A stretch of 24,298 bases of DNA from a virus (IMGVR_UViG_3300029998_000110:1-24298), one strand, 5' to 3'; positions 1 through 24,298 are shown, counted from the first letter of the stretch. Notes: generated by a model from the letters alone, not told the origin. Numbers and translations: made by a program.

Positions 1-324
1 AAACAAGATATTAAATCAGCTTTTTTACAACCAACAATAATTAATAATAAGGTTGAAGAAAATAAAACAACTTCAATGATTAAAATTGAAACTTATGAAT
101 ATAAAATAAATTTTGGAGAAAAACATAAAAATGAAACAATTAAACAAATAATTGAATATGATCCTCAATATATAATGTGGTTAAATGATAATCATATTAA
201 AGGAATTTTTGTTAGTGATGAAATTATGAACGAATGTTTAAGAAAAAAACATACACTTGATAATTCAACACAATTATTTTCAAAGAAAAAATTTGAACCA
301 GAAGAAGATGATTTACCTTTCTAA
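1..324 (+). CDS. 5'-truncated protein ending in an ExoX-like C-terminal (QSregVF_b-like) domain and an SSB-like acidic tail
   Basis: Frame 1 is open from base 1 (KQDIKSAF...), so the ORF-track ATG at 76 may be internal. The motif INFGEKHKNETIKQIIEYDPQYIMWL fits FGKxKG..I.....DP.Y..W, and the protein ends EEDDLPF. Confidence 0.65.
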   Translation, partial: KQDIKSAFLQPTIINNKVEENKTTSMIKIETYEYKINFGEKHKNETIKQIIEYDPQYIMWLNDNHIKGIFVSDEIMNECLRKKHTLDNSTQLFSKKKFEPEEDDLPF

Positions 325-357
325 TTTTCAAGTATAAATAATTTAAAATAATACATT

Positions 358-516
358 ATGATTTGTTTAATAATTTTCATTTGTGCTATTCTTCTAAACA
401 TTGTTAGATGTTTTAAATCAAAAAATACAAGAACAACATTTATAATGCAAATTTGTGTTGTATTATTTATGGTTTATTTTGGAATATTCATGATTCAATG
501 GAATAAATTACCTTAA
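358..516 (+). CDS. Small membrane protein, 52 aa, two predicted TM segments (not in ORF track)
   Basis: Manual translation: MICLIIFICAILLNIVRCFKSKNTRTTFIMQICVVLFMVYFGIFMIQWNKLP*. It has an A-rich leader and fills the gap between genes. Confidence 0.65.
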   Translation: MICLIIFICAILLNIVRCFKSKNTRTTFIMQICVVLFMVYFGIFMIQWNKLP

Positions 517-576
517 ATTTTTTAAAAATACATATTAATAAATAATATAAAATAATTAATAAAATAATATAATATC

Positions 577-876
577 ATGAATTTACAAGCAATTTTCAAA
601 TTAACACTTCAAGCTAAATATAATAATTTTGAAGGAAAAACTTTCAATTGTAAAAAAGTAGTTGAATTAACTCCAGGTGCAAATACAAGTGTTGAAAAAT
701 CAGGTATTGAACTTTTCTTTTCAACCGGACATAATGGAAGAGGTAATACTATTTCAATAACAGCTGTTGATAATGGTTTAGTTGATCTTGAACTTTATGA
801 TAAGGTTAAAGGTTTAAGTGAATTTCCAGGAATAACTGAAGATGAATTAATGTTGAAATTAAAAGAATTGATTTAA
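577..876 (+). CDS. Hypothetical protein
   Basis: 99-aa ORF with an A-rich leader and TAA stop, collinear with neighbours. Confidence 0.75.
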   Translation: MNLQAIFKLTLQAKYNNFEGKTFNCKKVVELTPGANTSVEKSGIELFFSTGHNGRGNTISITAVDNGLVDLELYDKVKGLSEFPGITEDELMLKLKELI

Positions 877-889
877 ATAAAAACATATT

Positions 890-1432
890 ATGATTCAATT
901 AGCATATCATGGTAGTCCTCATAAATTTACTGAATTTTCTTTTAAGAAAATTGGTACTGAAGGTGGTATAAGTGGTGCAGGATTTGGAATATATTTCTCC
1001 ACAAGTAAAGCAGATGCTTTAACTTATGGAGAAAATATTTATACCTGTATGTTACAACTTAAAACAAATGTTGATAATCATAAAGTAACATTTCAACCAC
1101 AAATTCTTAAAGCTATTTTAGATTCATGTGAAGCAAAAAAACGTTCATATTATGAAGTAGAATATTTTAATCATTGTCCAACTGAAGATGAAAAAGAAGA
1201 ATTTATTAAAATGATATTATCTGATTTTAATTCTGATACAGAAATTCTTGCAGATATTATTGATAAATGTTTTCATGGACAATGTGGTGATTTATTAGAA
1301 ATTACTGATAAATATGGATTTAGTCATACTCAGGATTTTGATAGTCCAGATTCACCTGATATTATGCACTATATTGTTTATGATTTAGATGCTATTACGA
1401 TACAAAATATTGAAAATTTAAAAACAATTTAA
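890..1432 (+). CDS. ADP-ribosyltransferase-fold protein (ART-PolyVal-like)
   Basis: N-terminal AYHGSPHKFTEFS..KIGT..G....GFGIYFSTSKADALTYG matches the YHG...F..F.......G.G.YF....A..Y signature; a C-terminal YIVYD strand is also present. Confidence 0.7.
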   Translation: MIQLAYHGSPHKFTEFSFKKIGTEGGISGAGFGIYFSTSKADALTYGENIYTCMLQLKTNVDNHKVTFQPQILKAILDSCEAKKRSYYEVEYFNHCPTEDEKEEFIKMILSDFNSDTEILADIIDKCFHGQCGDLLEITDKYGFSHTQDFDSPDSPDIMHYIVYDLDAITIQNIENLKTI

Positions 1433-1461
1433 ATTCATATATAAATAAAATAATATTTTAT

Positions 1462-1737
1462 ATGACACTTGAAGAAAAAGAACAAGAATTAATTGATAAA
1501 TATATTCCAATACTTATTGTATCTGGTTTTGTTAATCCTATTATTAGATTTGATATAAATTTAACTGAAGGATTTAATGAAGATTCAATAGTTATTAATT
1601 ATTCTTCAATTCAAAAAAATCAAGTTAATTATAATAAAAATTATGTTCAACAAAATATAATACTTCAAATTCAAGGAGATATTATTAATCAAATATATAA
1701 TGAGTTATTTACTTTTTGTACAAATAGGAATTTATAA
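1462..1737 (+). CDS. Hypothetical protein
   Basis: 91-aa ORF, collinear with neighbours. Confidence 0.65.
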   Translation: MTLEEKEQELIDKYIPILIVSGFVNPIIRFDINLTEGFNEDSIVINYSSIQKNQVNYNKNYVQQNIILQIQGDIINQIYNELFTFCTNRNL

Positions 1738-1748
1738 AATAAAATATT

Positions 1749-2453
1749 ATGGATAATTATGAAAATGAATTTTCAGAAGCAATAAAATCTTGGTTAAGTC
1801 AATCAAATTTTATTGATAACATTGTATCAAATGAATTAGGTTTTTTTGAAGAAAGATTAGATACTAATTCTGAATATTTCGATGATAAAGAATTCTTATT
1901 GAAAAATACTTGTAAGGAATTTTTTACAACATTATTTGCACTTTTTTGTGAAGAAAATGATGATCCTTCATTGGCAAATAAATTATTTGCTGATGAAACA
2001 CATTCAGATTTTAAAAAAGAATTTGAAGATAAATTTGAAAAATTAATTTTGCCTACTTTATCAGAAAAATTATTGAAACATTCTGAAGTAATTACACTAA
2101 TTGAAAGTAGTAATTTAAATGTTATTGATTCTTTTGGAGAACAAGATTCACTTGGAGAACAAGATTATTATCAACGTCTTGGTAATGAAGAACAACCTCC
2201 TGTTATTGAAATTGAAGAAATTGAACCAGATGAAAGAGGACGTAAATCAAAATTCAAAAAATATTCGGTAAATTATCAAATTGTTATTGATGGAGAAATT
2301 ATTGAAATTGAAGGAACAATAACAGCTTTAGGTCAACCAAAATTCGATGTTGATACTGATGAAATTCAAGATGCTGATTCATATGATTATTGGGAATCAC
2401 ATTGGGAAGATATTGAAGAACAAATTTTTCAAAAATTTTCAGAAGAATTTTAA
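1749..2453 (+). CDS. Highly acidic hypothetical protein
   Basis: 234-aa, D/E-rich ORF containing a short internal duplication (GEQD twice). Confidence 0.75.
   Translation: MDNYENEFSEAIKSWLSQSNFIDNIVSNELGFFEERLDTNSEYFDDKEFLLKNTCKEFFTTLFALFCEENDDPSLANKLFADETHSDFKKEFEDKFEKLILPTLSEKLLKHSEVITLIESSNLNVIDSFGEQDSLGEQDYYQRLGNEEQPPVIEIEEIEPDERGRKSKFKKYSVNYQIVIDGEIIEIEGTITALGQPKFDVDTDEIQDADSYDYWESHWEDIEEQIFQKFSEEF
2134..2166 (+). repeat. Direct repeat TTGGAGAACAAGATT x2 (period 18, in-frame)
   Basis: Copies at 2134-2148 and 2152-2166. Confidence 0.8.
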
Positions 2454-2465
2454 AAATAGAATTTT

Positions 2466-2906
2466 ATGACAAAATCTGAATTTGAATTAGCCAGGTATAG
2501 TAATAAGTATTTATTGAAAGAGATTTATAAATCATATCTTAAATCAATTGATCCTAAGTTAATAAAACATTTCAAGGATAATTTAGATGAAAAATTTATT
2601 GATGAATTAAGAAAACATGAATCAATTTATGCTTGTTTTAAATATATTCTTGGATTAAATATATCTTTTTTCTTTATTGAAAATTTAAAAGAAATGGGAT
2701 ATGATATTGATGAAGTTTTAGATGATCTTAATGTATACAAATCAAAAGATTATGATCGTTCTATTGGTGTTATTTGGTCTTTACAATATAGAGATTTAAA
2801 AGATTCATTTAATATTTATTGTGAAGATGTTTTCAAGATATTTTCGAAAAGATACCCAACATTAATATTATACATGTGTCAAATTAAATTACATATAAAT
2901 TGGTAA
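2466..2906 (+). CDS. Hypothetical protein, tandem paralog A
   Basis: 146 aa; shares KSID, CFKY, DIDE/QVL and IW motifs with the next ORF. Confidence 0.75.
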   Translation: MTKSEFELARYSNKYLLKEIYKSYLKSIDPKLIKHFKDNLDEKFIDELRKHESIYACFKYILGLNISFFFIENLKEMGYDIDEVLDDLNVYKSKDYDRSIGVIWSLQYRDLKDSFNIYCEDVFKIFSKRYPTLILYMCQIKLHINW

Positions 2907-2919
2907 AAATAAAAATATT

Positions 2920-3358
2920 ATGAATATAAGAGAATTTGAAAAAAAATAAAAATAATGTTGATAATTTATTGATGTTAATTTTTGATGATTATAAAAAATC
3001 AATTGACAAAGATAGTAGTTATTCTTTAGGTGATTCATTAATAACTTATGTTGGTGATTCAGAAAGTTATGTAACAATATTTGAATGTTTTAAATATGCA
3101 TTACAAGAACAATTATCATTTTCATTCACTGATTCAATAAAATATATTAATCTTGATATTGATCAAGTTTTAGGTGAATTAATTGAAATGAATGAAGATG
3201 AATCAACTGGAATTATTATTTGGCAAATGATGGGAGAAGGAGCAAAGTATAATAAATTAATGAAAATATATGATGTTCAATGTGAAGAAATTATTAATAT
3301 TTATCTGAAAAAATTTCCAGAAATATTTTTATCTATGATGAAAATCGAATTACGTTAA
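2920..3358 (+). CDS. Hypothetical protein, tandem paralog B, with an apparent +1 frameshift in an A8 run (2939-2946)
   Basis: ATG at 2920 gives MNIREFEKK*. Removing one A joins it to the 2936..3358 frame and gives a gap-free alignment with the paralog A N-terminus. Confidence 0.65.
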
Positions 3359-3369
3359 TAATATTTTTC

Positions 3370-3400
3370 AATCAATATTTTAAGTAAAAAATGGATATAT
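3370..3400 (+). promoter_or_regulatory. Putative phage promoter AATCAATA-N15-GGATATAT
   Basis: AATCAATA at 3370-3377 and GGATATAT at 3393-3400; the motif recurs six times upstream of genes. Confidence 0.55.
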
Positions 3401-3429
3401 TCTTATATAAAGAGTATATCCATTTTTTA
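3385..3429. terminator. 20-bp hairpin ending in a T-run (terminator-like), overlapping the promoter motif
   Basis: TAAAAAATGGATATATTCTT-ATATA-AAGAGTATATCCATTTTTTA, with one G.T pair. Confidence 0.5.
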
Positions 3430-3441
3430 AATTTAAACCAT

Positions 3442-3798
3442 ATGAGTACTGTTAAACAATTACAAAATAAAATTGAAAATCGATTAAATAAAGTAAGTAC
3501 ATTATTTCAAGAATGTATTGAATTACGGAAACAAAAAAATTTATTAAATGATTATTATGAAATTGAATCTAAATGTCGTTTAGATTATGGTGGCAATACT
3601 TCTAATTTAAAAGGAAAGAAACAAACAGTAATTTTAGGTTATTGTTATTCTCATACAGATGATTTTGTTGATGAAGATAGTGGTGAAGTAGTATCGATAA
3701 AAAGAAGTTTAATTTGTAGTGTTAATGGTGAACCTTGTAATGAACATGGTAAATTATTTGAAAATATGAATTATGGTGAATTAATTAATTGGATTTAA
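3442..3798 (+). CDS. Hypothetical protein containing a Bacteroidota RpoB-like peptide DFVDEDSGEVVSIKR
   Basis: ATG at 3442 is preferred because the ATG at 3391 lies inside the hairpin/promoter. Coiled-coil-like N-terminus; peptide encoded at 3661-3705. Confidence 0.7.
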   Translation: MSTVKQLQNKIENRLNKVSTLFQECIELRKQKNLLNDYYEIESKCRLDYGGNTSNLKGKKQTVILGYCYSHTDDFVDEDSGEVVSIKRSLICSVNGEPCNEHGKLFENMNYGELINWI

Positions 3799-3800
3799 AA

Positions 3801-4106
3801 ATGGGAAAAAATATATCCGAATATCTTGATTTTCAACCTGATGATTTAGGAGTAAGACAAATAGTTGATAAAAGAGATTCAGCAATATTATTAAGTGGTT
3901 CAATTATATATAGAACAACAACAAATAAAGGTACTGGTTTTCAATTATTTTTAAATAAAGATGAATATAATAAAATTAAACAATCAAATTTAAATGGTTT
4001 ATGTCATGTTCATTTTTATGGTGGAAATTATATTTGGTTACCTGAACAATCATATTTAATAATATCAATTTGTGAATATATGGGTTGGATTAATAAAAAC
4101 AAATAA
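3801..4106 (+). CDS. Hypothetical protein
   Basis: ATG at 3801 follows the previous stop closely. Confidence 0.65.
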   Translation: MGKNISEYLDFQPDDLGVRQIVDKRDSAILLSGSIIYRTTTNKGTGFQLFLNKDEYNKIKQSNLNGLCHVHFYGGNYIWLPEQSYLIISICEYMGWINKNK

Positions 4107-4307
4107 ATGAAAAATTTTGATGTTCGACAAGCATCTGGTGATGCAACAAATGGATTTATTGCTTTTCTTAATGGGAAGAAAATTGAAGACAATCCACATA
4201 ATAAAGAAATTCCATATAAAGATTGGTGTGCTGGTTGGAGAAATGCCAAAGATGCAACAAAAGAACAAATAATATATTTTAAATGGATTTATTCAATTAA
4301 TGATTAA
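4107..4307 (+). CDS. Rmf/CrpP-fold small protein
   Basis: GFIAFLNGKKIEDNPH......DWCAGWRNA matches the G..A...G.....(C/N)P(Y/H)......W..GW..A pattern. Confidence 0.6.
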   Translation: MKNFDVRQASGDATNGFIAFLNGKKIEDNPHNKEIPYKDWCAGWRNAKDATKEQIIYFKWIYSIND

Positions 4308-4322
4308 AAATACAAAATAAAA

Positions 4323-5720
4323 ATGGCTATTCAGAAACAAGATTCAGTTGAAATAAAAAAACGTGGAGTTAAATCATTTTTAAATACAGAAGTTAGAGAT
4401 TTTGCAAAATATGTTATTGAAACAAGAGCATGTCCATCAATAATGGATGGATTAAAAGTTGGTGCAAGAAAAATAGTTTGGGCTGCTTTAAATGGAGATT
4501 TAAAAAATCAAGCAAAAGTTAAAATGCCTTCACTTATTGGTGACGTTTTCAAATTACATTATAATCACGGAGATGCTTCATTAGTAAATACTGTTGTGCA
4601 ATTATGTTCAACTCATACATATAAATATGCTCCACTTTCTGTTATTGGACAAATTGGAACATTACGTGTTCCTAAATGTGATACAGCTCCAAGATATTTG
4701 CATGTTAAAAAAACACCTTATATTGATTTTTTTAAAACAGATACTGAATTATTAGAACGTTTAACAGATGATGGAGATTTAGTTGAACCAAAATATTTTT
4801 TACCAATAGTTCCTATTGTATTACTTTGGAGAACAAATTCACCAGGATTTGGATTTTCTTTTCGTTCATTTTCATATGATTTAAATTCGGTTATTGATAA
4901 TTGTGTAAAATCAATTACTCAAGGAACTTGTGAAACAGATATTGATGAAATTCCATTAGTGCCATTTGTTGAAGGAATAAAACAAGAAAATATTATATTT
5001 AATGGAAATAAAAATTCATGGTATAACGTTGGTGAATATGAATTAAATTTAGTTACTGATAATTTAATGGTTACTGATTTACCATTTGATGTTAGTTTTG
5101 AAAATTATGATGAACATTTACATAATCTTATTGAAAAACAATATATCATAAGTTTTACAGATTTAAGTATGGATGGTAAAATTCGTTATAATATTCAATT
5201 TGCTAAAGGAAGATTAAAATTATTGTCATCTGATAAATGGAAATTCTTCACAAATATGAAATTGTTTTCAAAGGTCATGAAAAATACATTAAATTGTATT
5301 GATGCTGACGGTAAAACAATTTTAAATTTTGAAACACCTTATGCTCTTATTGATTGTTTTATTAAAAAACGATTAGTTTTCTATCAGAAAAGAAAAACAA
5401 GAACAATGGAAGTTGTTAGTGCTGATATTATGGATTTATCTAATAAAATTAGGTTCATAAAAATGGTTATTAATGATGAATTAATTATTAATAAAAGAAA
5501 AATTGTTGATATTAAAATTGATCTTGATAAATATAAATTACCATATGATGTTCTTAAAATGAACATTGATAAACTTACTATTGAAGAGATTGAAAAAATG
5601 GAAGATAAACGAGATGAATTAATGACTTATCTTGAATATATCAGAATTACTCCAATAAATGAAATGTATGTTCAGGATTTGATTTTATTTAAAGAAAAAT
5701 TTTCTAAAATCAATAAATAA
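4323..5720 (+). CDS. DNA topoisomerase II, GyrA/ParC-like subunit (T4 gp52-like)
   Basis: Motifs RACPSIMDGLK..ARK, HYNHGDASL, GQIG, catalytic APRY and EPKYFLPIVP. At 465 aa it lacks the GyrA C-terminal pinwheel, like phage gp52. Confidence 0.92.
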   Translation: MAIQKQDSVEIKKRGVKSFLNTEVRDFAKYVIETRACPSIMDGLKVGARKIVWAALNGDLKNQAKVKMPSLIGDVFKLHYNHGDASLVNTVVQLCSTHTYKYAPLSVIGQIGTLRVPKCDTAPRYLHVKKTPYIDFFKTDTELLERLTDDGDLVEPKYFLPIVPIVLLWRTNSPGFGFSFRSFSYDLNSVIDNCVKSITQGTCETDIDEIPLVPFVEGIKQENIIFNGNKNSWYNVGEYELNLVTDNLMVTDLPFDVSFENYDEHLHNLIEKQYIISFTDLSMDGKIRYNIQFAKGRLKLLSSDKWKFFTNMKLFSKVMKNTLNCIDADGKTILNFETPYALIDCFIKKRLVFYQKRKTRTMEVVSADIMDLSNKIRFIKMVINDELIINKRKIVDIKIDLDKYKLPYDVLKMNIDKLTIEEIEKMEDKRDELMTYLEYIRITPINEMYVQDLILFKEKFSKINK

Positions 5721-5745
5721 TAAATATATTTAAAATAGAAAATAT

Positions 5746-7089
5746 ATGCAATCAATACAAAGAATAAATGATTTTTCATTATTGAAATTTGCTGATACAC
5801 AAGTAAATAATGATTTTTGGAAAATTAAATCGGAATTAAATTTAGTTAATAATCAATATCTTATAAATACTGATATTAATAATACTATTTGGTCTGAAGG
5901 ATCTTCAAAATATCAACATATATTGAATAAAACTTTTAGTAGTGTTCCATTATTTATTCCAAATGAAGATAGTATTATTATTAATTCATTAACTACTGAT
6001 GTTCATTTAGTATTAAAACAAAATTATCATTTAGAAACTCCATTGTTTGGAATACATGTTATTATTAAATCATCAAAAACAAATGAAATTTTAATATCGA
6101 AAATTGTTAAACAAGAAGAATTTGTTATTGTTCCTGAAGTACTTATTATTGATGGTTCACATTGGACTGTTGAAACAATATTGCAAATACCAACAACAGA
6201 TGATATTTTAATGTGTCAAATTACAGAAATTTTATTATCCGATACACAATCAGATATAACAAATACTGGACTTATATTAAATTTTCCTTTTGATTTTGTT
6301 GTATTGATTAGTGAAAAACCATTAGATGATAGAATAAAAACAATATTATCTTTTGATGAAAATCAATTCCTTAAAATAGAATTACAAACTAATGAAAATA
6401 AAAGTGTTGAACAATCATTATTAGATTCATTTGAATTGACAACAGCACAAATAGGTATTTCACATATTATTAATTATGGTACAATAACATCAGGATATTT
6501 AAATAATGTTATTAGAATTTCAGATGAAGTAAATAAATATAATTCAATTATTCTTGGATTAAATTTATTATCATTATTTACACAATATCCTAATGAACCT
6601 GTATATATTTTTGTTTCAACTGAAATTTTAATTGATGGAAAATTAGTAAAAAGAGATGCTCAAATACAAACAACATCATTAATTGTTAATCCATTAATTC
6701 AAGCACAGATTGGTGAAATAATTTCAAACAGAACTGATTATCCTGTTCAAGTTATTCAACAAAATAATGTTACAAATACTATTATTGAAGCTAAAAAAGA
6801 AACAAAAATAGTTTCAATACTTCAACCAATATTTATGGATTTTGTTAAAGATGATATTATTTTTGAACCAAAAAATATTTATTTTAATAATGTTACAAAA
6901 CAAACTTATTTGAAATTTATTGCTATTAATAATGATTCAGAACAAGTACAATTAAGTAAAATTACTTCTGATGGAAAATATTATTTTGATCTATCTGAAT
7001 TTAATACAATTTCAATTAACACTACTTATGAATTATGGAATGCAAATTCACTTAATTTAATTGGAAAAGGAAATGTTTTACTAAAATAA
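5746..7089 (+). CDS. Hypothetical protein, possibly virion structural
   Basis: 447 aa, I/N/T/S/Q-rich and beta-like; the functional guess rests on composition only. Confidence 0.7.
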   Translation: MQSIQRINDFSLLKFADTQVNNDFWKIKSELNLVNNQYLINTDINNTIWSEGSSKYQHILNKTFSSVPLFIPNEDSIIINSLTTDVHLVLKQNYHLETPLFGIHVIIKSSKTNEILISKIVKQEEFVIVPEVLIIDGSHWTVETILQIPTTDDILMCQITEILLSDTQSDITNTGLILNFPFDFVVLISEKPLDDRIKTILSFDENQFLKIELQTNENKSVEQSLLDSFELTTAQIGISHIINYGTITSGYLNNVIRISDEVNKYNSIILGLNLLSLFTQYPNEPVYIFVSTEILIDGKLVKRDAQIQTTSLIVNPLIQAQIGEIISNRTDYPVQVIQQNNVTNTIIEAKKETKIVSILQPIFMDFVKDDIIFEPKNIYFNNVTKQTYLKFIAINNDSEQVQLSKITSDGKYYFDLSEFNTISINTTYELWNANSLNLIGKGNVLLK

Positions 7090-7103
7090 ATAAACAAAAA
7101 ATC

Positions 7104-7134
7104 ACTCAATATAATTGCAAAAAACAGGATATAT
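7104..7134 (+). promoter_or_regulatory. Putative phage promoter ACTCAATA-N15-GGATATAT
   Basis: Same spacing as the other copies; lies upstream of the primase-helicase gene. Confidence 0.55.
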
Positions 7135-7159
7135 TTTATATGTATTCTGTTTTTTTTTT
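7119..7159 (+). terminator. Intrinsic terminator-like hairpin with T10 run
   Basis: AAAAAACAGGATATAT-TTTAT-ATGTATTCTGTTTTTT with two G.T pairs; T-run at 7150-7159. Confidence 0.55.
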
Positions 7160-7175
7160 CTTTTAAACAAAAATT

Positions 7176-10100
7176 ATGGCTCAAAATATATTGACTGCAA
7201 TTGATATTGATATTAATCAAAAATCAATTGATAAACAGATAGAAGAAAATATAATACTTTTCAATAAACAAAGATTAAAGAAAAAACTTAAGGATATTAG
7301 AGATAAACTTAAAGTTGATTTTCCTGATGATGTTGATAAACAAATATTGTCAAAAGATAGTATTAAATTAATAACAACTGAATTAATTACAGATACAGAA
7401 GCTAATGAATTTAGAGTTAATCAAAAAGAAATTATTTTATCTACAAAAGATAATCATTATATATTGAGACAAACAATTCAAGATTTAAATGAATTGAATG
7501 AATTTTCAGCAGAAATTGAAAGAAATGAAATACAAAAAGTAGATAAATTTTTATCTTATGCTGGTATTTTATATTATAGTTTGAATAAATTACCATTATT
7601 TCAAAATATAATAAAAATTCGTCGTGAATCAATTATAGAATATATTAAATCTTATTCAAATAAAAAATTATCTTTCAATACTGATTCATTAAATATTTTA
7701 TTAAATATTCGAGAAATTTATAAAATAGATAAAACAATTGATGATATTGAATTATATGAAAAATTTGAAATGGAATCAAATATTGATATGTCAAATAAAC
7801 TATCAGATATTTGTTTTAAAAAAGTTTCAAAAGGTGAATTATCAAACAATATTATTAATGATTTTGCACAAAAATTAAATGTTATTACTCGATTAGCAAA
7901 AACTCAGATAATAAGTAATAAATTATTAGGGATATTTCTCAGCAATAAATTTATATCAAATAATTATGTTACTTGTTTTAAAACAATGTATTCTAATAAT
8001 ATTAATAATGAAAATATATATTGTACTCGAACTATTGGCGAATTATTGTTTGAAATAACTAATGAAGAAAATAAATTAATTGATAAACAATTTAAACAAC
8101 AAATTTATTTATGTTATGATGGTACAAGACCAACATCAGAAGAATATTATAAATGGAATGGTTTACAAGTTTTTGATATTGACTTAAAAGAATGGACAGG
8201 AAGTATTGATTTATTAAAACAAAAAATGTTTGATTATTTACAAGAATTTAATTGGTTTTTGTGGATATGTAAATCAGCTTCAGGAAAAGGTATACATGTT
8301 TATTCTAAAGTTACTCCTCCACATCATGTTTATACTGACATTAAAAATAATAATTATATTTCAAAATATTGGTATAAGGTAAATTATCAAACAAAAGTTT
8401 CAATTGTATATGATATTTTATATCGTTTAAATAAAGATTCAAGAAGTAACATAAATTTTCCAAATAATTTTTTTAGCGAAGAATCAAATTATTTTGAATT
8501 AACAAACAAAATATTTGTTAATGGAGAACCAAAACTTGTTGGTGTTGATAATACTGTTGGTAGAATAACATCAGGTATTCGTTTAACATATGATGAATCA
8601 CCATTAATAAATCATAATTTTGTTGATTTACATGTTGGATTAAATTTATCACAAACATTAGATGGTTTTAATTATAAGGAAACAATTGAACGAGTATTAT
8701 TAAGAGAAACACCAATTGCAAGAAAACATATTAATATTATTGATAATGATTTAGCAATTGATACTGTTGAAAATATGGATAATAATAAACCAGTTGAAAT
8801 TGATTTATCAAAATTCATATCTTTAGGTATTGATATAAATGATGTTAAATCTTTACCTCGTTCATCAATAAATTATCAATTAAGATATAATATTTGTAAT
8901 ACATTAGCAGCTGTTTTTGGAAAAGACGGATTATCAATGGCTCATACTATATTGGATTCAGCAGGTTGTAAGAATGTTAGTGAAATAAATTCTTTTTATT
9001 CTTGTGCAATATCGAATGGAAAAAATCCATCAAAATATGGTTTAGATATTTTGAAAAAATGTGGAATTATTAAATCAATTGAACCTGAATTAAAAGAAGT
9101 TGTTGATAGTAATTTTAAATCAGGTATAAGAAAAGCAATTAATAATTCATTAAATAATAAGTTAAGTAAATCAAAAATTGAATTAGGAAATAATGAATAT
9201 ATTTCAGATAAAAAAGATATTGTTTTAGACCCATTCAAAGGTGGTATAACCAATGATAAAATAAATATGATTTTCTCCCCACCAGGTACTGGAAAAACGG
9301 AATTCATTAAAACATTGGCAAAACAAGGAAAACGTATTTTATTAGTTTTACCTTACATTTCAGTTATTAAAAACAAGATTGAAACAGATTCCGAAGTAAT
9401 GGAATTATTTGAATGTTTCTACGGAAGTAAAGATATAAAAACAATTGAATATGGTATTAATGCTGTTACTACTTTTGATAAATTTGCTCGAGCAAATTAC
9501 GAGAAATTATCTAAAATGTTCGATTTCATTTTCATTGATGAATCGCATTTGTTGTTCACTTCTTCATATAGAATTGAAGCTACGTCTAATGTTATTAAAA
9601 AAATAAAAGAATTATTTTTCATATCTTCTAATGATCCTTTTTCAGCAAAATTATGTTTACTGACAGGGACTGAAACAGGAGAAAGCTATTTTTTTGGTAC
9701 TGTTGCAAATATTATCAGAATAAATAAAAAATCATTAAATAAAACTATGGAATTTTTAATTTGTGATGATGTTCTTGATGCAACAACTCGTCTTGCAAAT
9801 AAAATTTGGAATCTTATTAACGAAGGTTATAAGATACTTATTCCAACAAATAAAGGTGAAATATATTCGGAGAAGATTATTGGAATGGCTGAATATTTAT
9901 TACAAAGACCTATTAAATATGGTTATTATAAACGTTCAAATACTGAACAAGAAATTTGTCGTTTAATTAATGATGATAATACTGTTGGAGATTATGAAAT
10001 AATATTTTGTTCAAATTATCTTAGTGTTGGTGTTGATATTAATGATGGTGGAAAAAATAATGAAGAAGTTAAATTTGCTTCAATTTATCTTGGGCCATTT

Positions 10101-11360
10101 TCAGGATATGAAGTTGAACAATTTAATGCTCGTGTTCGTAAATCAGGAATAAGAAGTATTTATTGTATTCAAACTGAAAAAAGTGATGGAACAACAAATG
10201 ATTTATTACTTGAGGAACCAAATTTATTATTAAGAATTACACAAGAAGATAAAGAAAACTTTATTGATGATAAAGCTATTGCAAGTGCAAAACAGGAATT
10301 TTTAGCTCAATATGATCCTGTCTTACATAAAATAACAACTCCAGGTTTTTCATATATAAATGGAAAAATTCGTTTTAATCTTGAGGAATATGAATTAACT
10401 TCATTTGAAACAAAGTATAATGAATGTATGCAACATCCTGTTAAAGTTGCAAGAGAACTTGATAAATATGGTTATATTGTAACAGTAAGTTCTGAATTTG
10501 ATGGATTAGAATTAGTTCAACAAGAAGAACTTAAAAAAATCGGAATTGCTGCGGCTAAAGAAGAAAAGATTAAAAAACATTCACTACTTGTTGGTACTTT
10601 TGTTGAATTGATTCAAAAAAATTCATATATAAATTCAAATGGATTAGAATTTACAGATGTAATTGGTTGGATAGGTAAACATTCCGATATTATTATTGAA
10701 AATAGAAATTTAGAAGAATTCATAAAAATTGAATTTGATATTTTTGCTACTCCAGTATCAATTGAAGTTAAATCCAAAGAAGCTCTCGATGCAATGTATA
10801 AATCAGCAAAATATTTAATATCAAAATATTCTGTTACAAAAGCATTGGATATTATTAATCAATATGTTGATGATGTTGGTATTTTAAAACAAAAGAATTT
10901 CAAACGAGCAATTAACTTATTGAAATTAGTTGAAAGTTCAGATGCAAATGAGTTAGCATTACCGATGACTAAAATATTGGAAAAGATGTATGATTTTGTT
11001 GATGAGTTTGAAATTAGTAAAGATTTTAGAATCGGATATAATACATATAAATCAACTGTTGAAAATTGGACAAATACATATATCGATATGTTGGGTATTT
11101 CAATTAATACACAATATGCTTTTCAAAAGGTTGAAGATGGAATAACTGAAATGCTTGCTGATATTGCAACTAAATCAACAGGTAAAAATGGAATGAGATT
11201 TAGTTATAATAAAATGCCTGATCAGGATTCGAGCAACGTAATGAACAGACGAAGTGTAGATAGTATGATCGAAAGAATGTTCCAAATAACTTCAGATACA
11301 ATAAAAACAAATAGAACAGCAAGACAAAAACATATTGTTTTACAAACACAAAATTTTTAA
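7176..11360 (+). CDS. Primase-helicase fusion: BT4734/VirE-N-like AEP primase, PriCT-like region and SF2 (DExH) helicase
   Basis: AEP motifs WNGLQVFDID (DID at 8175-8183) and SASGKGIHVY (from 8274); PriCT-like RYNICNTLAAVFG; Walker A SPPGTGKT (9276-9299); DESH (9537-9548); LTGT (motif III); SVGVDI (motif V); QFNARVR (motif VI). Confidence 0.85.
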   Translation: MAQNILTAIDIDINQKSIDKQIEENIILFNKQRLKKKLKDIRDKLKVDFPDDVDKQILSKDSIKLITTELITDTEANEFRVNQKEIILSTKDNHYILRQTIQDLNELNEFSAEIERNEIQKVDKFLSYAGILYYSLNKLPLFQNIIKIRRESIIEYIKSYSNKKLSFNTDSLNILLNIREIYKIDKTIDDIELYEKFEMESNIDMSNKLSDICFKKVSKGELSNNIINDFAQKLNVITRLAKTQIISNKLLGIFLSNKFISNNYVTCFKTMYSNNINNENIYCTRTIGELLFEITNEENKLIDKQFKQQIYLCYDGTRPTSEEYYKWNGLQVFDIDLKEWTGSIDLLKQKMFDYLQEFNWFLWICKSASGKGIHVYSKVTPPHHVYTDIKNNNYISKYWYKVNYQTKVSIVYDILYRLNKDSRSNINFPNNFFSEESNYFELTNKIFVNGEPKLVGVDNTVGRITSGIRLTYDESPLINHNFVDLHVGLNLSQTLDGFNYKETIERVLLRETPIARKHINIIDNDLAIDTVENMDNNKPVEIDLSKFISLGIDINDVKSLPRSSINYQLRYNICNTLAAVFGKDGLSMAHTILDSAGCKNVSEINSFYSCAISNGKNPSKYGLDILKKCGIIKSIEPELKEVVDSNFKSGIRKAINNSLNNKLSKSKIELGNNEYISDKKDIVLDPFKGGITNDKINMIFSPPGTGKTEFIKTLAKQGKRILLVLPYISVIKNKIETDSEVMELFECFYGSKDIKTIEYGINAVTTFDKFARANYEKLSKMFDFIFIDESHLLFTSSYRIEATSNVIKKIKELFFISSNDPFSAKLCLLTGTETGESYFFGTVANIIRINKKSLNKTMEFLICDDVLDATTRLANKIWNLINEGYKILIPTNKGEIYSEKIIGMAEYLLQRPIKYGYYKRSNTEQEICRLINDDNTVGDYEIIFCSNYLSVGVDINDGGKNNEEVKFASIYLGPFSGYEVEQFNARVRKSGIRSIYCIQTEKSDGTTNDLLLEEPNLLLRITQEDKENFIDDKAIASAKQEFLAQYDPVLHKITTPGFSYINGKIRFNLEEYELTSFETKYNECMQHPVKVARELDKYGYIVTVSSEFDGLELVQQEELKKIGIAAAKEEKIKKHSLLVGTFVELIQKNSYINSNGLEFTDVIGWIGKHSDIIIENRNLEEFIKIEFDIFATPVSIEVKSKEALDAMYKSAKYLISKYSVTKALDIINQYVDDVGILKQKNFKRAINLLKLVESSDANELALPMTKILEKMYDFVDEFEISKDFRIGYNTYKSTVENWTNTYIDMLGISINTQYAFQKVEDGITEMLADIATKSTGKNGMRFSYNKMPDQDSSNVMNRRSVDSMIERMFQITSDTIKTNRTARQKHIVLQTQNF

Positions 11361-11364
11361 TTAT

Positions 11365-11583
11365 ATGAATAAAAAATTAATGAGATTTAAAGCACTTGCA
11401 AGTATTAGATGGATTAACAAATCTATGGGGTTTGCTCAAATGTGGTTTGCTTCATTAACTGTTGGTGAACAATCAATAGTTAAAAAATACTGCGAAAAAT
11501 TAAATTTTAGAAACAATATGTTTTTATCATATTATGAAAATATTGTTTTATGTTGGTTTTTATTTAAAGATTCATTAAAATAA
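11365..11583 (+). CDS. Hypothetical protein
   Basis: ATG at 11365 (MNKKLMRF...) follows the helicase stop. Confidence 0.55.
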   Translation: MNKKLMRFKALASIRWINKSMGFAQMWFASLTVGEQSIVKKYCEKLNFRNNMFLSYYENIVLCWFLFKDSLK

Positions 11584-11589
11584 TATATT

Positions 11590-12153
11590 ATGAAATTAAC
11601 AATTGAAATTGATGTTGAAATTGTTGACAAATTTGAACATTCAGATACTGTTGCTTGTATATATTATCCTAATGAAGGAAATGTTATTCAACTTGTTAAA
11701 GGAGAAAATACTGTTGAAGTTAGTACTTCAATACATCATGAGATTGGACACTTATTGGATTATTATCTTTCAAATGAAAAACAATCTAAAAATGTTGAAA
11801 TTAGAGAACTCAATGCAATTAATATTGGTGAATCATTAAGATTCAAAGAATCAAATTCAGAACTTAATAAAGATCTTTTACTTACTGAAGATATTCTTTT
11901 AAGACTTGGTTGTACTGAAGATATTAAAAATGTTATGAGTTATGAAGATAAAATACATAATGCCAAATATTATACACTTGATTATAAATATCATATTCGT
12001 TTTTGTGATAATAATTTTTATTTAATTCAAAGAAGAGATATTACAAAAGATGCTTATGTTTCTTCATATGTTATAAAAAAACTTATTCGTCTTGATAGAT
12101 TTGTGGAATTATATTATCAATTAACTGACAAAGAATTAAAATTAAATGGATAA
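11590..12153 (+). CDS. HExxH zincin metallopeptidase-like protein (ImmA/IrrE-like) fused to a phage LTEDILLRLG-type domain
   Basis: Beta-strands followed by TSIHHEIGHLL (HEIGH at 11737-11751) and a downstream ELNA helix. Confidence 0.65.
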   Translation: MKLTIEIDVEIVDKFEHSDTVACIYYPNEGNVIQLVKGENTVEVSTSIHHEIGHLLDYYLSNEKQSKNVEIRELNAINIGESLRFKESNSELNKDLLLTEDILLRLGCTEDIKNVMSYEDKIHNAKYYTLDYKYHIRFCDNNFYLIQRRDITKDAYVSSYVIKKLIRLDRFVELYYQLTDKELKLNG

Positions 12154-13681
12154 TTTTGAACAAGATATTGTTGATTTACGTGATAAATTATTGTGGAAAG
12201 CAAGATCATATTATAAAAATGATATATTTGCTGCTGAAGATTTAGTTCAAAATGTTATGTTGAAAATGTTAGAAAATAAAGATAAGTTTGAAGAAGGTAC
12301 AAATTTAACTGGTTGGGCTTATTTTATTTTGAAAAATACATTTATTAATGAATATAGAACATCTGTAAGACATGGGAATGAACTTGAACTTGATTCAGAT
12401 CGATGTTCAAATATTCAAACAGTTGATGCTGATAGTTATATGAGAGAAAATGATATTTTGAAACTAATAGATAAAATTGAACCTGAATATGGTGAAAGTT
12501 TCAATTTACATTTGGAAGGTTTTAAATATTATGAAATTGCTGAACAAATGGAAGTTCCAATTGGAACAGTTAAAAGTAGAATTTTTTTAGCAAGGAAAAA
12601 ATTAAAAGAACAAATTAATTTAGATGCTGATAAATTAAATCAAATTATTAATGTTGAACAAGGATATGTATATGTTCCTGAACCAGAATATAAATCAAAT
12701 ACAATAATTAAAAAAATAATTAAAAATACTATGGGAAATTATAAAGTTGATATGACTAAAAATATTAAAAATGTTCTTAAAATAATTTTTGATAAAAGTA
12801 ATAATGAATGGATAAATACCAAAGATTGTTCATTAGGTAAAATTTATTTTAATAATGGTTTTGATAATAATTGGGGTGCAATATTCAATAAATATCTTAA
12901 AACAAGTAAATTTTTTGGTATTGAAGGTGACAAACGAGTTGTTAGATTTAGATGTTATAATGCTGAAACTCCTGATTATGATATATTAGCTAAAGAAGTT
13001 ATAAAATTTCGAGAAGATAATGATGATACTTTCCATACTAAATTAAAAACAAAAACAATAACGAAAAAAGAACAACTTGAGAAAGAAGCAAATACAATAA
13101 GAATTCCAAAAATAAAAGTTGAAAAAATTGAAAAATATTTTGAAGAAAAAGATGAAAGGGAATTTGGTGAAGTAAGACATCCTGTTAAACAACAAGAAAT
13201 AAATGATGTATCTTGTGGATTTGTTGATTCAATTGAAGATGAAGAAAAAATATTTGAAGATGAAGAAAAAATATTTGAAGATGAAGAAAAAATAGAACAA
13301 AATACATATGGTGAAATTTTTAAGAATGTAGAAATTGAACAAGAAGTAGATAAAAAATTTAGGACATTTTGTGGAGATAAAACTACTGTATTTGAAGTTG
13401 CATTAAAAAATAATGAAGAAAAACTTCAAGTTGAACCTGATAAAAATTTAATCAATATTAGAAATTATTTCAATATTGATGAATCATGTTATGGTATTTA
13501 TTTTGGAAATATAATGGAATTTAAAGTTTCATTAGTACAAAGAAAAGGAAAAGTATATTTACATAATTTGGAAAATGAAAAACATGATGCAATATTATAC
13601 GATGTTTGTATTTGTGATATATTTGAAACTCCTGAAAAATTAGTTAATTCATTAATCAATAATTGTATATTTTTAAATTAA
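12146..13681 (+). CDS. ECF (group 4) sigma-70 factor with a ~350-aa C-terminal extension
   Basis: Region 2: AEDLVQNVMLK...KFEEGTNLTGWAYFILKNTFINEYR. Region 4: EGFKYYEIAEQMEVPIGTVKSRIFLARKKL. Closely resembles Bacteroidota ECFs. Confidence 0.9.
   Translation: MDNFEQDIVDLRDKLLWKARSYYKNDIFAAEDLVQNVMLKMLENKDKFEEGTNLTGWAYFILKNTFINEYRTSVRHGNELELDSDRCSNIQTVDADSYMRENDILKLIDKIEPEYGESFNLHLEGFKYYEIAEQMEVPIGTVKSRIFLARKKLKEQINLDADKLNQIINVEQGYVYVPEPEYKSNTIIKKIIKNTMGNYKVDMTKNIKNVLKIIFDKSNNEWINTKDCSLGKIYFNNGFDNNWGAIFNKYLKTSKFFGIEGDKRVVRFRCYNAETPDYDILAKEVIKFREDNDDTFHTKLKTKTITKKEQLEKEANTIRIPKIKVEKIEKYFEEKDEREFGEVRHPVKQQEINDVSCGFVDSIEDEEKIFEDEEKIFEDEEKIEQNTYGEIFKNVEIEQEVDKKFRTFCGDKTTVFEVALKNNEEKLQVEPDKNLINIRNYFNIDESCYGIYFGNIMEFKVSLVQRKGKVYLHNLENEKHDAILYDVCICDIFETPEKLVNSLINNCIFLN
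13233..13294 (+). repeat. 21-bp tandem repeat x3 (TTGAAGATGAAGAAAAAATAT) encoding EDEEKIF
   Basis: Copies at 13233-13253, 13254-13274 and 13275-13294 (last copy 20 bp). Confidence 0.92.
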
Positions 13682-13688
13682 ATATATT

Positions 13689-14315
13689 ATGAAAAATATT
13701 AAAGAAGAAATTGAAAAAACGGTAAAGTCTTGTGAAATAGTATACATGGTTAATAAACATTTTGATAGTAATTCAACAAAAGAAATGATTGAAGAATTAG
13801 TTATGAAAATAGTAAAACTATTTGAATCAAAAAATATTGAAAAAGTTGAAAAAAATATAAAACAAATAATACATACTCATGAAAAAATGTCGGAAATTTA
13901 TAATATTCCGGATACAAAATGTGTTATAGATATTGAATTTGCATCGGGCTTTAAAAATTTCGAATATTTTGAAAATGATATTGAAAAAGATCATATTATT
14001 GTTAGTGTTGAAGAATATAATGCTGTTGTTTTAAGAAGATCAAAATATGAGAAAAATATAAAGCTTATAAGTAAATTTGATTTATCTACTGAACATCAAT
14101 TAAAAATAATTCAAGATTCATTCGGAAAGACTCAATCAGAAATTAATAAGTTATTCGATATTATTTCTGTAACATATCCATATCTTAGTGAAATTTTAAA
14201 AATAGATTTAGTTGAAGATATACTTATTTGTAAAAATACTTATATTAATAAACCAATAGCATATTGTGTTGAATATGTTATTGAAAATAATAAAAAATAT
14301 CAGAAAATTGAGTAA
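13689..14315 (+). CDS. Hypothetical protein
   Basis: 208-aa ORF, collinear with neighbours. Confidence 0.75.
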   Translation: MKNIKEEIEKTVKSCEIVYMVNKHFDSNSTKEMIEELVMKIVKLFESKNIEKVEKNIKQIIHTHEKMSEIYNIPDTKCVIDIEFASGFKNFEYFENDIEKDHIIVSVEEYNAVVLRRSKYEKNIKLISKFDLSTEHQLKIIQDSFGKTQSEINKLFDIISVTYPYLSEILKIDLVEDILICKNTYINKPIAYCVEYVIENNKKYQKIE

Positions 14316-14322
14316 TAAAAAC

Positions 14323-14353
14323 AATCCATAATATGTGTATTTTAAGGATATAT
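14323..14353 (+). promoter_or_regulatory. Putative phage promoter AATCCATA-N15-GGATATAT
   Basis: Intergenic, with the same spacing as the other copies. Confidence 0.55.
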
Positions 14354-14384
14354 TTAATATAAGAAAAAATTAAAATCATATATT

Positions 14385-14603
14385 ATGGAATTAAATAAAG
14401 GTGAATTTATTGAACGTGCTACAAAGTTAATTGAAGAAAATAATGAATTAGGTTTGATCATTTTATGCACAGTAAATAAGAAAAAAGTATCTACTGTTGA
14501 TGACAGACCAACTCAGATGAAAAAATTAACAGCATATGTTAAAAAAAATTTTTATACTGGTAGTTGTGATGATTTATGGAATTTTATTAAAAAACGTGAT
14601 TAA
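14385..14603 (+). CDS. Hypothetical protein
   Basis: 72-aa ORF downstream of the promoter motif. Confidence 0.65.
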   Translation: MELNKGEFIERATKLIEENNELGLIILCTVNKKKVSTVDDRPTQMKKLTAYVKKNFYTGSCDDLWNFIKKRD

Positions 14604-14605
14604 TT

Positions 14606-15007
14606 ATGGAAAATTTGAAAGCAACTATTTGTTTACAAAAACGTGTTTTAGATGTACTTTTAAGAAATGCTAATTTTTATCTTAATAAAGATGAAAGTGA
14701 AAATGATAGAAGTGAACGAATTAAAAAGATTGAAACTGACTTCGAACGAGTTGATTTAATAATGTCTAAAATTCATATAGGTGATGTATTTCTATTGGAA
14801 GATTGTGATGGTGGTTTTGAAATGAATTGGTTTGAACAAAAAGTAACTAATATAATTGATAAAAAACTTGGAATAGTTGAATGTATTGAACCAAATACTT
14901 TTAATGGTCATTTATATACTAAAAAAATATATATTTCATCAATGATTACTGAAGAAGAATTTAATATCAAATTTCCACAAAATACGAAATTAAATGGAAA
15001 AAAATAA
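14606..15007 (+). CDS. Hypothetical protein
   Basis: 133-aa ORF. Confidence 0.7.
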   Translation: MENLKATICLQKRVLDVLLRNANFYLNKDESENDRSERIKKIETDFERVDLIMSKIHIGDVFLLEDCDGGFEMNWFEQKVTNIIDKKLGIVECIEPNTFNGHLYTKKIYISSMITEEEFNIKFPQNTKLNGKK

Positions 15008-15257
15008 ATATGGTTTTCAAAAATTAAATTTAGATCAAATATTATTTGGAGGTATTGTTAAAGTTGAATCTGATGAAAAAATATGTTTATACTGTGGTTA
15101 TGTTTTAAAAAAATCAAGTTTTTATAAACATGAAAAAACAAAAAAACATCAAAAAGAAAAACAAAAATCTAATGAAATTTTGTTTAATAAAATTGAAAAG
15201 AAACAACAAAGAAAAATTGATAAACAAGTAAGTGAATCTATTTTCAATAAAAAATAA
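14994..15257 (+). CDS. Basic protein with a C2H2 (U1/matrin-like) zinc finger
   Basis: CLYCGYVLKKSSFYKHEKTKKH = C-x2-C-x11-H-x5-H. Confidence 0.7.
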   Translation: MEKNKYGFQKLNLDQILFGGIVKVESDEKICLYCGYVLKKSSFYKHEKTKKHQKEKQKSNEILFNKIEKKQQRKIDKQVSESIFNKK

Positions 15258-15261
15258 TATT

Positions 15262-15717
15262 ATGTCTGATAATAAATTAGAAAAAATTGCTAAAACTTAT
15301 GGTAAATTTTATGATTTAAATCAATCACAAATAGCTGATACTTCATTACCAGATGATATGTGTTATTGTATTGTATGTGATAAAACTTTGAAAAGGACAA
15401 GTTTAAAACGTCATCTAAAAACAAAAATACATAAAATTAATTATGATGAGTTTATGATGAATTATGAAAAAGATACTTATGTTTTTAATCATGATGTTGA
15501 GAAAGCATTAGAATCAGATTTATATGTAATTGGTAGAAAAATTCAAATTACTGAATGTAAAGCAACTGGTAAAATATTTTCAAATTTAATTCCTGATAGT
15601 ATACATGAAATTTGTGAACCAATTAAAGGTTATAAAAATAATTCAAAAGGTTTTTGGGTTTTAGGTAGTAATGGAGAACCTGTTAGAATATTAATGAATG
15701 AATTTAAATTTATTTGA
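15262..15717 (+). CDS. Protein with a C2H2 (U1/matrin-like) zinc finger
   Basis: CIVCDKTLKRTSLKRHLKTKIH has the same spacing; ATG at 15262 is preferred to GTG at 15232. Confidence 0.7.
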   Translation: MSDNKLEKIAKTYGKFYDLNQSQIADTSLPDDMCYCIVCDKTLKRTSLKRHLKTKIHKINYDEFMMNYEKDTYVFNHDVEKALESDLYVIGRKIQITECKATGKIFSNLIPDSIHEICEPIKGYKNNSKGFWVLGSNGEPVRILMNEFKFI

Positions 15718-15718
15718 A

Positions 15719-15889
15719 ATGAGAAAATCAGGATATTATTGGTGTAAATCTAAAGAAGATTCATCATGGGAAATATATTTCTTTAATGAAAATTTTAATT
15801 TATTTTTATTAAATGATATTGAATTTGAAGAAAAGGAATTTTCTAAAATTGATGAAAAACAAATTGTAAGAAAAGAAAAATTAAGATGA
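15719..15889 (+). CDS. Small phage protein (MRxxGxYWxK type)
   Basis: MRKSGYYWCK...WEI; its stop overlaps the next start (ATGA). Confidence 0.65.
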   Translation: MRKSGYYWCKSKEDSSWEIYFFNENFNLFLLNDIEFEEKEFSKIDEKQIVRKEKLR

Positions 15890-16110
15890 TAACAATTAAA
15901 AGAATATTTGTGAGACAACGTTTTAAATCATTTTTTAAATTATTTTTCAAAAGAAGAATTTTATATACTCGTTCAGAAATGGAAGATATTTATCTTACCG
16001 GAATCAAAGAAGGTAAAAAAGAAATGTTGAGAATAATTGGAGCAAGTATTGATAATGTTGGAAATGATATGGCAACAAAATTCGATGAAGTTATTGAAAA
16101 ATTTAATTAA
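15886..16110 (+). CDS. Hypothetical protein
   Basis: 74-aa ORF, translationally coupled to the previous gene. Confidence 0.65.
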   Translation: MITIKRIFVRQRFKSFFKLFFKRRILYTRSEMEDIYLTGIKEGKKEMLRIIGASIDNVGNDMATKFDEVIEKFN

Positions 16111-16117
16111 ATAAAAC

Positions 16118-16828
16118 ATGAGAAATATATTATTGTGGAAAGAGTGTAAAGACTTCCTGTTTGAAAATATTGAAGAAAAAGCATTTACAGATAAATCAGT
16201 TATTGTTAGTCAATCAGTACATAACATATTGAGAGTTGTTCGAGGAATAAGAAATTTAGGTTCAAAAGTTGCTTATATTTCTTCACCAATTACAACAGGT
16301 AAATTATATTATGAACATTTATTTTCTGGAAACAAAATAAGTACTAAAGATTTAATTGAAGATAATTTAAATATTGTTCTTCAAGGTCTTCAAAAATATG
16401 TTTTTAAAATACCACATATTGTTCCAGCTTTGTTTTGTCCTGTTCATAAAGATTGGGAACAACTTCAATTCATGTATTTATGGTATTCTATAATTGGAGA
16501 ACAATGTACTGAAGTAAGATTTTTTGATGATTGGTATTACAGTACTGGGTGTATTCAAGAATTTACACATTCAAAACAATTGTTACTCGGTAATATATCT
16601 GTTGGTAAAATATTATATATGAATCCTAATGAATCATTTGAAGAAAATGATATTAGGATGAAAAATATTAAAACTAAAACACTGGAAGGATGTTTTATTT
16701 CAATTGATGAAGGATTGGAATTAATTAAATTCACAAGACAATTGTTAAGAGAACATAGTATTAATACTGATATTATTAATAAATGTATTGATATATTAAA
16801 TGAATTAGATGAACTTGGATATGAATAA
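16118..16828 (+). CDS. DUF4406 / nucleoside 2-deoxyribosyltransferase-like protein
   Basis: VAYISSPITTG ... CTEVRFFDDWYYSTGCIQEF matches YISGP.TG ... W..S.G...E. Confidence 0.65.
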   Translation: MRNILLWKECKDFLFENIEEKAFTDKSVIVSQSVHNILRVVRGIRNLGSKVAYISSPITTGKLYYEHLFSGNKISTKDLIEDNLNIVLQGLQKYVFKIPHIVPALFCPVHKDWEQLQFMYLWYSIIGEQCTEVRFFDDWYYSTGCIQEFTHSKQLLLGNISVGKILYMNPNESFEENDIRMKNIKTKTLEGCFISIDEGLELIKFTRQLLREHSINTDIINKCIDILNELDELGYE

Positions 16829-16839
16829 AATTTTAATTC

Positions 16840-16870
16840 AAATCATATATTTGAAATTTTAAGGATATAT
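16840..16870 (+). promoter_or_regulatory. Putative phage promoter (AAATCATA-N15-GGATATAT) overlapping an inverted repeat and a TAnnTTTG match
   Basis: GGATATAT at 16863-16870; TTCAAAT-CATAT-ATTTGAA at 16837-16855; TATATTTG at 16846-16853. Confidence 0.5.
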
Positions 16871-16885
16871 AAATAAAATAATTTT

Positions 16886-17122
16886 ATGAGTAATTCAAAT
16901 GCTGAAAGTTCTTGGAATAAGTTATTGAAAGATTGTAAAATAACACTTATTGATAAAAGTGAAAATATTGAATATACTGGTATTTTTGACCATATTGTTT
17001 TTAATTCTTATCTAAATTGTAACTGGATTGAATGGAATTTTAATGATAATCGTAGAATTTTAACAAGTTATGCATTTAAAGTTAAATGGATTGATATTGA
17101 TGGTATTGAACATGAAAGATAA
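16886..17122 (+). CDS. Hypothetical protein
   Basis: 78-aa ORF with TAATG coupling to the next gene. Confidence 0.65.
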   Translation: MSNSNAESSWNKLLKDCKITLIDKSENIEYTGIFDHIVFNSYLNCNWIEWNFNDNRRILTSYAFKVKWIDIDGIEHER

Positions 17123-18774
17123 TGTTAATAATGACTGATTCAAAAAATGATTTAGGATATAATATAAGTTCAGATTTAGATTTGAATGAAAAAGTAATGA
17201 TTATTAAAGATACTTTTTCTTATGAACAAAAGAAACAATACATTGAAAATATTGGTGATTATTTATCAAATAATTTTTCGAGACTTGATGGTTTTGATTA
17301 TAGATGGAACTCATTAATAACTTCAACTCCACTTTTATTTGAAGATATTGATTATTTAAGATGTCGTCAGTATATTAATAATTCAATAACAGAAAAAGAA
17401 ATTGAAGCATACAAGTCAGGTCAGTTAAGAGAACTTTATGGTACTTTTGAAAATATGCTTGTATGTAATTTACAGTACTATGATAGAATAATGTCATTTT
17501 GTACTATGGTATTTTTACATTATATTCGATTATCTGATGAAAATTTAACTTCACAAAATTTAGAACAAATTCCTTACATATTTGACATGACACCTACTCA
17601 AATCTGGTGTTGTGCTTTATCCAATATAAATTCAACTGAATGGGAATTAAATTATGCATGGCAAATCAATAATGTTAATATTGAATTTTTAAAATGCAAG
17701 AATAATGATAAATCTATTTTTGAATTAAATTGGAAAAAATTATATTGCAATACATTGTTCAGTACATTTTTAGAATATTCTGCATTAAGATGTGGAACTC
17801 AAGGATTTAGAGAAACAATAATAGCAGATAAAACTTCAAATAGAAAATTATCACAAGTCTGTTCTAAATTCACTCGAACTTCAACAGCAATTAATTCAGA
17901 TCAACTTTCATCGCTTGTTGATTACATAACAGAACAAGATTATATAAATCAAAAACTTTATAATGTTTTATTTGACAACCTTAAGAGGATGTTTAATAAC
18001 GATGAAACTCAGTTTGCAATTTATGTTTTTAATTCAGAATTTTTCATACATACATCTAAATTCAGTATGAAAGTTTCACGAAGTGAAAATGGAAAAATAA
18101 CAAAAGATTATTTGGCAAATTCTTATGAATGTTTTGCAGCTGAAGAACATTTATTTGGAAGTATTAAAACACAAATTGAATGGTCAAGATATAAATTACC
18201 AAATGAATTTGAAAATGATAAAAATATATTGTCAACATTATTACTACAAATGTTGAAGGAAAATTATAAACAAATCATTTGTATTAAGAGAATGAATGAA
18301 TATGGTGTATTATCTAAAATTTCATTTTCAGGTGTTTTTAATAATGTTTATATTAATGAAGAATTAATGTTTAATAATAGATGTATAAAATCATCTAAAG
18401 TTTGTTTATCAAAAGAAAATGCTGCGAAGTATATTATTGACAGAGGTTATTATATAGTTGGAACAGAAACAGATGTTTTTGAATTAGTTACAATTACAAA
18501 GTTATCATTAATAAATCATTATTCAAATTATTGTATTCCTGTTATTCAACATATGTCTGAAATAATAACTTTGCATAATTTATCTAAAAATGATATTATT
18601 GATGTTGTTTGTAATGGTATTTTAAATCCAAATAAAATAAATAATCCAAATATCAAATATACAAACATGAAATCTGAAATTAATCCTAAACGGATTATGC
18701 AATCAATGCAAGATAAACAAAAAAATATTTTGGAACAAAATAAGAAAGGTTATTGGAAAGCTATATCTGAATAA
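17122..18774 (+). CDS. Large hypothetical protein
   Basis: 550-aa ORF; no motif recognised. Confidence 0.8.
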   Translation: MLIMTDSKNDLGYNISSDLDLNEKVMIIKDTFSYEQKKQYIENIGDYLSNNFSRLDGFDYRWNSLITSTPLLFEDIDYLRCRQYINNSITEKEIEAYKSGQLRELYGTFENMLVCNLQYYDRIMSFCTMVFLHYIRLSDENLTSQNLEQIPYIFDMTPTQIWCCALSNINSTEWELNYAWQINNVNIEFLKCKNNDKSIFELNWKKLYCNTLFSTFLEYSALRCGTQGFRETIIADKTSNRKLSQVCSKFTRTSTAINSDQLSSLVDYITEQDYINQKLYNVLFDNLKRMFNNDETQFAIYVFNSEFFIHTSKFSMKVSRSENGKITKDYLANSYECFAAEEHLFGSIKTQIEWSRYKLPNEFENDKNILSTLLLQMLKENYKQIICIKRMNEYGVLSKISFSGVFNNVYINEELMFNNRCIKSSKVCLSKENAAKYIIDRGYYIVGTETDVFELVTITKLSLINHYSNYCIPVIQHMSEIITLHNLSKNDIIDVVCNGILNPNKINNPNIKYTNMKSEINPKRIMQSMQDKQKNILEQNKKGYWKAISE

Positions 18775-18805
18775 GTGCTGAATAATAAAAATAAATAAAA
18801 TAATT

Positions 18806-18955
18806 ATGGAAAAATATGTTAAACTTATGAGTTTGCGAGGAACATTTGATTTTACTTTAAATAATCCATTTAGCATTTATGTTGAATTAACAATTACACA
18901 ATGGCATAAGGAAATTGATGCTTTTAATAATATATTATTAAATACTTTGAATTAA
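18806..18955 (+). CDS. Small hypothetical protein, 49 aa (not in ORF track)
   Basis: MEKYVKLMSLRGTFDF...LLNTLN*; TAATG overlap with the 18955 start. Confidence 0.6.
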   Translation: MEKYVKLMSLRGTFDFTLNNPFSIYVELTITQWHKEIDAFNNILLNTLN

Positions 18956-19446
18956 TGGAAAAGAAAATTTATAATTTCGTAACAAATTTTGAAAATAAAA
19001 TAAGAAATTATTATGTTTTAGGTAATTCATTATGTAATTGTTTAATAACTTTCGATGATTTATTTATTGATGGTTTTAAAGCAAAATGGTTAATAGATGT
19101 TATTGAAATTCCTAAAGATAAATGGAATATTATTCAGGTTCAAAATAAAAAAGATTTTCACAAAACATTTCAAGTACTTGCATTTAAATATAAAAGATCA
19201 AGATTAGTTTGTATGGAAATTAGTTTTCTTGAATATTATCATTATGGTAGTTGGTATAAATGGAAACATAATGACGGATGTTTAACAGAAACTTGTCCAA
19301 TATTAAATAAGAATACAAAGATTGGTAGTCAAAATTGTGTTGAATGTGAAAATCAAATTGATTATGATTATTATAATGAACATATTACTTGTCACAAATT
19401 AAATCATTATTTAAAAACAGAAGAACTTAAAGAGTATCAAAAATAA
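18955..19446 (+). CDS. Hypothetical protein with a C-terminal Cys-rich (probably metal-binding) motif
   Basis: CP......KIGS..CVEC...........C. Confidence 0.7.
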   Translation: MEKKIYNFVTNFENKIRNYYVLGNSLCNCLITFDDLFIDGFKAKWLIDVIEIPKDKWNIIQVQNKKDFHKTFQVLAFKYKRSRLVCMEISFLEYYHYGSWYKWKHNDGCLTETCPILNKNTKIGSQNCVECENQIDYDYYNEHITCHKLNHYLKTEELKEYQK

Positions 19447-19451
19447 ATTAA

Positions 19452-19760
19452 ATGGAAAATTTACCTATAATAAATGAAATTAGAATAAGTTCAATCGAAC
19501 TTTTAAATGGAGTTTATATTTGTTCTGGAAATGGACATATAGAAACTATTATTCCTGAAAAGTTTCCATTAGAAATTAAAGAGTTGATGAAAAAATTTAA
19601 TCTTACTTGGATTTGTTTTAAATATGATTATATAATTCAATTTCAAACAACTAAATTTACTTTATCTGAAGTTGATATTACTAATTTAAAAGATGAACCT
19701 TCATCTGATATTGCTCGAAATATTATTGAAGTATTGTTAGGTAAAACTTTCAATCAATAA
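19452..19760 (+). CDS. Hypothetical protein
   Basis: 102-aa ORF. Confidence 0.7.
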   Translation: MENLPIINEIRISSIELLNGVYICSGNGHIETIIPEKFPLEIKELMKKFNLTWICFKYDYIIQFQTTKFTLSEVDITNLKDEPSSDIARNIIEVLLGKTFNQ

Positions 19761-19782
19761 TTATGATAAAATATGGATATAT
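19752..19782 (+). promoter_or_regulatory. Putative phage promoter AATCAATA-N15-GGATATAT
   Basis: Exact consensus; a downstream partial complement TATCTATAT lies at about 19798-19806. Confidence 0.55.
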
Positions 19783-19818
19783 TAATAAAGTGTAAGTTAT
19801 CTATATAAAATAATTAAA

Positions 19819-20247
19819 ATGGAAAATTTTTGTCAACGTATACGTGAAAGAGCTGAAATAATTGGAATTAATTTATCAATTAGTCAACAACAAACATATA
19901 ATAAATATGTTAATCTTCGTATTGAAGATGGAGTACATGTTAATGATGCTTTAGATTCAGTTTATTTATTGATGAAAAATGACTTTATATGTAATAAAAA
20001 TTCACAATTAAATAATATTGTTGAAAAACAAGATATTGTTGAAAAATCAAATATTAATTACTTTATTGAAAAGTTTGATAATAAGTTGGAATTATTACGC
20101 AAATATCATGATAATTTAAAAGCTCATTATAATCAAGAATTATCTGATGATCAAAATATATTGTTCAGAGCAAAAGAAGCAATTTATATTGATATATTGA
20201 GTGGATTGAAAATTATTAAAAGCAATATTGAAAATTATTTAAAATAA
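19819..20247 (+). CDS. Hypothetical protein
   Basis: 142-aa ORF. Confidence 0.7.
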   Translation: MENFCQRIRERAEIIGINLSISQQQTYNKYVNLRIEDGVHVNDALDSVYLLMKNDFICNKNSQLNNIVEKQDIVEKSNINYFIEKFDNKLELLRKYHDNLKAHYNQELSDDQNILFRAKEAIYIDILSGLKIIKSNIENYLK

Positions 20248-20256
20248 TATAACATT

Positions 20257-20772
20257 ATGAGTCAACAAACACAATTTAAAGAAAATTTAACTTTTAGTAC
20301 TGAATTACTTGAAGAAATTAATGTTTCAATTATTAAGAATTTACCAGAACAAGTTGGAAATGTTTTAAAAGAACTTTTAATAAAAGGTGAAGAAGATGCT
20401 GAAGAATTAAAAAGAGTTTGTGAAAATTATAACAAACTTAATGATAAATATTTGGCACAAGCAAAACAATTAAATGAATACATTGTTGAAGTTAAAAACA
20501 TAAATGCTTTGACTGAAAAATTAGTTAATCTTGAAAAAAATATTATTGAACGTGAATTAAAATTGGATAAAACAATTCTTGAAATTAAATTGGAAGAGTC
20601 TGAAAAAAGAGCAGTTGAAGCTGTGAGTATTGTTGGAATGGTTTTCAAAAGTCCTGTTTATAAGAAGAACATTTCTGAAACAGTTTTCAATACACAACAA
20701 TATGATAATAATGGAAAACAACATACGGTTAATAATGGTGGTTTTATAAGTGAAACTTCTGTAGAAGAATAA
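20257..20772 (+). CDS. Coiled-coil hypothetical protein
   Basis: 171 aa with a heptad-like E/K/L-rich centre. Confidence 0.75.
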   Translation: MSQQTQFKENLTFSTELLEEINVSIIKNLPEQVGNVLKELLIKGEEDAEELKRVCENYNKLNDKYLAQAKQLNEYIVEVKNINALTEKLVNLEKNIIERELKLDKTILEIKLEESEKRAVEAVSIVGMVFKSPVYKKNISETVFNTQQYDNNGKQHTVNNGGFISETSVEE

Positions 20773-20801
20773 AAATTCAAACTTAGTTTGAAGCAAGTTA
20801 C

Positions 20802-20918
20802 GGGGATAACATATGGTTTGTCGACAAAACCTGATGAGGAAAATTTAAAATCGTGAAACGAATTTTAAATTTTCCAGTTCCGAGTGGAACTTTGGAAGTC
20901 CGTTACTTCCTATCCCCA
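20802..20918 (+). ncRNA. Structured tRNA-like RNA with a non-canonical cloverleaf
   Basis: 7-bp acceptor GGGGATA/TATCCCC plus discriminator A; T-arm GGAAG-TCCGTTA-CTTCC; 6-bp arm AGTTCC-GAGT-GGAACT; 13+3-bp arm at 20838-20875. A GC-richer island in an intergenic gap. Confidence 0.7.
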
Positions 20919-20938
20919 CAAAATAAAATAAAAATAAA

Positions 20939-21136
20939 ATGGAAAAAATTGAATTGTTTATAAAAGTTTATGAAGATGAACTATCTGATTTGGGAAGAAT
21001 AAAAAATAAAACCAAGAAAAACGAAAAAGAAATTGAATTGATTGAACAGTTCATATCTGAATTAAAAGAAATTGGAGAAGAACATGATAAAATTCTTTTA
21101 ACAACAATTAGTACAACTAAATTATTTACTGAATAA
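20939..21136 (+). CDS. Hypothetical protein
   Basis: 65-aa ORF with TAATG coupling to the next gene. Confidence 0.65.
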   Translation: MEKIELFIKVYEDELSDLGRIKNKTKKNEKEIELIEQFISELKEIGEEHDKILLTTISTTKLFTE

Positions 21137-21402
21137 TGGAAAATGAAAAAAGTAGAATTATAGTTGATGTTGAAAATTTTGAACTATGCCCTATTGAAAA
21201 ACATCGTGAAAATTTAATACGTTTAAATATTAATTCATATGTGGAATTAGAACGATTGTATGTACAAGCAATACAGACTAAAGAAAGAATGTTTGTATAT
21301 TGTTGGAATCCAGCATTATCAAAATATCTTGTTAAAGATTTAGATGGATGTCAACATATGTGTAATCCTTTTACTATTGAAAGAGAAAAAAACTTAAGAT
21401 AA
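21136..21402 (+). CDS. Hypothetical protein
   Basis: 88-aa ORF. Confidence 0.65.
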   Translation: MENEKSRIIVDVENFELCPIEKHRENLIRLNINSYVELERLYVQAIQTKERMFVYCWNPALSKYLVKDLDGCQHMCNPFTIEREKNLR

Positions 21403-21442
21403 TTTATTAAATAACTTGAAACTAATTTAAAATCAACTCAAA

Positions 21443-21829
21443 ATGAACAAAATTTTTTTTATTTTAATCTTGTTTTCTATTGGTCATTTTCTTGCTGACT
21501 GTGTATTTATCACAAAAGAAATGATTGAATCTAAAAAATTTGCTGTTAAAATTTTTCCACTTTTTCAACATGCCATTATTCATGGTTTTTTCATAACATT
21601 AATTTTAATTTGTTTTAAACTTGATGTTCAAACAAGAACAATAACTTTTTGTTTTATTACTTTTACACATTTCATGATTGATTTATGTTTTGGTTATATT
21701 AATAGAACAGAAAATTATGATATTGTTAAACAAGATAAAATCTTATTTCGAGCAAGAACTGAAATGAAACAAACATTTCATTATATTTGTGCTATTTTAA
21801 TTGCAAGCTATGTTTATAATCAAATGTAA
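21443..21829 (+). CDS. DUF3307-family membrane protein
   Basis: Hydrophobic helices with GHFLAD, HAIIH, THFMID and QTFH motifs. Confidence 0.75.
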   Translation: MNKIFFILILFSIGHFLADCVFITKEMIESKKFAVKIFPLFQHAIIHGFFITLILICFKLDVQTRTITFCFITFTHFMIDLCFGYINRTENYDIVKQDKILFRARTEMKQTFHYICAILIASYVYNQM

Positions 21830-21851
21830 AAATAATTAAAAATAAAATAAT

Positions 21852-22010
21852 ATGTTACATTGTAAAGTATTTAATTGCTTACCTATTGATCTTGAAGAAG
21901 AAGTAAATGAGTTTTTGGATAATATTGAAATACATATATTACATCAATCACAAACTGTTAATGTTGGTGATAATATAGTTTGTTTAACTTTAACTTATTT
22001 TGAAGAATAA
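21852..22010 (+). CDS. Small protein, Cse60-like, 52 aa (not in ORF track)
   Basis: MLHCKVFNCLPIDLEEEVNEFL...VCLTLTYFEE* matches the KVF.....DLE..VN.FL pattern. Confidence 0.55.
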   Translation: MLHCKVFNCLPIDLEEEVNEFLDNIEIHILHQSQTVNVGDNIVCLTLTYFEE

Positions 22011-22013
22011 TAT

Positions 22014-22376
22014 ATGACAAAATTATATATTAGAATAGGAGAAATTCCTGAACAAGAATTGAATCATAAATTTTCTGATGATTTAAAAGCTTATTCAGGA
22101 ATTTCTGTTTTTGAGTGTTATCGTGAATTGAATGAAAAAAATCAATTCGAGTATAAAATAGTTCTACCTTCAATTGAATCAGATATAAATGTTTTTTATA
22201 ATTTACAATTAAATATTGAACTTATTGAAAAAGGTTTAAGTAAAGTTTATTGTGTTAAAGGTTTGGAAGTTAATAAAGGATTATTTAATGAACCTATATT
22301 GAAAAATGTTAGTATTGAGTTTGAATTGATATTAAATTCAAATACAAAACAGTTCAAGAAACTTCTAATAAATTAA
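22014..22376 (+). CDS. Phage hypothetical protein
   Basis: YIRIGEIP...GISVF...YCVKG..V..G...EPIL pattern recalled from phage proteins. Confidence 0.7.
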   Translation: MTKLYIRIGEIPEQELNHKFSDDLKAYSGISVFECYRELNEKNQFEYKIVLPSIESDINVFYNLQLNIELIEKGLSKVYCVKGLEVNKGLFNEPILKNVSIEFELILNSNTKQFKKLLIN

Positions 22377-22393
22377 GAAAAATAAGGATATAT
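22363..22393 (+). promoter_or_regulatory. Putative phage promoter (weak upstream box TTCTAATA, N15, GGATATAT)
   Basis: GGATATAT at 22386-22393 is intergenic and followed by a palindrome at 22409-22422. Confidence 0.45.
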
Positions 22394-22468
22394 ACATTAT
22401 GATACAAGTTGAAATATTTCAAGAATATCAAATCAAACTTTATTAATTTTTAAAAAATCTTTGCGAGT

Positions 22469-23002
22469 ATGGAAAAGAAATTCGAAACTAAAGTGATTTC
22501 TGCTTTTGCTGGTCTTGGTAAAACAACATTTGCTGAAAAAAATTCAAATCGTTGTATTGATTTAGAGTCAAGTTTATGGAGTAAAATTCCTATTATGAAA
22601 TTTTCAGAATTTGAAGAACAGGAGTTTGAAAATAATCCTGACTTTCCTCGAAATTATGTTGAACATATAAAATTACTTATTGAAGAACAAAAATATGAAT
22701 TTATTCTAATTAGTTCCAGTATTTATGTTCAAGAAGAATTAAGAAAAAATAATATTTTTTATTATTTGATATATCCAACTATTGATAAGAAGGAAGAATA
22801 TATTGAAAGATTTAAAAAACGTGGAAGTAATCAAAAATTCATTACTTGTATAACATCTAATTGGGATGAAAGAATAAAACATCATAAAGAAACAAAAAAT
22901 GGTTGTATCAATATTGAAACTGAATCAAACTTTTTAGAAGATGTTTTATATTGGTTTATTCCTTGGATTAATAATGATAAACAAGAATTTATTTTAAATT
23001 GA
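22469..23002 (+). CDS. P-loop NTPase / nucleotide-kinase-like protein, paralog 1
   Basis: VISAFAGLGKT, IDLESS, NPDFPRNY and ERFKKRG lid motif. Confidence 0.8.
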   Translation: MEKKFETKVISAFAGLGKTTFAEKNSNRCIDLESSLWSKIPIMKFSEFEEQEFENNPDFPRNYVEHIKLLIEEQKYEFILISSSIYVQEELRKNNIFYYLIYPTIDKKEEYIERFKKRGSNQKFITCITSNWDERIKHHKETKNGCINIETESNFLEDVLYWFIPWINNDKQEFILN

Positions 23003-23009
23003 AAACAGT

Positions 23010-23387
23010 ATGTTGAAATTATTATTAGTACTTCAAGGATGGGGATTTATAAAAGTTGAAAATATAGATCCTGATTATATTGCTTATCAATATAAACTTA
23101 AAAATATTGTTAATGTAAATTATGTTATTATATTTCAAGTTCGTTTTCGTAGTTCAATTATTTTTGATTTTGATTTGGAATTAAATCGAATAGGAGATGA
23201 TAAAACAATTTATCATGTGTTTAGAATAAATGAACAAATTAATTCAATTAATTTTAAGTTAGTTAATATAACAACTGATATTTTTACTAAAATGTTGTTT
23301 GAAAAATTGTATGTTGAAATGATGAAACAAAATCCAATTTATTTTAAAGGTTTTCCTATGTCTGTTCGGAATTTGTTTGAAATTTAA
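23010..23387 (+). CDS. Hypothetical protein
   Basis: 125-aa ORF. Confidence 0.65.
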   Translation: MLKLLLVLQGWGFIKVENIDPDYIAYQYKLKNIVNVNYVIIFQVRFRSSIIFDFDLELNRIGDDKTIYHVFRINEQINSINFKLVNITTDIFTKMLFEKLYVEMMKQNPIYFKGFPMSVRNLFEI

Positions 23388-23412
23388 AAATTAAAATTAT
23401 TTAAAGAAGAAT

Positions 23413-23949
23413 ATGAGAAAAATAAGAAAAATAAGAAAAATTAAATTTTTTGTATTTATTCATGAATCAACAAGAAAATTATTTGAATTATATCCTAAAG
23501 AATTTCAATTAGTTGGAGTTGATAAAAGTCTTTTACAATTAGTTGATTATGACAGTTTTAAAATTGATAAAAACTGTCATATTGATTTGTTCAATAAAGA
23601 TGGAAAAGAAACTGCACATATTGTTGATTTTTGTGACTTGATTTTTATAACTCAAAGAAATGAAGATAATTTAATTTTGAGAACAATTAGAGTTCAACAT
23701 AATTGTTGTTTTGAAATTCATGAATTTTATGAAAATAATAAAATAAAATCAAGAAAACATTGTAGTAATGGTTATATTGATACGTTTGTTAAATTTGATA
23801 AAAAAGGAGAAAATACTGATTATTTTGATTGGTCAAATGATTTTGAATCAATTACATTAAAAAATGGTAAACAAATTTCAAGAGCAATTAAAAATAAAAA
23901 ATCATATGCTTTCAAAGATTTGATTGAAGAATTTAAAATTGAAAAATAA
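23413..23949 (+). CDS. Hypothetical protein with degenerate MORN/YwqK-like repeats
   Basis: EFYENNKIKS, FDKKG and LKNGK turns; the N-terminal RKI x3 arises from a 9-bp repeat at 23416-23442. Confidence 0.6.
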   Translation: MRKIRKIRKIKFFVFIHESTRKLFELYPKEFQLVGVDKSLLQLVDYDSFKIDKNCHIDLFNKDGKETAHIVDFCDLIFITQRNEDNLILRTIRVQHNCCFEIHEFYENNKIKSRKHCSNGYIDTFVKFDKKGENTDYFDWSNDFESITLKNGKQISRAIKNKKSYAFKDLIEEFKIEK

Positions 23950-23950
23950 T

Positions 23951-24298
23951 ATGAAAACAAGAATAATTAGTGCTTTTCCTGGAATGGGAAAATCTTTTGT
24001 TTGGAGTATGAATATGGAAACATGTTTAGATTCAGATTCTTCAAACTTTTCATGGTTAAAAAAACCTGATGGAACAAATTCAACTGTTAGAAATCCTGAA
24101 TTTCCTCAAAACTATATTGAACATATTAAACAAAATATTGGAAAGTATGAATTTATTTTTGTTTCTTCACATCAAGTTGTCAGAGAAGCTTTGATACAAG
24201 AATGTTTATTCTTTTATTTGGTTTATCCTGTTAAATGGATGAAAGATGTATTTATTGAACGTTATGAGAAAAGAAAAAGTCCTATACAATTTATTGAT
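23951..24298 (+). CDS. P-loop NTPase / nucleotide-kinase-like protein, paralog 2 (3'-truncated; not in ORF track)
   Basis: Manual translation: MKTRIISAFPGMGKS...CLDSDSSNFSW...NPEFPQNYIEHIK...KYEFIFVSSH...YLVYP; open to the window end. Confidence 0.85.
   Translation, partial: MKTRIISAFPGMGKSFVWSMNMETCLDSDSSNFSWLKKPDGTNSTVRNPEFPQNYIEHIKQNIGKYEFIFVSSHQVVREALIQECLFFYLVYPVKWMKDVFIERYEKRKSPIQFID

What the first reader, a model, noticed from the sequence alone, without database searches (positions are those of the whole stretch)
20802..20920. Non-canonical tRNA/tmRNA-like RNA with a five-arm fold
Seen in the sequence: a 7-bp acceptor stem (20802-20808 with 20911-20917) followed by A-C-A; a directly stacked 5-bp T-arm with a 7-nt loop TCCGTTA (canonical is TTCRANY); a 6-bp variable-type arm (20876-20891); and a 13-bp perfect plus 3-bp arm (20838-20875) whose tip can be read as G-T-GAA-A-C, a Phe-like anticodon loop. 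The 5' segment GGGGATAACATATGGTTTGTCGAC resembles the tmRNA tRNA-like-domain start (GGGG...GG..TCGAC) and can form its own hairpin. At about 117 nt it is too long for a normal tRNA and too short for tmRNA. It has no tag ORF, has G3:C70 rather than the Ala G3.U70, and has no encoded CCA. Inference: a phage tRNA mimic, perhaps a decoy for anticodon nucleases, SmpB or EF-Tu, or a Y-RNA-like tRNA-mimic domain.
Basis: partly seen in the sequence, partly recalled or inferred. Interest (0 to 1): 0.85.

Follow-up and report, generated by a model that had tools for sequence, protein, structure and literature searches.

The report
Stretched tRNA look-alike in jumbo phage
An uncultured jumbo phage carries a 119-base non-coding stretch predicted to fold like a tRNA with arms too long to read codons, and its base pairing is kept in the one relative found; it likely serves as bait for a host protein that attacks or handles tRNA, which is untested.

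Summary
The element is real. Window 20802-20920 folds into a five-helix tRNA-shaped RNA (z -6.9) and is missed by ARAGORN and Rfam. One true homolog was found, in a syntenic, closely related phage (L204). Of 43 pairs, 9 changed on both sides, 4 on one side, and 1 broke (n=2). It is not a tmRNA piece: G3-C70 holds in both copies, and the 'TCGAC' motif is not conserved. It becomes GUGCAC, so that loop stays self-complementary (GUCGAC/GUGCAC), a possible kissing-loop dimer site. It cannot decode: the anticodon-position arm has 17 bp, and U55, A58 and G18G19 are missing. The missing CCA is normal here, since 2 of 28 tRNA calls in related phages encode it. The topology is that of a class II (Leu/Ser-type) tRNA and of phage T5 RNA1, a known kind of phage RNA of unknown function. 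A more distant relative has a 262-nt tRNA-framed element with canonical D and T arms in the same slot. Best reading: a processed, non-decoding tRNA mimic acting as bait for a host tRNA-targeting protein (0.4). Expression is untested. New variant of a known kind.

The parts
20802..20920 (+). tRNA-shaped non-coding RNA gene: 117 nt to the discriminator, plus C-A
   Evidence: Fold z -6.9. Homolog L204:374-496(-), E 7.5e-21. G-U wobbles in the homolog point to the + strand. Stop codons in 2 of 3 + frames, and the third has no annotated start-to-stop ORF.
20802..20808 (+). P1 acceptor stem, 5' strand (pairs with 20911-20917); G1-C72, G3-C70
   Evidence: 7 of 7 pairs in both copies; pair 2:71 is G-C versus A-U.
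20810..20836 (+). P2, arm in the D-arm position: 3 bp, 2x2 internal loop, 5 bp, 7-nt loop; no conserved G18G19
   Evidence: 8 of 8 pairs complementary in both copies: 2 compensatory, 2 one-sided. Weakly predicted in the homolog, 0.17-0.32.
20820..20825 (+). Self-complementary hexamer GUCGAC in the P2 loop (GUGCAC in the homolog); candidate kissing-loop dimer site (inferred)
   Evidence: 13 of 189 possible double changes keep a palindrome; 3.7% of random 7-nt loops hold one. Self-pairing is the strongest loop-loop duplex in both copies. An AGUCGACAA loop was used as a homotypic kissing loop in PMC11567899 (passages).
20838..20875 (+). P3, arm in the anticodon position: 17 bp with one bulged A and a U-GAA-A tip; proximal stem rewritten between copies, tip invariant
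   Evidence: 6 compensatory, 2 one-sided and 1 broken of 17 pairs. An 18-nt identical run covers the tip, from 20849.
20876..20891 (+). P4, variable-arm-like hairpin followed by a UU linker
   Evidence: 5 of 5 counted pairs invariant, loop differs. Model R2 aligns this part to the variable arms of T4 and T5 tRNA-Ser and tRNA-Leu.
20894..20910 (+). P5, T-like arm stacked on the acceptor; G53-C61, U54, C56, G57 kept; U55 replaced by C and A58 by U
   Evidence: Inside a 29-nt identical run. All 28 ARAGORN tRNA calls in related phages have U55 and A58.
20911..20920 (+). Acceptor 3' strand, discriminator (A here, G in the homolog) and C-A
   Evidence: 27 of 28 tRNA calls in related phages have C after the discriminator; 2 of 28 encode CCA.
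20257..20772 (+). Upstream 171-aa ORF of unknown function; the RNA starts 29 nt after its stop
   Evidence: Homolog upstream in L204 (66% identity), separated from the RNA there by another ORF. A 31% homolog in L004 has no such RNA.
20939..21136 (+). Downstream 65-aa ORF of unknown function, linked to a tRNA-shaped element in 3 of 3 phages examined
   Evidence: L204 homolog 68% identical. G004 homolog by hhalign, E 1.9e-8. No Pfam, PHROG or informative Atlas match.

Best explanation
This is a conserved phage non-coding element, predicted to fold like a class II (Leu/Ser-type) tRNA with rebuilt D and anticodon arms; it is likely cut out of the phage operon transcript by host tRNA-processing enzymes and likely acts as non-decoding bait for a host tRNA-targeting protein, possibly as a loop-loop dimer.

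Shown: the helices, their conservation in one homolog, the non-coding position, and the loss of the features needed for decoding and for Ala or Leu charging.

Inferred: (1) transcription with the flanking genes; (2) 5' cutting by RNase P, 3' trimming and CCA addition; (3) the rewritable A/U stem of P3 is a spacer that presents an invariant GAA-containing loop, while the invariant variable arm, T arm and acceptor present the 'top half' of a tRNA; (4) these surfaces occupy a host anticodon nuclease or another tRNA-modifying defence enzyme; (5) dimerisation through the palindromic loop raises avidity.

Confidence that it is a selected tRNA-derived, non-decoding RNA is about 0.8. Confidence in the bait mechanism is about 0.4.
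For: - Fold z -6.9.
- 13 of 14 varying pairs keep pairing; 3 of 500 shuffles reach the observed values.
- Identical runs of 29 and 18 nt cover P4/P5/acceptor and the P3 tip, while four-fold sites of three neighbouring genes are 35 of 50 identical.
- With model R2 the top 3 hits in the T4 tRNA region are tRNA-Ser, -Gly and -Leu. In T5, tRNA-Ser and tRNA-Leu rank first and third. In Lak-A1 the only hit is a long-variable-arm tRNA-like gene.
- The 3' end follows the tRNA genes of related phages.
- G004 has, in the same slot, a 262-nt element with a 7-bp acceptor, a D arm with GG, a canonical T arm and ACA. The chance rate for that descriptor in the slot is about 7e-4.
- T5 RNA1 folds with the same arm order.
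- Acceptor pair 2:71 and the discriminator differ between copies, which argues against a fixed charging identity.
- No TAnnTTTG promoter motif lies within 400 nt upstream in either copy, and no terminator was found. This fits release by processing.
Against: - Only two distinct sequences. The alignment was fitted to the structure, and the A/U tracts of P3 make its register ambiguous (a slide of -1 still gives 5 two-sided changes).
- No expression data. No target protein was identified, and nothing found here ties the RNA to a defence system.
- The T-loop lacks U55 and A58 and there is no G18G19, so a tRNA elbow may not form and RNase P cutting is uncertain.
- The G004 element is not detectably homologous in sequence (11.8 bits, E 2.9 and 0.39) and folds only weakly (z -1.7, 13 of 200 shuffles).
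- No match in 11 related phage records, so it is narrow or fast-evolving.
- The palindrome rests on one double change, noticed after the fact.
- Constant linkage to the downstream gene also fits a cis role.
Confidence: 0.4

Rival explanations
1. A cis-acting processing or stability element. The tRNA-like fold, or the long A/U arm as an RNase III-type site, punctuates the polycistronic mRNA and sets the 5' end of the message for the 65-aa gene.
For: In 3 of 3 phages a tRNA-shaped element ends 18, 29 and 20 nt before the same ORF family, while the upstream gene varies. No promoter or terminator of its own. A free-standing intergenic hairpin with the same outer 9 bp and U-GAA-A tip as P3 occurs in G004 (L251:7035-7071).
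Against: A cutting signal would not need an invariant P3 tip or a preserved palindrome. The T-loop, which RNase P reads (recalled), is the part that has drifted. Long hairpins are common in this clade (127 counted in about 1.2 Mb, overlapping loci included; 4 others with GGAAAA...TTTTCC ends), so the P3 likeness may be chance.
Confidence: 0.25
2. A structural RNA that oligomerises through the palindromic loop and scaffolds a phage or host protein (prohead-RNA-like or Y-RNA-like). The tRNA frame serves only for maturation and stability.
For: Self-complementary loop kept through a CG-to-GC double change. Both hexamers are named as kissing-loop sequences in PMC11567899 (passages). Long rigid arm of conserved length, 17 versus 18 pair positions.
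Against: No Ro60 or packaging gene among 39 window proteins (the record is about 10% of the genome). P2 is weakly formed in the homolog. n=2.
Confidence: 0.1
3. A precursor of a working tRNA (for example tRNA-Phe, GAA) whose extra sequence is an intron of the kind reported in Lak megaphages, or an aberrant tRNA that still decodes.
For: The tip reads G-U-GAA-A-C with U33 and purine 37 and is invariant. Lak phages carry tRNAs with 'enigmatic' introns (PMC6784885, passages), and the topoisomerase's best named hits are Lak phages.
Against: Two separate internal segments would have to be removed, and U8, G18G19, U55 and A58 would still be missing. Positions 32 and 38 are a G-C pair. Rfam tRNA does not appear at E<=10 on 201 nt.
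Confidence: 0.07
4. A tmRNA tRNA-like domain without a message, like the TLD-only gene of mycobacteriophage DS6A, that titrates SmpB.
For: GGGG start and a GG...TCGAC segment in this copy. TLD-only phage genes exist, and a similar molecule inhibits tmRNA, perhaps by titrating SmpB (PMC4131195, passages). Related phages carry tmRNAs.
Against: G3-C70 in both copies; TCGAC not conserved; a variable-arm hairpin replaces the short GAC linker seen in the clade's tmRNAs; non-canonical T-loop; no tmRNA model hit. The clade's tmRNAs keep G3.U70 and TTCGA loops.
Confidence: 0.05
5. A decaying tRNA pseudogene, or terminator-like hairpins with no function as a unit.
For: Degenerate tRNA-like pieces occur in relatives (L311:5423-5506; L264:2722-2758). 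Not found in 11 related records.
Against: 13 of 14 varying pairs keep pairing across three helices, including the closing stem. Long invariant runs. Sharp conservation boundaries.
Confidence: 0.05

Closest known systems
Phage T5 RNA1 and RNA2 (NC_005859 30501-30644 and 32959-33083), annotated 'tRNA-like stable RNA with unknown functions'
   Same: RNA1 folds with the same arm order: acceptor, D-position arm, greatly extended anticodon-position arm, 6-bp variable arm, 2-nt linker, T arm. Similar size.
   Different: T5 RNA1 keeps a D loop with GG and a UUCAA T-loop, scores 24 bits on Rfam tRNA, and lies in a tRNA cluster. This RNA has a rebuilt D arm with a palindromic loop, a UCCGUUA loop, no Rfam tRNA score and no tRNA neighbour. 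No sequence homology (8.9 bits, E 0.4).
Phage T4 species 1 RNA (rnaC, 139 nt) and species 2 RNA (rnaD, 119 nt)
   Same: rnaC folds as an acceptor-like stem and T arm enclosing long arms. Both are late RNAs of unknown function, checked by northern blot (PMC9697503, passages).
   Different: rnaC has a canonical T-loop and two interior arms rather than three. It is not among the 20 R2 matches at E<=10 in that region.
Class II tRNAs (Leu, Ser, Tyr; Rfam RF00005)
   Same: 7/5 acceptor and T domain, G53-C61, long variable arm, 2-nt linker, and a discriminator-C end as in the clade's tRNA genes.
   Different: No U8, G18G19, U55 or A58; 17-bp arm in the anticodon position; discriminator A versus G between copies. 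Leucine identity needs A73, A15-U48 and G18G19 (PMC9976931 and PMC12360207, passages).
tRNAs with 'enigmatic' introns in Lak megaphages (Devoto et al. 2019, PMC6784885)
   Same: Oversized tRNA-framed genes in large phages; Lak is the best named topoisomerase match (39%).
   Different: Those are recognised by tRNAscan once an insert is allowed. Here removing inserts would not restore a canonical tRNA.
TLD-only tmRNA of mycobacteriophage DS6A and other CDS-less tmRNAs (PMC4131195, PMC11915505)
   Same: Short, message-less phage RNA with an acceptor and a T arm.
   Different: No G3.U70, no conserved tmRNA 5' motif, extra variable arm, no tmRNA model hit.
Allo-tRNAs and irregular five-stem tRNA-like RNAs (reviewed in PMC7609411)
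   Same: Irregular cloverleaf; that review mentions possible five-stem junctions and species that were not aminoacylated (passages).
   Different: Those are 8/4 or 9/3; this is 7/5, with much longer interior arms.

Membership tests
tmRNA / TLD-only tmRNA (DS6A type) | G3.U70 alanine identity pair | tested here: not met
   G3-C70 in both copies; the clade's tmRNAs keep G3.U70.
tmRNA / TLD-only tmRNA (DS6A type) | Conserved 5' GG...GAC motif and short GAC linker before the T stem | tested here: not met
   TCGAC becomes TGCAC in L204; a hairpin and UU precede the T stem.
tmRNA / TLD-only tmRNA (DS6A type) | Hit to Rfam tmRNA models or ARAGORN; tag frame for full tmRNA | tested here: not met
   A half-threshold ARAGORN tmRNA call in the window is absent in L204.
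tmRNA / TLD-only tmRNA (DS6A type) | Binds SmpB | not testable with these tools
   Needs a binding assay.
Canonical class II tRNA (RF00005) | 7-bp acceptor stacked on a 5-bp T stem closed by G53-C61 | tested here: met
Canonical class II tRNA (RF00005) | Long variable arm followed by a short linker | tested here: met
Canonical class II tRNA (RF00005) | U8 and D-loop G18G19; T-loop U55 and A58 | tested here: not met
   A at position 8, GG not conserved; loop UCCGUUA against 28 of 28 clade tRNA calls with U55 and A58.
Canonical class II tRNA (RF00005) | 5-bp anticodon stem with a 7-nt open loop | tested here: not met
   17-bp arm; positions 32 and 38 pair.
Canonical class II tRNA (RF00005) | Aminoacylated and decodes | not testable with these tools
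   Needs assays.
Phage tRNA-like stable RNAs (T5 RNA1/RNA2, T4 rnaC) as a kind | tRNA acceptor/T module enclosing enlarged, non-decoding arms | tested here: met
Phage tRNA-like stable RNAs (T5 RNA1/RNA2, T4 rnaC) as a kind | Accumulates as a discrete stable RNA in infection | not testable with these tools
   No reads were examined.
Phage tRNA-like stable RNAs (T5 RNA1/RNA2, T4 rnaC) as a kind | Lies in a tRNA gene cluster | tested here: not met
   0 tRNAs in the window and in the overlapping 28-kb record.
T5 RNA1 or T4 rnaC as sequence families | Detectable sequence or model homology | tested here: not met
Lak-type intron-containing tRNA | Canonical tRNA restored when one insert is removed | tested here: not met
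   conserved tertiary bases are missing outside any insert.
Bacterial/phage Y RNA | Ro60 gene nearby (recalled) | tested here: inconclusive
   None among 39 window proteins; the record is about 10% complete.
Allo-tRNA | 8/4 or 9/3 acceptor domain | tested here: not met
   7/5 in both copies; definition from PMC7609411.
Hammerhead ribozyme | Conserved CUGAUGA and GAAA core around stem II (recalled) | tested here: not met
   CTGATGAG at 20831-20838 is not kept in L204; no Rfam hit.

The most novel reading that the evidence does not exclude
A size-variable (117 to 262 nt) family of tRNA-framed phage RNAs that gave up the D/T elbow and gained a palindromic kissing loop. It would form a homodimer that displays two invariant GAA anticodon-like loops on long spacer arms, acting as a bivalent RNA decoy against tRNA-cleaving defence enzymes of Bacteroidota: an RNA-only counter-defence that does not replace a tRNA.
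Probability: 0.15. Interest if true: 0.85.

Novelty: new variant of a known kind. Interest (0 to 1): 0.5.

Why it matters
T4 and T5 have carried annotated tRNA-like stable RNAs of unknown function for decades, and this is another independent design that ARAGORN and Rfam miss. The comparison of its two copies separates rewritable spacer stems from invariant surfaces (the P3 tip, variable arm and T arm) and shows a preserved self-complementary loop, so it gives specific mutations to test. If it proves to be a dimeric decoy, it would give this class of RNAs a function and add an RNA-based counter-defence. If it is a processing element, it is a modest annotation gain.

Tried and rejected
Homolog searches:
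- blastn of INPHARED phages: 3 records with 19-23-nt matches only. The G004 element gave only short matches in 39 records.
- IMG/VR pattern scans. One search gave 87 loci and no homolog (nhmmer over all loci, the 45 best folds printed). One search gave 0. One search gave 33 loci, none by inspection; 7 of the 33 were also run with R2. One search gave 10 loci, best E 0.043 with a different layout.
- Metagenome scan: 57 loci, of which 1 is an identical copy (L184, 99.98% over 6 kb), 1 is the homolog (L204) and 55 are chance.
- GTDB pattern scan: 8 loci, 0 hits.
- Protein-guided: 1 locus from the upstream ORF, without the RNA; 0 confirmed of 564 candidates for the downstream ORF.
- Models on related phage records: R1 0 of 12; R2 1 of 12, the window itself. 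Unfiltered R2 on 11 loci around the syntenic gene gave nothing significant.
- R2 on 151 genomes of the phylum of a Bacteroidaceae MAG: 0.

Readings rejected:
- Hammerhead, box C motif and tmRNA 5' motif: not conserved in the homolog.
- Retron or ssDNA structure: considered because this copy has only Watson-Crick pairs; dropped because the homolog has G-U wobbles on the + strand and no reverse transcriptase was found among 39 proteins.
- Upstream hairpin 20776-20792: not conserved.
- L271:18512-18631: the sequence reads like coding DNA (frame not checked).
- T5 RNAX segment (16.6 bits, E 0.003): its MFE fold differs and it has no T-loop, so it is not counted as a homolog.
- Intramolecular pseudoknots: no covarying partner for the P2 loop; P3 tip with T-loop gives only -2.2 kcal/mol.

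Literature: nine searches found no description of this RNA. The library lacks most subscription and older papers, including the original T4 and T5 work. For the viral structured-RNA catalogue PMC10690425, 3 of 6 held supplement files were searched for four motifs with no hit; files 1, 2 and 4 and three larger files were not seen, so it could be listed there.

Full report
1. Setting. The window is a 24.3-kb virus record, estimated 10% complete, about 22% GC, with its long ORFs on the + strand. It encodes a type II topoisomerase subunit and a sigma-70-type factor. The topoisomerase's best named hits are Prevotella Lak phages (39%), then phage PAU and Tenacibaculum phages. Unnamed relatives lie on contigs up to 208 kb. 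None of 34 ORFs has a Shine-Dalgarno core and 22 of 34 have A at -3, which I associate with Bacteroidota hosts (recalled). Host and 'jumbo' size are therefore inferred. The element lies in the 166-nt gap between a 171-aa and a 65-aa ORF.

2. 20802-20920 folds into five helices at -47.5 kcal/mol, z -6.9, with 0 of 200 shuffles as stable. It is the most stable 119-nt window in the record. With 60 nt of flank the pair probabilities are 0.8-1.0, apart from one bulge-register pair. ARAGORN finds nothing. Rfam finds nothing relevant on the whole window (2 chance matches) or on 201 nt around it (13 matches, all far below gathering score, none a tRNA or tmRNA). It is single-copy in the record.

3. One homolog, with covariation. 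An exact scan for the 17-nt T-like arm gave 57 metagenome loci: one identical copy, one homolog (L204:374-496, - strand, E 7.5e-21) and 55 chance matches. L204 is syntenic, with homologs of the 142-, 171-, 65- and 88-aa ORFs at 66-73% identity. Similarity starts at G1 and ends just after N-C-A. Of 43 pairs, 29 are unchanged, 9 changed on both sides, 4 changed to G-U and 1 broke; 3 of 500 shuffles match this. The caveats are real: n=2, the alignment is fitted to the structure, and P3's A/U tracts blur the register. The wobbles point to the + strand. Change is uneven. The proximal P3 stem and P2b are rewritten, while runs of 29 nt (P4 3' strand to acceptor) and 18 nt (P3 tip) are identical, against 35 of 50 identity at four-fold sites of three neighbouring genes. 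No other homolog turned up (see Tried and rejected).

4. Not tmRNA. Both copies have G3-C70. The 'GG...TCGAC' likeness is lost in L204. Three related phages carry genuine permuted tmRNAs above the Rfam cut-off, with G3.U70, TTCGA loops, a GAC linker and tag frames, so the clade's tmRNA looks quite different. TLD-only phage tmRNA is known from DS6A (PMC4131195, passages; PMC11915505, passages and section 12), but this RNA fails its defining features.

5. tRNA-shaped but non-decoding. The order acceptor, arm, arm, 5-6-bp arm, UU, T arm is that of class II tRNAs. The two-sequence model R2 ranks Ser and Leu tRNAs at or near the top in the T4 and T5 tRNA regions, and its one hit in Lak-A1 is a long-variable-arm tRNA-like gene (all weak scores). 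The lack of CCA is the clade's habit: of 28 ARAGORN tRNA calls in related phages, 2 encode CCA and 27 have C after the discriminator (the 28 include a doubtful Tyr call and one undetermined call). All 28 have U55 and A58, whereas this RNA has C and U there, no U8 and no conserved G18G19. Those bases form the tRNA elbow and are needed for leucine identity (PMC12360207 and PMC9976931, passages). The arm in the anticodon position is 17 bp, its 32 and 38 positions pair, and the discriminator and pair 2:71 differ between copies. Decoding and a fixed charging identity are therefore unlikely (inference).

6. A larger counterpart. G004 (topoisomerase 77%) has, directly before the homolog of the 65-aa ORF (hhalign E 1.9e-8), a 262-nt element at L251:4484-4745. 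It has a 7-bp acceptor, U8-A9, a D arm with GG, a canonical T arm and the same A-C-A end. Its interior holds an arm of 3 bp, a 2x2 loop and a stem like P2, then a long arm, then a short variable arm. A T-arm-plus-acceptor descriptor gave 6 hits in one shuffle of 1.2 Mb, about 7e-4 for that slot. Against this, its R2 score is not significant and its fold has z -1.7, so homology rests on position and layout only. If homologous, the window RNA is a reduced form that lost the D arm and, with it, the constraint on U55 and A58 (inference).

7. The palindromic loop. The P2 loop is GUCGAC-A here and GUGCAC-A in L204. Both hexamers are self-complementary; 13 of 189 possible double changes would keep a palindrome, and 3.7% of random loops have one. 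Self-pairing is the strongest loop-loop duplex in both copies, and no covarying partner exists inside the molecule. PMC11567899 used AGUCGACAA as a homotypic kissing loop and names GUGCAC as an HIV-1 dimerisation loop (passages). This is one event noticed after the fact, and P2 is weakly folded in L204, so it is a lead only.

8. How it most likely works. Shown: selected structure, non-coding position, tRNA frame, and loss of decoding features. Inferred: it is transcribed with its neighbours, since no TAnnTTTG motif lies within 400 nt upstream and no terminator was found. It is released by tRNA-processing enzymes and given CCA. It presents an invariant GAA-tipped loop on a rewritable spacer together with an invariant tRNA 'top half', which would fit binding by a host tRNA-targeting protein, most usefully a defence nuclease or modifier; and it may dimerise. 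I put this at 0.4. The main rival is a cis processing element for the downstream gene (0.25), because the link to that gene is constant in 3 of 3 phages and a P3-like hairpin stands alone in G004. Lesser rivals are a structural oligomer (0.1), an intron-bearing or aberrant tRNA-Phe (0.07), an SmpB decoy (0.05) and a relic (0.05). No expression data were examined, so transcription itself is open.

9. What is known. T5 RNA1 and RNA2 are annotated 'tRNA-like stable RNA with unknown functions', and RNA1 folds with the same arm order. T4 rnaC and rnaD are late RNAs of unknown function (PMC9697503 and PMC12685909, passages). Lak phages have oversized tRNAs (PMC6784885, passages). Irregular five-stem tRNA-like RNAs are mentioned in PMC7609411 (passages). 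PMC12619734 (passages) added nothing on this RNA. So it works like a member of the phage tRNA-like stable RNA kind, but it is not a sequence member of any of those families and fails membership of tRNA, tmRNA and allo-tRNA. Earlier unchecked notes of this scan describe several other phage tRNA look-alikes, one with a palindromic loop; none matched this sequence. Nine literature searches found no description of it, and the supplements of PMC10690425 (passages) were only partly searchable.

10. Verdict. A real, selected, non-decoding tRNA-shaped RNA; a new variant of a known but unexplained kind. Its own features are a rebuilt D arm with a preserved palindrome, a degenerate yet invariant T-loop, and a possible 262-nt counterpart. 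Narrow distribution, two sequences and no expression data cap the score. Interest 0.5.

Noticed in passing
L277:9942-10148 (+), L307:3684-3980 (-), L275:7985-8221 (+): Three related phage records (G009, G007, G011) carry permuted, two-piece tmRNA genes above the Rfam cut-off, with tags GNNYEMRAAA, GKVINLFGNDVKVAA and an unusually long 26-residue tag; two follow a tRNA gene directly.
   Followed up: partly
L251:4484-4747 (+): 262-nt tRNA-framed element in G004 with canonical D and T arms and a large interior that overlaps a possible 38-codon ORF (read by eye); missed by default ARAGORN and by Rfam.
   Followed up: partly
L251:7035-7071 (+): Free-standing intergenic hairpin in G004 with the same outer 9 bp and U-GAA-A tip as arm P3, upstream of an ORF that looks like thymidylate synthase (recalled, not searched).
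   Followed up: partly
L264:2722-2758 (-): Perfect 12-bp minihelix with a canonical T-loop followed by ACACCA beside the tRNA cluster of G002; ARAGORN calls it a poorly paired tRNA-Tyr.
   Followed up: no
L311:5423-5506 (+): Degenerate tRNA-like gene in G008 with a canonical T arm, missed by ARAGORN and by the Rfam gathering score.
   Followed up: no
L322:14296-14504 (-), phage T5 RNAX: The annotated 719-nt RNAX holds an unannotated Rfam tRNA match (14433-14504, 38 bits) followed by a multi-arm segment that scores weakly with model R2.
   Followed up: partly
window 20776-20792: 7-bp hairpin just upstream of the element; not conserved in L204.
   Followed up: yes
window 4107-4307: 66-aa ORF with a weak match to ribosome modulation factor (Pfam RMF, E 1.3e-5, below the curated cut-off), a possible phage ribosome-hibernation factor.
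   Followed up: no
window 890-1432 and 12146-13681: An ART-PolyVal ADP-ribosyltransferase domain protein, and a 511-aa protein with an N-terminal sigma-70 domain and a long unassigned C-terminal part.
   Followed up: no
window 22469-23002 and 23924-24298: Two similar-looking ORFs share a 72-nt repeat at 72% identity; the first matches phrog_4182.
   Followed up: no
L326:1501-1603 (-), Lak-A1: Long-variable-arm tRNA-like gene with an 8-bp acceptor and a 7-bp anticodon-position stem.
   Followed up: no
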